Assembly: GCA_026461075.1 (NCBI GenBank)
Contig: JAPJNH010000068.1
Span: forward strand, 11,047 to 75,046
Source of the DNA: Chitinophagales bacterium
GTDB taxonomy: Bacteria > Bacteroidota > Bacteroidia > Chitinophagales > CAIODY01
Direction: 5' to 3'
Length of the DNA: 64,000 nt
In this document: positions 1-64,000 of the stretch, in pieces
How positions within the stretch are numbered: the stretch's first letter is position 1
How the letters are laid out: each line of letters opens with the position of its first letter
The notes under the pieces: model-generated
Told to the model about the DNA's origin: nothing
Seen by the model: only the letters and a program-made list of their open reading frames with translations
Databases searched by the model: none
Made by a program: the position numbers and the translations under genes

Positions 1-12
1 TTGATTTGAAAA

Positions 13-1038
13 TCAAAACAACTTCCCTGTCGAAGTTGGAGGGATTTTTCCTTGATGTCTGTATGCCAAATCAGTAGCTTCCCGACCACGTGCAGTTCTA
101 ACTAGATAACCTTCTTGAATAAGGTACGGCTCATAGACTTCCTCAATCGTACCACTCTCCTCGCCCACGGCTGTTGCAAGGGTGTTCAGTCCTACTGGAC
201 CTCCATTAAATTTATCAATAAGGACTGCCAAAATGCGATTATCCATTTCATCTAATCCATGCTCATCGACATTCAATGCATTCAAGCCATAACGAGATAT
301 TTCCAAATCAATTATACCGTTACCTTTTACCTGTGCAAAATCACGAACGCGACGGAGTAAAGCATTAGCAATACGAGGTGTACCACGACTTCTACGCGCT
401 ATTTCAAATGCCCCTTCCTCCTGAATCTCTGTGTTTAAAATATCGGCAGATCGTTTAATAATTTTCTTCAACACCTCTTTGCTATAATAATCCATTCTCG
501 ACATGATACCGAAACGGGAACGCATTGGGGAAGATAATAACCCACTTCTAGTAGTAGCCCCAACTAAGGTAAACGGATTCAAAGCAATTTGAATAGAGCG
601 AGCATTCGGGCCAGATTCAATCATAATGTCAATCTTGAAATCTTCCATCGCACTATATAAATACTCCTCTACCGTGATATTAATTCTATGAATTTCGTCA
701 ATAAAGAGAACGTCGTTGGGTTCTAATGAGGTTAACAGGCCTGCCAAGTCACCCGCTTTTTCGATCACCGGTCCGCTAGTCATCTTAAGATTGACGCCCA
801 TTTCATTGGCTATGATATGCGCGAGGGTTGTTTTACCTAAACCTGGAGGTCCATGTAAAAGACAATGATCCAAAGCTTCGCCACGCATTTTAGCAGCTTT
901 GATAAAAACCAATAGGTTTTCTATAATTTTATCCTGTCCGGCAAAATCATCAAATACCTGAGGACGCAATACTTTTTCAAGGTCGCGATCCCCCTGATGC
1001 ATGTTTTCCTTTTCATTATTCAAAAAATCCTCTCGCAT
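13..1038 (-). CDS. ruvB: Holliday junction branch migration DNA helicase RuvB
   Basis: 341-aa ORF. It has an AAA+ Walker A (GPPGLGKTT), a Walker B (LFIDEIHR) and full-length RuvB-like sequence. The TGA stop is at 13-15. Confidence 0.95.
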
Positions 1039-1154
1039 AAGGGCAAAGATGAGAAAATTAGGTCAAGAATGAGGTAAATAATGCAAAAAATAGCAGGAAG
1101 TAATTATTGTATAATTTTCAGGTCAAATAATTGTGAAATATGATTTCCTTTTAT

Positions 1155-1162
1155 TAGCTTTG
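1155..1162 (+). promoter_or_regulatory. Candidate Bacteroidota -7 promoter box (TAGCTTTG) for rpoB
   Basis: Exact match to TAnnTTTG in the 328-bp ruvB/rpoB divergent spacer. It implies a roughly 200-nt rpoB leader. No transcription data. Confidence 0.35.
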
Positions 1163-1366
1163 CAGGCCTTTCTCTAGAGAATTAACAAATTAATGCCCAA
1201 AAACTGGCATCCAACTTATTGAAAATTAGAATAGTCCTTCCTGATTAGACTAACAAAAAGAGTCTAAAAAAGATAGGATGTTTTTTCATTTAAATAAGTT
1301 AAATGCTTGGGATTAAGGAGTTAAAGTGTAAAGGATCCCGTATTAATTAACGATCGTAACCTAATT

Positions 1367-4300
1367 ATGTCGACAAAAAAATCCAAAGAGCGTTTGAGTT
1401 TTGGTAAGATTAAAGCCTTACCGTATCCGGATTTATTAGCAATCCAATTGCAGTCGTTTAAGGACTTCTTCCAATTAGACACCACTTCAGAAAACCGTCG
1501 TGATGAAGGTTTGTACAAGGTGTTTATGGAGAATTTCCCTATTACAGACGCCCGCAACATTTTCAATTTGGAATTCTTGGATTATTTCGTGGATCCACCA
1601 CGTTACTCCATGGACGAATGCGTTGAACGCGGTTTAACGTATAGCGTACCTTTGAAAGCTAAACTTCGTTTGAGCTGTAACGACCCTGAACACATCGATT
1701 TCCAAACAATTGTTCAAGACGTTTTCTTGGGAAATATCCCTTACTTGACTCCAAAAGGAACCTTCATCATCAATGGTGCTGAGCGTGTAGTTGTATCTCA
1801 ATTACATCGTTCTCCTGGTGTGTTCTTCGGACAGTCAGTACACCCGAACGGTACAAAAATTTATTCTGCACGTATCATTCCTTTCAAAGGAGCGTGGATG
1901 GAATTCGCAACGGACATTAACAATGTAATGTCGGCCTATATCGATCGTAAGAAGAAGTTCCCTGTAACTACCCTTCTACGTGCAATGGGTTACGAATCAG
2001 ATAAGCAAATATTGGAATTGTTTGGATTAGCTGAAGAAATTAAAGCTAACAAACAAAACTTGAAAGATGCAGCTGGACGTCGTTTGGCGGCAAGCGTATT
2101 GCGTAGTTGGTTTGAAGATTTCGTTGACGAAGACACCGGAGAAGTAGTTTCTGTAGAACGTACAGAAGTTATCTTGGAACGTGATACTGTTTTGACAGAA
2201 AATGCAATCGATACTATTTTAGAATCAGGCGTCAAGTCTATCATCTTGCAAAAGGATGAAATGACGAACGACTATTCTATAATCTATAATACTTTACAAA
2301 AAGATACTTCTAATACTGAATTAGAAGCGGTTCAACACATCTATCGTCAATTGCGTGGTGCTGATGCTCCAGATGACGAAACAGCACGTGGTATCATTGA
2401 GAAATTATTCTTCAGTGACAAGCGTTATGATTTAGGTGATGTAGGTCGTTACAAAATCAATCAAAAGTTAGGTTTAGATGCTAAAAACGACAGTCGCGTA
2501 TTGTCGAAAAATGACATCATCCTAATCGTTAAATACTTAGTACAATTATCAAACGGTAAGGCAGAAATCGATGATATCGATCACTTGTCAAACCGTCGTG
2601 TACGTACCGTTGGAGAACAATTATATTCTCAATTCGGTGTTGGTTTAGCTCGTATGGCACGTACTATTCGTGAGCGTATGAACGTACGTGATAACGAGGT
2701 ATTCACTCCAGTTGATTTGATTAACGCTCGTACTTTGAGTTCTGTAATCAACTCATTCTTCGGTACCTCTCAATTGTCTCAATTCTTAGATCAAACGAAT
2801 CCATTATCTGAAATTACGCACAAACGCCGTATTTCAGCTCTAGGACCCGGCGGTTTGAGTCGTGAGCGCGCGGGCTTTGAAGTTCGTGACGTACACTACT
2901 CTCACTACGGACGTTTGTGTACCATTGAAACACCAGAAGGACCAAACATCGGTTTGATCTCTACTTTGTGTGTGCACGCAAAAATCAACGAGAAAGGATT
3001 TATCGAAACTCCTTATCGTAAGGTAGATAACAGCAAGGTTAACTTAAATGATCGTTTAGTAGAATTCCTAAGCGCTGACGATGAGGATAACAAGATTATC
3101 GCACAAAGTAATGTGGAGGTGGATGATAAAGGTTCATTCTTAGAAAATCGCGTTAAGTGTCGTCAACACGGGGAATTCCCGGTATTGGCTCCAGAAGAAA
3201 TCGAATACATGGACGTTGCACCTAACCAGATTGTGGGTGTGTCCGCTTCATTGATTCCGTTCCTTGAACATGATGATGCGAACCGTGCCTTAATGGGATC
3301 GAACATGCAACGTCAAGCTGTTCCATTAATGCGTCCGCAAGCTCCTATCGTAGGTACGGGCTTAGAAGCAAAAGTGGCTATCGACTCTCGTATGTTGATC
3401 AACGCAGAAGGAAAAGGTGTTGTTGAATATGTTGACGCAAATGAAATTCATGTTCGTTACGAACGTACGGACGAAGATCGTATCATTTCTTTCGCAGACG
3501 ATGTTACTGTATACAATTTGTTGAAATTCCGTAAAACGAACCAATCTACTTGTATCAACTTGAAGCCTATCGTTAAGAAAGGTGAAAAAGTGGTTCCTGG
3601 TCAAGTATTGTGTGAAGGTTACGCTACAGAAAACGGAGAATTGGCCTTGGGTACTAACTTGAAAGTGGCGTTCATGCCATGGAAAGGTTACAACTTCGAG
3701 GACGCGATTGTAATCAGTGAGCGTGTATTGCGTGAAGATTTGTTCACGTCTATTCACGTTGATGAATACGAATTAGAAGTTCGTGACACTAAATTAGGTG
3801 AAGAAGAATTAACGAATGATATTCCTAACGTAGCAGAAGAAGCTACTAAAGATTTGGACGAACACGGTATCATCCGCGTTGGTGCTGAAGTGAAAGAAGG
3901 TGATATCATGGTTGGTAAAATCACTCCTAAAGGTGAAACAGATCCAACTCCAGAAGAAAAGTTATTACGTGCAATCTTCGGCGATAAAGCTGGTGACGTA
4001 AAAGATGCTTCTTTGAAAGTATCTCCTTCTATCGAAGGTACCGTTATCGATACGAAATTATTCGCTCGTGCTCGTAAAGACAAAGCTTCAAAAGTTAAAG
4101 AAAAAGCAGCTCTTGAGAAATTAGAGACTGTTTACAATAAGAACTTACGTATGTTGAAGGATGTATTAATTGAAAAATTAATGCAGTTGTTGAAAGACAA
4201 AACTTCTAAAGGCGTTAAGAATCTTTATAATGAAGAATTGATTGCTAAAGGATCTAAGTTTACTGCGAAGAACCTTGATATCAATTACGATCAAATTGAT

Positions 4301-5170
4301 TCTAACAACTGGACTAACGACGATGATACAAATATCTTAGTAAAACGTTTGTTGCATAACTTCAGCATTCGTCATAACGAAGAAAGTGGTCGTTACAAGC
4401 GTGAGAAATTCAACATTACTATCGGTGATGAATTACCAGCTGGTGTTATCAAATTAGCGAAAGTATACTTAGCTAAAAAACGTAAATTACGTGTAGGTGA
4501 TAAATTAGCGGGTCGTCACGGTAACAAAGGTATCGTAGCGAAAATCGTTCGTGACGAGGATATGCCTTTCTTGGAAGATGGAACTCCAGTAGATATCGTA
4601 TTGAATCCACTAGGTGTACCTTCTCGTATGAACCTTGGTCAGATCTATGAATCAGTATTAGGTTGGGCAGGTTTAGTAAGCGGTAAGAAATTCGGTACTC
4701 CTATCTTTGATGGTGCAACTATCGAAGAAATCGAGGCAGAAATCGAAGCTTCTGGCTTACCACACCTTGGTCAAACTTACTTGTATGACGGAGAAACCGG
4801 TGAACGTTTCCACCAAAAAGGAACTGTCGGTGTTATCTACATGCTTAAGTTGAACCACATGGTTGACGATAAGATGCACGCACGTTCTATCGGACCTTAC
4901 AGTTTAATTACGCAACAGCCATTAGGTGGTAAAGCACAATTTGGTGGTCAGCGTTTTGGTGAAATGGAGGTTTGGGCATTAGAGGCTTATGGCGCATCTA
5001 ATATCTTACAGGAATTATTGACTGTTAAATCGGATGATATCATCGGCCGTGCTAAGACTTACGAAGCAATCGTTAAAGGAGACAATATCCCTAAACCAGG
5101 TATTCCTGAATCCTTCAATGTATTGATGCATGAATTAAGAGGTCTTGCTCTTGATTTGAAATTTGAATAA
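1367..5170 (+). CDS. rpoB: DNA-directed RNA polymerase subunit beta
   Basis: 1267-aa ORF with canonical RpoB blocks ([58 protein letters not shown]). The length and C-terminus are typical of Bacteroidota RpoB. Confidence 0.97.
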
Positions 5171-5186
5171 TCTATTTCAGATACAC

Positions 5187-5222
5187 AAAAAATCCCGCTT
5201 CGAAAGATGCGGGATTTTTTTT
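5187..5222 (+). terminator. Rho-independent terminator downstream of rpoB
   Basis: The stem ATCCCGC (5192-5198) pairs with GCGGGAT (5209-5215). It is flanked by an A-run and followed by an 8-nt T-run, 17 nt after the rpoB stop. Confidence 0.8.
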
Positions 5223-5316
5223 ATGTCAACTCAATAACAATAGATACAGCTAAAAATCAAGGAATTACAGCATATTGCTAAAGTTTTACTTAAAGCTAAT
5301 GCAAATAGTATAGACA

Positions 5317-5345
5317 TAAAAAAAGCCCACCAAATGGTGAGCTTT
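5317..5345 (-). terminator. Rho-independent terminator downstream of rpoZ
   Basis: On the minus strand, AGCTCACC pairs with GGTGGGCT (one G-U pair) around a 4-nt loop, followed by a T-run. It lies about 20 nt after the rpoZ stop. Confidence 0.7.
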
Positions 5346-5366
5346 CAATATTATTAATTTAGCGAA

Positions 5367-5693
5367 TTATTGTTCGCGAGTAGGATTACGGCTATAAACC
5401 TTACCATCCATATATTCTTGCGTAGCAATCAATGTCGGACTAGGCATTTTTTCATAATAACGGCTGATTTCGATCTGCTCACGATTCTCATGAATCTCTT
5501 CTAAGTTATCTGTAGAAGAAGCGAACTCAGACAATTTGTTATGCAATTCTTCTTTCAATGAAGAAGAAATTTGATTAGAACGCTTTGCCAATACAGCAAC
5601 AGCTTCGTAGATGTTTCCGGTTTTCTCTTTCAACGTAGCTAATGAACGTGCTTCAATTGAGTTTGAAGTACCTGGAGCAATCTTTTTAGTCAT
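5367..5693 (-). CDS. rpoZ: DNA-directed RNA polymerase subunit omega (Bacteroidota long form)
   Basis: 108-aa ORF. The core NIYEAVAVLAKRSNQI resembles the omega signature helix. It sits 3 nt after bamD, the usual bamD-rpoZ pairing in this phylum. Confidence 0.75.
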   Translation of the reverse strand: MTKKIAPGTSNSIEARSLATLKEKTGNIYEAVAVLAKRSNQISSSLKEELHNKLSEFASSTDNLEEIHENREQIEISRYYEKMPSPTLIATQEYMDGKVYSRNPTREQ

Positions 5694-5696
5694 ATA

Positions 5697-6518
5697 TCAG
5701 GATTTATTTGAGCTTTTAATTTTCTCCAATTCCGCTCTAGATCTTTCATAAATCTTCTGCGCTTGAGGAGCATACTTAGAACTTGCAAATCTATCAATAA
5801 AATTCGAATAATTTGCAATTGTTTCTTCTAAACGTTCACTTTTTTTCGTTGGTATACTTTGCATAGCCAACTCAAAATTGGATTTAACTATTAAGAACTG
5901 CACATAATCCGCTTCTTTGCTGTCTGGGAATTCCTTTAAGGTGTTTTTTAATGCCACCATCGCCGCTTTATAATCACCAATATTGTAATATAACTCTGCT
6001 CCCCTAACCGACTTCAATTCAAGTTTGGCTCTTAGCTTATCTATAATCTCATTAGCTTCCGTTACACGCTCGCTTTCAGGATGATTATTAATAAACAATT
6101 GCATTTCATCAATTGCCTTGTAAGTATCCGTTTGATCTAACTCAAACTCTGGCGAAAGTAAATAGTAGCAATACGCCGACATATATTCGCACTCTGCCGC
6201 TTTTTCAAAATTTGGATAGTTAGAGGAAATATAATTAAAATGGTATGCCGCCATATAATAGTTTTGATTACCAAACTGCGCATAGGCATAATAGTAATAC
6301 AATTCCTCAAAATTCTTGGTACCTCGTAAAGAAGCTAATACTTCTTCAAATAAAGTAATGGCTTTATCGTATTCTTCCTTGTTGTAGTATTCTTTTCCCT
6401 TAGCCATTTTGTAGTTAAGGTCGCTACTCTTTAAAACCTTTTGATAAGGATCACAGGCCCCAAAAATAAAGGCAAATGCGAGAAATAATCCGAAATAAAA
6501 TGCACGAATACGAAGCAT
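5697..6518 (-). CDS. bamD: Outer membrane protein assembly factor BamD (TPR-like lipoprotein)
   Basis: Lipoprotein signal with a lipobox (LAFAFIFGAC), followed by Tyr-rich TPR-like helices typical of BamD/YfiO. I prefer the start at MLRIRAF (6518); the ORF-track start at 6572 adds 18 aa upstream of the signal peptide. Confidence 0.8.
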   Translation of the reverse strand: MLRIRAFYFGLFLAFAFIFGACDPYQKVLKSSDLNYKMAKGKEYYNKEEYDKAITLFEEVLASLRGTKNFEELYYYYAYAQFGNQNYYMAAYHFNYISSNYPNFEKAAECEYMSAYCYYLLSPEFELDQTDTYKAIDEMQLFINNHPESERVTEANEIIDKLRAKLELKSVRGAELYYNIGDYKAAMVALKNTLKEFPDSKEADYVQFLIVKSNFELAMQSIPTKKSERLEETIANYSNFIDRFASSKYAPQAQKIYERSRAELEKIKSSNKS

Positions 6519-6584
6519 GAAAGCAAAGATAAATAAATCGCCCAAATAATAATGAAAAAGCATAAGCATCAATGTGAAATGCTG

Positions 6585-6592
6585 TACATTTG
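6585..6592 (+). promoter_or_regulatory. Candidate -7 promoter box (TACATTTG) for murF-alr
   Basis: Exact TAnnTTTG match 21 nt upstream of the ATG at 6614. Confidence 0.35.
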
Positions 6593-6613
6593 TGCACCTT
6601 GAAGAACAAATGA

Positions 6614-9139
6614 ATGGTGTACACGATTAACGAAATTTTTAGCATTACCCGTGGTACCCTCCTGAAAGTAAGTCATACAGGTGGGATTAGCAAGCTTTTA
6701 CTCGATAGCAGAAAACTAAGTAATGCCTACGAAACTTTATTTATCGCCATCAAAGGAAAACGAAATGATGGCCATTCCTATATAGAAGAACTCTATAAAA
6801 AAGGGGTTCGTAATTTCATAGTAGAACACTCCCCTAACCTTATTTTATTTCCTGACGCGAACTTCATTCAAGTAAAGGATAGTATTGTGGCAATGCAACA
6901 AATTGCTGCATTCCATAGACAACGTTTCAAATATCCTGTGGTAGGCATCACTGGCAGTAATGGTAAAACCATTGTAAAAGAGTGGCTATATCAATTACTG
7001 AATACCACTTGCCATGTGGTCAAAAGTCCAAAAAGTTATAATAGTCAAATCGGTGTTCCATTAAGTGTTTGGAACATGAGCGAACAACACGAAATTGGTG
7101 TTTTTGAGGCCGGCATTTCGCAACCGAATGAAATGGATAAATTGGAGCGTATCCTTAAACCTAATGTAGGGATATTCACGAATATTGGTCAAGCCCACGA
7201 CAGTGGCTTCTTGAATATACGCCAAAAGATCAATGAAAAATTGCAACTATTCGCCTTTTCAGAATATGTGGTGTATTGCCATGATCATTCAGAATTGAAT
7301 AATGCAATTCTCAATTTCAAAGCAAAGATTGTAAACGATGATTCTGATAATCGCTTTAAGCTATTCTCTTGGTCGATGCAAGAAAGCTCTGAAGCGAATC
7401 TTAAAATCACCAAGGTAATTCGTAATAACGGATTCACACAAATAGAAGGTCATTATCAAGGAACTAGTTCTTTTATAGAAATTCCGTTTACTGATCAGGC
7501 ATCGATTGAAAATGCGATTAATTGCTGGGCAGCGCTTATTGTCCTGAATAAGGTCAATGCGGCTGTGATTCAACAATTCAAGCATTTGTCTGCCGTGAGT
7601 ATGCGTTTGGAATTAAAAGAAGGGAATAACAATTGTAGCTTAATTAATGATAGTTATAGCAATGATATTTCATCTTTAATCATCGCGATTGAGTTTTTAC
7701 AGCAACAGCAATTAAAGCCTAAAAAGACTTTAATTTTAAGTGATATCCTGGAAAGCGGAAAGAATGAATTTGAATTGTATGAAGAAGTAGTTGCCATCAT
7801 TCAGCGATTTAAAATTGCTAAGTTTATTGGCATTGGTAAATCCTTAAAAAGACAGCAAAAGCAATTTGAACCTTTGGAAAATATCGAGCTGTTCTTCTAT
7901 GAAGACACCGCGAGTTTCCTATCGACTCATCCATTTGACACTTTTCAGGACGAGGCTATATTATTAAAAGGCGCACGTGTTTATGCCTTTGAAAGAATCA
8001 GTGCACTATTTGAAAAGAAGGCACATGAAACAGTGCTAGAAGTCAATTTGAGCGCCATTAATCACAACCTAGCGATCTACCGTAAGCAATTACCAACTAA
8101 AACGAAAGTGATGGCCATGGTAAAAGCCTTTAGTTATGGTTCGGGCAGCTATGAAATCGCGAAGCAACTTGAAAATAATCAAATCGATTACCTTGCGGTA
8201 GCTTATGCCGATGAAGGCGTAGAACTCCGTCAGGCAGGTATCACTACCCCAATTATGGTGATGTGCCCAGAGCGTAATAGCTTTGATACCATCATTAAAA
8301 ACAATTTAGAACCCGAAATATACTCTATTGAAATTCTACAAGAATTGTTGAATCAAATCGAGTTGTATTATACTGAATCCGTTCATTTACCAATACGAAT
8401 ACATCTTGAATTAGAAACAGGGATGAATCGTTTAGGCTTTGATGTTCACCAACTTGAAGCATTAGCAAATATATTACAGACACATGCTTCGCAAATAAAA
8501 GTTGCCTCTATTTTTTCTCATTTGGCGGCCTCTGAATCAGCTGATTTTGATGCTTTCACAAAAGAGCAAATCGCACGCTTTGAAAGCATGAGTAGCTTCA
8601 TCCTGCAACATTGCCCTTATCCGGTTTTACGTCATATTCTGAATAGTGGCGGAATTGTTCGTCATCCTGAGGCTGTATATGATATGGTAAGATTGGGAAT
8701 TGGTTTATATGGTTCGGATAGTTCAAATAAAATTCAAAATGAATTGGAGGTGGTGAGCACATTAAAGTCGACCATTCTTCAAATAAAGGAAATTAGTCCG
8801 AACGATACCGTTGGGTATAGTAGAAAGGGACAGCTTAAAACAGGAAGTAAAATTGCTACGATTGGATTAGGCTATGCAGATGGTTTGCATCGCAAATTGG
8901 GTAACGGCGTTGGCAAAATGGAATTACATGGCCAATTAGTAGCCATTGTTGGATCCATTTGCATGGATATGTGCATGCTGGACATTAGCAACATTCCGAA
9001 TGCTAAGGTGGGTGACGAAGTGGTAGTTTTCGGTAAAAACCCAAGCATTCAACAACTCGCTGAATGGGAAGGCACTATTCCGTATGAAATACTGACTAAT
9101 ATTTCTAAACGTGTTAAGCGCGTTTATTTTGAAGAATAA
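6614..9139 (+). CDS. murF-alr: Bifunctional UDP-MurNAc-tripeptide:D-Ala-D-Ala ligase (MurF) / alanine racemase
   Basis: 841-aa ORF. The N-terminal half has the Mur ligase P-loop (GITGSNGKT). The C-terminal half has the alanine racemase PLP-lysine region (MAMVKAFSYGSG) and the terminal ICMDMCMLD block. Confidence 0.9.
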   Translation: MVYTINEIFSITRGTLLKVSHTGGISKLLLDSRKLSNAYETLFIAIKGKRNDGHSYIEELYKKGVRNFIVEHSPNLILFPDANFIQVKDSIVAMQQIAAFHRQRFKYPVVGITGSNGKTIVKEWLYQLLNTTCHVVKSPKSYNSQIGVPLSVWNMSEQHEIGVFEAGISQPNEMDKLERILKPNVGIFTNIGQAHDSGFLNIRQKINEKLQLFAFSEYVVYCHDHSELNNAILNFKAKIVNDDSDNRFKLFSWSMQESSEANLKITKVIRNNGFTQIEGHYQGTSSFIEIPFTDQASIENAINCWAALIVLNKVNAAVIQQFKHLSAVSMRLELKEGNNNCSLINDSYSNDISSLIIAIEFLQQQQLKPKKTLILSDILESGKNEFELYEEVVAIIQRFKIAKFIGIGKSLKRQQKQFEPLENIELFFYEDTASFLSTHPFDTFQDEAILLKGARVYAFERISALFEKKAHETVLEVNLSAINHNLAIYRKQLPTKTKVMAMVKAFSYGSGSYEIAKQLENNQIDYLAVAYADEGVELRQAGITTPIMVMCPERNSFDTIIKNNLEPEIYSIEILQELLNQIELYYTESVHLPIRIHLELETGMNRLGFDVHQLEALANILQTHASQIKVASIFSHLAASESADFDAFTKEQIARFESMSSFILQHCPYPVLRHILNSGGIVRHPEAVYDMVRLGIGLYGSDSSNKIQNELEVVSTLKSTILQIKEISPNDTVGYSRKGQLKTGSKIATIGLGYADGLHRKLGNGVGKMELHGQLVAIVGSICMDMCMLDISNIPNAKVGDEVVVFGKNPSIQQLAEWEGTIPYEILTNISKRVKRVYFEE

Positions 9140-9156
9140 AAGCAAATTAACCCCAA

Positions 9157-9194
9157 TAAAAAAAGCCCTCCTTGATATTTCAAAGAGGGCTTTT
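9157..9194. terminator. Bidirectional intrinsic terminator between convergent murF-alr and hppA
   Basis: GCCCTCCTT pairs with AAAGAGGGC to form a hairpin with an A-run on one side and a T-run on the other. Confidence 0.75.
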
Positions 9195-9211
9195 CTATTA
9201 AAGTTCTAAAA

Positions 9212-11668
9212 TTACTTAGAGCGTAAAGTATCTGTTTTCGTAGTGATCTTTCCAGATTTATCTTTCATGATTACCTGACGAATTTCGATTCTTTCCATGC
9301 CAGCACCTTTTGGTAGACGACCGGGTTTGCAATATTTCTCATCATCAGCTTCGGCACCTTTCCCTTCTTTGCAACATTCTGACATTTCCATTTCCTTACA
9401 TTCACCACCATGACCTTTCATCATCATTTCGTGGCAATGTTCCATCATCATAGCGCAAGAAGCACTGTCTTTGCATTCCATCATCATCATTTTGCACTCC
9501 ATTTGTTTTCCTTCTCCAGGACAATTTGTCGTATGGTGAATTGAAGCTAATGTTGGCGCGATAACTAATGAAACAATCGACATTAATTTGATCAAGATAT
9601 TCATAGACGGTCCAGATGTATCTTTAAATGGATCACCAACTGTATCACCAGTTACTGAAGCCTTATGTGGTTCGGACTTTTTATAGAACATTTCACCATT
9701 GATCTCAACACCTTTCTCGAAAGATTTTTTAGCGTTATCCCAAGCACCACCGGCGTTGTTTTGGAACATACCAATTAATACACCACTCACGGTAGCACCT
9801 GCTAACATACCTCCTAACACTTCTGGTCCGAAAATGAAACCAACGATAATTGGAGCTAAGATAGCCAAAGCACCTGGCAACATCATTTTCTTAATTGAAG
9901 CAGCAGTAGAAATTTGAACACATTTATCGTATTCAGGTTTCGCTTTACCTTCCAAGATTCCTGGAATTTCACGGAACTGACGACGAACCTCTTCCACCAT
10001 TGCCATTGCCGCTTGTCCAACGGCAGTGATTGCTAAAGAGGAGAAGATGAAAGGAATCATTCCTCCGACAAATAAACCTGCTAATACATCTGCTTTATAA
10101 ATATCAATTCCATCAATTTTAGCTATACCAACGAATGCTGCAAAAAGAGCTAAAGCTGTTAATGCTGCAGAAGCAATCGCAAAACCTTTACCCGTTGCTG
10201 CTGTAGTGTTACCTACTGCATCCAAGATATCGGTACGTTCACGCACTTCTTTAGGCAATTCAGACATTTCCGCAATACCACCTGCGTTATCCGCAATTGG
10301 TCCGAAAGCATCAATAGCCAACTGCATAGCAGTGGTAGCCATCATACCTGCAGCTGCGATAGCTACACCATATAAACCTGCGAATTTGTAAGAACCCATG
10401 ATACCAGCAGCCAAAACGATAATAGGCAAGAAAGTAGATTCCATACCAATTGCTAAACCACCGATGATATTAGTCGCATGACCTGTTGAAGATTGACGAA
10501 CGATGTTTAATACAGGGCGTTTACCCATTGCTGTATAATATTCAGTAATGATACTCATCAAGGTACCTACCGCAAGACCAACGCAAATAGCTCCGAATAC
10601 ACCCATATTAGTAAAGGTAGTACCGCGTAATTCCATTTGTTCAGGCAATATAAATTTAACCATGAAGAAAGAAGCAACCGCTGTTAAAACGATACTTCCC
10701 CAGTTACCCATATTAAGTGCCTTTTGAACCTTTTCTGCTGTTCCTTTACCATCATCAGAAATACGAACGAAGAAAGTACCGATAATTGAGAAGATAATTC
10801 CCATACCTGCAATAAGCATTGGGAAAAGTATTGGCGCCAAGCCATCAAATTTATCCGCTCCGATAGTTGTTGTTTCACGTCCTAAAACCATTGTAGCTAA
10901 AACGGTAGCAACATAAGAACCGAACAAATCGGCACCCATACCAGCTACGTCACCTACGTTGTCACCCACGTTATCTGCAATGGTTGCAGGGTTACGAGGA
11001 TCATCTTCAGGAATACCTGCTTCTACTTTACCAACAAGATCAGCGCCTACGTCAGCCGCTTTCGTATAAATACCACCACCCACACGTGCAAATAATGCAA
11101 TGGATTCAGCACCTAATGAAAAACCAGTTAATACTTCAATAGTACGCTCCATTTCTACAGAAGAAACGCCGGTAGCACCGAAATACGCTTTCAATACTAA
11201 GAATAATCCACCTAATCCCAAAACCGCTAAACCGGCAACACCCATTCCCATTACAGAACCGCCAGTGAAAGACACTTTCAAGGCTTGCGCCAAGCTAGTA
11301 CGAGCCGCTTGTGCAGTACGAACATTCGATTTTGTAGCGATGCGCATACCGATAAAACCTGCAAGTGCAGAGAAAACGGCACCAATCACAAAGGCAACTG
11401 CAATCGACCAGTGACTGTTAGCGTTACGCGTGCCCATAAAGCCTAATGCCAAAGCTGCGATAACAACGAAATAACTTAAAATCTTGTATTCAGCTTTCAA
11501 GAAAGCCATAGCTCCTTCAGCAATATACGTGCTGATTTCTTTCATACGAGCATCCCCTGCGTCTTGACGACTTACCCAGCTGCTTTTTAAAGCAGTGAAA
11601 ATCAAGGCGATAACGCCAAAAAGAGGAACTAAAACTAACAATTGCGCTGATGTAATCTGTAGTAACAT
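9212..11668 (-). CDS. hppA: K+-dependent-type membrane-bound pyrophosphatase (H+ or Na+ translocating) with an atypical C-terminal extension
   Basis: 818-aa polytopic ORF with M-PPase motifs ([44 protein letters not shown]). GNTTAA, rather than GNTTKA, marks the K+-dependent class. The last 108 aa are non-canonical (see findings). Confidence 0.93.
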
Positions 11669-11703
11669 AATGTTAAATTCGATAAATCGTTTTTTGTGGA
11701 CGG

Positions 11704-11711
11704 CAAAAATA
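11704..11711 (-). promoter_or_regulatory. Candidate -7 promoter box (TATTTTTG on the minus strand) for hppA
   Basis: Exact TAnnTTTG match 36 nt upstream of the hppA ATG, inside the 109-nt gap after the DUF4249 gene. Confidence 0.3.
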
Positions 11712-11777
11712 GCATTTTAGCTCGAAAAATCGAAACCTTCGGGCTGAATTATCCACATTTATATAAAAAGTCGCAAA

Positions 11778-12722
11778 TTATGGCAGGCGAAAACGTTTAA
11801 CAACTTGAGCACCAATCATTCCGTAACCATTCGTAACGTTGGTGGTTATTTGTGAAGGCTCGGCAAAAGGATTGCCATTCGTATCCCAATAACTGTCTAC
11901 AGATTGTAAATATTGATAGTAGTCCTTCGTAACACTTAAAACCTCCAGGTAATAAATACCAGCAACAAAACTCCCCCAACCACCCTTGTAAATGGCAAAA
12001 TGTATTTCGCCTTCATAGGTGCCATTGTTAAAAATTGCATCATTCAAGTACAACTTATTGGATGATTCAGTGGCTCCTTGTAGCCCATTCAAATCTTGTA
12101 GATTTAAATTATTCGTTCCAATACTTGCATCCAAATAACCCATGAAAGAAGAATCAAATTGACTCACACGAATCAAATAATAATTCTTGTTATTTTGATC
12201 AAGATCCACAATTTTGAATTTTATACTCTTTCCATCCGTTGTCTGAGAACCACCTCCAAAACCTCCACCTACAGACAACAAAACATCATCCACACATAAG
12301 GTATCAACTTTAGGAATAATAGGTACGCTTACTTCAGCAACTACATCCGCAAAGCCGGATTTTACAGCTTTGACAGTATACGTGTGTCCTGGTAAAAAAG
12401 ATAAATTAGAGTCCACATAATTTCCTTCAATCGGTGTCGACCAAGGATTAGAATTAAGTGCAGGCACATAATGCAAGGTGCTTAGCAAGTTTCCATTTTC
12501 ATAGACCTTAACGCTACCGTCATTAACATAAGCCGGCAAATTACCCGACTTCGCAGAAATCGAACTAGATAAATTTAATACCAAAACACTATCCAGCTGT
12601 ATGAGTCCATTCATCACGAGTCTTGGTGTCGTTTCCGGAATAGGTAAATCAATATCCTTTGTGCAACTATTAAGTGAAATTGCGAAACAAAAAAGCGATA
12701 AAACAAGTATTGCGTTACGCAT
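11778..12722 (-). CDS. DUF4249-like lipoprotein (partner of the upstream TonB-dependent receptor)
   Basis: 314-aa ORF with a lipoprotein signal (LSLFCFAISLNSC). The overall pattern matches my recollection of the Bacteroidota DUF4249 family. It begins 4 nt after the receptor stop. Confidence 0.6.
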   Translation of the reverse strand: MRNAILVLSLFCFAISLNSCTKDIDLPIPETTPRLVMNGLIQLDSVLVLNLSSSISAKSGNLPAYVNDGSVKVYENGNLLSTLHYVPALNSNPWSTPIEGNYVDSNLSFLPGHTYTVKAVKSGFADVVAEVSVPIIPKVDTLCVDDVLLSVGGGFGGGSQTTDGKSIKFKIVDLDQNNKNYYLIRVSQFDSSFMGYLDASIGTNNLNLQDLNGLQGATESSNKLYLNDAIFNNGTYEGEIHFAIYKGGWGSFVAGIYYLEVLSVTKDYYQYLQSVDSYWDTNGNPFAEPSQITTNVTNGYGMIGAQVVKRFRLP

Positions 12723-12726
12723 AGTC

Positions 12727-15105
12727 TTAGAATTTAAAATTTAAGGTGAAAGCAGGAAGAATTGGGAAAATAGTCACTTTACGCAGAACAGGCTTTCCAT
12801 AATCATCCACTGTTTTATATACAAAAAACGCGTTCAAACGATTGTAAGCATTATATACAGAAACATTATAGGTCAATTCAAACTTCTTATAGTACTTATG
12901 AAAATTCGCTCCGATATCTAAGCGATGATAAGAAGGCATGCGAAATTCATTTACCCCAGTAGCATTATCAATAACCATATTATACCCGGATTGCATTCCA
13001 TAAGGAGAATTCGCCAAACCATAATAACGGTCTGTAGCCAATGTGAGCGCATTACCTGTACTATAGACCCATGTAGCACTGACATCAATTTTCTTAGAAA
13101 ACTCATGCGATACTACTACCCCAATATCATGTCTGCGATCGTATTTGTAAAAATACTTAATACCGTTGTTTTTATCGTTGAATTGGCGATAGGCCCAAGA
13201 TAAAGTATACCCTATCCAACCGGTTGTTTTACCGAATTTTCTTTGAAGGAATAATTCACTACCGTAGGACCACGCCTTGCCGTTCGTGACTTTATTTTGC
13301 CAATCTTGACCGCCTAATAAAAAGCTTGCTCCGTTTTTATATTCTATTACATTCGACATCGATTTATAATAGCCTTCAATTGAAAATTCGTAATTGTCCT
13401 TGAAAGTATATGCAAATCCTGCGGCATATTGAATGGCTTGTTGCGGTGCAACCTTCTTCGTGGCCGGCACCCAGAAATCCGTTGGCAAGCCTATTCCACT
13501 ATTTGTTAACAGATGCAAATACTGCGTCATTTTCGAAGCCGAAACTTTAAAGCTCAAATCAGGATTGATTAAATAGCGTGCTGAAATACGCGGTTGTAAA
13601 GAGCGATAGGTTGTATCTGTTAATTTGAAGACTGACCCATGCAAACCGAAGTTAACCTTTAAACGTTTACTAAGGTTCCAGTCATCTTCTACATATAAGA
13701 ACCCTTCATGTGCGTAGATATTTTGACTACCAAACGTTGTATCCATAGATGTACCACTAACGTTCAACTTAAATGCGGTAACACCAGGCTTAAAGGTATG
13801 ATAGATATAGTTTGATCCAAAACGGATATGGTGTGCTGCATTCGGTAAATAATCAAAATCAAGTTTTAGACCATCGTCAAAAATACCTGAGAGATAGCCG
13901 ATTCCAAATGCTTGCGTTTGTGTGGAGCCGGTTGTAAGATCACGCGTAGTAGAGGTATTTTCGGCTCCGATATTGAAATTATATCTCGAATAAGTAGCTG
14001 TAAGATTCATGAACAATTTAGGATTTACTACGTGATTCCAACGAAGTGCAGTCGTAATATTCCCCCAGTTCAATGTAGAACTTAATTTATCCGTAAAAAC
14101 AGTTTGATTGTCTGAAAAACTCGTGCTAGCCTTTAATCCGAAGACGTCCTTTCCTAAATAACTACTCAAAAACAACCGATCTTTATCCGAAAACTTGTGA
14201 TTAATTTTTGCATTCAAATCATAAAAGTAATAGCCTAAAGAGCCTTGTCTTTGCGAGAGCAAATAAGATATCGGGCGCATGAACAAATCTGCATAAGTAC
14301 GTCGACCTGAAATAAGAAAAGTGGTATTCTGGTCTTTAATAGGCCCTTCAATTGTAAGTCGAGAAGAGATAAGTCCTACCCCACCTTCAACTTTCATTTT
14401 TTTATTATTTCCTTCTTTCATGTTGATGTCAATTACAGATGACAAACGTCCTCCGTAACGTGCAGGAAAGCCTCCTTTTACGAGAGAGACGTTATTAATC
14501 GCGTCTCCGTTAAATACAGAAAAGAAGCCAAACAAATGGTTTACATTATAAACTTGCACACCGTCCAAAAGGATTAGATTTTGATCGGGTCCACCACCTC
14601 TCACGTAAATCCCACTTGCCCCTTCCGTTCCTTTCGCCACCCCTGGAAGTAATTGAATCACCTTCAAAACATCGACCTCACCGAATAGCGCAGGTATTTT
14701 CTTGATTTGCGCGACAGGGATTTGAATAGTCGACATTTCTGATTTTTCCTGGATACGATTTCCGGCACTACGGTCTGCATTAATTTGCACTTCTTTGCTT
14801 TGAATTAAAGCGAGTTCGACATTGAAATTATGGGCTTTTCGACCAATGAAAGTTTTCTTGACCGACAGACAACCCACATAACTAAACGTTAATTGCACGG
14901 TATCTTTATCGAAGCTGATGCTATAAAAACCGAATTCATTAGTAACGGTTCCAACTGCTTGATTATAGACGAAAGCTCCGAACAATTTCTCTCCAGAGGT
15001 GCTGTCGGTAACGAAGCCGGAGATGGTCATTTTCTGAGCCGATACCGGTTTGGTGGATAAGAGAGCACAAAATAATAAGGCAAAAACAATGTAACTGAAG
15101 CGCAT
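12727..15105 (-). CDS. TonB-dependent receptor with an N-terminal carboxypeptidase-regulatory-like domain
   Basis: The signal peptide MRFSYIVFALLFCALLSTKPVSAQ is followed by a CarboxypepD_reg-like segment (ISGFVTDSTSGEKLFGAFVY), a plug, and a long beta-barrel ending in an aromatic residue (NFKF). The TTG start at 15144 in the ORF track is probably an artefact. Confidence 0.85.
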   Translation of the reverse strand: MRFSYIVFALLFCALLSTKPVSAQKMTISGFVTDSTSGEKLFGAFVYNQAVGTVTNEFGFYSISFDKDTVQLTFSYVGCLSVKKTFIGRKAHNFNVELALIQSKEVQINADRSAGNRIQEKSEMSTIQIPVAQIKKIPALFGEVDVLKVIQLLPGVAKGTEGASGIYVRGGGPDQNLILLDGVQVYNVNHLFGFFSVFNGDAINNVSLVKGGFPARYGGRLSSVIDINMKEGNNKKMKVEGGVGLISSRLTIEGPIKDQNTTFLISGRRTYADLFMRPISYLLSQRQGSLGYYFYDLNAKINHKFSDKDRLFLSSYLGKDVFGLKASTSFSDNQTVFTDKLSSTLNWGNITTALRWNHVVNPKLFMNLTATYSRYNFNIGAENTSTTRDLTTGSTQTQAFGIGYLSGIFDDGLKLDFDYLPNAAHHIRFGSNYIYHTFKPGVTAFKLNVSGTSMDTTFGSQNIYAHEGFLYVEDDWNLSKRLKVNFGLHGSVFKLTDTTYRSLQPRISARYLINPDLSFKVSASKMTQYLHLLTNSGIGLPTDFWVPATKKVAPQQAIQYAAGFAYTFKDNYEFSIEGYYKSMSNVIEYKNGASFLLGGQDWQNKVTNGKAWSYGSELFLQRKFGKTTGWIGYTLSWAYRQFNDKNNGIKYFYKYDRRHDIGVVVSHEFSKKIDVSATWVYSTGNALTLATDRYYGLANSPYGMQSGYNMVIDNATGVNEFRMPSYHRLDIGANFHKYYKKFELTYNVSVYNAYNRLNAFFVYKTVDDYGKPVLRKVTIFPILPAFTLNFKF

Positions 15106-15251
15106 AGCGGGATAGAGTTTAAAAGGGAAATTATCAAAAGACAAATTTCTGAATACAAATAACGCTCACGCAACCCTAATTATTATGAGAACCAATATAT
15201 TTCTTTAAAAAGTTTTCAAATCTCAAAAAAACAACGATATTAGCAGGTCTG

Positions 15252-16274
15252 GTGCAAGACCTATCGAAATACATACAGCAGTTGATGACCAGCAATGATT
15301 GCGTGGTGCTTCCAAACTTTGGTGCTATCCTTGGCACAGAGGTTTCGGCTGAGTTTTCGATGTTAGAGAAATGCATTATTCCTCCTTCAAAACGTTTGAG
15401 CTTTAACCCAAGCATTCAACAGAATGATGGTTTATTACAAACGCATATTGCATTTAGCGAGGGGATTTCTTTCGAACAAGCGGGCAGTCTAATGCAAACG
15501 GCTATTGCCTTGATTAATTCACGTTTAATCAATCGTGAAATTGTTCATTTGAAAGAAATCGGACGTTTTAGACTGGATTTAGATGGTTGCATACAATTCG
15601 AGCATGTTAGTGAATTGAATTTCTCAGCACAATCCTTTGGCTTACCTAGTTTGACAATGGAGCCTATTTTGCGTGAAGAAAGAAAAGAAGAACAGATTAA
15701 AGAATTCGTTGCACATCAAGAAAAACCAATCCACGAAACATTAACGGTTCCTGTTCAAGCTGGAGATAAAGAATCAGCTTGGAAGATTAGCTGGAAAATT
15801 GCAGCGTCTACTATTCTTGTGGTTGGCTTGGCTGTAGGATTATTAGTTTGGCAGAATAAATTTGCGAACAAAGGATCCAATTTTCAAGGTCAGAGAGCTT
15901 ACGAATCAACCCTTGCGGTACATGATTCTCCAAATATTCCTGCGAAGGTAGCTGTGCAAGCATCTGCAAAAGCAAGCGTTACCAACAATCAATCGGAGGA
16001 GTTTAAATCAAGTATTGCGGAAAATTATACCGACTACTTAAAAGACGCACAACAATCTTATTTCCTTTCTTTTCATACTACCAATGATTTAAGAGAAGCA
16101 GAAAAGGTAAAGAATGGTTACCGTAAAGAAGGAATGGATGCTAGAATTGTACAAAAAGAGGGTGTTTATCATATTTGTCTGTATTACTTCGTAAGAGCTT
16201 CACAAATCGACTCTATTCAGTCTGAATTAGAAAGTGAAACTCAATTAATTACTACTGTTATCAGTAATAATTAA
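15252..16274 (+). CDS. HU-CCDC81-like N-terminal domain / SPOR-like C-terminal domain membrane protein
   Basis: GTG start. The N-terminus (DLSKYIQQLMTSNDCVVLPNFGAILG) matches the conserved HU-CCDC81-type bacterial domain. There is one TM segment (IAASTILVVGLAVGLLVW) and a SPOR-like tail. Confidence 0.6.
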   Translation: MQDLSKYIQQLMTSNDCVVLPNFGAILGTEVSAEFSMLEKCIIPPSKRLSFNPSIQQNDGLLQTHIAFSEGISFEQAGSLMQTAIALINSRLINREIVHLKEIGRFRLDLDGCIQFEHVSELNFSAQSFGLPSLTMEPILREERKEEQIKEFVAHQEKPIHETLTVPVQAGDKESAWKISWKIAASTILVVGLAVGLLVWQNKFANKGSNFQGQRAYESTLAVHDSPNIPAKVAVQASAKASVTNNQSEEFKSSIAENYTDYLKDAQQSYFLSFHTTNDLREAEKVKNGYRKEGMDARIVQKEGVYHICLYYFVRASQIDSIQSELESETQLITTVISNN

Positions 16275-16323
16275 TAATTAGACGGTTTTTTCGTTTAAGA
16301 TTTCCTTTTTCATATAAAAAATG

Positions 16324-16331
16324 TATCTTTG
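16324..16331 (+). promoter_or_regulatory. Candidate -7 promoter box (TATCTTTG) for rplKAJL
   Basis: Exact TAnnTTTG match 88 nt upstream of the rplK ATG. The extended 12-mer GTATCTTTGCGG is shared with the ettA promoter candidate. Confidence 0.4.
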
Positions 16332-16419
16332 CGGTCCCGAAAAGTGGGCTTAAGTATCGTTTCGGCTTCCACGAAGCAAGAAAAAGTTCATTTTAGGTTA
16401 AAGATTAAAAACAAAAACA

Positions 16420-16857
16420 ATGGCTAAAGAAATTGCAACGTATGTAAAACTGCAGTGCAAAGGCGGACAGGCTAACCCTGCACCTCCTATTGGTCCAGCT
16501 TTGGGTTCTAAGGGTATTAATATCATGGAATTCTGTAAGCAGTTCAATGCACGCACGCAGGATAAAATGGGGAAAGTATTGCCTGTATTAATTACAGTTT
16601 ATACAGATAAGTCATTTGACTTCATCATCAAAACTCCTCCAGCAGCAGTACAAGTTATGGAAGCTGCAAAATTGCAAAGTGGTTCTAAAGAGCCAAACCG
16701 TAACAAGGTTGGTAAAATCACTTGGGAACAAGTTAGAGCAATCGCAGAAGATAAAATGCCTGATCTTAACTGTTCTAAAGTAGAATCAGCAATGACTATG
16801 GTTGCCGGTACTGCACGCAGTATGGGTGTAACTGTAGAAGGTAATCGTCCTTTCTAA
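16420..16857 (+). CDS. rplK: 50S ribosomal protein L11
   Basis: 145 aa with the PPIGPALG motif and full-length L11 similarity. Confidence 0.97.
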
Positions 16858-16878
16858 TTTTAAATAACAACATTAACC

Positions 16879-17580
16879 ATGGCATTAACGAAAAAAAGAA
16901 AAAGCGTAGCTAACTTGGTTAACAAAGATGCTGTTTATTCAATTAAACAAGCTACTGAGTTAATTAAGAAGCTAAACACCACCAAGTTTGACGCGTCTGT
17001 TGACGTTCATATTCGCTTGGGAGTTGATCCAAAGAAAGCCGACCAGGCTGTTCGCGGTGTTGTTACCCTTCCTCACGGAACAGGTAAAGACAAGCGAGTT
17101 TTGGTATTATGTACACCTGATAAAGAAGCAGAAGCAACTGCAGCAGGTGCTGACCACGTAGGTTTAGATGATTATATCAGCAAAATCGAAAAAGGTTGGG
17201 TAGATATCGACGTTATCATTGCAACTCCGGCAGTAATGCCTAAGTTAGGTAAATTAGGTAAAGTATTAGGTCCTCGTAACTTAATGCCAAACCCTAAGAC
17301 CGGCACTGTAACTACCGATGTAGCTTCAGCTGTTAAAGAAGTGAAATTAGGTAAGATTGCTTTCAAATTAGATAAGCAAGCTATCATCCACACTTCAATC
17401 GGTCGTGTATCATTCTCTCCAGAGAAGTTACAAGATAACGCGATGGAATTAATCAATACAATCGTTAAAATGAAGCCTCAAAGTGCTAAAGGTACTTACC
17501 TTAAGAGCATCTTTATCGCTACAACGATGAGTCCATCCGTACAAATCGATACGAAATTACTTACTTCATCTGTAAACTAA
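16879..17580 (+). CDS. rplA: 50S ribosomal protein L1
   Basis: 233 aa with typical L1 sequence ([28 protein letters not shown]). Confidence 0.97.
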
Positions 17581-17589
17581 TCAACGGTC

Positions 17590-18090
17590 ATGAATAAACA
17601 AGAAAAAACGCAATTGATCGAAGAGTTGAAAGCAAAATTTGCTGAAGCAACCTTCTTCTACATTGCCGATACAACAAGTTTGACCGTAGAACAGGTCAAC
17701 AAACTCCGCAAAATGTGTTTCAAGCAAGGCGTTGAAATGAAGGTAGCTAAAAACTCCTTGATTCAAAAAGCCCTTGAAGCTAACAATCAAGCAACTCCGG
17801 AAATTATCACCGCTTTAAAAGGTCAGTCGTCAATTATGTTCTCTGAACAAAGTTCGACTCCTGCAAAAATCATCAAGGAATTCCGTGGTGCTGCAGGTGA
17901 ATTACCTCTATTGAAGTTGGCGAACATCGAATCTGAGATCTATATCGGAAACGACCAATTGGCTGCATTAGCTGCCTTGAAGTCGCGCAACGAACTCATT
18001 GCAGATGTTATCCTACTCTTGCAATCACCTGCGAAAGCTATCGCTGGTGCGCTTGAGACGCTTGCTAAAAATAAAGCGGAACAAGAATAA
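17590..18090 (+). CDS. rplJ: 50S ribosomal protein L10
   Basis: 166 aa, located between rplA and rplL, with L10-like sequence. Confidence 0.93.
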   Translation: MNKQEKTQLIEELKAKFAEATFFYIADTTSLTVEQVNKLRKMCFKQGVEMKVAKNSLIQKALEANNQATPEIITALKGQSSIMFSEQSSTPAKIIKEFRGAAGELPLLKLANIESEIYIGNDQLAALAALKSRNELIADVILLLQSPAKAIAGALETLAKNKAEQE

Positions 18091-18180
18091 GGCTTCCAAG
18101 CAACTCAATACAAAATCTAAATTTTTAAACCCGTCTACTTTCTTCGTTACATTAGAAATAGGCACAACTTAATTAAAACA

Positions 18181-18549
18181 ATGGCTGACTTAAAAGCTTT
18201 TGCTGAACAACTAGTTAATCTCACTGTTAAAGAAGTGAACGAATTAGCTGAAATTTTGAAAAATGATTACGGTATCGAGCCTGCAGTTGCTGCTGTAGCA
18301 GTTGCTGGAGGTGGTGGTGCTGCTGCTGCTGCTGAAAAAACATCATTCGACGTTATCTTGAAGTCTGGTGGTGCTAACAAATTGGCTGTAGTTAAAATCG
18401 TTAAAGATTTGACTGGTCTTGGTTTGAAAGAAGCTAAAGACTTAGTAGATGGCGCTCCAAAACCTGTTAAAGAAGGTGTTGATAAAGCTACCGCTGAAGA
18501 TTTGAAAGCTAAATTGACTGAAGCTGGTGCTGACGTTGAAATCGCTTAA
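18181..18549 (+). CDS. rplL: 50S ribosomal protein L7/L12
   Basis: 122 aa with an Ala/Gly hinge and the C-terminal domain sequence [16 protein letters not shown]. Confidence 0.97.
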
Positions 18550-18568
18550 TTCAATCTTTTGAATTCAT

Positions 18569-18598
18569 AAAAATCCCGCTTCGGCGGGATTTTTTTTT
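18569..18598 (+). terminator. Rho-independent terminator downstream of rplL
   Basis: The stem ATCCCGC (18573-18579) pairs with GCGGGAT (18584-18590) around a TTCG tetraloop, followed by a 9-nt T-run. Confidence 0.85.
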
Positions 18599-18639
18599 GC
18601 CTATACTAAACACATTGCCCTATTTATTGTTTCTTAAGA

Positions 18640-19341
18640 ATGGGAAACATACTTATCATTGGCGCCTCTGGAGGAATTGGCCTAGCAACCGCTCAACAAC
18701 TAATTAGCGAAGGACATACCGTCTACGGTACATATAATAATACGAACCTTCTCAACGAATATCCTGAGATTAATTGGATTCATTTAGACCTTAATGCTAT
18801 AGAGAATATTCAAATCAACGAGCAACTTCCCGAACAAATCGATGGGTATTTCTATGCTGTCGGAAAGGTGAATCTAAAGCCATTCAATCGAATCAACTTG
18901 AACGATTTTATAGATGATTATAAAATCCAAACATTAGGCGCAATTGCGGTATTACAAAAGATTCTTCCCAACCTAAAACGCAGCCAACAAGCCTCTGTAG
19001 TATTCTGTTCCAGCGTCGCAGCAAAAGTAGGCTTCCCCTTTCATGCGCTCATCGGTTCTTCTAAAGGAGCAATCGAAGGATTGGTAAAAAGTCTTTCAGC
19101 TGAATACGCTCCAGCAATACGTTTCAACGCTATCGCACCATCTATTACTGCAACTAAACTAACGGAGCAGTTTATCAATACCCCAGAAAAAAGATCTGTA
19201 CAAGACACCAAACATCCGCTAAAAAGAATCGGTGAAGCTGCTGATAACGCACAACTAGCTAGCTTCCTTTTGACGGCAAAGTCAAGCTGGATAACTGGTC
19301 AAATTATTAATATTGATGGCGGAATTAGTGCCATAAAATAA
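18640..19341 (+). CDS. Short-chain dehydrogenase/reductase family protein (atypical active site)
   Basis: 233 aa with the Rossmann motif GASGGIG. At the position of the SDR YxxxK motif the sequence reads LIGSSK, with Ile in place of the catalytic Tyr. Confidence 0.8.
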   Translation: MGNILIIGASGGIGLATAQQLISEGHTVYGTYNNTNLLNEYPEINWIHLDLNAIENIQINEQLPEQIDGYFYAVGKVNLKPFNRINLNDFIDDYKIQTLGAIAVLQKILPNLKRSQQASVVFCSSVAAKVGFPFHALIGSSKGAIEGLVKSLSAEYAPAIRFNAIAPSITATKLTEQFINTPEKRSVQDTKHPLKRIGEAADNAQLASFLLTAKSSWITGQIINIDGGISAIK

Positions 19342-20813
19342 TGAAAGTAATTATTGTATTTCCGCATCAGTTATTTGATGAAACTGCTTTCCTTAACGGA
19401 TTTGACAAGATCATTCTAATTGAAGAAGAATTATTTTTTAAGCAATTCCCATTTCATAAAGCTAAACTTGCGCTACATAGAGCAAGTATGAAATATTATG
19501 AAAATCAATTAAGGAATACTTTATCGAAAACATCCGTTGACTATATCGATAGCACTCAACCCATCAGTGCAATTCAGAAATTTATTGAATCTTCCAATAC
19601 ATTAGAAATTCACTTTTGGGAGGTTCACGATGATTGGTTACAACAACGTATAGAAAAGGCTTCTAAGGAATTTAATAAATCGATTACTTTTCATCAGAGC
19701 CCTTATTTTTTAAATAGTGAATCGGAGATAAGAACTTACTTCCAAGGTAAAAAGCGCTTTTTGCAAAACGATTTTTATATCGATCAGCGCAAAAAACGAA
19801 ATATCCTTATAGATGGGAAAGAGCCCGTCGGCGGACAGTGGAACTTCGATAAAGACAATCGTTTAAAATATCCTAAAAACAAAACGGCTCCGAAAATAAT
19901 TCCGTGTAATCTTGAGGATGAACGACATTATATTGAAGAGGCGAAAAGCTATGTTGAACAGAATTTTGGTCAAAACCCAGGCGAACTATCGCAAGCAATC
20001 CCCTATCCTATTTCAAGAAAAGGTGCGCAAGACTGGTTGGTCCAATTTGTAAAAGAACGTCTCCAAGAATTCGGTCCTTACGAAGACGCTATCGTGGCCA
20101 AAGAAAGCACCTTACATCACAGTATTCTTACACCTATGTTGAACATAGGCTTGCTGACACCACAAGAAATAATCGATTATACGCTTCAAAATGCCGCATC
20201 CATTCCACTTGCGTCACTAGAAGGCTTTATCCGCCAAATCATCGGTTGGCGAGAATTTATACGCGCTATTTATCTATTAAAAGGACGGAAAGAGCGTAGT
20301 CTAAATTATTGGCAGTTTAGCCGCAAAATTCCAGCAAGCTTCTGGACCGGAACTACAGGTATAATACCCATCGATGAAACGATTAAAAAAGTATTGCAAA
20401 CAGGCTATTGTCATCATATTGAACGATTAATGTTACTGGGCAATTTTATGCTTTTATGTGAATTCGATCCAGATGAGGTATATCATTGGTTTATGAGCCT
20501 TTTTATCGACGCTTACGATTGGGTGATGGTGCCCAATGTTTATGGGATGAGCCAATTTGCTGATGGAGGAATAATGGCGACCAAACCCTATATTTCGGGC
20601 AGCAATTATGTTTTAAAGATGAGCGATTATGGTAAAGGGGAATGGACAATTGTATGGGATGCCTTGTTCTGGAATTTTATGCATAATCAACAAAAATTCT
20701 TTTCAAGCAACCCACGTTTAAGCATGTTACTAGGTACATTGAATAAAATGTCGGCAGAACGAAAAGCTGAAATTTTCGAAAGCTCCGCTGCGTTTTTAAA
20801 AGGCTTAAAATAG
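19341..20813 (+). CDS. Cryptochrome/photolyase-related protein (COG3046-type)
   Basis: 490 aa. The C-terminal half has photolyase FAD-domain-like blocks (GWREFIR, HHIERLMLLGNFMLL, DAYDWVMVPNVYGMSQFADGG). Its start overlaps the SDR stop (TAATG). Confidence 0.75.
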   Translation: MKVIIVFPHQLFDETAFLNGFDKIILIEEELFFKQFPFHKAKLALHRASMKYYENQLRNTLSKTSVDYIDSTQPISAIQKFIESSNTLEIHFWEVHDDWLQQRIEKASKEFNKSITFHQSPYFLNSESEIRTYFQGKKRFLQNDFYIDQRKKRNILIDGKEPVGGQWNFDKDNRLKYPKNKTAPKIIPCNLEDERHYIEEAKSYVEQNFGQNPGELSQAIPYPISRKGAQDWLVQFVKERLQEFGPYEDAIVAKESTLHHSILTPMLNIGLLTPQEIIDYTLQNAASIPLASLEGFIRQIIGWREFIRAIYLLKGRKERSLNYWQFSRKIPASFWTGTTGIIPIDETIKKVLQTGYCHHIERLMLLGNFMLLCEFDPDEVYHWFMSLFIDAYDWVMVPNVYGMSQFADGGIMATKPYISGSNYVLKMSDYGKGEWTIVWDALFWNFMHNQQKFFSSNPRLSMLLGTLNKMSAERKAEIFESSAAFLKGLK

Positions 20814-20969
20814 TGTCGGAATTGCCTGCAACTTGTACACATTCATGTGAATAACTTCCCATTTAAAACCGCCAATATCTTGTGAATTCTGAGTATTTTT
20901 AAAGGAACAACTTCTAGGTTCAAAAGCCTTTATTTATAGGCATTTCCAAGAAATTGTTTTTAAAAATAA

Positions 20970-22934
<1,965 letters not shown>

Positions 22935-22937
22935 TAT

Positions 22938-23876
22938 ATGTCGGAACACGTTATTAAAACAAATTCGCTGGTCAAAGAATACAAGGATTTTAAAGCTGTT
23001 GACGGCTTAAATTTAGAAGTATTCAAAGGAGACGTATTCGGGTTTCTTGGTCCTAACGGAGCTGGAAAAAGCACGAGTATACGTATGATATTAGGCTTGA
23101 TCGCTCCGAGTTCTGGAAGCATTGAATTATTTGGTAAGCCATTTAATGAGAATAGAGAATCGTCTCTCCGTAAGATCGGCGCTATTGTTGAAAAACCTGA
23201 TTTCTATCTCTATCTCTCTGCCTATAAAAACCTTGAAATTCTCGGAAGACTAAGTGGTGCAGATACTTCCAAAAAGCATATCGAATCTTTGCTAGACTTG
23301 GTTGGCTTAGGGACACGTGCACAAAGCAAAGTGGAAACATTTTCCCACGGCATGAAGCAACGTCTTGGTTTAGCGCAAGCACTTATTCATCAGCCTGAAT
23401 TGATTATTCTGGACGAACCAACAACTGGTTTAGATCCGCAAGGAATCAAAGAAATGCGCGAATTGATTTTGCATTTGTCAAAAGATCAAGGGATTACTAT
23501 TTTTCATTCTTCGCATTTGTTGTATGAAGTCGAAATGACTAGTAATCGAATGATGATTATGTACAAAGGCAAGGCCATTCAATCAGGTCTCGTTAGTGAG
23601 TTATTGAACGCTAACAATCTAAGGGTTACTTTTGAAGTGGATCTTTTGGAGAAAGCGGTAGGATTGTTTAAGGAACGCGGTTTGCTGGAAAGAAATATAA
23701 ATGTAGAAGGCAATAGAATTACGTTAGATTTAACGCAAGAGGAAATCGCTCCAATGAATAGTTTATTACTACAACATCAGATAGCAGTATCTGCGGTTAT
23801 TCCGGTACGTTCTTTAGAAGAATATTTCTTGAGAATTACCTCAGAAGCGTCAAATGAATTAGTGGCAAAGAAGTAA
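22938..23876 (+). CDS. ABC transporter ATP-binding protein (ABC-2/DrrA-like ATPase, no adjacent permease)
   Basis: 312 aa with a Walker A (GPNGAGKST), a signature variant (FSHGMKQRL) and a Walker B (LIILDEPTTGLD). It starts 3 nt after the gyrB stop. Confidence 0.9.
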   Translation: MSEHVIKTNSLVKEYKDFKAVDGLNLEVFKGDVFGFLGPNGAGKSTSIRMILGLIAPSSGSIELFGKPFNENRESSLRKIGAIVEKPDFYLYLSAYKNLEILGRLSGADTSKKHIESLLDLVGLGTRAQSKVETFSHGMKQRLGLAQALIHQPELIILDEPTTGLDPQGIKEMRELILHLSKDQGITIFHSSHLLYEVEMTSNRMMIMYKGKAIQSGLVSELLNANNLRVTFEVDLLEKAVGLFKERGLLERNINVEGNRITLDLTQEEIAPMNSLLLQHQIAVSAVIPVRSLEEYFLRITSEASNELVAKK

Positions 23877-23896
23877 ATACAATTGGTCACATAAAT

Positions 23897-23927
23897 TAAA
23901 AAGGCAGGAATTAATCCTGCCTTTTTA
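23897..23927. terminator. Bidirectional intrinsic terminator between the convergent ABC ATPase gene and ettA
   Basis: AGGCAGGA pairs with TCCTGCCT to form a hairpin flanked by an A-run and a T-run. Confidence 0.75.
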
Positions 23928-23946
23928 ATTTATAGGTTTGGTCAAA

Positions 23947-25632
23947 TTACTCAACCAACTTCTTATATCTGAACTTACGATTCGATTGTTCACCCAAACG
24001 TTGTTTCTTATTCTCTTCATAATCTGAGAAGCTACCTTCGTAGAAGTAAACACTACCCTCACCTTCGAACGCCAAGATATGCGTACAAACTCGATCTAAG
24101 AACCAACGATCGTGGGAAATAACTACCACACAACCAGCATAGTTTTCTAAAGCCTCCTCAATGGCACGCATTGTGTTAACGTCGATATCGTTGGTAGGCT
24201 CATCCAGTAAGAGAACGTTAGCTTCTTGTTTCATCGTCATTGCCAAGTGCAGACGATTTCTTTCACCACCAGACAATACCCCTACTTTCTTTTGTTGATC
24301 CGTACCAGAGAAGTTGAACTTCGATACATACGCACGTGCATTGATACGATGCTTACCTACTTCAATGAATTCTAATCCGTCTGAAATCGTTTCAAAAACG
24401 GTCTTTTCACTGTCCATATCAGAGTGTGCCTGATCTACATAAGCGATCTTAACCGTATCACCAACTTCAAAGCTACCACTAACAGGTTTCAATTCATCCA
24501 TAATCAAACGGAATAAGGTGGTTTTACCCGCTCCGTTAGGACCGATAATTCCTACGATACCGTTTTGCGGCAAGGTGAAGTTCAAATTTTCATATAATAC
24601 GCGATCACCGAAAGCCATTGTTACATCATGTGCTTCGATAACTTTCGTTCCCAAACGTGGTCCTGGCGGAATATACAATTCCAACTTTTCTTCACGTTCT
24701 TTCGTTTCTTCACCAACCATTTTTTCATAGTTTGTGATACGCGCTTTAGATTTAGCTTGACGTGCTTTAGGAGCCATGCGCACCCATTCCAATTCACGTT
24801 GTAAGGTCTTTTGACGCTTCGTTTCCATCTTTTCTTCTTGTGCAAGACGAATAGATTTTTGTTCCAACCAAGAAGTATAGTTTCCTTTATACGGAATACC
24901 TTCACCACGATCCAATTCAAGAATCCATCCTGCGACATTATCCAAGAAATAACGATCGTGCGTGATACAGATTACAGTACCTTTATATTGATGTAAGTGT
25001 TGTTCTAACCACAAAATTGATTCAGCATCCAAGTGGTTCGTAGGTTCATCGAGTAATAAAACATCGGGCTCCTGCAATAATAAACGGCAAAGAGCTACAC
25101 GACGTTTTTCACCACCCGACAAATACTTAATTTGAGAATCTGGATCCGGACATTGTAGAGCGTCCATCGCACGATTCAATACAGTATCAATCTCCCAGCC
25201 GTTTGCAGCTTCGATTTGATCTTGCAAGTTCCCTTGACGATTCAACAACTTTTCCATTTCATCATCACTCATCGGCTCAGCAAACTTATTAGAAATATCT
25301 TCGTATTCTTTCAACAAATTGAAGATCTCTTGCTTTCCTTCGCGGATGATTTCGATGACTGTTTTTTCGTCATCTAATAAAGGCTCCTGTTCTAAATATC
25401 CAACCGAATAATTGTTTCTTTTGAATTCTATAGAACCTTGATAATTATTATCAATGCCGGCAATAAGTTTAAGCAATGTAGATTTACCAGATCCGTTTAG
25501 ACCGATGATACCAATTTTAGCACCATAGAAAAAGGAAAGGTAAATATCCTTAAGAATAGTACGGTTCGGAGGGATGATTTTACTCACGCCCACCATCGAG
25601 AAAATAATTTGTTGTGAATTTTGTTCTGACAT
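23947..25632 (-). CDS. ettA: Energy-dependent translational throttle protein EttA (ABC-F)
   Basis: 561 aa with two ABC cassettes (GLNGSGKST/LSGGEKRRV and GPNGAGKTT/LSGGERNRL), an inter-domain linker and no TM domain. Confidence 0.9.
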   Translation of the reverse strand: MSEQNSQQIIFSMVGVSKIIPPNRTILKDIYLSFFYGAKIGIIGLNGSGKSTLLKLIAGIDNNYQGSIEFKRNNYSVGYLEQEPLLDDEKTVIEIIREGKQEIFNLLKEYEDISNKFAEPMSDDEMEKLLNRQGNLQDQIEAANGWEIDTVLNRAMDALQCPDPDSQIKYLSGGEKRRVALCRLLLQEPDVLLLDEPTNHLDAESILWLEQHLHQYKGTVICITHDRYFLDNVAGWILELDRGEGIPYKGNYTSWLEQKSIRLAQEEKMETKRQKTLQRELEWVRMAPKARQAKSKARITNYEKMVGEETKEREEKLELYIPPGPRLGTKVIEAHDVTMAFGDRVLYENLNFTLPQNGIVGIIGPNGAGKTTLFRLIMDELKPVSGSFEVGDTVKIAYVDQAHSDMDSEKTVFETISDGLEFIEVGKHRINARAYVSKFNFSGTDQQKKVGVLSGGERNRLHLAMTMKQEANVLLLDEPTNDIDVNTMRAIEEALENYAGCVVVISHDRWFLDRVCTHILAFEGEGSVYFYEGSFSDYEENKKQRLGEQSNRKFRYKKLVE

Positions 25633-25649
25633 AACGTTAGGTTAGGCCG

Positions 25650-25657
25650 CAAAGATA
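25650..25657 (-). promoter_or_regulatory. Candidate -7 promoter box (TATCTTTG on the minus strand) for ettA
   Basis: Exact TAnnTTTG match 17 nt upstream of the ettA ATG. The extended GTATCTTTGCGG is identical to the rplK candidate. Confidence 0.4.
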
Positions 25658-25699
25658 CGAACTAAAACGTTGTTCAGGACTGCAAAAACAAAATTTTAC

Positions 25700-26419
25700 T
25701 TAAAGTAAATCAAAGACATTCGCAATGCCTGGAGGGTTAGCAGAAATATAGGCCTCCCCGTATTGGACATTGATCAATTTACCATGCGCAGAAGCTCTAG
25801 CAACAATCCCTTCTAAAAAATGAGGAGTGGAAATATAGGTTTTAGGTCCAGTAAAATTGGGATTATAAAACTGGGTGGCATAAGCTTGAATGGCTTGCAA
25901 CTTCGTTTCCATTACATCCGTAATGTCTATGACAAAAGTTGGTGTCAACCAACGATCTTGGATATAATGAAAAACGTGCTTCGGGCGAAAAGCCTCCTGC
26001 GGATGACCATTTTCATCTACAGTTTTGATTTGTGCTAATCCGCTTAAAAAACAAGCTTCCTTCACCAATTGTGCTGCACGTCCATGATCTGGATGGCGAT
26101 CATCCAACGCATTAGTCAGAACAATAGTAGGCTTCGTTTTACGAATTTCACTGATTACTTTTAACGTAGTCTCTTCATCAATTTGAAAAAAGCCGTCGCG
26201 TAATTTTAAATTATTGCGATACTGTGTGCCCATGATCTCAGAAGCTGTTGCAGCCTCCGCATAACGGGTTTCAATAGTACCTCTCGTACCTAATTCTCCT
26301 TGCGTTAAATCGCAAATACCCACCACTTTACCTTGATGAACAGATTTCACCAACAAACCACTACAAGACAATTCTGCATCATCAGGGTGCGCGTTAATCG
26401 CTAATAAATCAAGTTTCAT
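25700..26419 (-). CDS. bshB1: PIG-L/LmbE-family deacetylase, probably bacillithiol biosynthesis deacetylase BshB1
   Basis: Carries the AHPDDAEL and HPDH zinc-site motifs of the LmbE family. I prefer the start at MKLDLLAI; the ORF-track start at 26440 adds 7 aa. Confidence 0.65.
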   Translation of the reverse strand: MKLDLLAINAHPDDAELSCSGLLVKSVHQGKVVGICDLTQGELGTRGTIETRYAEAATASEIMGTQYRNNLKLRDGFFQIDEETTLKVISEIRKTKPTIVLTNALDDRHPDHGRAAQLVKEACFLSGLAQIKTVDENGHPQEAFRPKHVFHYIQDRWLTPTFVIDITDVMETKLQAIQAYATQFYNPNFTGPKTYISTPHFLEGIVARASAHGKLINVQYGEAYISANPPGIANVFDLL

Positions 26420-26524
26420 TTTTTGAGAATTAATAGTCAAAAATACGCTTTTTAGCTTCAGAATTATCTTGCGCTACATCAATAAACACAAATGATTTAT
26501 TATCTTCGGAGCTGTACATAAAGC

Positions 26525-27409
26525 ATGAAAAGAATTCTCGTAACAGGCAGCAATGGACAATTAGGCAATGAACTAAAATCATTAGAGGCCAATTTCCCCA
26601 ATTTCCATTTTATTTTCGCCGACCGTAGCACTTTAGATTTAAGCGATAGCTCTTCTATTCAAACATTTTGTCAGGCAAATACATTCGATTATTGTATCAA
26701 TGCGGGTGCCTATACTAAAGTGGATTTAGCGGAAAAAGAACAAGAACTTTGTCTGCAGATAAACGTCAATGGCGTGAAAACCCTTGCTGAAATTTGTTTC
26801 CAGAAAGGTATTCCCTTTTTACATTTTTCAAGCGACTATGTATTTAACGGTATTGGCACAGAACCTTATGTTGAAACTGATTTAACAGATCCTAAAGGTG
26901 TTTATGCAAAATCAAAGGAGGAAGGTGAAAAAGCCTTAATTTTCTTGGCTTCCAACTATCCAAATTCAAAATTCTGTATTATCAGAACTTCATGGGTTTA
27001 TAGCACTTTTGGACACAACTTCGTTAAGACCATGATTCGTTTAATGAATGAGCGTCCGGAGATAAGTGTCGTGAATGATCAAATCGGAAGCCCTACCTAT
27101 GCGAAAGATTTAGCCGAAGCCGCACTAAAAGCAGTCATGGCCTGGGAAGAAGGAAAGCTACTTTCTCCAATTTATCATTTCAGTAACGAAGGTGTCTGCT
27201 CTTGGTTTGATTTTGCACTTGCAATTGCAGAATTCATCGATTACAAAGGCAAAGTAAATCCAATAACAACGTCACAATACCCTACTCCAGCACCTCGACC
27301 GGCTTATTCTGTATTAAACAAATCAAAAATTAAAGCGGAATTAGATATTACGATTCGCAGTTGGGAAGAAGCATTAGATGAGTGTTTACAAAAATTGATT
27401 GCATCATGA
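26525..27409 (+). CDS. rfbD: dTDP-4-dehydrorhamnose reductase
   Basis: 294 aa with the N-terminal ILVTGSNGQLG motif, a YxxxK motif (YAKSK) and RmlD-like length and sequence. Confidence 0.88.
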   Translation: MKRILVTGSNGQLGNELKSLEANFPNFHFIFADRSTLDLSDSSSIQTFCQANTFDYCINAGAYTKVDLAEKEQELCLQINVNGVKTLAEICFQKGIPFLHFSSDYVFNGIGTEPYVETDLTDPKGVYAKSKEEGEKALIFLASNYPNSKFCIIRTSWVYSTFGHNFVKTMIRLMNERPEISVVNDQIGSPTYAKDLAEAALKAVMAWEEGKLLSPIYHFSNEGVCSWFDFALAIAEFIDYKGKVNPITTSQYPTPAPRPAYSVLNKSKIKAELDITIRSWEEALDECLQKLIAS

Positions 27410-28404
27410 GAATAAAAGTTGGTATTATAGGATTAGGACATATTGGAAATCGTCACTTTGATATATTGAACGAATTACCTAGTCAATATAAAATTGTAGC
27501 AGTATGTGATTCGAACCTAAAAAACCTTCGCAACCTTGATAGAAAAATTACTATTTATCAAGATTATGAATCTCTTTTATATGCCGATATCGATCTTGTG
27601 CATATTTGCACACCGCATCACTTGCATGCGGAAATGACTATCAAAGCCCTTTCTAAAGGCAATCACGTTTTGGTAGAGAAACCTATGTGTTTAACAAGTG
27701 AGGAAGCAAAAGCAATGATCGCTGCTTCTATAAAATACAAACGTAAACTTTTTGTTGTTAAACAAAATCGTTTCAACGAACCGGTGGCAGCCGTGCAGCA
27801 ATTAATAGAAAAAGGTAAGCTAGGAAAAATATATGATGTGCAGTGTAATGTGTGGTGGAATCGAAATGAAAAATATTATTTACAAAGTGATTGGCGAGGC
27901 AAACTAAAAACGGAACGAGGTGCACTTTTTACACAAGCAAGTCACTTTATAGATTTGTTGGTTTGGTGGTTTGGTCCTGTGGAGAAGGCAAAAACAATGC
28001 TAGCAACCAAGGCACACAATATTCAAATTGAAGATTGCGGTCACTCCATAGTACAATTCAAATCAGGCACTATCGGAAGTATAAATTGGAATAATAATCT
28101 TTTCGAAAAGAACTACGAAGGAAGTGTTACGATTATTGCAGAGAAAGGAACGGTGAAAATAGGAGGCGCTTATCTTAATGAAATTGAATACTGGAATGTT
28201 AAAGGGATTAAGCAACCTAAAATAAAATCACAAGTGAAGCCAAACCTCTACAAAGGCAATTACCAAGGTAGTGGAAGCAATCATGCATTCGTATTTAAAG
28301 CGGTTGCGAAGGCCCTAATCAATAAGTCTAACAACAATTTAGTGGAAGGTATCGAGGCAAAGGCAGGAATAGATAGTATTGTTAAAATCTATCAATCCGT
28401 TTAG
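27406..28404 (+). CDS. Gfo/Idh/MocA-family NAD(P)-dependent oxidoreductase (sugar-nucleotide dehydrogenase-like)
   Basis: The N-terminal Rossmann motif IGLGHIGNRH and an EKP motif (VLVEKPMC) are present. I prefer the start at MRIKVG (27406), which forms an ATGA overlap with the rfbD stop. Confidence 0.8.
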   Translation: MRIKVGIIGLGHIGNRHFDILNELPSQYKIVAVCDSNLKNLRNLDRKITIYQDYESLLYADIDLVHICTPHHLHAEMTIKALSKGNHVLVEKPMCLTSEEAKAMIAASIKYKRKLFVVKQNRFNEPVAAVQQLIEKGKLGKIYDVQCNVWWNRNEKYYLQSDWRGKLKTERGALFTQASHFIDLLVWWFGPVEKAKTMLATKAHNIQIEDCGHSIVQFKSGTIGSINWNNNLFEKNYEGSVTIIAEKGTVKIGGAYLNEIEYWNVKGIKQPKIKSQVKPNLYKGNYQGSGSNHAFVFKAVAKALINKSNNNLVEGIEAKAGIDSIVKIYQSV

Positions 28405-31400
28405 TGCTTATCCTCTTCTCCGCCACACGAATAATACGTATTTTCTCCACTCGCGATCGCGTTAGTTACAGCTTCGCCTGCTGATTTAGCATCTTGCATC
28501 AATTGCCATAAACGTTGTTTGTCTTGCTTGATGAATTCGCTTTTTTGATTCGCATCTTGTAGGCTGTAGTAACAAACCCCGTCAACATAGGTAGCGGTAG
28601 CGACTGCGTAAACACTTAACGGAGCGGCGGTCCATACGACAAAATCGGCATCCTTTCCTTCCGTCAAACTTCCAACGAAAGCATCTACATGTAACATCTT
28701 TGCAGGATTTAAGGTACACATTTTAAAGGCCTCCAATTCATTCATTCCGCCATACTTAACCGATTTAGCCGCTTCTTGATTTAAACGACGTCCCATCTCA
28801 GCATCGTCGCTATTGATTCCTACAGGTATATTCCAACGACTCATCAAACTTGCGTTTTGCGGAATCGCTTCCATTACTTCAAACTTATACGCCCACCAAT
28901 CAGAAAACGTAGAAGCCCCACTCACACCATGTCTTGCCATTTTATCCGCCACCTTATACCCTTCTAAAATATGTGTAAAGGTATTCACTTTAAATCCAAA
29001 ACTGTCGGCCACATGCATCAACATATTAATTTCACTTTGCACATAACTATGACAAGTAATAAAGCGTTGGCTACGCATGATTTCAACTAAAGCTTCTAAT
29101 TCTAAATCTTTATGAAACTTAGCAGGAAGCGTTTTAGCCTTTTGTAAATCATATTCTTTTGCGCGACTGAAAGCATCTAGTAATACTTGTTCAACCCCCA
29201 TTCTGGTTTGAGGAAATCTCGTTACTGCATTTTCTCCCCAATTCGCTTGTTTCACATTTTCACCAAGCGCAAACTTGATAAAACCTGGCGCTCCTTTAAA
29301 TTTCATTTCTTCCGGACTCATTCCCCATCTAAGTTTGATTAATTGGGTTTGGCCACCAATAGGATTTGCAGAGCCATGTAAAATATGAGAGCTCGTAACA
29401 CCGCCAGATAATTGTCTATAGATATTGATATCGTCGCTATTAATTACATCGCCTAATCGAACTTCGCTAGTTACAGATTGTGTTCCTTCATTAACATCAC
29501 CATTAGCCGCAATATGCGAGTGTTCATCAATAATCCCTGGAGAGATAAACATGCCTCCAAAATCCTCTGATTTTACTGAATCCGGACAAATCAAATTCGT
29601 TCCGATTTTATAAATTTTTCCATTGCGTATCCAAAGATCGGCTTTGATATTTCCTTGCTGGGTATTGGTACAAAGTGTTGCATTGCGGAACACGAAATTG
29701 ACTGGTTTGGGCATGTTCACATTTCCATAAGGATTAAATGGATAACGGAGTTCGGGTAACTCAACAATCTTGTCAGATATTTTAATAGAACTAGAATCTG
29801 TCGTTTTAGTTAGTATCGCCTTCCAAGGTTTCAAGTTTGCGTCTAAAGGGCTTAAATAAACGCCTTCCATACCTACAGCAGTGATTTCTCCAATCAACTG
29901 TAATTCCACTAGAGAATCCTTCTGAGGCACATCATTTAAAAAGTACTTTTTAGGATAATTGAAACTGATACGAACTTGCTGTCTATTTACAGAAACGTTG
30001 ACTTTTAACTTATTCTTTGTGTTATCTGTGGTGTTGACCAAACTCCATTCATAATCATTTAAATTTCCTTTACAGATAAGTTGAAATGGGAAATTCAAAC
30101 CTTCAGTATTCATGGTATAAGTACCTCTTAAATCTTGTGCATAGCTATCTTTCAAGAGGTAAGGATTGCCTTCAATCCAATTCTGCATAATGAGAGTCTT
30201 ATCTTCGAATAAAGGTCCATTACACAAAATAAAATTGGCATGCTTTCCGATTTCAATACTGCCATATTCTTTTTGAATTCCTAGGTAGCTAGCTGGTTTG
30301 ATGGTTAAAGCCGCCAAAGCAGATTTCTCACTCCAACCGCTATGCACAGCTTTTCTTAAATTTTTCAAGAATTCATCTGCACTTTTGCAACCGTTTGCAG
30401 TTATAACGAAGTCGATATTATTTTCAGCAAGATATCTCGGATTAAAAGGAGCGCACTCCCATGATTTTAAGTCGGTCCAAGAAACGTGTTGGGCATCCAA
30501 AGGGTTATTTGCAGCAAGTGCTTTCGGGAAGTTTATCGGCACAATTAAGTGAAGATTATTCCCGACATAGTCTTTTAGATGTTTAAAATCATTGCCATTT
30601 GTTTTAATCCAAAAAGTCTGATTAAATTCTTTCGATAATTGATGCGCACGCAGTACGTTTAACGGATCTTCTGCTTGGAATAAAACAGGAGATTTGAAAT
30701 TCTTTTGATAAGCCTCTACTGATAAATTTCTTTCTGGCAAGCCTGTTTGACCATCATAATACAACTGACGTAACAAGGCAATACTACCCATTAGAGAAGA
30801 AGGATAATCTTGAGAACTCGATCCTTTACTAAATGAAAAACAAGAAGTAATATTTGCTTTCAGAAGAGAAAGTTGATCTCCGTTATCAGTGAAATTTACT
30901 AATGAGGATGTACCGCGAGCGATACCATCAGTTTGGTGTACAAGTGCCATACCGAAGCCGAAAGTCCTATAATTACTTGCTTGCGTGTTATCTTGTGCAA
31001 ACAAAACAGAAGCATCTGTTTCAGGATGAATGGCTTGATTCCAATAATAAGCTCCTTTCTTTTTAGACAAATTTTGTTCTCCGGCACCACTTTTTTCTGT
31101 CTTTGCCAATTTAGCAATACCATAATCACTATACAAATCGATAAAGGAAGGATACATGTAAAGGCCCTTACAATCGATAACCTGAGCATCTGCATAATCT
31201 TTAGTATTCAGGCTTGCAATGCTTTTTGAATCTGCAATTACTACAATGATTCCTTTTTTAATTATAACTATTGCGTCAGTTTTAACAATCCCTTCCGTAC
31301 CGTACACCACATTCACATGTTCTAGTCGATAGGTATTAGTACGATCATCATGCACACCATTTACAGGACGTGTAATCGACTGAGCATATAAAGTGCTTAA

Positions 31401-31439
31401 GGAGAAACAAAGGCTTAAAATAATGGCAGAGAATTTCAT
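28401..31439 (-). CDS. Secreted two-domain amidohydrolase-family protein
   Basis: 1012 aa with a signal peptide (MKFSAIILSLCFSLSTLYAQ), a metal-binding HxH motif (GIIDEHSHIA) and amidohydrolase-like N- and C-terminal halves. Confidence 0.75.
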   Translation of the reverse strand: MKFSAIILSLCFSLSTLYAQSITRPVNGVHDDRTNTYRLEHVNVVYGTEGIVKTDAIVIIKKGIIVVIADSKSIASLNTKDYADAQVIDCKGLYMYPSFIDLYSDYGIAKLAKTEKSGAGEQNLSKKKGAYYWNQAIHPETDASVLFAQDNTQASNYRTFGFGMALVHQTDGIARGTSSLVNFTDNGDQLSLLKANITSCFSFSKGSSSQDYPSSLMGSIALLRQLYYDGQTGLPERNLSVEAYQKNFKSPVLFQAEDPLNVLRAHQLSKEFNQTFWIKTNGNDFKHLKDYVGNNLHLIVPINFPKALAANNPLDAQHVSWTDLKSWECAPFNPRYLAENNIDFVITANGCKSADEFLKNLRKAVHSGWSEKSALAALTIKPASYLGIQKEYGSIEIGKHANFILCNGPLFEDKTLIMQNWIEGNPYLLKDSYAQDLRGTYTMNTEGLNFPFQLICKGNLNDYEWSLVNTTDNTKNKLKVNVSVNRQQVRISFNYPKKYFLNDVPQKDSLVELQLIGEITAVGMEGVYLSPLDANLKPWKAILTKTTDSSSIKISDKIVELPELRYPFNPYGNVNMPKPVNFVFRNATLCTNTQQGNIKADLWIRNGKIYKIGTNLICPDSVKSEDFGGMFISPGIIDEHSHIAANGDVNEGTQSVTSEVRLGDVINSDDINIYRQLSGGVTSSHILHGSANPIGGQTQLIKLRWGMSPEEMKFKGAPGFIKFALGENVKQANWGENAVTRFPQTRMGVEQVLLDAFSRAKEYDLQKAKTLPAKFHKDLELEALVEIMRSQRFITCHSYVQSEINMLMHVADSFGFKVNTFTHILEGYKVADKMARHGVSGASTFSDWWAYKFEVMEAIPQNASLMSRWNIPVGINSDDAEMGRRLNQEAAKSVKYGGMNELEAFKMCTLNPAKMLHVDAFVGSLTEGKDADFVVWTAAPLSVYAVATATYVDGVCYYSLQDANQKSEFIKQDKQRLWQLMQDAKSAGEAVTNAIASGENTYYSCGGEEDKH

Positions 31440-31505
31440 TGCGCGAAATTAAAGATTCAGCTTTTAAGATAGAATAAATTAGCTAAAAAGCGTAATTTTA
31501 GGAAA

Positions 31506-32120
31506 ATGAAAACAGGGTTAATTTTGATTGGCATGGGCGGACATTCTTTCGTTGTTACGGAAGCAGCTCGTCAATGTAAAACAGAAATTGTTGGTTATAT
31601 GGATCAACAAGAAAAGACCTTAAATCCTTTTGGGTTAGACTATCTAGGTTCGGAGCAAAACAATCTCCTCCTCGAACAGTTGCGCTCGAATACTTTTCAT
31701 TTGTCTATTGGTGATAATACCTTGCGTAAGAAAATTGCATTGCATTTAAATTCGCATGAAGTACGTTTTAGTACAATTTGTCATCCTTCAAGTGTTATTG
31801 CTAACAACAGTGAAATTGGCTTTGGCAGTTTTTGTTCGGCCAATTCAGTTATTCAACCGTTGGCTAAAATAGGCCATCATTGTATCATTAATACTGCAGC
31901 CATTATAGAGCATGAATGTGTAATTGGCGACTTTTCCCACATCGCTCCAGGCGCTGTTTTGTGTGGAAATGTACAAATTGGAGAAGGTACTTTAGTTGGC
32001 GCAAGGACTGTTATTCGTCCGGGAATTCACATTGGTAAAAATTGTGTTATTGGAGCTGGCTCTGTGGTGGTTAAAAACATTCCAGACAACAGTTTGGTAT
32101 TCGGGAATCCTGCAAAATAG
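31506..32120 (+). CDS. NeuD/PglD-family sugar N/O-acetyltransferase (left-handed beta-helix)
   Basis: 204 aa. A small N-terminal Rossmann-like domain (LILIGMGGHSFVV) is followed by hexapeptide repeats (IGHHCIINTAAIIEHECVIGDFSHIAPGAVL). Confidence 0.8.
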   Translation: MKTGLILIGMGGHSFVVTEAARQCKTEIVGYMDQQEKTLNPFGLDYLGSEQNNLLLEQLRSNTFHLSIGDNTLRKKIALHLNSHEVRFSTICHPSSVIANNSEIGFGSFCSANSVIQPLAKIGHHCIINTAAIIEHECVIGDFSHIAPGAVLCGNVQIGEGTLVGARTVIRPGIHIGKNCVIGAGSVVVKNIPDNSLVFGNPAK

Positions 32121-32127
32121 AAATTAA

Positions 32128-33183
32128 ATGAGACACTTAAATTCACTGATATCTTATAAAAGTAGCATAAAAGAGGCTCTTGCTAAATTTAATCAATTAG
32201 CGCCGGAGGCCTTGGCACAAACTACTTTGTTTGTCTATGGATCTAAGAAAATTATAGTAGGTGTACTCACCGAAGGAGATATCCGTCGTGCTATGCTTGC
32301 GGGAATTAATTTGGAAGAAAGCGTTGAAATTGCGATGAATAAGCAGTTTCACTATTTTGATGAAAAGAATTACTGCGAAGAGAAATTAGAGATTTTTAAA
32401 AAGAAAAAAATACGTTTCATACCTTTCATAAATAAAGACAAGACATTAAGTCATGTAATCGACCTAAATGATTTGCATGCTGTTTTGCCTATCGAAGCCG
32501 TAATTATGGCAGGTGGTAAAGGAGAACGTCTTCGTCCATTAACCTTGGATATGCCGAAGCCGATGTTGAAGGTTGGCACTAAACCAATTTTGGAACACAC
32601 CATTTTACGTCTTAAAAAGTTCGGCGTTTCTAAGTTTCATTTGAGTGTAAATTACCAGAAAGAGAAAATACAGTCTTATTTTGAAAATGGAGCCAATTAC
32701 GGCTGTTCGATCAACTATCTTATTGAAAAAGATCCATTAGGCACGATAGGAAGTGTTGGCCTAGCCAAAAACATTCAATCTGATTATCTCTTGGTAATGA
32801 ATGGAGATTTGCTTACCAATATTGATTTCAAAGCATTTCATCAAGTTGCATTAAAATCGAAAGCAGCCATCTGTATCGCGACAATAGAGCATTACGTAGA
32901 CATTCCTTATGCTGTTTTGGAACAAAATGGTAATAAAGTGAAAGGTCTCATGGAAAAGCCGAAAATGGCCTATCCAGTAAACGCTGGTATTTATATGATA
33001 CGAAAGGATCTATTAAAGTGGATTCCTTCCAAAAAGGTTTTTCATGCTACAGACCTTATACAGAAGGCATTAGACAAAGGAGAAAAGGTACATTCCTTCC
33101 CTATCAATGGCTACTGGACAGATATCGGAAGATTGGAAGATTACCAAAAAGTACAGCTAGACATACAGCATTTAAATTGGTAA
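32128..33183 (+). CDS. CBS-domain-containing sugar-phosphate nucleotidyltransferase
   Basis: 351 aa with an N-terminal CBS-like region followed by the nucleotidyltransferase motif VIMAGGKGERLRPLT. Confidence 0.8.
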   Translation: MRHLNSLISYKSSIKEALAKFNQLAPEALAQTTLFVYGSKKIIVGVLTEGDIRRAMLAGINLEESVEIAMNKQFHYFDEKNYCEEKLEIFKKKKIRFIPFINKDKTLSHVIDLNDLHAVLPIEAVIMAGGKGERLRPLTLDMPKPMLKVGTKPILEHTILRLKKFGVSKFHLSVNYQKEKIQSYFENGANYGCSINYLIEKDPLGTIGSVGLAKNIQSDYLLVMNGDLLTNIDFKAFHQVALKSKAAICIATIEHYVDIPYAVLEQNGNKVKGLMEKPKMAYPVNAGIYMIRKDLLKWIPSKKVFHATDLIQKALDKGEKVHSFPINGYWTDIGRLEDYQKVQLDIQHLNW

Positions 33184-33254
33184 GGTTTTCATAACGGGAA
33201 ATGTTCATTTTTAGGGCTTTTATGCTTATATTTGATTTCCTAAAAACGGATTTC

Positions 33255-35666
33255 ATGAAAAAATTTGCCTTAGCTCTATTTATCGGGCTTTTGTCGATTA
33301 CTTTGGGCACAAACGCTCAAGTAATCACCGCTATTGACTCTGTTCAATACATTAATTCTACCGACTTATCTATTGGAAACGACCTATCTTACCATAATGG
33401 TGACACTTTATGGATTCAAGGCGTTTGTACGTTCCAACCTTGTTTGTATGCTCAATCAGGCAGCACAGGTTATCCTCAACGTGTAGCAAGCTTTCTTCAA
33501 AATCCAGGAAGTACAGGATTTGGTGGAATTCAAGTATTTATCGATCCGGCAGCAATTGGCATGACAAATGCAAGCGATTCTGTACACGCATTAGATAACT
33601 ACACCAACTTCGTTAACAATTTCCAACCAGGTACATTAGTTAAATGTAAAGGTATCGTTTCAAATTTCGGAGGCAACACACAATTCTTGTTGGTAAAAAC
33701 TCCGTCAGTAGCTTTAGGTGCTGCAGCAATGCCATCTCCGATTGTTATTACCGTTGATTCACTTTCTAAATTGAATTCACAAACTGCTTCGCAATCTATC
33801 CAATATCTTTCTGGAGAGAAATACGAAGGGATGTATGTACAAATCAATAATCCAATTGTAACAAATGTGAGCACTACAACAGCTAACCGTTATCGTTGGT
33901 CTATTACGGATGGTGCTGGTAACGTTATCTCTATCCAAGACAACCTTTCAGGTAATTTCACCAATACCGCTTATGATCAATTCTGTACTACGGGTGGTGT
34001 GAGCTATACGCCAAACACCTATACTGGATATCCTAATGGAACAGCATTAAGTTACGTTCGTGGAATAATCGTTCAAAACACTAATACTACCACTGGTGAG
34101 AAATATTATTCATTAGCTCCAGTATTGTTATCGGACGTAGGTGGACCAACATTCGCTCCTCCAGTTATTTCTAACGTTCATATCAATCCTTTCTGCCCTA
34201 CCTCAACACAAAGTGTGAACGTTTATGCTGATGTAACAGACGATTCAAGTGTAGTATCTGTTAAAGTTCATTATGCTTTTGGCTTAAGCAATAATACTTT
34301 CACTGCTGTGAATGCAAGCTTAAGTGCAGGTTCAACCTACGTAGGTGTGATTCCTGCTACTACTACTGATAGCACTTGGGTGAAATACTTTATCGAAGCT
34401 ATCGATAATGGTGGTCACTCAAAATTCTATCCAGATGCAGTTGCAACTAACTCTTATTACCTTGCAATCGATAAAGGAATCAATTCTATTGCAGCCATTC
34501 AAGGTCGCACCTTTACCAATGGATCATCCATCTATGCAAACGATTCTTTAACGAACCTTAGCATAGAAGGCGTGGTTACTTCCTCTTCTCAAACCGATGA
34601 CTTAGGTCTAGTAGCTATTCAAGATGGAAATAACTTATTCAGCGGAATCTTCATCGCAGGTGGCAATGTAAGTAATTTACACCGTGGCGAACGTATTCGT
34701 ATCAGCTCAGCTAAAGTGACTGAAAGTTTCTATGTTACAACATTGAACAACCCTAGTTTCACGATTTTATCTAGTGGAAATACACTTCCGACACCTATCA
34801 CTAACTTCCCTATCGATTCGTTCAATGCAAATCGTCACACGATTGCAGAACCTTATGAAGCAATGTTATTAGGAGTTACTAACGTAGCAGTTATCGATAC
34901 TAACCCTGATTTCTCTGCAGGTAAAAACTATGGTGAATTTAGTGTGCACCCAACATCTAGCGTTGCTAAAGGTTTACGCTGCGATGATCAATCTAATGAT
35001 ATCTGGTTTGGTTTCAATACGGATTCAGTAGCAATTGGACAAAATCTTTGTTTTGTAAATGGTATTTGTACTTATTCTTTCGGTAACTGGAAATTATTAC
35101 CACGTAACTTGAGTGATATCTGTGGATTTACAACAACCTACAGCAAACAAATTACCAACTTCAGTATTAATTCCATTCCTGCTTTCATCAACCAAAGCGC
35201 AAAAACGATTGCAATCACTTTAGCTTCCGGAACTAACGTTACCGCATTAAGTCCTGCAGTTAATTTCTTAGGTCAAACTTTATCACCAAATTCTGGTGTT
35301 GCTACAGACTTCACTAACCCTGTTAACTACGTGGTTACTGCAGCGGATAATACCACTGTAACCTATGTGGTAACAGTAACTGTTTTAAGTGGAATTGAAG
35401 AAATCGGATTAAATGCTGTTTCATTATTCCCTAACCCTGCTTCAAATCAAATGAACATTCAACTGAATGCAACCCAAAACAATACACTTCAATTAGAAGT
35501 ATTAAATGGTGTTGGTCAAGTTGTTTACACCAACAAAGCTCGCGTGAGCAATGGCAATAACAACTATTCTTTAAATGTTTCAGAATGGAATAATGGCGTT
35601 TATTTCTTACAAATCAGTGCTCCGAACGGAATGAAGTCGACTCATCGCTTTTCTGTCGCTCACTAA
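33255..35666 (+). CDS. T9SS-sorted secreted/surface protein of unknown function
   Basis: The signal peptide is MKKFALALFIGLLSITLGTNAQ, with a preferred start at 33255. The body is a large Thr/Asn-rich beta-type region. The C-terminal Por_Secre_tail-like domain runs SLFPNPASNQMNIQL...GVYFLQI. Confidence 0.7.
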   Translation: MKKFALALFIGLLSITLGTNAQVITAIDSVQYINSTDLSIGNDLSYHNGDTLWIQGVCTFQPCLYAQSGSTGYPQRVASFLQNPGSTGFGGIQVFIDPAAIGMTNASDSVHALDNYTNFVNNFQPGTLVKCKGIVSNFGGNTQFLLVKTPSVALGAAAMPSPIVITVDSLSKLNSQTASQSIQYLSGEKYEGMYVQINNPIVTNVSTTTANRYRWSITDGAGNVISIQDNLSGNFTNTAYDQFCTTGGVSYTPNTYTGYPNGTALSYVRGIIVQNTNTTTGEKYYSLAPVLLSDVGGPTFAPPVISNVHINPFCPTSTQSVNVYADVTDDSSVVSVKVHYAFGLSNNTFTAVNASLSAGSTYVGVIPATTTDSTWVKYFIEAIDNGGHSKFYPDAVATNSYYLAIDKGINSIAAIQGRTFTNGSSIYANDSLTNLSIEGVVTSSSQTDDLGLVAIQDGNNLFSGIFIAGGNVSNLHRGERIRISSAKVTESFYVTTLNNPSFTILSSGNTLPTPITNFPIDSFNANRHTIAEPYEAMLLGVTNVAVIDTNPDFSAGKNYGEFSVHPTSSVAKGLRCDDQSNDIWFGFNTDSVAIGQNLCFVNGICTYSFGNWKLLPRNLSDICGFTTTYSKQITNFSINSIPAFINQSAKTIAITLASGTNVTALSPAVNFLGQTLSPNSGVATDFTNPVNYVVTAADNTTVTYVVTVTVLSGIEEIGLNAVSLFPNPASNQMNIQLNATQNNTLQLEVLNGVGQVVYTNKARVSNGNNNYSLNVSEWNNGVYFLQISAPNGMKSTHRFSVAH

Positions 35667-35684
35667 TTCATTCCTCGATATTCT

Positions 35685-35715
35685 AAAAAGCCCCTCTAAA
35701 CAGAGGGGCTTTTTA
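35685..35715 (+). terminator. Rho-independent terminator downstream of the T9SS cargo gene
   Basis: AGCCCCTCT pairs with AGAGGGGCT (9-bp stem, 4-nt loop), followed by a T-run. Confidence 0.8.
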
Positions 35716-35750
35716 TTTATAACATATTTGGGCATTAGCAGTCATTTTGA

Positions 35751-35758
35751 TAAATTTG
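35751..35758 (+). promoter_or_regulatory. Candidate -7 promoter box (TAAATTTG) for the cysteine desulfurase gene
   Basis: Exact TAnnTTTG match ending only 4 nt before the ATG at 35763, which would give a leaderless or near-leaderless mRNA. Confidence 0.4.
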
Positions 35759-35762
35759 CAAC

Positions 35763-36908
35763 ATGAGTACTAATACGAGAATTTACTTTGACAATGCAGC
35801 TACCACTGACATTGACCCAATCGTTGCCGAAGCGATGATTCCGCTTATTAAGGATGGTTTTGGAAACCCCTCTTCCATTTACTCTTATGGAAGAGAAATC
35901 AAATCAGTTTTGGAAGGAGCTCGTAAATCGGTTGCTCAATTATTGGGTGCAAACCCAGGAGAAATTTTCTTTACTTCTGGTGGAACAGAGAGTGCAAATA
36001 TGATTCTCCGTCGTGCGGTGTATGATCTAGGAGTAAAACACATCATTTCCTCTCCTATCGAACACCACTGCATTACACATACTGTCGATGATATCGATCG
36101 TCTTGGTCATGCAAAAGCCCATTGGGTAGCCCTTTTAAAAGACGGTTCAATTGACTTAACTGATTTAGAAGAAAAGTTAAAATCGTTAAAGGGAGAGAAA
36201 ACAATCGTTTCATTAATGCACGCGAATAATGAAATCGGGAACCTATTAGATATTGAAAAAGTAGGCGCTTTAGTGCACTCCTATGATGCGCTTTTTCATT
36301 CAGATACCGTTCAAACTATTGCGCATTATAAATTCAATTTGAAAGAAATGCCAGTTGACTTTATCACTGGCTCTGGACATAAATTCCATGGACCAAAAGG
36401 AACAGGTATTGTTTACATTAGTGATAAAGTAAAAATTCATCCATTTATCACTGGAGGAGGTCAGGAACGCAATATGCGTGCAGGAACCGAAAACGTATAT
36501 GGTATCGCTGGTTTCGCAAAAGCAATGGAAATTGCCTACGCTAATTTTGAAACTGAAAAAGCACATATATCTGCTGTTAAGGAATATATGCGTGAACAGC
36601 TAAAACAAAACTTCCCAGACATTAGCTTTAATGGAAATCAAGGCGAATGGTCTTTATACACGGTATTAAGTACTGCGTTTCCTAAAAATGAAAAAACAGA
36701 AATGTTACTATACACCTTAGATATGGCGGGCATTTGTGTTAGTGGTGGCTCTGCTTGTAGCAGTGGCGCTTCTGCGGGTAGTCATGTAATCCAAGCCTTA
36801 TATAAGGGTCAAGCAAATCAAAGTACCATTCGTTTTTCATTCTCGAAAAACAATACAAAAGAACAAGTGGATATTGTGATCAATAAACTAAAGGAGCTTT
36901 TAGCCTAG
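35763..36908 (+). CDS. Cysteine desulfurase (class V aminotransferase, NifS/IscS-like)
   Basis: 381 aa with the PLP-lysine motif SGHKFHGPKG and an active-site cysteine loop (SGGSACSSG). Confidence 0.85.
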   Translation: MSTNTRIYFDNAATTDIDPIVAEAMIPLIKDGFGNPSSIYSYGREIKSVLEGARKSVAQLLGANPGEIFFTSGGTESANMILRRAVYDLGVKHIISSPIEHHCITHTVDDIDRLGHAKAHWVALLKDGSIDLTDLEEKLKSLKGEKTIVSLMHANNEIGNLLDIEKVGALVHSYDALFHSDTVQTIAHYKFNLKEMPVDFITGSGHKFHGPKGTGIVYISDKVKIHPFITGGGQERNMRAGTENVYGIAGFAKAMEIAYANFETEKAHISAVKEYMREQLKQNFPDISFNGNQGEWSLYTVLSTAFPKNEKTEMLLYTLDMAGICVSGGSACSSGASAGSHVIQALYKGQANQSTIRFSFSKNNTKEQVDIVINKLKELLA

Positions 36909-36925
36909 TTAGAAAATAGTATTTA

Positions 36926-36961
36926 TAAAAAAAGGGATAACATCGTTATCCCTTTTTTTTA
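36926..36961. terminator. Bidirectional intrinsic terminator between the convergent desulfurase and carboxyltransferase genes
   Basis: GGGATAAC pairs with GTTATCCC (8-bp stem, 3-nt loop), flanked by an 8-nt A-run and an 8-nt T-run. Confidence 0.8.
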
Positions 36962-36978
36962 TTTGGTACAGTGAATTT

Positions 36979-38523
36979 TTACAATGGGATATTACCATGC
37001 TTTTTACGTGGATTGTTTACCACCTTATTCTCTAACATAGCATAAGCACGAATCAATTTCAAGCGTGTTGTAGCCGGTTCAATTACCTCATCAATAAAGC
37101 CACGAGCCGCTGCACCATAAGGGTTTGCAAACTTCTCTGCATATAAATCCGTTTTTTCTTTTAATGCTTGTTCAGGACTGGCCGATCTTTCAATTTCCTT
37201 TTTGAAGATAATTTCAACCGCACCTTTCGCCCCCATAACAGCAATTTCCGCTGTTGGCCATGCATAGTTCATATCAGCGCCGATATGCTTACTATTCATA
37301 ACGTCATAGGCACCACCATAAGCTTTACGTGTAATCACAGTGACTTTCGGAACGGTTGCTTCGCTTAATGCATACAACAATTTCGCTCCGTTAGTAATAA
37401 TACCATGCCACTCCTGATCCGTTCCTGGAAGGAATCCTGGTACATCCACCAATACCAACAATGGAATATTAAAACAGTCACAGAAACGCACAAAACGAGC
37501 GCCTTTACGACTAGAATTGATATCCAACACACCTGCTAAAACAGCTGGCTGATTTGCCACAATACCAACGCTTTTTCCTGCAATACGTGCAAAACCAACT
37601 ACGATGTTCTCAGCCCAATCTTTATGTACTTCTGTAAAACTTTCTTCGTCAATTAATCCTTCGATCACCTCGCGCATATCATAAGGCTGGTTAGGATTTT
37701 CTGGAATCAACTTATTCAAAGCCTCTCTACGTTCATCACTCAACACTTCATATGGAAGTGATTTAGGCTTCTCCTCACAATTTTGAGGCATATAACTCAA
37801 TAAGCGTTTCAATAACTGAATGGCTTCTACTTCATTGCCACAAGTAAAATGTGTCACACCACTTTTAGAAGCATGTGTATTCGCACCACCCAAATCCTCG
37901 CTGCTCACCTCTTCATGCGTAACCGTCTTAACCACGTTTGGACCTGTTACAAACATATAACTCGACTTCTCTACCATCATGATAAAATCAGTGATAGCAG
38001 GAGAATATACAGCACCTCCAGCACATGGCCCCATAATAGCAGATAACTGAGGAATCACACCAGATGCAACGGTATTACGATAGAAGATATCAGCATAGCC
38101 GCCTAATGAAACCACCCCTTCTTGAATACGCGCTCCGCCACTATCATTCAATCCAATAACTGGCGCTCCGTTCTTCATAGCTAAATCCATTAGCTTACAA
38201 ATTTTCTCTGCATGTGTTTCACTTAAGGAACCACCGAAGACAGTGAAGTCTTGTGAGAAAACGTAAGTCAAGCGACCATTGATAGTTCCGTAGCCAGTAA
38301 CTACCCCATCTCCTAAATAGATTTCTTTCTCCATGCCAAAGTCAGTAGAACGGTGTGTAACCATCATTCCGATTTCTTCAAAAGAGCCTTCATCCATTAA
38401 CAAGTCTATTCTTTCGCGAGCCGTAAGCTTTCCTTTTTTATGTTGCGAAGCAATACGTTCTACCCCACCACCTAATTTGGCCTTTTCAATCTTTTCGTTT
38501 AGTATGTTCAAATGCTTTTCCAT
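36979..38523 (-). CDS. Acyl-CoA carboxylase carboxyltransferase (beta) subunit, propionyl-CoA/methylmalonyl-CoA type
   Basis: 514 aa with full-length similarity to PccB/MmdA-type carboxyltransferases ([32 protein letters not shown]). Confidence 0.9.
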
Positions 38524-38568
38524 AATATAATTTCGTTCTCAAATTTACATAAAACCCTGCGAATTACC

Positions 38569-41500
38569 TTATCGCATCAAATACATCTTTCCAAATCCAC
38601 TCTTAAAATAGGCATCTGCTCCCGAACTCAAAATATCCATATTTTGCCCGTCTAATTTAGTAACAACACGATAGAAATAAACTCCGTTACCCAAAGGGTC
38701 GCCATATTGATCAGTACCATCCCAAGCATAAGTGCTGATATTTCTACCTATGTGCAAATCCAAACCAAGTTCATTCAATGTCAATTCTCGCACCATTTTA
38801 CCACTCACACTAAAAATTTGGATTTTGAAATAATCTGGTAAAACGCTTCCTGTCAAAGTAAAGACAAACCTCGTACTCGTAGTAAACGGATTTGGATAAT
38901 TCATCACCTGCGTAATACTTGAGTTTGTAATTACATTAAATCCGATTTCATAACTTAAATCGCCAGCTAAATTCCCGCTACGATCCAAACCTTGCACCTT
39001 CAATTTGTATTCTCCGTCTTGATTCAAACTAGGATTTAATTTTAAGCGAGCTGTATTCGATTTAGAACCTCTTTGCGCAGGATAGAATACCAATCCTGAG
39101 TTTGCACTAGTCTGCTGAACATAGGTGGTGCTGTTCGGAGATTTAAGCCAAGCCGTCAACACATTGATACTATCTAGGATTAAAAATAGATTTTCATCAT
39201 TTAATCGCACATCAATTTCGGGATGCGGACTAACAATATCCCCATCTAAAATGCGTTGATGATCGAAGGTTACATCCAAAATAGGATTCACATTATCGCG
39301 TGTTACTAGGAAACTAAGCTTAGCTAAATTATTAAAATGATGTTGCTCTGGTTTGTGATAATAATTGCTTGGATTAAGTTCAATAAGCAATGTATTCAAA
39401 GCAACAAGATTCATCGAATTTAACTTTAAATAAGCCCAAACTGTGTCTGCAGAAGGCATTTTACGATATACCTGATAAAATACATCCTGCTGATTATTCG
39501 CCTTAATCAAGGTGTATTTCACTCGTAATGTATCAAAGGCTACTGGGCTAATATTTCTAACTAACCATTTCATTACAAATGGATCCCCCCGCTGTAAGGT
39601 ATCCTTATGAACGTATTGTCCGCCATTTTTATCTAAGGCAACATCTGGTAATGGAGAATAATTTACGCGCCAATACTGCAACTGAGCAGGGGTTCTATGT
39701 ATCGTATCTTTGCTCGTTAAACGCAATTTCAGTTGCGGATATTGAACAGCACTAATAAAGTTTAAATTGATGTCTGCAGTGCTAGCAGTTGAATTGGTAT
39801 AAACAACCGTTTCCAAACCAGCAGTATCTATACCAATGACTTCTAATAGATCTACATCCGTACTTGGAGTTTCATAAGGTGTATAGCGCCAATGTAAACT
39901 CGACCAACTTTGCGCTGGCCCTATTATAGTGGAGGTAACAGAACCTTGAAACCAATTACCATAAAATTGGAAAGAGGTATCTACCAATCCTCCCGGCAAT
40001 CCTGCTTGCACCTCATGTACTGGATATCCATGTCCGCCCTTTCTTCCAAAGTAAACATAAGTACGGGAAGCAGTCATGGTATCAAGAACAGCAGTCCCTA
40101 ATACGGTATGTAAAGTGTTCCGTAGACTTGGGTCAAATCCGGCAGGATTAAAGGTGTTAATGCTATAAAGCAATACATAGGCTCCGTCAGGAACATAATT
40201 ATTTAAGAAGTTACTTAAATAGGATTGTTGCTGTGTGACGGAGCTTGCAGTATTATTCGGAGAAAAGGAACCCCAAGTACTCGCAGTGAGATAGCCGTTG
40301 GTCAAATACTGAAACACATTCAGGTTTTGGTTCCCCGAACAATTATAATCTCCTTGTTGAATATTAGGATAATTACTTATCAAAGGAGTTCCTGTTAGCG
40401 AATCGAGCACGGCAATATTAAAACCTCCATAAGCTGGTGATGGACCTCCATATACACCATAAGGGATACAAGAGCCTCCATTGTTCATTTTTTGATAATC
40501 TAAATAGGCAGAAACTTGATCACTACTTCCATTACCGAAATCGCGCACTTTCATGGTTCTCACATTATTCGCGTAATGAAATATTCTATCGGCTTCTATA
40601 CTTTCTGTTAAAAAATCGTCGTTTTTAAACTCAAAATAATGCGATTGATCCCAACCTGTGGAAGAACCTTTGATATAAGTAAAAGAAGTAGTGTGCCAAT
40701 TTAATTGATGATTACCGTATAAAGTATCGACAGCCACGCGCCAATAATAAACGGTACTATCCATCCACTTCTTAATGCCTCCCTTCCATTGAACAACACC
40801 GCCAACCTGGCGAATATAATTCGTCTGACGTAAGCTACTATTAAATAAGGCTGTAGTATCTGATTCAATACGATAATAACGCGTTGGAGCGTTTGCCTCT
40901 ACGGTACTAGCCTTTAAATAAAAGTTAGTTGTATCCCCTACAATTGCATAAGGGTAAGGGAAAATGGGTAAGATGTCTAATGAAGAAACAGAAAAAGTAA
41001 TCGATGCCTCATTATTATTATCATCAATTTCTGAAAGCTTATTTTGAGGATCAATAATAACAGTTAATTTATTCAAACCTAGTGCACGATCAGGCTCTGT
41101 ATTTATAGCAATATCAAATGATTGATTATAGGAAGGCGTTGCAATGCGCAATTGCTGAATTAAACTAGGGACAGAACCCGGACTCATATCGGGTTTCGGA
41201 AAATAACGCAGTACAAGAATATCTAATGAATCCTTTTTATATCTTCCAATATTTCGAACGTCAAAAAGCAAATGGAATTGACCACCTTGTTCAAAAGAAA
41301 TGTTTCGTGGATTTAGTCGCATCAAGGTAGAGTCGATAACATAATCGGCCTCAGGATGCGGATTGATTCGTATCGCAGGATCTCCATTCAACAACATTTG
41401 CTCTGCAGCAATAATAATGTCTTGAGAATTTATGTTTTGATTGCGCAATAATGAATCACGTGTAAGTCGAATACACTCTCCTATTGTATTGCCGTAATTT

Positions 41501-43758
41501 CTCCTTGAAATATTTTGATATAAAGTATTAGAAAAATAATTCAACCCTGTAGAAATACCTAAATCGCTCGTCGACAAATAACCAATAGCACCTATACTAG
41601 GATTAGAATTGGTATCTGGAACAATGAATCGTTCACTTAATCCTCTTTGCTTGTTAGGGTCATTTGCAGGGTCTTCAAATAAATTACCTGTAAAACATCC
41701 GTTAGAAATCATCAACGGAAAACGACCATAATTCTTATAAGAACCTGGATTATCAATAGCAAATTCCAAAGTTGAAAAAGCAGAGTGACCGAAGAAATTG
41801 ATAATTGAAACTCCGTTATTGATGAGTGAATCTAATTTTGCCGAAGAAGACATTTGAACCGGAGCGGAACTTGTTTTCTTAAACACATGCACATTGGCTC
41901 CGAATGTCGTATCCTCAATAATCACTTTCATCGGCTCAGCCAAAGGATTAGCATACATGGTATTCAAATAACCATCAAATAATTGCTGCTGGTAAATATC
42001 ACTACCTCCTGAAAGATGAATCACCTGTTTCATCCAATCCTTATTCAACACGCTCTGTTCTCCAGTTCCTGCACTCTCCCTTTGTTGCCGCTCATACCAT
42101 TGTAGTTTATCAAGATAAACTTTAATTTCTCTTGGCGTGTAGACAGATAATCTACTAATCGCTAAATGACTAAATTTATCATGTTGCCAAGCTGTTAGTA
42201 ATTCATCTGCTCCTGGATTGCCAAAGGTTGGAATAGAGTTCAACTTATACCTATTAACATTTCTTCTTGTGGAAGAATACAACTGCCCCTTGCCCATTAA
42301 TAAAATATAATAGGGCCGAGGTTTATTAGAATAGGTTTCGATGAAATTGGAAAAGTTACGTATCGCTAAAGAGTGTTTTGTGATACCATGTGCAAATTGT
42401 TCATATAACTGTTCGATATCAACTATCGAAGTATCATATCCACCACCAGCAATATCATTTCTGTAAGCAGCATATTCCCTTACCATATCCTTCCCCTGAT
42501 AGAGCGTTCTTAATCCTTTGTGGGTTATTATAATGAAATTCCCTTGGTTAGAACTTTGCGAAAAATCAATAAAACGTATCGGCTTAAAATTTGTAATCGA
42601 ATTAACTTGCGGAGCTGCACAAACAAATAAATGTCTATTCGTTAAAGTCGATGACGGCAATTCAAAATCAAAACCTTGCATTCCATTAGTGTAGGCTTGC
42701 TTGATAAACAAATTAGCATCAAAGTCCCATAATAAAACGTCAGCGCTCATATTATCAAAACTTGCGCTTACTAAATGCTTATTTGCAAAAGGACTAGCAT
42801 TTAATGGAACATCAAAGTGAATATTATTAATACCCGTAAATGAATAGCCTCTTGGATAACGGAGCGTAATAATACTTACCCCATTATAAGCTCCGCCTGG
42901 GTTAATCGTAAAATTAAAAACATTACTACCTGAAGTTAGATTTGCAACAGGAATACTATTGCTAGAAAACTTATTTACTTGAATCGTATTAAAGCTCAAT
43001 TGACCTTGGGGAAAGGTATAAGCCCCATTTATATCCGCGCCCAAATTATTCGGGATAACACGTGTGCTCGCAGTATAGATGGTGGAGGATGCATTTAAAG
43101 AATTATTCGAAGTATACAAATCCGGTGTACTCAATGAATAAGCATAACTACTGTTAAAATACAAACCAAAATATCCTTCTCCTGCATCAAAGGTGCTTGG
43201 AAAAACTTTGGAGCCTAGGGTAAAAGGAACATTCAATCCGCCTGAATAACTAGAATGATCCTCATAAATTGATTCATACCAACAATACGATTCTGGAGTT
43301 TGGGTACTGGAATTATAATTAATAAGACTCACCCGTTTATGTACTCCAGGAATCGCTGCAAGATAGTAGGCAGCAGTATCACTGAACATGCTATACATAG
43401 GATTAAAATGATCCTTGGATGGATTATCAAACAGCAAGCTATCGAACCAGCCATCATTATGCTTCGCATAAAACATCAAATAATCATTGGAGGAAATTGC
43501 TCCTGTCGTACTAACGTAAATAGGTACTTCTTCCCCTCGACAATAAACTACCAATTGATTCCCTAAGGCATTATTCAAACCAATGGACTGCAAAGCTGAA
43601 TAATCAATTTTATAAAGGCCGTCTTTAACAATTTTGATTTTATAATAGGTCGTGTTATAGTCGGTAATCCATTCATTACCGAATAGATGTTGAGCCGAAA
43701 CAGGGTTCAGTCTTAGAAAAAGAATAGCAAAAAAAACAAATATCAAACTACGACGCAT
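38569..43758 (-). CDS. porU: Type IX secretion system sortase PorU-like C25 peptidase (oversized)
   Basis: 1729 aa with a signal peptide, gingipain/C25-like His and Cys blocks (INFFGHSAFS and LMISNGCFTGN) and a C-terminal FlgD-Ig/CTD-like domain (NYPNPFTTSTRFVF...GVYFYRV). It is adjacent to a PorV/PorQ-family gene. Confidence 0.75.
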   Translation of the reverse strand: MRRSLIFVFFAILFLRLNPVSAQHLFGNEWITDYNTTYYKIKIVKDGLYKIDYSALQSIGLNNALGNQLVVYCRGEEVPIYVSTTGAISSNDYLMFYAKHNDGWFDSLLFDNPSKDHFNPMYSMFSDTAAYYLAAIPGVHKRVSLINYNSSTQTPESYCWYESIYEDHSSYSGGLNVPFTLGSKVFPSTFDAGEGYFGLYFNSSYAYSLSTPDLYTSNNSLNASSTIYTASTRVIPNNLGADINGAYTFPQGQLSFNTIQVNKFSSNSIPVANLTSGSNVFNFTINPGGAYNGVSIITLRYPRGYSFTGINNIHFDVPLNASPFANKHLVSASFDNMSADVLLWDFDANLFIKQAYTNGMQGFDFELPSSTLTNRHLFVCAAPQVNSITNFKPIRFIDFSQSSNQGNFIIITHKGLRTLYQGKDMVREYAAYRNDIAGGGYDTSIVDIEQLYEQFAHGITKHSLAIRNFSNFIETYSNKPRPYYILLMGKGQLYSSTRRNVNRYKLNSIPTFGNPGADELLTAWQHDKFSHLAISRLSVYTPREIKVYLDKLQWYERQQRESAGTGEQSVLNKDWMKQVIHLSGGSDIYQQQLFDGYLNTMYANPLAEPMKVIIEDTTFGANVHVFKKTSSAPVQMSSSAKLDSLINNGVSIINFFGHSAFSTLEFAIDNPGSYKNYGRFPLMISNGCFTGNLFEDPANDPNKQRGLSERFIVPDTNSNPSIGAIGYLSTSDLGISTGLNYFSNTLYQNISRRNYGNTIGECIRLTRDSLLRNQNINSQDIIIAAEQMLLNGDPAIRINPHPEADYVIDSTLMRLNPRNISFEQGGQFHLLFDVRNIGRYKKDSLDILVLRYFPKPDMSPGSVPSLIQQLRIATPSYNQSFDIAINTEPDRALGLNKLTVIIDPQNKLSEIDDNNNEASITFSVSSLDILPIFPYPYAIVGDTTNFYLKASTVEANAPTRYYRIESDTTALFNSSLRQTNYIRQVGGVVQWKGGIKKWMDSTVYYWRVAVDTLYGNHQLNWHTTSFTYIKGSSTGWDQSHYFEFKNDDFLTESIEADRIFHYANNVRTMKVRDFGNGSSDQVSAYLDYQKMNNGGSCIPYGVYGGPSPAYGGFNIAVLDSLTGTPLISNYPNIQQGDYNCSGNQNLNVFQYLTNGYLTASTWGSFSPNNTASSVTQQQSYLSNFLNNYVPDGAYVLLYSINTFNPAGFDPSLRNTLHTVLGTAVLDTMTASRTYVYFGRKGGHGYPVHEVQAGLPGGLVDTSFQFYGNWFQGSVTSTIIGPAQSWSSLHWRYTPYETPSTDVDLLEVIGIDTAGLETVVYTNSTASTADINLNFISAVQYPQLKLRLTSKDTIHRTPAQLQYWRVNYSPLPDVALDKNGGQYVHKDTLQRGDPFVMKWLVRNISPVAFDTLRVKYTLIKANNQQDVFYQVYRKMPSADTVWAYLKLNSMNLVALNTLLIELNPSNYYHKPEQHHFNNLAKLSFLVTRDNVNPILDVTFDHQRILDGDIVSPHPEIDVRLNDENLFLILDSINVLTAWLKSPNSTTYVQQTSANSGLVFYPAQRGSKSNTARLKLNPSLNQDGEYKLKVQGLDRSGNLAGDLSYEIGFNVITNSSITQVMNYPNPFTTSTRFVFTLTGSVLPDYFKIQIFSVSGKMVRELTLNELGLDLHIGRNISTYAWDGTDQYGDPLGNGVYFYRVVTKLDGQNMDILSSGADAYFKSGFGKMYLMR

Positions 43759-43763
43759 CCGGC

Positions 43764-44891
43764 TTATTTTTTAGGCATGTTTATCTGTAAACTAACCACA
43801 TTGGAATAAAGTACCTGCGACACATTTCCAACATTAGTAAGCGCATAATCCACGTAAAAATTCTTTAAATGAATTCCTACACCAAGATTAGGCTGAAACG
43901 AGGTATTCACAATCCCATTATCATCAGATAATTTTTGAAAATTACCAACTCCCCCACGAAGGTAAAAACGTTGCTTATAATCTAAGGCTAAACCTACACG
44001 AGGATCTATACTGAAAGGTTTGGCACTAATTAGCACATTACGTTGACCATCTGTGGTAATAGCCAAATCTAAAACAGGCGTCAAACACCAAGCGTTTGCA
44101 AAGCTAATTGGATAGGCTGCTCCGATATTCAATTGCGGTAGCGTTAATTCAGTAGATGTTTTAGGAATTAAATTTCCCGTTAACGCTAAGGCTTGTTTAT
44201 CCAAATCAGTGAATGTAAAATTCCAAACATTAAAGGTAGTGCTCGCGTCATGCAAACAAGCACCTAACATCCAACGATTATATTTCATCTTCATTCCAAG
44301 ATCAAACCCAAATCCCCAGGCATTCGCAAAATGGCCAACCGTACGACGGATCACTTTAACATTCCCCCCAACTTTCAAATAACCTTTACGTTGGAATGTA
44401 GTATTCATATTCTTCGCATAAGAACCTATAAATGCATAATCAGCAGCAGAAAAACTACTAACATTATTGTAATTAATACTTCCATCTGGGTCGATTAACT
44501 GAAGCGTATTAGGAATATCATCCACCGCAAATCGAATCAATGAAACACCCGCCCATGAATTAACCTCACCCATAGAATTCGACTCCATAGGAATCACCAC
44601 ACTGCCGAAGTCGTATTTAGCAAGTCCTGCAAAATATTCACTGTGCATCAAGGCGATTGGAACTTTAGATTCAGGCGCCTCTATACCTGCAGGATTCCAG
44701 TAGCTCGCCCATGGGCCAATTGCAGTAGCCGTCTGAGCACCACCAAGTGCCAAAGCCTCTGCACCAACCCCAATTTTTAGGAACTCATTGCTATACTTCC
44801 TTACTTGCTGAGCATATATTTTAGGTACCTTCAGCGCGCCTAAGAAAAGCAGTATTAAAAGAAACTTCTTCATGAAAAGAATTTTCTTCAA
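43764..44891 (-). CDS. porV: PorV/PorQ-family outer-membrane beta-barrel protein
   Basis: 375 aa with a signal peptide and the family N-terminal motif FLKIGVGAEALALGGA...YWNPAG. It ends 5 nt before the porU start. Assignment to PorV versus PorQ or another paralogue is uncertain. Confidence 0.6.
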   Translation of the reverse strand: MKKILFMKKFLLILLFLGALKVPKIYAQQVRKYSNEFLKIGVGAEALALGGAQTATAIGPWASYWNPAGIEAPESKVPIALMHSEYFAGLAKYDFGSVVIPMESNSMGEVNSWAGVSLIRFAVDDIPNTLQLIDPDGSINYNNVSSFSAADYAFIGSYAKNMNTTFQRKGYLKVGGNVKVIRRTVGHFANAWGFGFDLGMKMKYNRWMLGACLHDASTTFNVWNFTFTDLDKQALALTGNLIPKTSTELTLPQLNIGAAYPISFANAWCLTPVLDLAITTDGQRNVLISAKPFSIDPRVGLALDYKQRFYLRGGVGNFQKLSDDNGIVNTSFQPNLGVGIHLKNFYVDYALTNVGNVSQVLYSNVVSLQINMPKK

Positions 44892-44948
44892 AATACGGAA
44901 TAAACAAGGCCTTTTAAAGCCTTTTTTTTAACATTAACAATAAAGTGT

Positions 44949-46358
44949 CTAGTCTTTTATGGCATCATTTTTTTTTAGCAAACAGACGCCTGAATTACTC
45001 CTATAAACCAACTTGTAATCAGCAGGTAATTGCATCCCTCCCGGAGCGTCAATATAATATTTTCTAGAAGGGTCATTCTTGATTATACTAATGCTGTGAT
45101 AACGCATTAAAGCCGTTTGAAAGGTCCAATTATCCCATAATACAGCATCTGCTCCCACTAATTCACCTGCGGGAATTTTAGAACCAATTTCGCGTTCTAA
45201 GTACATTTGCTCTGTCTCTCTCCACACTTTACCATAATTCAAATAGGCTAAGGTGAAACTTAAAATCAAAAGCAAAATCGTTAAAACCCATTGTGTTCGA
45301 ATATTCCACCAATTAGGACTTTTGAACTTAACGACAATCGGACTAATCAAAAAGGCTAGTGCAATGGCAAAAAATGGAAATGCGGGTACCATATAGAACC
45401 CTCGTTGAACAAGTGTTAACATCATTGGTATTATACCGCAGAATCCCAAAATCAACCAAAGCCAAAAATCATCCTTTAGTAATCCCAGTACTTGAATTTC
45501 TTTACGTTTAATAAATAACAGAATACTGATTAGCAGCAATACAATAGACAAATCTTGTAGCCATTTCCATAAAATATAAACCCTAGAATTAACAACAGGA
45601 TCTTGCGTAATGCGATGCAACACACGTTCCACTAGATACGTTTTTAAACTTAAAAAGGCTTCTGGCCAAAGACATAATAGCACGGAGAATAGACCAAGAA
45701 AACACAGAACAACTACCGACCGCCAAACGCCTTTAAATAAAGGCTCGCGTAACTTTATTACACTCCATAAAAAAGGAAAAATCAATGGAAATAATCCTGG
45801 AATTCCTTTACATAAAAAGGCTGCTAACAGAAAGAATGCACTGAAAATTGATCCCCAATAATTTTTAAACGCCAGAAAGGAATATACACTTAACAAAACA
45901 AAAACACTCATCGTATTCTCCTGCATATTGTTCTGAAAACTCCAAGGAACTTCAACTGTCAATATCCAAAAAAACATCGGTAAATAACTCAGTCTATGCC
46001 ACTCCTTAGGACTAGCCTTTTTCCAAATAGCAGCAATTAAAACTATGTTAACCAAGCCAACTAAAGCCGTGTAAAGTCGTTCCGTAAAGATGCCTGGTCC
46101 GAATAGTTTGAAAAAAATCGACTCTATCCCGAACACCAAGGGAGGGTGCTCATGAAAGGCTTTCAAGCCACCAATGCTACAATAGCTTAACTGCGGAAAC
46201 CAAAAAGTACCGTAACCCTCTGATAAGTTTTTTGCGACAGCCGTATATTGGATAGCATCCATAAACATACCATCCCGAAATAATATCGGCCAAGTCAATA
46301 ACGTAAAAAGCGCATAGACAAGCCATTCCAACGGATGTAACTCAGCTATGCGCTTCAT
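44949..46358 (-). CDS. GT-C fold glycosyltransferase (family 39, ArnT/PMT-like)
   Basis: 469 aa and polytopic (about 11 hydrophobic segments by eye). An acidic first-loop motif (RDGMFMDAIQY) and a soluble C-terminal domain resemble ArnT/PMT family members. Confidence 0.65.
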   Translation of the reverse strand: MKRIAELHPLEWLVYALFTLLTWPILFRDGMFMDAIQYTAVAKNLSEGYGTFWFPQLSYCSIGGLKAFHEHPPLVFGIESIFFKLFGPGIFTERLYTALVGLVNIVLIAAIWKKASPKEWHRLSYLPMFFWILTVEVPWSFQNNMQENTMSVFVLLSVYSFLAFKNYWGSIFSAFFLLAAFLCKGIPGLFPLIFPFLWSVIKLREPLFKGVWRSVVVLCFLGLFSVLLCLWPEAFLSLKTYLVERVLHRITQDPVVNSRVYILWKWLQDLSIVLLLISILLFIKRKEIQVLGLLKDDFWLWLILGFCGIIPMMLTLVQRGFYMVPAFPFFAIALAFLISPIVVKFKSPNWWNIRTQWVLTILLLILSFTLAYLNYGKVWRETEQMYLEREIGSKIPAGELVGADAVLWDNWTFQTALMRYHSISIIKNDPSRKYYIDAPGGMQLPADYKLVYRSNSGVCLLKKNDAIKD

Positions 46359-46374
46359 AAAACTATAATTTCAA

Positions 46375-47034
46375 TTATTCAAAAGTCATTTCAGGGACAT
46401 GTGACGGAACCGTCAACTTTCCTGCGGTCTTTGCTTGGATCTCTTCCACACTTACACCAGGTGCACGTTCCAACAACAAAAATCCATCCTTTGTGACATC
46501 TAAAACAGCCAAATCAGTTACGATACGCTTTACGCATCCAACACCAGTTAAAGGCAAATCACATTTCGGCAATAATTTACTCTCCCCTTTAGGATTAGTA
46601 TGCATCATAGCAACAATGATATTTTTAGCAGATGCCACTAAATCCATTGCACCACCCATGCCTTTCACCATTTTACCAGGAATTTTCCAATTCGCGATAT
46701 CCCCTTGCTCACTTACTTCCATAGCTCCCAAAACAGTTAAATCAATTTTACCAGCTCGGATCATACCAAAACTTTCAGCAGAATCAAAGAAGGCGCCTCC
46801 AGGAACAACGGTAACCGTTTCCTTACCCGCGTTAATCAAATCTGCATCGATATTTTCTTCCGTAGGATAAGGTCCCATACCCATAATCCCATTCTCACTT
46901 TGGAACATTACAAAAATATCCTTGGGAATATAATTGGCAACTAAGGTTGGAATACCAATTCCTAAGTTAACATAGTATCCGTCCTTAAGCTCCTTCGCTA
47001 TACGCTGTGCTATTTGATATTTATTTAAAGCCAT
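46375..47034 (-). CDS. scoB: 3-oxoacid CoA-transferase subunit B
   Basis: 219 aa with the catalytic-Glu signature SENG ([13 protein letters not shown]). Confidence 0.88.
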
Positions 47035-47036
47035 GA

Positions 47037-47744
47037 TTAAGATTTTAATTGAACCGTTCTACGCTCGATTCGTTTTTCATAATTCACCCCTTGGAAAATA
47101 CGGTGTACATAAACACCCGAAACATCCACTTCATCCGGACTAATTTCACCCGGTTCTACTAAATGCTCTACCTCTGCAATAGTGATATTGCCAGCTTTTG
47201 CCATTGAAGTTGAAAAATTGCGAGTCGCCTGACGGAAAACCAAGTTACCATAGCGATCCCCTTTCCATGCTTTCACAATGGCGAAATCAGCATGCATTGC
47301 CATTTCCATTAGATGCATCTTACCATTAAATTCACGTACCTCTTTTCCCGCTGCAATCTCCGTTCCATAACCTGCCGGCGTAAAGAATGCTGGAATACCC
47401 ATTGCAGCCATTTGGATACGTGTAGCTAATGTTCCTTGCGGTACTAAGTCAACCTCTAATTCGCCACTTAACATTTGACGTTCGAATTCGGCATTTTCAC
47501 CTACATAAGAACTGATCATTTTTTTCACCTGACGAGTTTGCAATAAAAGCCCTAATCCAAAATCATCCACACCAGCATTATTACTAATACATGTCAAATT
47601 ATTTACACCCAAATCACGTAAGGCAGCAATACAATTTTCAGGAATACCATTCAATCCAAAGCCGCCCAACATTAATGTCTGTCCACTTTGGATATCCTTC
47701 ACAGCTTCTACAGCATTGGAAACCACTTTTTTCATAAAATCCAA
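47037..47744 (-). CDS. scoA: 3-oxoacid CoA-transferase subunit A
   Basis: 235 aa with the [10 protein letters not shown] signature, immediately upstream of subunit B. The true start may be the MKKVV Met, 3 codons in. Confidence 0.88.
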
Positions 47745-47748
47745 TTAA

Positions 47749-47781
47749 GAAAAAACTCCTTAGCGAAGTAAGGAGTTTTTC
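47749..47781 (-). terminator. Intrinsic terminator downstream of trxA
   Basis: ACTCCTTA pairs with TAAGGAGT (8-bp stem, 6-nt loop) with flanking A- and T-runs, between the trxA stop and the scoA start. Confidence 0.8.
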
Positions 47782-47792
47782 ATGTTTAAGTC

Positions 47793-48110
47793 TTAAAGAT
47801 TTGCTTTGATTTTTGCTTCTAAAGTAGTTTTAGGAGCCGCGCCAATTTGCTTATCCACTACCTGACCATTCTTAAAGAAAAGAACTGCAGGAATATTACG
47901 GATACCAAATTGCATAGAGATTTGAGGATTTTCATCCACATTCAATTTACCTATAACAGCCTGACCTTCATATTCAGCTGATAATGCTTCGATAGTTGGA
48001 CCAATCATTTTGCATGGACCGCACCATTCTGCCCAAAAATCAACTACTGCTAATTTGTCTGATTTCAAAACTACGCTTTCAAAGTTTGCGTCTGTAAAAG
48101 TATGTGCCAT
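47793..48110 (-). CDS. trxA: Thioredoxin
   Basis: WCGPC active site. I prefer the 105-aa form starting at MAHTFTD (ATG at 48110); the TTG start at 48131 in the ORF track is probably an artefact. Confidence 0.92.
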   Translation of the reverse strand: MAHTFTDANFESVVLKSDKLAVVDFWAEWCGPCKMIGPTIEALSAEYEGQAVIGKLNVDENPQISMQFGIRNIPAVLFFKNGQVVDKQIGAAPKTTLEAKIKANL

Positions 48111-48199
48111 TTTTTTTAATTTATAAAACAAATTTACGTAAAAATCAGTTACGCTTTTAATGAAAAAGAAGACTCTTATTCATTTTAACTAAACTTTTG

Positions 48200-48207
48200 T
48201 AATTTTG
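48200..48207 (+). promoter_or_regulatory. Candidate -7 promoter box (TAATTTTG) for the Crp/Fnr regulator gene
   Basis: Exact TAnnTTTG match ending 7 nt before the ATG at 48215. Confidence 0.4.
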
Positions 48208-48214
48208 TAGAGCA

Positions 48215-48919
48215 ATGGTGAACATAGAGACGATATCAACAAGCTGCGACAACTGCTCCTCAAAAAGCAAATCACTTTTTTGCGACATGCGCAAATTCAC
48301 CGTAGAGCAAATAAATAATGCTAAATCGCATCGTCAATTCAAAAAAGGGGACTACATTTTCAAAGAAGGAGAAACCCCTTCAGGTTTATATTGCATAAGC
48401 GCAGGTAAAATTAAGTTAGTAAAGAGAGGATCAAACGGGAAAGAGCAAATTGTACGCCTCAGCAAAAGTGGAGATACACTTGGCTACCGAAGTTTGATTG
48501 CCCAAGACACCTATGCAGCCTCTGCAATTGCCCTAGAACCTTGTGAAGTTTGCTTTGTTCCAAAGGATGATTTTCTTGCCCTATTAAGCAATAACCCAGA
48601 ACTCAATCAGCAAGTTTTACGCTTGTTAACCATAGATCTAGGTCGTGCGGAACGTCATTTGACACATATCGCACAACACAGTCTCCGTGAACGCGTAGCT
48701 GATAGTCTTTTAATGTTACACGAATTGTACGGAGAGGATGAAATAGGTTGTATTGCTGTTTCGATGTCGCGTGAAGATCTAGCCAATTTTGTAGGAACAG
48801 CTACAGAATCAGTCATTCGATTACTATCCAAATTTAAACAAGAAGGAAGTATTGAATTGAGTGGCAAAAAAATTAAGCTTCTCAATTTGGAGAAACTTAC
48901 GCAAATCGCGAGCCGATAA
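48215..48919 (+). CDS. Crp/Fnr-family transcriptional regulator with an FNR-like cysteine set
   Basis: 234 aa with a cNMP-binding-like beta-roll and a C-terminal HTH (TATESVIRLLSKF). The cysteines are C11-x2-C14-x8-C23 plus C113. Confidence 0.85.
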   Translation: MVNIETISTSCDNCSSKSKSLFCDMRKFTVEQINNAKSHRQFKKGDYIFKEGETPSGLYCISAGKIKLVKRGSNGKEQIVRLSKSGDTLGYRSLIAQDTYAASAIALEPCEVCFVPKDDFLALLSNNPELNQQVLRLLTIDLGRAERHLTHIAQHSLRERVADSLLMLHELYGEDEIGCIAVSMSREDLANFVGTATESVIRLLSKFKQEGSIELSGKKIKLLNLEKLTQIASR

Positions 48920-48921
48920 TA

Positions 48922-49866
48922 CTATTCACTTTTACCTTGTAGTATAGGAAGATAAAGGCTTTTAGTCTTTTCAATTTGAGCAGACATGCTTAAAAAGTCT
49001 GTTGCATTTTCCCCATTTAAAAAAGAAGTAGTTTGATGGTACAAACCAGGTTTATAGTCCTGATCCAACGTATCGTTCAATTCAACTTTTTCAATAAGTA
49101 CCGACCCTAATTTTTGAATTTGTAACTGCTCTAGTGGGCGTAAAATAAGTCGATGATTCGCTGTTAAAATCTCCACCCCCCAACGTCCTGGCGCTTCCCA
49201 ATCTGCCGAATAGGAGAAATTTGCACCATTTTTCGTTATGCCAGCCCCAGAAAATTTCGAAGGCCCCTTATGCCAATCGAGAAAGCCACTTGCATAAGCA
49301 CTTAAACTCTTTGGTGTCGAATTAGCTAAGTAAAATGCCAAATCAATCACATGCGAAGAATTCGCCAATAACCAAGCCTCTTTTACTCCAGGCGCTTTAG
49401 TTAAAGGACGAATGACATGTGACCATTCTGTAAATTCAAATTGAAAGGAACGCACGCCTCCGTCGGCTTCAATAATTGATTTTGCGGATTGAACAGAGGC
49501 ATAAAAACGTCGATTATAGGCGATACAAATCTTCGCATCCGCCTGTAGAGATAAAGCCTCTAACGTAAGCATTTCATCTAAATTCAAGGCACCTGGCTTC
49601 TCCAATAAAATATGCTTGGCCCCTTTGTTAATTAATTGCTTGCTTACTTCAGCTAAAGCTTCTACCCCTACGGCCACAATGCAATAATCATTGGATGAAA
49701 ATTGTTCAGGCATTTGCAATAAAACATCCACACCTGTATTCTCATTAAATCGAGCGGCTGAACTTTGTCCTCTTCCAATCACTGAAAAATTTACACCTAA
49801 AGCTATAAGCACTTTTGCATAAGCTTCTGCCATTGGACCAGCACCGATTAAATAAACCATTTTCAT
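48922..49866 (-). CDS. Putative NAD(P)-binding oxidoreductase (Gfo/Idh/MocA-like)
   Basis: The N-terminal dinucleotide-binding motif YLIGAGPMA and an EKP motif (LLEKPGA) are present. I prefer the start at MKMVYLIG; the GTG start at 49902 is probably an artefact. The function is uncertain. Confidence 0.5.
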   Translation of the reverse strand: MKMVYLIGAGPMAEAYAKVLIALGVNFSVIGRGQSSAARFNENTGVDVLLQMPEQFSSNDYCIVAVGVEALAEVSKQLINKGAKHILLEKPGALNLDEMLTLEALSLQADAKICIAYNRRFYASVQSAKSIIEADGGVRSFQFEFTEWSHVIRPLTKAPGVKEAWLLANSSHVIDLAFYLANSTPKSLSAYASGFLDWHKGPSKFSGAGITKNGANFSYSADWEAPGRWGVEILTANHRLILRPLEQLQIQKLGSVLIEKVELNDTLDQDYKPGLYHQTTSFLNGENATDFLSMSAQIEKTKSLYLPILQGKSE

Positions 49867-49902
49867 AATTGCAAAGTAGCAAATTTTAGAATGATTTTTC
49901 AC

Positions 49903-49910
49903 TACATTTG
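49903..49910 (+). promoter_or_regulatory. Candidate -7 promoter box (TACATTTG) for the LysM protein gene
   Basis: Exact TAnnTTTG match 12 nt upstream of the ATG at 49923. Confidence 0.4.
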
Positions 49911-49922
49911 TAGTAATATCCT

Positions 49923-50921
49923 ATGTATAAAATCATACTCCTTCTAATAAGTATTTCGTTTTCCATTAAGGTAAATGGAGCTATCAATGATTCTCTAATT
50001 CTAAAAAAAGAAAAGGGAGTAAACATATTTTTTCATCAAGTAGAGCCTCGTCAAAATATCTATCGTATTGCTAAGCATTATAACGTAGCGCAAATTGATT
50101 TAAAAAACTTGAACAAATTGGAGGCCGACTCCATATCGAAAGGACAAATGTTAAAAGTCCCAGTAACGAAGCGAAATTGGATAAATAAATTAGATCAATT
50201 TAGTGATTACAAGAACGGGCAATTTGAAAATTATAAGCCAGAAGAATTAGCGAAAGACACCATCCAACAATTATACTATATCACCAAGGGTACTTGGAAA
50301 ATTTTAGACCTAGCAGAATACCTGCAAATGCCAGAGAGCGCCTTGCGTAAGTGGAATAGACTTGCACAAAAAACTTTGACTGTCGAAGCTAATACCACGC
50401 TCAAAATTGGATTTATTCTAATTAATAAACAACCTATCACTCCTCCAGTAAGTAAAACATCCTTACCAAAGCCCACGGCATCTTTAAATGCGAGCCCGAC
50501 CATAGAACCCCTAAAAAAAGACACCCTGGCACTCGCTCCTGACACAGCAAAGCGAGTGATCGTTGAATCGCAAAACGTTAAAATGCAGCGACTCTATACA
50601 AGCATGTATAAGCCTAAAGATGCGAGTGAAGAAGACGAGATAAAGCAACACGGTCCAGCTTTGGGATTTATTGCAGATAGTACACACATAAATACATTAA
50701 AATCTTATTATGCGTTAAGTAATACTATTCAAGTAGGTAGAGTGGTTAAGGTTATAAATCCGATGAATGAAAAGCTAATTTTTGTGAAAATTCTAGGAAA
50801 AATTCCCGACCTTGCAGAAAATCAACACTGTATAATTAAAATATCTCCTGAAGCTGCTAACGAACTTGGTGCAATTGACGAACGCTTTTTGGTAGACCTC
50901 TTTTACTATCCTAAGAAATGA
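49923..50921 (+). CDS. Secreted LysM-domain protein with an RlpA-like (double-psi beta-barrel-like) C-terminus
   Basis: A signal peptide is followed by a LysM-like segment (HQVEPRQNIYRIAKHYNVAQIDLKNLNKL...MLKVP). The C-terminus (VGRVVKVINPMNEKLIFVKILGKIP...ISPEAANELG) resembles RlpA-type domains. Confidence 0.55.
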   Translation: MYKIILLLISISFSIKVNGAINDSLILKKEKGVNIFFHQVEPRQNIYRIAKHYNVAQIDLKNLNKLEADSISKGQMLKVPVTKRNWINKLDQFSDYKNGQFENYKPEELAKDTIQQLYYITKGTWKILDLAEYLQMPESALRKWNRLAQKTLTVEANTTLKIGFILINKQPITPPVSKTSLPKPTASLNASPTIEPLKKDTLALAPDTAKRVIVESQNVKMQRLYTSMYKPKDASEEDEIKQHGPALGFIADSTHINTLKSYYALSNTIQVGRVVKVINPMNEKLIFVKILGKIPDLAENQHCIIKISPEAANELGAIDERFLVDLFYYPKK

Positions 50922-51640
50922 ACCTCCTACTTGCTCCTCAATATTTAATACCATTTGGATCAAATGAATGGTTTAAAGCTTCTGGTACCACATTTTTATT
51001 AATAGCTTTAGTCGTTGGCGCTGGGTATTTTCTAACGCATTCCAAAAAACATTCTCTAGGTCGCTTTATCGGTTATTTCTTACTAACGGTAGCAATTTCT
51101 GCGCACGTATATTTGGCTTATGTTAACCGATGGACCTTACAAGACTCCTTACCGCTTCATCTATGTGGCATTTCTGGTCTGTTAAGCGGATTAGTGCTGC
51201 TTACTAGAAATCAAATGATGTATGAATGTGTCTTGTATTGGGGATTGGCAGGCGCAACACACTCCTTACTAACACCTGATATGCCCCAAGGAGGAGAAGG
51301 CTATATGTATTTTGAATATTACCTTCAACACGGAGGAATTATCTTAGCAGCCCTTTACGCTACCATTGCTATGGGAATGCGTCCAAGAAAAAACTCATGG
51401 TTAGTTGTTTTTGGATTTTCGCAAATCTTAATGATTGTTGTAGGTACCGCCAATTATCTAATCGGGAGCAACTATATGTTCCTATGTGAAAGGCCACTTG
51501 TCGACAACCCTTTAGTTATCGGCAAATGGCCTTGGTATATTATTTCCTTTGAAGTAGCAGCCATCGTTCATTTTCTATTAATCTATGCACCATTTTGGTG
51601 GATTAACAAGAAGAAAGTGGCTACTGAAATTTCAGAATAA
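50918..51640 (+). CDS. Conserved integral membrane protein (YwaF/TIGR02206-like)
   Basis: 240 aa with about 7 hydrophobic segments. It has an ATGA overlap with the upstream LysM gene. The family call is from memory and weak. Confidence 0.45.
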   Translation: MNLLLAPQYLIPFGSNEWFKASGTTFLLIALVVGAGYFLTHSKKHSLGRFIGYFLLTVAISAHVYLAYVNRWTLQDSLPLHLCGISGLLSGLVLLTRNQMMYECVLYWGLAGATHSLLTPDMPQGGEGYMYFEYYLQHGGIILAALYATIAMGMRPRKNSWLVVFGFSQILMIVVGTANYLIGSNYMFLCERPLVDNPLVIGKWPWYIISFEVAAIVHFLLIYAPFWWINKKKVATEISE

Positions 51641-52072
51641 TTATTCACTCACTTCAATACTATTGATCAAGTCGCCTTGACGAATAGTACTAAGAATTTC
51701 CAAACCAGCAACAACTTTTCCAAAACACGTATGATGACGGTCAAGGTGTTGTGTATTTTGTCTGTTTAAACAGATAAAGAACTGAGACCCTCCTGTATTA
51801 CGACCTCTGTGTGCCATACTCAATACTCCTAAATCGTGGTATTGATTATCCCCTTCTAACTCGCATGGGATACTATAACCAGGTCCACCCGCTCCTGTTC
51901 CATCAGGACAACCTCCTTGAACGACGAAATCAGGAATTACACGGTGAAAACTAACACCATTATAAAATCCAGACTGCGCCAATTTTACAAAGTTTGCTAC
52001 AGTTCCCGGAGCATCCTTGTCAAAAAATTCAATTTGTAAATCACCCTTAGAGGTGTGCATTGTGGCTTTCAT
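51641..52072 (-). CDS. Peptidyl-prolyl cis-trans isomerase, cyclophilin type
   Basis: 143 aa with the cyclophilin signature FHRVIPDFVVQGG and the SMAHRGRNTGGSQFFI block. Confidence 0.92.
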   Translation of the reverse strand: MKATMHTSKGDLQIEFFDKDAPGTVANFVKLAQSGFYNGVSFHRVIPDFVVQGGCPDGTGAGGPGYSIPCELEGDNQYHDLGVLSMAHRGRNTGGSQFFICLNRQNTQHLDRHHTCFGKVVAGLEILSTIRQGDLINSIEVSE

Positions 52073-52081
52073 GAGAAATAA

Positions 52082-52942
52082 TTATGATTGTTTTAATTGA
52101 TAACTTTTCAATGTATTTTGAAGCAAGGAAGTGATGGTCAACAAGCCAACACCACCCGGAACAGGTGTAATTGCAGCACATTTAGGCGCAACGTGTTCGA
52201 AGTCGACATCTCCGTAAATTTTTCCATCCACACGATTAATACCTACGTCAATTATTACAGCACCTTCCTTCACCATATCTGCGGTGACAAAATTTTTCTT
52301 ACCGATAGCCGCAATTATAATGTCGGAGTCGAGACAAACCTCTTTTACATTCGTACTTTTTGAATGCAACATAGTAACGGTAGCATTTCCAGGTTCGGTA
52401 TTTCTTGACATTAAAATACTAATCGGAGTGCCTACTATAAGACTACGTCCGATAACCGCCACCTTTTTTCCAGCTGTAGGAATATTGTAACGTTTCAAAA
52501 TCTCCATAATACCAAAAGGAGTAGCCGGTATAAACGCTTTTGAATTTCCTGCAACCATTAAACCTAGATTCACTGGATGAAAGCCATCCACATCTTTTGA
52601 AGGATCGACTGCTTCAATAATTTTTGATTCATCCAAATGCTTTGGTAATGGCAATTGAACGATATAACCATCCACACTATTATCCTTGTTCAACTTTTCA
52701 ATCAATTCCATTAAATCCGACTGACTGGTTGATTCATCCAAAATAAACTCGGAGGAACGGATACCTATCGATTCTGCGTGTTTTGCCTTAGACTTAACGT
52801 AGGTTTGACTAGCAGGGTCTGAACCAACTAAAACAGCGACCAAATGGGGTGCGCGTTTCCCTTGCGCAATAATATTATCTACCTCACTTTTTATTTCTGC
52901 CTTAATCTGAGCAGCTAAGAATTTACCGTCTAAAATTTGCAT
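52082..52942 (-). CDS. folD: Bifunctional methylenetetrahydrofolate dehydrogenase / methenyl-THF cyclohydrolase
   Basis: FolD-like throughout (YVKSKAKHAESIGI, GRSLIVGTPI, PVPGGVGLLT). I prefer the start at MQILDGK. Confidence 0.92.
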   Translation of the reverse strand: MQILDGKFLAAQIKAEIKSEVDNIIAQGKRAPHLVAVLVGSDPASQTYVKSKAKHAESIGIRSSEFILDESTSQSDLMELIEKLNKDNSVDGYIVQLPLPKHLDESKIIEAVDPSKDVDGFHPVNLGLMVAGNSKAFIPATPFGIMEILKRYNIPTAGKKVAVIGRSLIVGTPISILMSRNTEPGNATVTMLHSKSTNVKEVCLDSDIIIAAIGKKNFVTADMVKEGAVIIDVGINRVDGKIYGDVDFEHVAPKCAAITPVPGGVGLLTITSLLQNTLKSYQLKQS

Positions 52943-52975
52943 AAACAAAGATAAGAAAGGACTGTCGTTGAAGAC

Positions 52976-53983
52976 TTACTTTTTCAAATTAAAACTCGCA
53001 AATACAGCCATATGATCACTGTATCCTCCCAAATATTTTTTACCAACGTAGGTACGTAACGGAGCACCTTTGTACTTCCCTTCAGGTTCTAATACATAAG
53101 CAGGCTTGAATATCATTGCGCTATTAGCGATATATGAAATTGGATTGCTCGCATTCTGCACACAGGGAGCATATAAGATCTGATCAAAAAGATCCCATTG
53201 ATTGTTAAAATAAATAGACCCCTCTCCTTTTGCTTGCATGTCTGAAAACGGATTTACAAGTCCTAAATTGGAAGCATTCATTAAAAGCTGAGTCATAGAT
53301 TTATCACTAGGTTCATCATTGAAATCACCCATCGCAATAACGGCAACCGTTGGATATAAACGTTCCAATGAATCAGCTATTGCCTTAAGTTGTTGCCCAA
53401 CAAATACACGCTTCATCTCACTTTCTGCGGCACCTCCTCTTCTCGAAGGGAAGTGATTCACAATAAAAAATGCTTTAGCATTATTTTGATTCAAAGTCAC
53501 TTCAACCACCAAAATATCACGGGTACGCGTAACAGTGTCAAAAGGAAAACGTATTCCATATACTTTTGAAGAATTAACTTGCATAGTGTTTTTTTTGTAT
53601 AAAAAACCTACATCGATTCCTCGTTTATCCGGAGAATTGTAATGCACAACACCATAGTTCGCGGATTTAATTGCGGACTCCAAAACAAGTTCATTTAATA
53701 CTTCTTTATTCTCAATCTCTGACAACCCAATAGCATCAGGATCAATTTCATGAATCACTTGCGCCAAATGTTGTTTTTTCTGATTGAAGCGAGTCGAGTT
53801 CCAATTAGCTGCAGCACTTGGCAAAAACTCCTCATCATCTATGGTCGGATCATTTATGGTGTCGTAATAATTTTCACAGTTATAAAACGCAACTTTAAAG
53901 GATTTGTAACCTTTTTTTGCATTGGCAAAACTACCATTAAAAACTAAGCTAAAGGCGATCGCCAAAGTGAGTATTCTAGACAT
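52976..53983 (-). CDS. Secreted endonuclease/exonuclease/phosphatase (EEP) family protein
   Basis: 335 aa with a signal peptide and EEP motifs (LSEIEN, GDFND, C-terminal SDHMAV). Confidence 0.7.
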   Translation of the reverse strand: MSRILTLAIAFSLVFNGSFANAKKGYKSFKVAFYNCENYYDTINDPTIDDEEFLPSAAANWNSTRFNQKKQHLAQVIHEIDPDAIGLSEIENKEVLNELVLESAIKSANYGVVHYNSPDKRGIDVGFLYKKNTMQVNSSKVYGIRFPFDTVTRTRDILVVEVTLNQNNAKAFFIVNHFPSRRGGAAESEMKRVFVGQQLKAIADSLERLYPTVAVIAMGDFNDEPSDKSMTQLLMNASNLGLVNPFSDMQAKGEGSIYFNNQWDLFDQILYAPCVQNASNPISYIANSAMIFKPAYVLEPEGKYKGAPLRTYVGKKYLGGYSDHMAVFASFNLKK

Positions 53984-54066
53984 ATTTTAATCTTTGCTGT
54001 AAAGATAGAATTTCAAAAGTAAAATGCTAAATTGCTTTGTAATAATAAAGTTAATAAAGCGGCATT

Positions 54067-57000
54067 TTGAAGCATTCACAAATAATTTGGAAAAGCATTA
54101 AATGGTGGTATTTGCCTATCGCAATAGCCTGTTTGCTGTTTCTTCATTTTTATGAAGGCTCCAAATCAATTTCCTCTATAAAGGCAGAACTCGAGAATGA
54201 ACTTCAAAACAGAATCGACTCTGTAGATATCCAATTTAAAAAGCAATCAACCAAAATCACTTATTCCTCCAATATCTGCTATTCGGCACTTTATTATGAA
54301 GACAGTTTAGTTGATTGGAACAATAACAAATTTATACCAGCAATAGCCGAAACCATCAACGATACTATTCTAAAACAAGGCAATTCTTGGTATTATACCT
54401 TTAAAAGAACATCATCGGACAATAAGCAAGTATTAGTAGGAGCGATTCCGATACTTGAACAACCTTTGATTAATAATAAGTACTTAAAGTCGAATTGGAT
54501 AGTACCATTCCTTAATACCTATCCAATAAATATCCTAGCCTTAAGCGACAAAAAAAAGACAAATAATGGTGCAATAATACAATTAAAGCAAAAGGCTCTT
54601 TTTGAAATTTATTCAGACTCCTCTAAAGAATTAAATCCGAGTGATACACATCGCACCAATTGGGCGATTGTTATTTTAAGCATTCTTTGTTTGGTCATTT
54701 ACGAACTGCCAATTTTTGCACTTTCTAAACGTATTAAAATATTTTATGGCAATTGGCTTAGTCTAATAAGCTTCTGCTTGATTCAAGTATCGAGCTGCTT
54801 ATTTTTCTTCTATAACCAGTTCCCAAAAACTTGGTTTAACAGTATTTTCTTCAATTCTACCATTTATGCCTCGTCAAATTGGTTGCCTAGTTTAGGACAT
54901 TACTTTGCATTACTCTTAATCATCAATCTTATAGTCCTCTTTATATTTTATCATTTACGACATTGGATTCGTTCTCAATCACAACTTTTCATCCCTCTTG
55001 TCCTTATAAATCTTGCCATACAAAGTACTTTTATCTGGTTGGTTCAAAGTGTTTTTACAGATGCCAACTTCAATATTCTAAATCCTAATATCGCACTTTG
55101 GGACAAGGTATCACTCGCGACACTCACCTTACTTCTTTTTAGCGCTGTCATTATCTTTATCATCCTTCCTATATCCTGCTTTCCAAGAGGTACATGGGAT
55201 AAAAAGAGAAAAGCCGTTCAATTCCTACACATCGGATTGATAAGTGTTTGCGCCCTAATAATTTTACTTCAAAAAGATTTTAGTTACCAAAATCTATGGC
55301 TGCATTGTGCGATTCATAATCTAATTTTACTGATAGCAAGTGAACTTTTTTATCGATTAAAAAAAGAAGGACTTCAGATTTTTTATGTGCTTTATTTGAG
55401 TATAGTTAGCATTTATTTCTTTAGCACCTTAAACTATCTAAAGAATTTAAAAGAGACCAAGCACAGAGAATATATTGCGCGACAATTAATTAAGGAGGCC
55501 GATCCAACTTTCAAATTTTTAATTCCTGAAATCATTTCAAAAATTGAATCCGATCCAGAATTATCGGAACGATTTCATCACATTTTAGAATTTAAGGATG
55601 AAAAGGCAAGTCTACTACCCTACTTAATTCAATCCTATTTCCAGGGTTATTTCAACCGCTACCAAATTAAGTTTGCATTAAGTACACCTGATTATAAAGG
55701 AGTTTTGGGTACACTCAAAATGAATGATTTAATTTCCTTAGACACCTTAATTAAATCAGGTTTTCCTTTACCAACCACAGACAAAGTATATGAGGTAAGA
55801 AACAACAATTCATTCAATGGATTTATAGCCCGTATTCCTGTTGTTGACAAAAATTATCAGGCCGATATCCTTTACATAACCTTTACACAACCTATTCGAT
55901 TAAATAGAAGACTTTTTCCAGAATTATTGCAAAACGAAAAATGGACCGAGAATCTGAATGCAATGGATTTATCCTATGGCATCTATGATAAGCGAACGCT
56001 GACACAACAATATGGTGCATTAAGCTTCCCAACGAATTATAACGATTCCATTACCAAATTGATTATTGATGCAGAAAACAAAGATGAGAATTTCAAAACA
56101 TTCGCCTATTTCCCGAATGGCGTAGAAAATAAAGGCATTGTGCTCGCGTCACATATGGGCGATTTAATGAACAGTCTTTTTCTTTTCATCATTTTCTACA
56201 CCCTCTGTATGCTAATCTTGTTATTGTTACTGAATCCAGTACCAATGACACATAAGTACTTCCCGCTCAGTAGCCGTTCACTAGGGAATCGTATATTTTT
56301 CGCCAATAGTCTTTTGTTATTAACCCTACTTATCGCCATTGGTATTTTTGGTTATTACTATTTTAATAGACAAGCAGAAATCAATGCAAAAGATAATATT
56401 ATCTCTACCTCCGATAATATTATCAAAGGACTTCAAAACTCCTTATTAACCGAAAAATCCACCCTGACCTCTAACGAATTAAATGATAAAATTCAAAAAC
56501 TTTCTTCCTTATTCGAAACGGATATCTGCCTCTATGATATCGATGGAAAGCTAATTTGCAGTTCACAACCTAGTATTTATGAATTAGGCATTATTGCGCC
56601 AATTATCAATCCTATTGCAAAGAGAGAATTAGAAAAAAATCCAGGCGTGAATCGAATCATCGATGAACAAATAGGAGAATTGCACTTTTCAAGCTTTTAT
56701 GCGAGCCTAGAAATTAGCACCTATCACGTAGGCAAAAAGGTAATTATTGGAATCCCTTATTATAACCGACAGAAGGAAAAACAAGAAAACAATTCAGGAA
56801 TCCTTTTCAAGTTGATAGGCATTTTTGCGCTGTTTTTTGTCTTAACCACCTTATTCAATTACTATTTAAGCAGTCGTATTAGCTCGTCTTTAAAAGTCTT
56901 AGGAAACCGATTGAAAGGCATCAATTTAAATAATGCCAATACTCCTATTGAATGGAAAGAAAAAGATGAGGTAGGCTTGCTAATTGAGCAGTACAATATA

Positions 57001-57723
57001 ATGTTGGAGCAATTAGCGATTTCAGCTAATGCCTTAGCAAAATCCGAACGGGAGACAGCCTGGAGAGAAATGGCTCGCCAAGTTGCGCATGAAATCAAAA
57101 ATCCTTTGACACCGATGAAATTGAGTATTCAATTTTTACAACGTGCCATTCATGATCAAAGAACTGATGTTGGCGAACTCACGCAAAAAACAGCACAGAC
57201 TCTTATTGAACAAATAGACAATCTTTCATTAATCGCAAATCAATTTGGTCAGTTTGCACAAATTAGTTCTAGTCATTTAGAAAGCATTGATCTGATTGCC
57301 GTCATTCATAATTCGTGTAATTTATACCGCAGAAACGAGCACTGCATTGCGATTAACGAACATCATCAAAGTGAGTTCGTAAAGGTTATTGGAAACAAAA
57401 CTCAATTACTCAGTGTGTTCAACAATATATTGTTAAACGCTATACAGGCTATTCCAGAAAACAGAGAAGGGATAATTGAAGTTATCAGCTCCATTCAAAA
57501 AGAAGCCATCCAAATTAGTATTAAAGACAATGGCTCCGGCATTGAAGAGGATAAATTGATGAAAATTTTCGAACCTAACTTTACCACTAAGAGCTCCGGT
57601 ACTGGCTTAGGCTTGGCCATTGCAAAAACAATTATTCAAGCATCTGGCGGAGATATTGTTGCCTATAGCGCAAAAAATAAAGGAAGTGAATTCATCATTA
57701 CACTTCCTTTACTTGCAGAATAA
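54067..57723 (+). CDS. Large polytopic sensor histidine kinase (NtrY-like transmitter)
   Basis: 1218 aa with a TTG start. It has about 12 hydrophobic segments with three extracytoplasmic regions, then a HAMP-like linker, the H-box AHEIKNPLTP and HATPase N/G boxes (NAIQA, DNGSGI, GTGLGLAI). Confidence 0.8.
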   Translation: MKHSQIIWKSIKWWYLPIAIACLLFLHFYEGSKSISSIKAELENELQNRIDSVDIQFKKQSTKITYSSNICYSALYYEDSLVDWNNNKFIPAIAETINDTILKQGNSWYYTFKRTSSDNKQVLVGAIPILEQPLINNKYLKSNWIVPFLNTYPINILALSDKKKTNNGAIIQLKQKALFEIYSDSSKELNPSDTHRTNWAIVILSILCLVIYELPIFALSKRIKIFYGNWLSLISFCLIQVSSCLFFFYNQFPKTWFNSIFFNSTIYASSNWLPSLGHYFALLLIINLIVLFIFYHLRHWIRSQSQLFIPLVLINLAIQSTFIWLVQSVFTDANFNILNPNIALWDKVSLATLTLLLFSAVIIFIILPISCFPRGTWDKKRKAVQFLHIGLISVCALIILLQKDFSYQNLWLHCAIHNLILLIASELFYRLKKEGLQIFYVLYLSIVSIYFFSTLNYLKNLKETKHREYIARQLIKEADPTFKFLIPEIISKIESDPELSERFHHILEFKDEKASLLPYLIQSYFQGYFNRYQIKFALSTPDYKGVLGTLKMNDLISLDTLIKSGFPLPTTDKVYEVRNNNSFNGFIARIPVVDKNYQADILYITFTQPIRLNRRLFPELLQNEKWTENLNAMDLSYGIYDKRTLTQQYGALSFPTNYNDSITKLIIDAENKDENFKTFAYFPNGVENKGIVLASHMGDLMNSLFLFIIFYTLCMLILLLLLNPVPMTHKYFPLSSRSLGNRIFFANSLLLLTLLIAIGIFGYYYFNRQAEINAKDNIISTSDNIIKGLQNSLLTEKSTLTSNELNDKIQKLSSLFETDICLYDIDGKLICSSQPSIYELGIIAPIINPIAKRELEKNPGVNRIIDEQIGELHFSSFYASLEISTYHVGKKVIIGIPYYNRQKEKQENNSGILFKLIGIFALFFVLTTLFNYYLSSRISSSLKVLGNRLKGINLNNANTPIEWKEKDEVGLLIEQYNIMLEQLAISANALAKSERETAWREMARQVAHEIKNPLTPMKLSIQFLQRAIHDQRTDVGELTQKTAQTLIEQIDNLSLIANQFGQFAQISSSHLESIDLIAVIHNSCNLYRRNEHCIAINEHHQSEFVKVIGNKTQLLSVFNNILLNAIQAIPENREGIIEVISSIQKEAIQISIKDNGSGIEEDKLMKIFEPNFTTKSSGTGLGLAIAKTIIQASGGDIVAYSAKNKGSEFIITLPLLAE

Positions 57724-57738
57724 TAAATACTCCTTTTA

Positions 57739-58230
57739 TTAACTTTTCATATTCGTATACTGTAAAGGCATACCAAAATCTTCTGCCTTACATGAACTGA
57801 TTACCTCTTGCAAATCGTCAATTTTCTTGCCATTTACACGGATAATATCATCCATAATCTGAGGCTGCACTTTTAATCCTGCATCCTTAATATGCTTCAC
57901 AATTTTCTTTGCAGTATCGCGATCTAATCCTTGTTTGATTAGGATATCCTTCTTAACCATGTTACCGGATGCATAATGTTCCTTACCGAAATCTAAGCAT
58001 TTAGGATCTATCCCTTGCTTCATCAATTTCGAAATCAATACATCTTGAATTTGACGCATACGCATGTCATCTTCTGTAACAACATGCAAATTTTTATCCT
58101 TCATTTTCAAGTCGATTTCTGTTTTCGAACCTTGAAAATCATAACGATTTAAAATCTCTTTTTTTAAGTTGTTGATGGCGTTATCCAAAGATTGTGCTTC
58201 AACTTCACTAACAATATCAAATGATGGCAT
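57739..58230 (-). CDS. yajQ: YajQ-family nucleotide-binding protein
   Basis: 163 aa with the N-terminus MPSFDIVSEV and full-length YajQ/UPF0234 similarity. Confidence 0.88.
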   Translation of the reverse strand: MPSFDIVSEVEAQSLDNAINNLKKEILNRYDFQGSKTEIDLKMKDKNLHVVTEDDMRMRQIQDVLISKLMKQGIDPKCLDFGKEHYASGNMVKKDILIKQGLDRDTAKKIVKHIKDAGLKVQPQIMDDIIRVNGKKIDDLQEVISSCKAEDFGMPLQYTNMKS

Positions 58231-58242
58231 AGCATTAAAATT

Positions 58243-58274
58243 AAAAAATCCCGGCTCCGTTAGGGAACCGGGAT
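58243..58274 (-). terminator. Intrinsic terminator downstream of the T9SS cargo gene, upstream of yajQ
   Basis: On the minus strand, ATCCCGGTTCC pairs with GGAGCCGGGAT (one mismatch), followed by a T-run. Confidence 0.75.
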
Positions 58275-58290
58275 CTGATATAACAATAAA

Positions 58291-59382
58291 TTATTTTACA
58301 AATTGAAATTTACGACTAACCACTACCTCACCTGCAGCATTACGTACACTAGCAACGTAAGTACCTGTTGATAGATTGCTATCATGCAAATTCATAGCAA
58401 CCACTCCGCTAGCAGCCACCAATGATAATTGATTTACCAATTGACCATTCACAGTATAAATTTCACCGGTATAGTTACCAGCTGTCAAGCCACTTGTTAA
58501 GATAACAGATGCTGAACTTGCAGGAGAAGGAAACACGTTCATGTTAATAGAACTTTCTTTAACCGCAGAAACACCATTCACTGAACTAAATTCACGATAA
58601 CGCGCACTTGTAACATTACCAAATGAGTCTACATCGATTCCAGCAACTTCCAAAGCACTGGTGTTATCCAAGAATAAGTAAGATCCACTCGCAGATGAAT
58701 CCACTTGCACACCTAGCTGCCATCCTAAAAATGGTAAACTAACATCAATTGATTGTATAGAAACATTCAAGGTGTTATTACGAAGACAGTTGTAGGTACC
58801 TGTCGCAGTTGTAACCGAACCCCATGCATCAAAATTATTGTATACACGCTGTGTTAAAGTCATACGAATCGAATCGAGAGTAGGTTGACCAACAGCAGAG
58901 CCTGGCAAGGTTATTGAGAATCCAGAAGTATTCGTATAGCTACTTCCAAAAGTCATTCCTGCTTTAGCTACAATCTGACTTGGATTAAAGTGAATAGCTA
59001 ATGGAGTGCCAGTACCCATTAAATCACCAGAAAACCCTAAAACCTCCAAATTAGTGGTACCTGCTTTCATAAAAGCATAATTTCCGCCACCTTGGTTGAT
59101 AGCGATAGTAGCACCTGGGTAACTAGAAGATAATGGAGCAGCACTCAAAGCAACTCCTGTATTAGTATCTTGAATACCAGTTAGGATTGTCGAGGTAAAA
59201 TTCCAAGTTTGGTTGGGGCCAGCAGCACCCGGTGTAAGTGCACTATTAATCAAAGTATCATTATGCATAATGATACGATCGCCAACTTTCGGAAAAGAAG
59301 AGTTAGAAATGGTAATTTGCGCTTTGCCTGCAAAAGCAACAGCCAACATTAGAGAAGAAAGTATTATTTTTTTCATATTCAT
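58291..59382 (-). CDS. T9SS-sorted secreted protein of unknown function
   Basis: 363 aa with the signal peptide MNMKKIILSSLMLAVAFAGKAQ and a C-terminal Por_Secre_tail-like domain (NVFPSPASSASVIL...GTYVASV). Confidence 0.65.
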   Translation of the reverse strand: MNMKKIILSSLMLAVAFAGKAQITISNSSFPKVGDRIIMHNDTLINSALTPGAAGPNQTWNFTSTILTGIQDTNTGVALSAAPLSSSYPGATIAINQGGGNYAFMKAGTTNLEVLGFSGDLMGTGTPLAIHFNPSQIVAKAGMTFGSSYTNTSGFSITLPGSAVGQPTLDSIRMTLTQRVYNNFDAWGSVTTATGTYNCLRNNTLNVSIQSIDVSLPFLGWQLGVQVDSSASGSYLFLDNTSALEVAGIDVDSFGNVTSARYREFSSVNGVSAVKESSINMNVFPSPASSASVILTSGLTAGNYTGEIYTVNGQLVNQLSLVAASGVVAMNLHDSNLSTGTYVASVRNAAGEVVVSRKFQFVK

Positions 59383-59412
59383 AAATTTAGAGTTTAAAGG
59401 TAAGACATTCCC

Positions 59413-60243
59413 TTATTTTTTTCTGCATATTAACACACCCCAACGGTTATTCTCATGTAAACGCACGATTTCAAAATCCTGTTGGTATACTTGCTTCAAC
59501 TTTTCTGCATCTTCCGCATAAAAACCACTCAAGAGCACAAAGCCTCCAGCTTGCGTTAATTGAACATACATCGGATAATTATCCAGATTATAATTCAAGG
59601 TAATATTCGACAAAATAACATCGAAACCATTGTACTCCTTTGGAACAGCTGTCCCTAAAAAAACAGGAATATCCTGAATTGCATTATTGGCAACATTCTC
59701 AATAGCGTTTTCAACAGCCCATTCATCGTTATCAATAGCGATTGTAGTCGCAGATCCAAGTTTTTTAGCTAAGATGGCCAAAATACCGGTGCCTGTCCCC
59801 ATATCTAAAACCGACTTATTCATCCAATCCATTTCCAACATCATCTCCATCATTCCTGAGGTTGTGCCGTGATGGCCCGTTCCAAAACTCATTTTAGGAG
59901 TCACTTCTATCTGTAAGGGTAAATCAGTTCTTTTGGCATGAAAACCCGCATGCACATAAATTTTATCAGCAACGACCAATGGCTGAAAAGAATCCTCCCA
60001 TTGTTGGTTCCAATTCTCCTTCTGCACCTGCTGCCATTCGAAAGCAGAGTCTGGACAATAGCTCATTATCGCCTCTTCTACAGCCTTTTTCTCCTCTTCG
60101 GTCAAAGTATGAGCTTCAGAAAAAGAGACAGTCAATTGGGTCTCTTCTTGCCAAAATGACTCAGCCCCTAAATCAGGTAAAACAGCGATCAACAATTCTT
60201 GTTGCGCCTCTTCAGATTGAATTATTATTACGTCGTATTGCAT
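59413..60243 (-). CDS. prmA: Ribosomal protein L11 methyltransferase
   Basis: 276 aa with the SAM-binding motif VLDMGTGTGILAI and PrmA-like N-terminal domain and length. Confidence 0.85.
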   Translation of the reverse strand: MQYDVIIIQSEEAQQELLIAVLPDLGAESFWQEETQLTVSFSEAHTLTEEEKKAVEEAIMSYCPDSAFEWQQVQKENWNQQWEDSFQPLVVADKIYVHAGFHAKRTDLPLQIEVTPKMSFGTGHHGTTSGMMEMMLEMDWMNKSVLDMGTGTGILAILAKKLGSATTIAIDNDEWAVENAIENVANNAIQDIPVFLGTAVPKEYNGFDVILSNITLNYNLDNYPMYVQLTQAGGFVLLSGFYAEDAEKLKQVYQQDFEIVRLHENNRWGVLICRKK

Positions 60244-60259
60244 TTCTAAAAAAGGAAAA

Positions 60260-60292
60260 GGTGGAGACAGTAACCATACAACTGCTCCACCT
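60260..60292 (-). terminator. Terminator-like hairpin abutting the prmA start codon
   Basis: On the minus strand, GGTGGAG pairs with CTCCACC (7-bp stem, 19-nt loop), followed by TTTTCCTTTTTT. The U-tract ends 3 nt before the prmA ATG. Confidence 0.45.
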
Positions 60293-60308
60293 TAATTCAC
60301 ACTTTAAC

Positions 60309-60336
60309 CAAAAAAACCAAGCGTTTTTGCCTTGGC
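60309..60336 (-). terminator. Intrinsic terminator downstream of the DUF6580-like gene
   Basis: On the minus strand, CCAAG pairs with CTTGG (5-bp stem), followed by an 8-nt T-run. It lies about 10 nt after the stop at 60344. Confidence 0.5.
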
Positions 60337-60343
60337 AAATATC

Positions 60344-60895
60344 TTATTGCTTTTCAGCTTGCAAAAATGTACGTGTGTATACATTATAAGCACCGAAAAG
60401 AACGGTAGTAAAAATCAAATCCCCTAAAATTGTCCATTGGAAGAATGGTAAACCCATTATATAACAATCCAACAATCCTTGAATGCTTCTAGCATAACCA
60501 CTCTGAACGTCCATCCACACTCCGAAATTACTAACTAAGAAGAAAATTAATGACGATGCCAAACTCATGCCAAGCATTTTAGCTGTACCGAAGTTTTTCT
60601 TTGCAAGTATACCTAATACATTCACCAAGATAAAACCACCGTATACATAAGCAGAATAGTGGTGAATAACACTCAAACCATTGATCTGTGAGATGATAAC
60701 GTCAGAAACAAACATTAATGAGATAGGCAATAACAAAGACATCCAACGTTTTTCAAATGTAACAGCACCAAACAACGCAATCGCTGTTACTGGCGCAAAG
60801 TTACCGAGGAATGGAACGTATGCATTCAAAATGCGCGATGCCAATGCCAAGATAATTAGGCCAAGGATGAATCCGAATTGTTTTGTTTTGCTCAT
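60344..60895 (-). CDS. Integral membrane protein, DUF6580-like
   Basis: I prefer the 183-aa form starting at MSKTKQ, because a TAnnTTTG box lies inside the longer ORF-track version. It has 5-6 hydrophobic segments. The family call is from memory and tentative. Confidence 0.45.
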   Translation of the reverse strand: MSKTKQFGFILGLIILALASRILNAYVPFLGNFAPVTAIALFGAVTFEKRWMSLLLPISLMFVSDVIISQINGLSVIHHYSAYVYGGFILVNVLGILAKKNFGTAKMLGMSLASSLIFFLVSNFGVWMDVQSGYARSIQGLLDCYIMGLPFFQWTILGDLIFTTVLFGAYNVYTRTFLQAEKQ

Positions 60896-60926
60896 TTGGT
60901 TTGAAAATTGGTTGCTTTTCGAATAG

Positions 60927-60934
60927 CAAATATA
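60927..60934 (-). promoter_or_regulatory. Candidate -7 promoter box (TATATTTG on the minus strand) for the DUF6580-like gene
   Basis: Exact TAnnTTTG match about 30 nt upstream of the ATG at 60895. Confidence 0.35.
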
Positions 60935-61060
60935 CGCCTCAAATCTAAATCTTGAAAAAATTAACAGCAATTTTAGTCAAAAAAGTAATCAACATCCGCT
61001 AATTATTATGAAAATCAATTAATTACAATCAAATATTAAAGTAGCACTTTAACAAAAGAT

Positions 61061-61924
61061 TTAAGAATAAACCTGTGCTTTGAGGCTTAAATCCATGCTT
61101 TTCACTCCGTGAGTCAAGGCGCCAACGGAAATAAAATCAACCCCACAAGCGGCAATAGCTCTAACGGAGTCGAGGTTAACTCCCCCACTTGCCTCTACTT
61201 CCACTTTTCCTGCAATGATTTCAACCGCCTCACGCATTTTATCGAGCGAGAAATTATCTAACATAATTCGATCTACAGCAGCTAATGACATCGCTTCTTT
61301 TACCTCCTCAATATTTCGTGTTTCTACCTCGATCTTCAAATATAATTTTTGTGCCTTTAAAAATTCCTGCGTAGCATTCACCGCTTTTGTGATCCCGCCA
61401 GCAAAGTCAATATGATTGTCCTTTAACATAATCATATCGTATAAACCCATGCGATGATTTTGTCCGCCACCAATTCTAACTGCCCACTTCTCTAGAAAGC
61501 GATTCATCGGTGTTGTTTTTCGTGTATCTAAAATAATCGCTTTAGTACCTTTTACTGCTTGAACATATTCATTCGTCAAAGTAGCAACCGCACTCATACG
61601 CTGCATCACATTTAACGCAAGACGTTCCGCCTTCAAAATCGTATGGACACCCGCTTTCACGCTAAACGCAATATCGCCTACTTTTACCTGTGCTCCGTCA
61701 TGCAAGTATTGCACAAACGAACAATTCGGTTCGAGATACTCAAAAATATTTTTAGCCATCTGCACACCAGCCAGAATTCCTTCCTGCTTCACTTTCAAAT
61801 CAGCCTGACCAATCGCTTCAGGAGGAATGCACGACAAAGTACTATAGTCGCCTGTGTTCACATCCTCTTGAAGCGCTAAGCGAATAAATTCTAAAACTTG
61901 CTTGTCGTCGATCTGATTATGCAT
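61061..61924 (-). CDS. nadC: Nicotinate-nucleotide diphosphorylase (carboxylating)
   Basis: 287 aa with full-length NadC similarity (DTRKTTP, IMLKDNH, MLDNF). Confidence 0.92.
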   Translation of the reverse strand: MHNQIDDKQVLEFIRLALQEDVNTGDYSTLSCIPPEAIGQADLKVKQEGILAGVQMAKNIFEYLEPNCSFVQYLHDGAQVKVGDIAFSVKAGVHTILKAERLALNVMQRMSAVATLTNEYVQAVKGTKAIILDTRKTTPMNRFLEKWAVRIGGGQNHRMGLYDMIMLKDNHIDFAGGITKAVNATQEFLKAQKLYLKIEVETRNIEEVKEAMSLAAVDRIMLDNFSLDKMREAVEIIAGKVEVEASGGVNLDSVRAIAACGVDFISVGALTHGVKSMDLSLKAQVYS

Positions 61925-64000
61925 GTGCAGCCTGTCGTTTAATTCCGTATTCTAAAATCTTATCTATAAACTGAAAAGGTTGATAATCGTTGATAGCAGC
62001 CTGATGATAAATACAAGTCGCTGGCGTCATACCAGGCAATGAATTCACCTCAATGATAATCGTCTCGGCACGGCCATCTTCATAAATGCGAACAAACGCA
62101 TCAATCCGGCAGTAGCCTTCCACATTTAATACCACCGCAGCATCTTCCAAAGTTTTCTTCACTTGCTTTGCAATCAACTTATATCGCTTTGCATCCGTCG
62201 CAAAACGTGCTGGGGTAATATTCTGACCTTGACCTGCTAAAAACTTCTCCTCTAAGCTCAATACTTCACCATCTGCTAAAGCCTCGCTAGGTTCGAATAC
62301 TTCATACATCACTTTACCTTCTTCCGTGAAATGAGTTAACATTCCGCCAGTAATTTCCATGAATTGAGCAGCGTCCCCTTTAGAAATTAATTCTTCTAAA
62401 AGAACAACCTCCTTTTGCGGGAATTCTTCCTTTGGTTTAAGATGCAAAATGGCTGCCTCCGTTTCCATAAGATCAAGCTGTTCACGATAGAGTAATTCGA
62501 GATATGCCTTTAACTCTGCAGCATTTTTAATTTTCTTCACAGCAGAGCTACAACCATCATCCACAGGCTTCGCTATAAAAGGATAAGGCAATTCCGCTTC
62601 GATAGTGGAAATCGTTGCTGCAGGGTTTGCCTTAAAATCATTTTTGTAAACTAATTTCTGCTTCGTAACGATAAAGCCTTTTGACTTTAACAGTTGAAGT
62701 GTGTCGTATTTATTTATCGTAGTTTGAGAGCTAGCGATACCTGAGCCGTTGAAAGGAATATTGAATTTCAACAATTCTTGTTGCAAGGTTCCGTCTTCTC
62801 CCGGACGACCATGAAGTGCTATAAATACGGCATCTACCAAGCCTGCTAACTCTTCGAATGAAATACGTTGTGGTGCGAATTTAACATCTGCAGCAGCAAA
62901 TAAATCCGTAACCCCTTTACATTCCTCCTTTATTTTTTCAAGGATTGGATGCGTATGATAGGTGTCGATTTTTTCTTTGATATCATCTGCATTATCTTTC
63001 AGCAATACAGAAATTGGCATTACATACATTTCCATGGAAGCCGCAGAACCTGTCAAAAAGATAGGAACAGGATCGTACTTGCCCGAAGAGGCCAACTTCT
63101 CATAAATATTTCTTCCGGATTCAATAGAGATATGACGTTCGGAGCTATAACCGCCCATAATAACGCCTACTCTTTTCTTTTGAACCGTACTTGATTTCAA
63201 CTGGCGAATGGCTTCTTCTAAGTGTGTGAACAAGTGACGGTACTGCAAAGCAGAAGCTCCAACGCCGATTCGTTTGCGAATGGAGGTATAAATTATGTAA
63301 GTTAAAAACTGACTTGGATTTAAGCCAATTTCCGCCGACTGATGAAAGAAGAACGAACTTGGCAACATGCCAGAAGTTGTATTTGGATCATTCAAAAAGA
63401 TCTTTCCTTCGTCTGTGATAAACCCATCAATACGGGCATATACATCAAACTGAACCTCTTCAAATAAACGTTGACATTCTTTGCGAATCTGTTCAATTTG
63501 TTCATCAGGCAATCGTATCGGAGTGACCTTGCGACTTAATCCTGGCATATATTTACTACGATAATCAAAGAGCTCTTGTCCTTTTACTATTTCTGTTGGA
63601 GGTAGTGCGATGGCATCTCCGTTCTCGTCTTCAATAACGATGCAAGAGAATTCGCGGCCTTTGATAAATCCTTCGATTAAAACTTCTTTTTCTCCATCAT
63701 AGGCATCGAGTTGTATCGCATCCGCACCTTCTGTAAACAGCTTAGTGAGGGTGTTTAACAAATCATCGGCCTGTTTAATTTCAACTTCAACAGATAAGTT
63801 ATGTTGTAGGGACTTGACTTGTATTGGCAAGCCTAAGCCTTCTCTAATATCAGTTAGTTCGCGAACGAAATTAATTTGTTGCGCCTCATTCATCGATTGC
63901 CACTTTGCTTTATCAATTACTTGAATAAAAAAAGCTTTGTCGATAGCAGCGACAAACTGATGTAAATCTGAATGACTTAAAATAGTAGCGCCTACAGAAG
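61917..64000 (-). CDS. Tandem D-alanine--D-alanine-ligase-like ATP-grasp protein (5' end outside the window)
   Basis: The reading frame stays open from 63893 to the window edge, so the gene is 5'-truncated. The visible sequence holds the C-terminal part of one Ddl-like ATP-grasp module (ARIDGFITDEGKIFLNDPNTTSGM) followed by a complete second one (VGVIMGGYSSERHISIESG ... RIDAFVRIYEDGRAETIIIEVNSLPGMT). Confidence 0.7.
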   Translation of the reverse strand, partial: SVGATILSHSDLHQFVAAIDKAFFIQVIDKAKWQSMNEAQQINFVRELTDIREGLGLPIQVKSLQHNLSVEVEIKQADDLLNTLTKLFTEGADAIQLDAYDGEKEVLIEGFIKGREFSCIVIEDENGDAIALPPTEIVKGQELFDYRSKYMPGLSRKVTPIRLPDEQIEQIRKECQRLFEEVQFDVYARIDGFITDEGKIFLNDPNTTSGMLPSSFFFHQSAEIGLNPSQFLTYIIYTSIRKRIGVGASALQYRHLFTHLEEAIRQLKSSTVQKKRVGVIMGGYSSERHISIESGRNIYEKLASSGKYDPVPIFLTGSAASMEMYVMPISVLLKDNADDIKEKIDTYHTHPILEKIKEECKGVTDLFAAADVKFAPQRISFEELAGLVDAVFIALHGRPGEDGTLQQELLKFNIPFNGSGIASSQTTINKYDTLQLLKSKGFIVTKQKLVYKNDFKANPAATISTIEAELPYPFIAKPVDDGCSSAVKKIKNAAELKAYLELLYREQLDLMETEAAILHLKPKEEFPQKEVVLLEELISKGDAAQFMEITGGMLTHFTEEGKVMYEVFEPSEALADGEVLSLEEKFLAGQGQNITPARFATDAKRYKLIAKQVKKTLEDAAVVLNVEGYCRIDAFVRIYEDGRAETIIIEVNSLPGMTPATCIYHQAAINDYQPFQFIDKILEYGIKRQAAHA

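Follow-up and report, generated by a model that had tools for sequence, protein, structure and literature searches.

A methionine- and cysteine-rich C-terminal tail, predicted to be periplasmic, on a Chitinophagales membrane pyrophosphatase

The pump gene and its C-terminal tail

The stretch of DNA that was analysed, a window of 64,000 nucleotides from a freshwater Chitinophagales bacterium, carries on its minus strand a complete gene for a membrane pyrophosphatase (M-PPase) of 818 residues, a protein identical to MCX8479107.1 from a Chitinophagales MAG. The gene, the parts of its product and the adjoining terminator are as follows.

9212..11668, minus strand: complete gene for a K+-type Na+-translocating membrane pyrophosphatase, 818 aa, from the ORF list (stop codon 9212-9214 included)
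9560..11614, minus strand: conserved M-PPase core, residues 19-703 (full-length Pfam H_PPase match)
9536..9610, minus strand: last transmembrane helix, TM16, residues 687-711 (AF2 helix 687-711; hydropathy segment 686-711)
9215..9538, minus strand: C-terminal tail of 108 residues, 711-818, from the ORF list (no Pfam, NCBIfam or PDB match)
9320..9526, minus strand: Met/Cys/His-rich segment NCPG...YCKPG, residues 715-783, with 9 Cys, 13 Met and 3 His
9434..9496, minus strand: twin motif C-KMMMME-C / KDSAS / C-AMMMEH-C, that is Cx6C-loop5-Cx6C, residues 725-745, inside predicted helices 719-731 and 738-751
9371..9376, minus strand: vicinal Cys-Cys doublet, residues 765-766, in SECCKEG
9305..9331, minus strand: CKPGRLPKG linker motif, residues 780-788, unchanged in 8 variants (counterpart in relative P0002, CKANRLPGDKG)
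9218..9292, minus strand: predicted terminal β-hairpin RIEIRQVIM / KDKSGK / ITTKTDTL, residues 793-817 (AF2 strands 793-802 and 808-817, low confidence)
9158..9190, minus strand: intrinsic terminator with a GC-rich stem of 11 bp in which a single pair is mismatched, a loop of 4 nt and, on the minus strand, U7

Pfam family PF03030 matches the core over its entire length (908.7 bits against a cutoff of 29.7; profile positions 1-645 of 645, residues 19-703), and the sodium-translocating NCBIfam model NF001955 covers residues 9-721 with 1266.6 bits (cutoff 1059). The AF2 model of the core contains about 16 long helices (pTM 0.72), and the DVGADLVGK, DNVGDNVGD and SMNILIK segments are unchanged across 61 aligned sequences. 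In the K+-dependent subfamily, position 12.46 of the GNTTAA(x)GKG motif is an Ala instead of a Lys. This Ala is found in the 818-residue protein, where the motif begins at residue 486, and relatives carry the JGI label “K(+)-stimulated pyrophosphate-energized sodium pump”. By family, the protein is classed as a Na+-pumping M-PPase of the K+-dependent type. The gate residues D/N16.46 and K16.50 reside on TMH16 (PMC5150537), and judging from their spacing, N690 and K694 in SMNILIK probably occupy these two positions.

The tail begins at the periplasmic end of TM16 and contains 9 Cys, 15 Met and 5 His in its 108 residues; in the PPase core, Cys accounts for 0.3% and His for 0.4%. Measured against 42 long window ORFs, in which C makes up 0.9%, M 2.4% and H 1.9%, the binomial tail probability is 1e-8 each for Cys and Met and 4e-15 when C, M and H are taken together, and the richest 69-residue stretch in any other window ORF has 12 of these residues against 26 in the tail. 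Successive Cys are spaced by 9, 7, 6, 7, 12, 8, 1 and 14 residues, and neither CxC nor CxxC occurs among all the Cys spacings checked. MxxH and HxxM spacings are found in an 11-residue motif, and the C and M residues of tails of this kind are over-represented at i+3 and i+4 (z 2.8 and 2.6), which points to helical sulfur faces. The AF2 model of the tail has two weak helices over the Met/Cys octads and a β-hairpin, with a pLDDT of 28-50 that is too low for any structural claim. The terminal hairpin is kept within the 90% cluster of variants and is alignable in relatives P0002 and P0003.

An earlier, sequence-only reading of this DNA had placed the end of the core at residue 710, followed by 108 residues, and both the exact sequence of these and their coordinates, 9215..9538 on the minus strand, were reproduced. 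Its count of 9 Cys, 13 Met and 3 His in a 69-residue stretch agrees with a recount of NCPG...YCKPG. It had seen no additional transmembrane helix in the tail, as does the hydropathy analysis, in which no hydrophobic segment appears (highest Kyte-Doolittle 19-residue mean, 0.27). It had also taken the tail to be periplasmic. The C-terminal loop of M-PPases is lumenal or periplasmic, at the ion exit (PMC5150537), and to go by the title of a reference cited in that paper, the C-termini of the two protomers are close together. The tail, directly after TM16, would be periplasmic because OmpA-like domains are fused at the same junction in relatives, the topology has 16 helices and the tail has no transmembrane segment. 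The OmpA-like relatives and the published lumenal C-terminus thus back the earlier placement, and other relatives with a BON-like module were counted as further support.

A genuine tail under purifying selection

The tail is real and under purifying selection. Two other strains, 94-99% identical at the nucleotide level, have the same tail-bearing ORF without indels, and it is uninterrupted, with the same frame and stop codon, in at least eight distinct natural variants from independent assemblies. All nine Cys are invariant in eight distinct variants, with synonymous codon changes in two of them. Within the 90% cluster, 9/9 Cys, 9/15 Met and 52/79 positions other than C, M or H are conserved, and one Met run differs in length between variants. 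Three pairwise comparisons gave dN/dS values of 0.04-0.2 for the tail and 0.004-0.01 for the core, the tail value being 10 to 30 times that of the core. Compared with variant L084, the tail has 18 synonymous and 4 non-synonymous codon changes, and every Cys is retained.

The terminator lies about 20 nt beyond the pump stop codon. Direct folding of the 70-nt stretch that holds it gave -31.3 kcal/mol (z = -7.4 against shuffles), and a consensus terminator scanner found nothing at the locus, probably owing to the stem mismatch. Since the plus-strand flank is T-rich (TTTTCT), the terminator probably also serves the convergent murF-alr gene.

The sequence-only reading had asked whether relatives end near residue 710, which would point to a frameshift or a missed stop fusing unrelated sequence to the pump. 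Although many relatives do stop about 20-45 residues past the core, the tail is retained in the closest ones, and there is therefore no frameshift. Such an assembly or sequencing artefact has next to no chance of being correct: it is refuted by the at least eight variants from independent assemblies with their common frame and stop codon, by the codon-level purifying selection in the substitution pattern and by the terminator directly 3' of the stop codon, and the identical MAG protein also speaks against it. The Cys/Met composition, whose fate in orthologues had likewise been raised, is maintained in them.

Alternative modules at the same junction

A set of 187 close relatives of the pump was compared. 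At the same junction, proteins with core identities of 75-85% carry differing modules of at least five types: short tails, OmpA-like domains, BON-like domains, Cys-rich tails and tails rich in both Cys and Met. Only short tails are present in 73 of the 187, and some interchangeable periplasmic module follows the gate helix in about 60% of the 187 sampled pumps. Cys-rich tails account for about 29% of the same sample and are under purifying selection. An OmpA-like domain occupies the junction in 36 of the 187, four times downstream of a Cys cluster, and its carriers include relatives whose cores are 80-85% identical. Pfam PF00691 (OmpA-like, peptidoglycan-binding) found no match in the tail under study; a control relative, P0006, matches the OmpA-like domain with an E-value of 4e-22. 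The tail is one of several variants in a hypervariable group of C-terminal, predicted periplasmic modules carried by the M-PPases of Chitinophagales.

The module set had escaped the sequence-only reading, and it shifts the question from an odd fusion to a swappable periplasmic accessory region. The BON-like module (“E-dom”) has weak sequence similarities to BON, HMA and Kbp, and its single-sequence AF2 model (pLDDT 63) gave no significant PDB match in Foldseek. Homology between the last 35 residues of the tail (MERIEIRQV...) and the first strand of the E-dom tails (MEIKV...) was considered and dropped as unsupported, the tail scoring no better than shuffles against a profile of 25 such tails.

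Four separate core clusters contain tails that combine 5 or more Cys with 8 or more Met, and the Cys+Met-rich type arose in at least three lineages. Similarity to the tail under study beyond composition is limited to P0002 (z 7.8), P0003 (6.5) and, weakly, P0019 (2.9) and P0107 (3.3); P0035 and L066 show no such resemblance. The composition thus recurs in tails that cannot be aligned, which argues for repeated Met enrichment alongside Cys. Of 47 non-redundant Cys-type tails on related M-PPases, 44 have a CC doublet in a like context. The number of Cys in these 47 is odd in 24 and even in 23, with no bias towards even counts. Across the Cys+Met tail family, CxC was observed 0 times against 11.8 expected and CxxC once against 11.6. 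The counterpart of the twin motif is Cx3C-loop5-Cx3C in P0002, each arm differing by a 3-residue Met indel, and Cx6C/Cx6C in P0003; the arms are unmatched (Cx5C/Cx6C) in variants P0122 and P0128. Ten of the Cys-rich relatives have a twin unit of the form Cx3C-x4-Cx3C-C.

Searches with the tail gave no Pfam match at E-values up to 1, no NCBIfam match and no sequence relative in the PDB, and the tails of Cys-rich relatives likewise found nothing in Pfam, NCBIfam or PDB sequence searches. The tail had a single phmmer match, P0121, among 1.84 billion representatives, a search in which the HMMER bias filters may hide low-complexity relatives. P0121, a 677-aa protein built of tandem repeats, was rejected as a homologue because 8 weak repeat matches add up to its score. 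A word-index search with the tail alone was uninformative: it returned no candidates and missed even P0001, which is 99% identical, presumably because of its low-complexity handling. No metal-resistance or metal-homeostasis genes adjoin the pump here, at P0002 or at P0003, nor were any seen among the scanned window ORFs. The neighbours are housekeeping genes at this locus and different genes at P0002 and P0003, and there is thus no conserved partner gene.

What the tail may do

The preferred reading, a tentative one, takes this genuine and selected extension of the pump to be a periplasmic binder of soft metals (Cu(I)-type). The tail would be suspended from TM16, at the outer end of this helix with the ion-gate residues, and be mostly disordered alone. 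Three elements may be distinguished in it: a helical hairpin in which both arms have Cys at i and i+7 with Met between, the Cys-Cys doublet and the small terminal β-hairpin. Its thiol, thioether and imidazole side chains could bind thiophilic ions in the periplasm, most likely Cu(I) and possibly Ag(I), Cd(II), Hg(II) or Zn(II). Since the pump would be abundant in the inner membrane, its tail could then act as a local metal sponge; alternatively, metal-induced folding beside the exit channel could make it a metal-responsive brake or clamp on pumping. The existence of the tail, its composition, its selection, its lack of homologues and the alternative modules of relatives are observed; its periplasmic location, metal binding and any effect on pumping are inferred.

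The motif evidence for metal sites appears mixed. Met runs, the MxxH and HxxM spacings and the CC doublet fit, and classical CxC and CxxC motifs are absent. Counted for metal binding were the i+3/i+4 enrichment of sulfur, the MxxH/HxxM spacings and the doublet in 44 of 47 tails. Counted against it were the depletion of CxC and CxxC in the family, the lower conservation of Met than of Cys, the lack of linked metal genes, and the failure of Pfam, NCBIfam, PDB and phmmer searches to find homology to any characterised metal-binding protein. Periplasmic Cu(I) sites, moreover, are usually free of Cys, since thiols there tend to oxidise.

Several established types of site were rejected on motif grounds. 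A metallothionein-like thiolate cluster does not fit a tail without CxC or CxxC, both of which are depleted in the family. An HMA domain (PF00403) has no Pfam match at E-values up to 1, and with no CxxC the GMxCxxC loop is missing. The CxxCH of a c-type haem site is absent from the tail and from all 47 Cys-type tails, and a Fe-S reading also fails.

The main rival, an unlikely but serious one, is a redox or disulfide module without metal that stabilises the pump or tunes it to the redox state. C725-C745 and C732-C738 could staple the hairpin as in twin-CxnC proteins, with the odd ninth Cys joining the protomers of the dimer, whose C-termini lie close together according to the reference title mentioned above. 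Alternatively, Cys and Met together could sense periplasmic oxidants or take them up sacrificially, with Msr or thiol-disulfide systems making the repairs. The compartment is oxidising, Cys is the most conserved feature of the tail, and CxC and CxxC are typically avoided where Cys form structural disulfides, not where they form thiolate clusters. The twin Cx6C motif, the matched arms in P0002 and P0003 and the twin unit in ten relatives also fit. However, because even Cys numbers are not favoured and nine are invariant here, a purely disulfide-paired domain is argued against. The arm symmetry is loose, as seen in P0122 and P0128, no confident AF2 fold was obtained, and stapling leaves unexplained why Met and His were enriched together repeatedly, in several lineages.

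It is improbable that the tail is a tolerated low-complexity spacer, a hypervariable periplasmic appendage of little-constrained content in which Met and Cys are by-products of indels and slippage and bind no ligand. No other part of the protein varies nearly as much as the tail region, given the five or more types on cores 75-85% identical and the many short tails, and the polymorphic Met-run length, a pLDDT below 50 and the elevated dN/dS relative to the core are all compatible with a spacer. Nevertheless, the dN/dS still indicates clear purifying selection, and the changes relative to L084 are mostly synonymous with all Cys retained. Tandem Repeats Finder detected no repeat that could drive slippage in the DNA coding for the Met/Cys-rich part; its only hit was a weak 14-bp row of 1.9 copies at 9246-9272, near the 3' end. 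Cys is scarce in the proteome (0.9%), with a chance probability of about 1e-8 for its abundance here, and a like composition occurs in lineages whose tails cannot be aligned.

A bolder proposal, about as improbable as the spacer, is that the tail is a metal- or redox-operated regulator. On oxidation, or when Cu(I) or another soft metal binds, the sulfur-rich hairpins of both protomers would fold or become cross-linked where the exit channel opens, just below TM16, throttling or locking PPi-driven Na+ export. More broadly, the position after TM16 would be a plug-in site for OmpA-like, BON-like, Cys-rich and Cys/Met-rich sensor or anchor modules.

M-PPases are regarded as being among the simplest primary ion pumps, a single polypeptide without regulatory or accessory domains. 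The regulator and plug-in-site proposal, if true, would overturn the view of them as unregulated single-domain pumps. If the Cys-rich tails bind metal or sense redox, sodium/PPi bioenergetics would be tied to the chemistry of the cell envelope; if they do nothing, they would show how freely low-complexity sulfur-rich sequence accumulates on an essential-type membrane protein.

In the literature found, the only accessory domains on M-PPases are OmpA-like ones, described in one 2024 review: C-terminal domains in Paucibacter and other Burkholderiales, with a role to be elucidated (PMC11210485). The review makes no mention of Cys-rich or Met-rich tails. Like those fusions, the protein described here has an additional, predicted periplasmic C-terminal module on a canonical M-PPase, but this module is sulfur-rich and of low complexity, without OmpA or another recognised fold.

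SilE, PcoE and the disordered Met/His-rich region of PcoB are periplasmic “molecular sponges” for Ag(I) and Cu(I) (PMC5008109, PMC12509749). The tail may be like them: it would be periplasmic, is predicted to be disordered, is rich in Met and His with MxxH and HxxM spacings, and would be expected to gain helix on metal binding. Unlike them, it has nine conserved Cys, belongs to the same polypeptide as an ion pump and lies outside a metal-resistance operon, and Pfam, NCBIfam, phmmer and PDB searches found no homology to SilE or PcoE. Met clusters also recruit Cu(I) in the ectodomain of Ctr1 (Mets motifs) and in CueO, CopA and PcoA inserts (PMC12731240, PMC12041951). Here, too, Met runs (MMMM, MMM, MEM) would lie on the non-cytoplasmic side, but the carrier is a Na+/PPi pump and not a copper-handling protein, and such segments do not usually contain so much Cys.

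CHCH proteins of the mitochondrial intermembrane space, such as Cox17, have a twin CxnC hairpin, and a separate CC site of Cox17, KPCCxC, binds Cu(I). The tail may share this plan, with two short predicted helices bearing Cys pairs of matched spacing, a CC site and a location that would be in the equivalent compartment, the periplasm, and “KPCC” is found in its Cys-rich relatives. It differs in having Cx6C rather than Cx9C or Cx3C, no homology, no confident model and a symmetry that is broken in some variants. The cytoplasmic His/Cys-rich tails of SlyD and Hpn, which are His-dominated and Ni/Zn-oriented, serve as a metal store or buffer. They, like the tail described here, are low-complexity C-terminal tails with CC doublets in a G/E/K context on a protein with another job; the pump tail, in contrast, would be periplasmic and is dominated by Met and Cys.

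The pump gene and its surroundings

The membrane pyrophosphatase (M-PPase) carries its Cys/Met-rich C-terminal extension, the tail (residues 711–818), downstream of a complete pump core:

9212..11668, minus strand: M-PPase gene, one ORF of 818 codons
9215..9538, minus strand: tail, 108 residues past residue 710, in the same reading frame as the core
9158–9190: terminator hairpin where the murF-alr and PPase genes converge, found by folding

The Pfam H_PPase match (residues 19–703, 908 bits) covers the entire profile, and the top NCBIfam model is that of a sodium-translocating pyrophosphatase (NF001955; 1266 bits vs. a cutoff of 1059). The 108 residues quoted in the sequence-only reading match the ORF translation exactly, and a recount reproduced its 9 Cys, 13 Met and 3 His in a 69-residue stretch (NCPG...YCKPG); the full tail contains 9 Cys, 15 Met and 5 His. 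With the composition of the window's long ORFs as background (Cys 0.9%, Met 2.4%, His 1.9%), the binomial tail of the excess is ~1e-8 for Cys and for Met alike and ~4e-15 for C+M+H, and the 26 such residues in 69 compare with at most 12 in a 69-residue stretch of any other window ORF. Acidic and basic residues are equal in number, and the Met/Cys-rich coding part contains no DNA tandem repeat. A 44-aa His-rich ORF (...HHHH; 9410–9544, plus strand) lies opposite the Met runs because ATG is the reverse complement of CAT; it was rejected as a gene candidate, being a trivial by-product of antisense Met codons.

MCX8479107.1, a Chitinophagales MAG protein, has the identical sequence, and the 90%-identity cluster of the pump includes 8 distinct tail variants from independent assemblies with a common frame. 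Compared with the relative at locus L081 (99% amino-acid identity), 58 codons of the core differ synonymously and 2 non-synonymously, and in the tail 5 of each kind differ; compared with L084 (a syntenic contig, 94% identical), the tail has 18 synonymous and 4 non-synonymous differences. The tail is clearly under purifying selection, with weaker constraint than the pump core (Nei–Gojobori dN/dS 0.04–0.2 vs. 0.004–0.01). An assembly or sequencing artefact, such as the frameshift that the earlier reading had named as a danger, is excluded by the identical MAG protein, the single frame of the 8 variants and this selection. All 9 Cys are invariant over the variants, two of these Cys despite synonymous changes in their codons; Met is looser (9 of 15 invariant, one run being MMMM or MMM). 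The CKPGRLPKG motif and a terminal IEIR.VI.KDK.GK.TT..DTLR segment are also conserved, and the most variable part runs from the CC doublet to the last Cys. A spacer without function is unlikely in view of the dN/dS of the tail and the invariant Cys.

The hairpin lies ~20 nt past the PPase stop codon and is GC-rich and followed by U7 (−31 kcal/mol for a 70-nt stretch, z = −7.4). Flanked by an A-run and T-rich sequence, it looks like a bidirectional terminator; a consensus terminator scanner missed it, probably due to one stem mismatch. A single 841-aa ORF (6614–9139, plus strand) converges on the PPase gene at this common terminator and, from its translation, reads as a MurF-type ligase (N-terminal part) joined to an alanine racemase (C-terminal part). 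The neighbours are housekeeping genes on both sides: rpoB, rpoZ, bamD and the murF-alr fusion on this one, and genes for DUF4249, a TonB-dependent receptor and an HU-like protein, with rplKAJL, on the other. The DUF4249 gene and that of the TonB-dependent receptor-like protein (CarboxypepD_reg + Plug) lie immediately upstream of the PPase gene and share its strand (11778–15144, minus), separated from it by a 110-nt gap that includes a weak promoter-like site. No metal-homeostasis domain was found in the larger window ORFs scanned, and the gene neighbours of the relatives P0002 and P0003 differ from those here.

The usual rplKAJL-rpoBC arrangement appears to be broken in the window. rpoB (1367–5170, plus) stands alone, flanked by ruvB (minus) and by rpoZ/bamD (minus), and rplK-rplA-rplJ (16420–18549, plus) lies 11 kb away with a 122-aa ORF in the position of rplL, followed by genes for an SDR and a photolyase-related protein and by gyrB. 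An ORF long enough for rpoC (~1400 aa) did not turn up in the 64 kb.

Tails of related pumps

A sample of 187 pumps was compared, including the best 120 database relatives (75–99% identity; P-numbers) and 66 ORFs from 80 genome loci (L-numbers), mostly from Chitinophagaceae, Ferruginibacter, Sediminibacterium, Chryseobacterium and allied MAGs. The last 400 core residues are ~85% identical, and everything past LVIAPTLA differs.

Tail types among the 187 pumps (raw counts, with redundancy and phylogeny included as they stand)
Short tail: 73
Cys-rich (at least 5 Cys): 38
OmpA-like domain (Pfam E 4e-22): 32
OmpA-like domain C-terminal to a Cys cluster: 4
95–125-residue module with weak BON-like similarity: ~21
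Cys-rich and Met-rich (at least 5 C and 8 M), the present type: 12
Other: 7

Cys+Met tails are spread over four separate core clusters. In composition-preserving shuffles, the present tail was alignable to those of P0002 (z 7.8) and P0003 (z 6.5), weakly to P0019 and P0107 (z ~3), and not above shuffles to P0035 and L066. Met enrichment on top of Cys therefore arose more than once.

The peptidoglycan-binding OmpA-like domain (PF00691, E 4e-22) is C-terminal in 36 of the 187 related Bacteroidota pumps (e.g., P0006, P0012, P0024, P0043, P0053, P0074, P0114; L002, L006, L011, L014, L022). Such a domain would tie an ion pump of the inner membrane to the cell wall, an arrangement reminiscent of the MotB/PomB stators. 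The only mention found in the literature searched concerns Burkholderiales, in a 2024 review that calls the role of the domain in some proteobacterial M-PPases unknown (PMC11210485).

The ~21 BON-like modules (carriers include L010, L012, L015, L016, L021, L026, L048, L055, L074; P0091, P0106) share conserved ..EIKV.. and AL..DGL....N..V....GKL.ING..Q......KY...L patterns and fit no family with confidence. Pfam BON matched 4 of 15 members weakly (best E 5.5e-4), PDB profile matches were also weak (HMA domain, E 0.04; the BON-LysM K+-binding protein Kbp, E 0.13), and a single-sequence AF2 model (pLDDT 63) had no significant PDB fold match.

The Cys-rich tails of P0004, P0011, P0012, P0013, P0017, P0021, P0032, P0083 and P0100 contain a repeated C-x3-C-x4-C-x3-CC unit that closes with KPCC (example: ECGNACDKETCDKPCC), duplicated in P0013 to give 19 Cys. 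Upstream of it is a widely conserved M-x2-C-x4-C-x4-C-x3-M (CKKAGCTEAEC). The Cys-rich relatives' tails had no Pfam or PDB match.

Location and anatomy of the tail

M-PPases have 16 transmembrane helices with a cytoplasmic hydrolytic centre, a periplasmic or lumenal exit channel and gate residues D/N16.46 and K16.50 on the last helix, TMH16 (PMC5150537); their C-terminal loop has been described as a lumenal element of the gate region (PMC5601048). By their spacing in SMNILIK, N690 and K694 appear to fit these gate positions, and the AF2 helix 687–711 stops where the tail starts. The tail has no hydrophobic segment (highest 19-residue hydropathy 0.27), so the earlier statement that no extra transmembrane helix is present holds. 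Relatives carry a peptidoglycan-binding OmpA-like domain or a module with weak BON-like similarity at the same junction, where such modules make sense only if it faces the periplasm. A periplasmic tail, as first proposed, is thus a well-supported inference from these relatives and the published topology.

AF2, run on a 61-sequence alignment, gave an acceptable core (pTM 0.72) and, at pLDDT 28–50, a tail with helices at 719–731 and 738–751, coil at 752–792 and a β-hairpin (793–802/808–817). Both predicted helices fall on a twin motif, C-KMMMME-C / KDSAS / C-AMMMEH-C (Cx6C-loop5-Cx6C). P0002 has Cx3C-loop5-Cx3C at the aligned place, and the arms therefore differ by a three-residue Met indel each. 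Matched arms also occur in P0003 and P0107, but not throughout: P0122 and P0128 have Cx5C/Cx6C. Sulfur residues in Cys+Met tails are enriched at i+3 (z 2.8) and i+4 (z 2.6), which is a helical pattern, and depleted at i+2 and i+6; CxC occurs 0 times and CxxC once, vs. ~12 expected each. Among 47 non-redundant Cys-type tails, 44 have a vicinal CC doublet in a [G/K]xxCC[S/K/A] context (here SECCKEG), and Cys numbers are odd in 24 and even in 23.

The present tail matched no Pfam or NCBIfam family and no PDB entry, and 1.84 billion cluster representatives yielded no relative save one spurious repeat protein. Metallothionein-like and HMA-like identities, a haem-c site and an OmpA domain were rejected on their defining motifs; CxxCH is absent from all 47 Cys-type tails, including this one.

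Possible function

A periplasmic soft-metal binding segment, a function proposed from composition, would account for the most features of the tail, with Cu(I) as the most likely metal of the putative site. Soft-metal binding would explain why thiol, thioether and imidazole side chains are enriched together, and repeatedly so in tails that do not align; it would also explain the helical sulfur faces, the retention of the CC doublet and the indifference to Cys parity. The tail would either buffer metal or act on the adjoining exit channel or dimer; a regulator acting on the pump is improbable. Its main competitor is a disulfide or redox module free of metal, which would suit an oxidising compartment and is favoured by the twin-CxnC patterns, the avoidance of CxxC and the stricter conservation of Cys than of Met.

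Neither Cys-rich or Cys/Met-rich tails nor modular tail variability turned up in the literature searched, which was of limited coverage. Within that coverage, the protein is a canonical pump with an undescribed, selected, sulfur-rich appendage, probably periplasmic, and the tail is real and directly testable.

As a soft-metal binding segment, the tail would have its closest functional analogues, without homology, in the disordered periplasmic sponges SilE/PcoE and the disordered region of PcoB, and in the Met-rich segments of Ctr1 and CueO. Cox17, which combines a twin-CxnC with a CC site, follows an analogous logic, likewise without homology.
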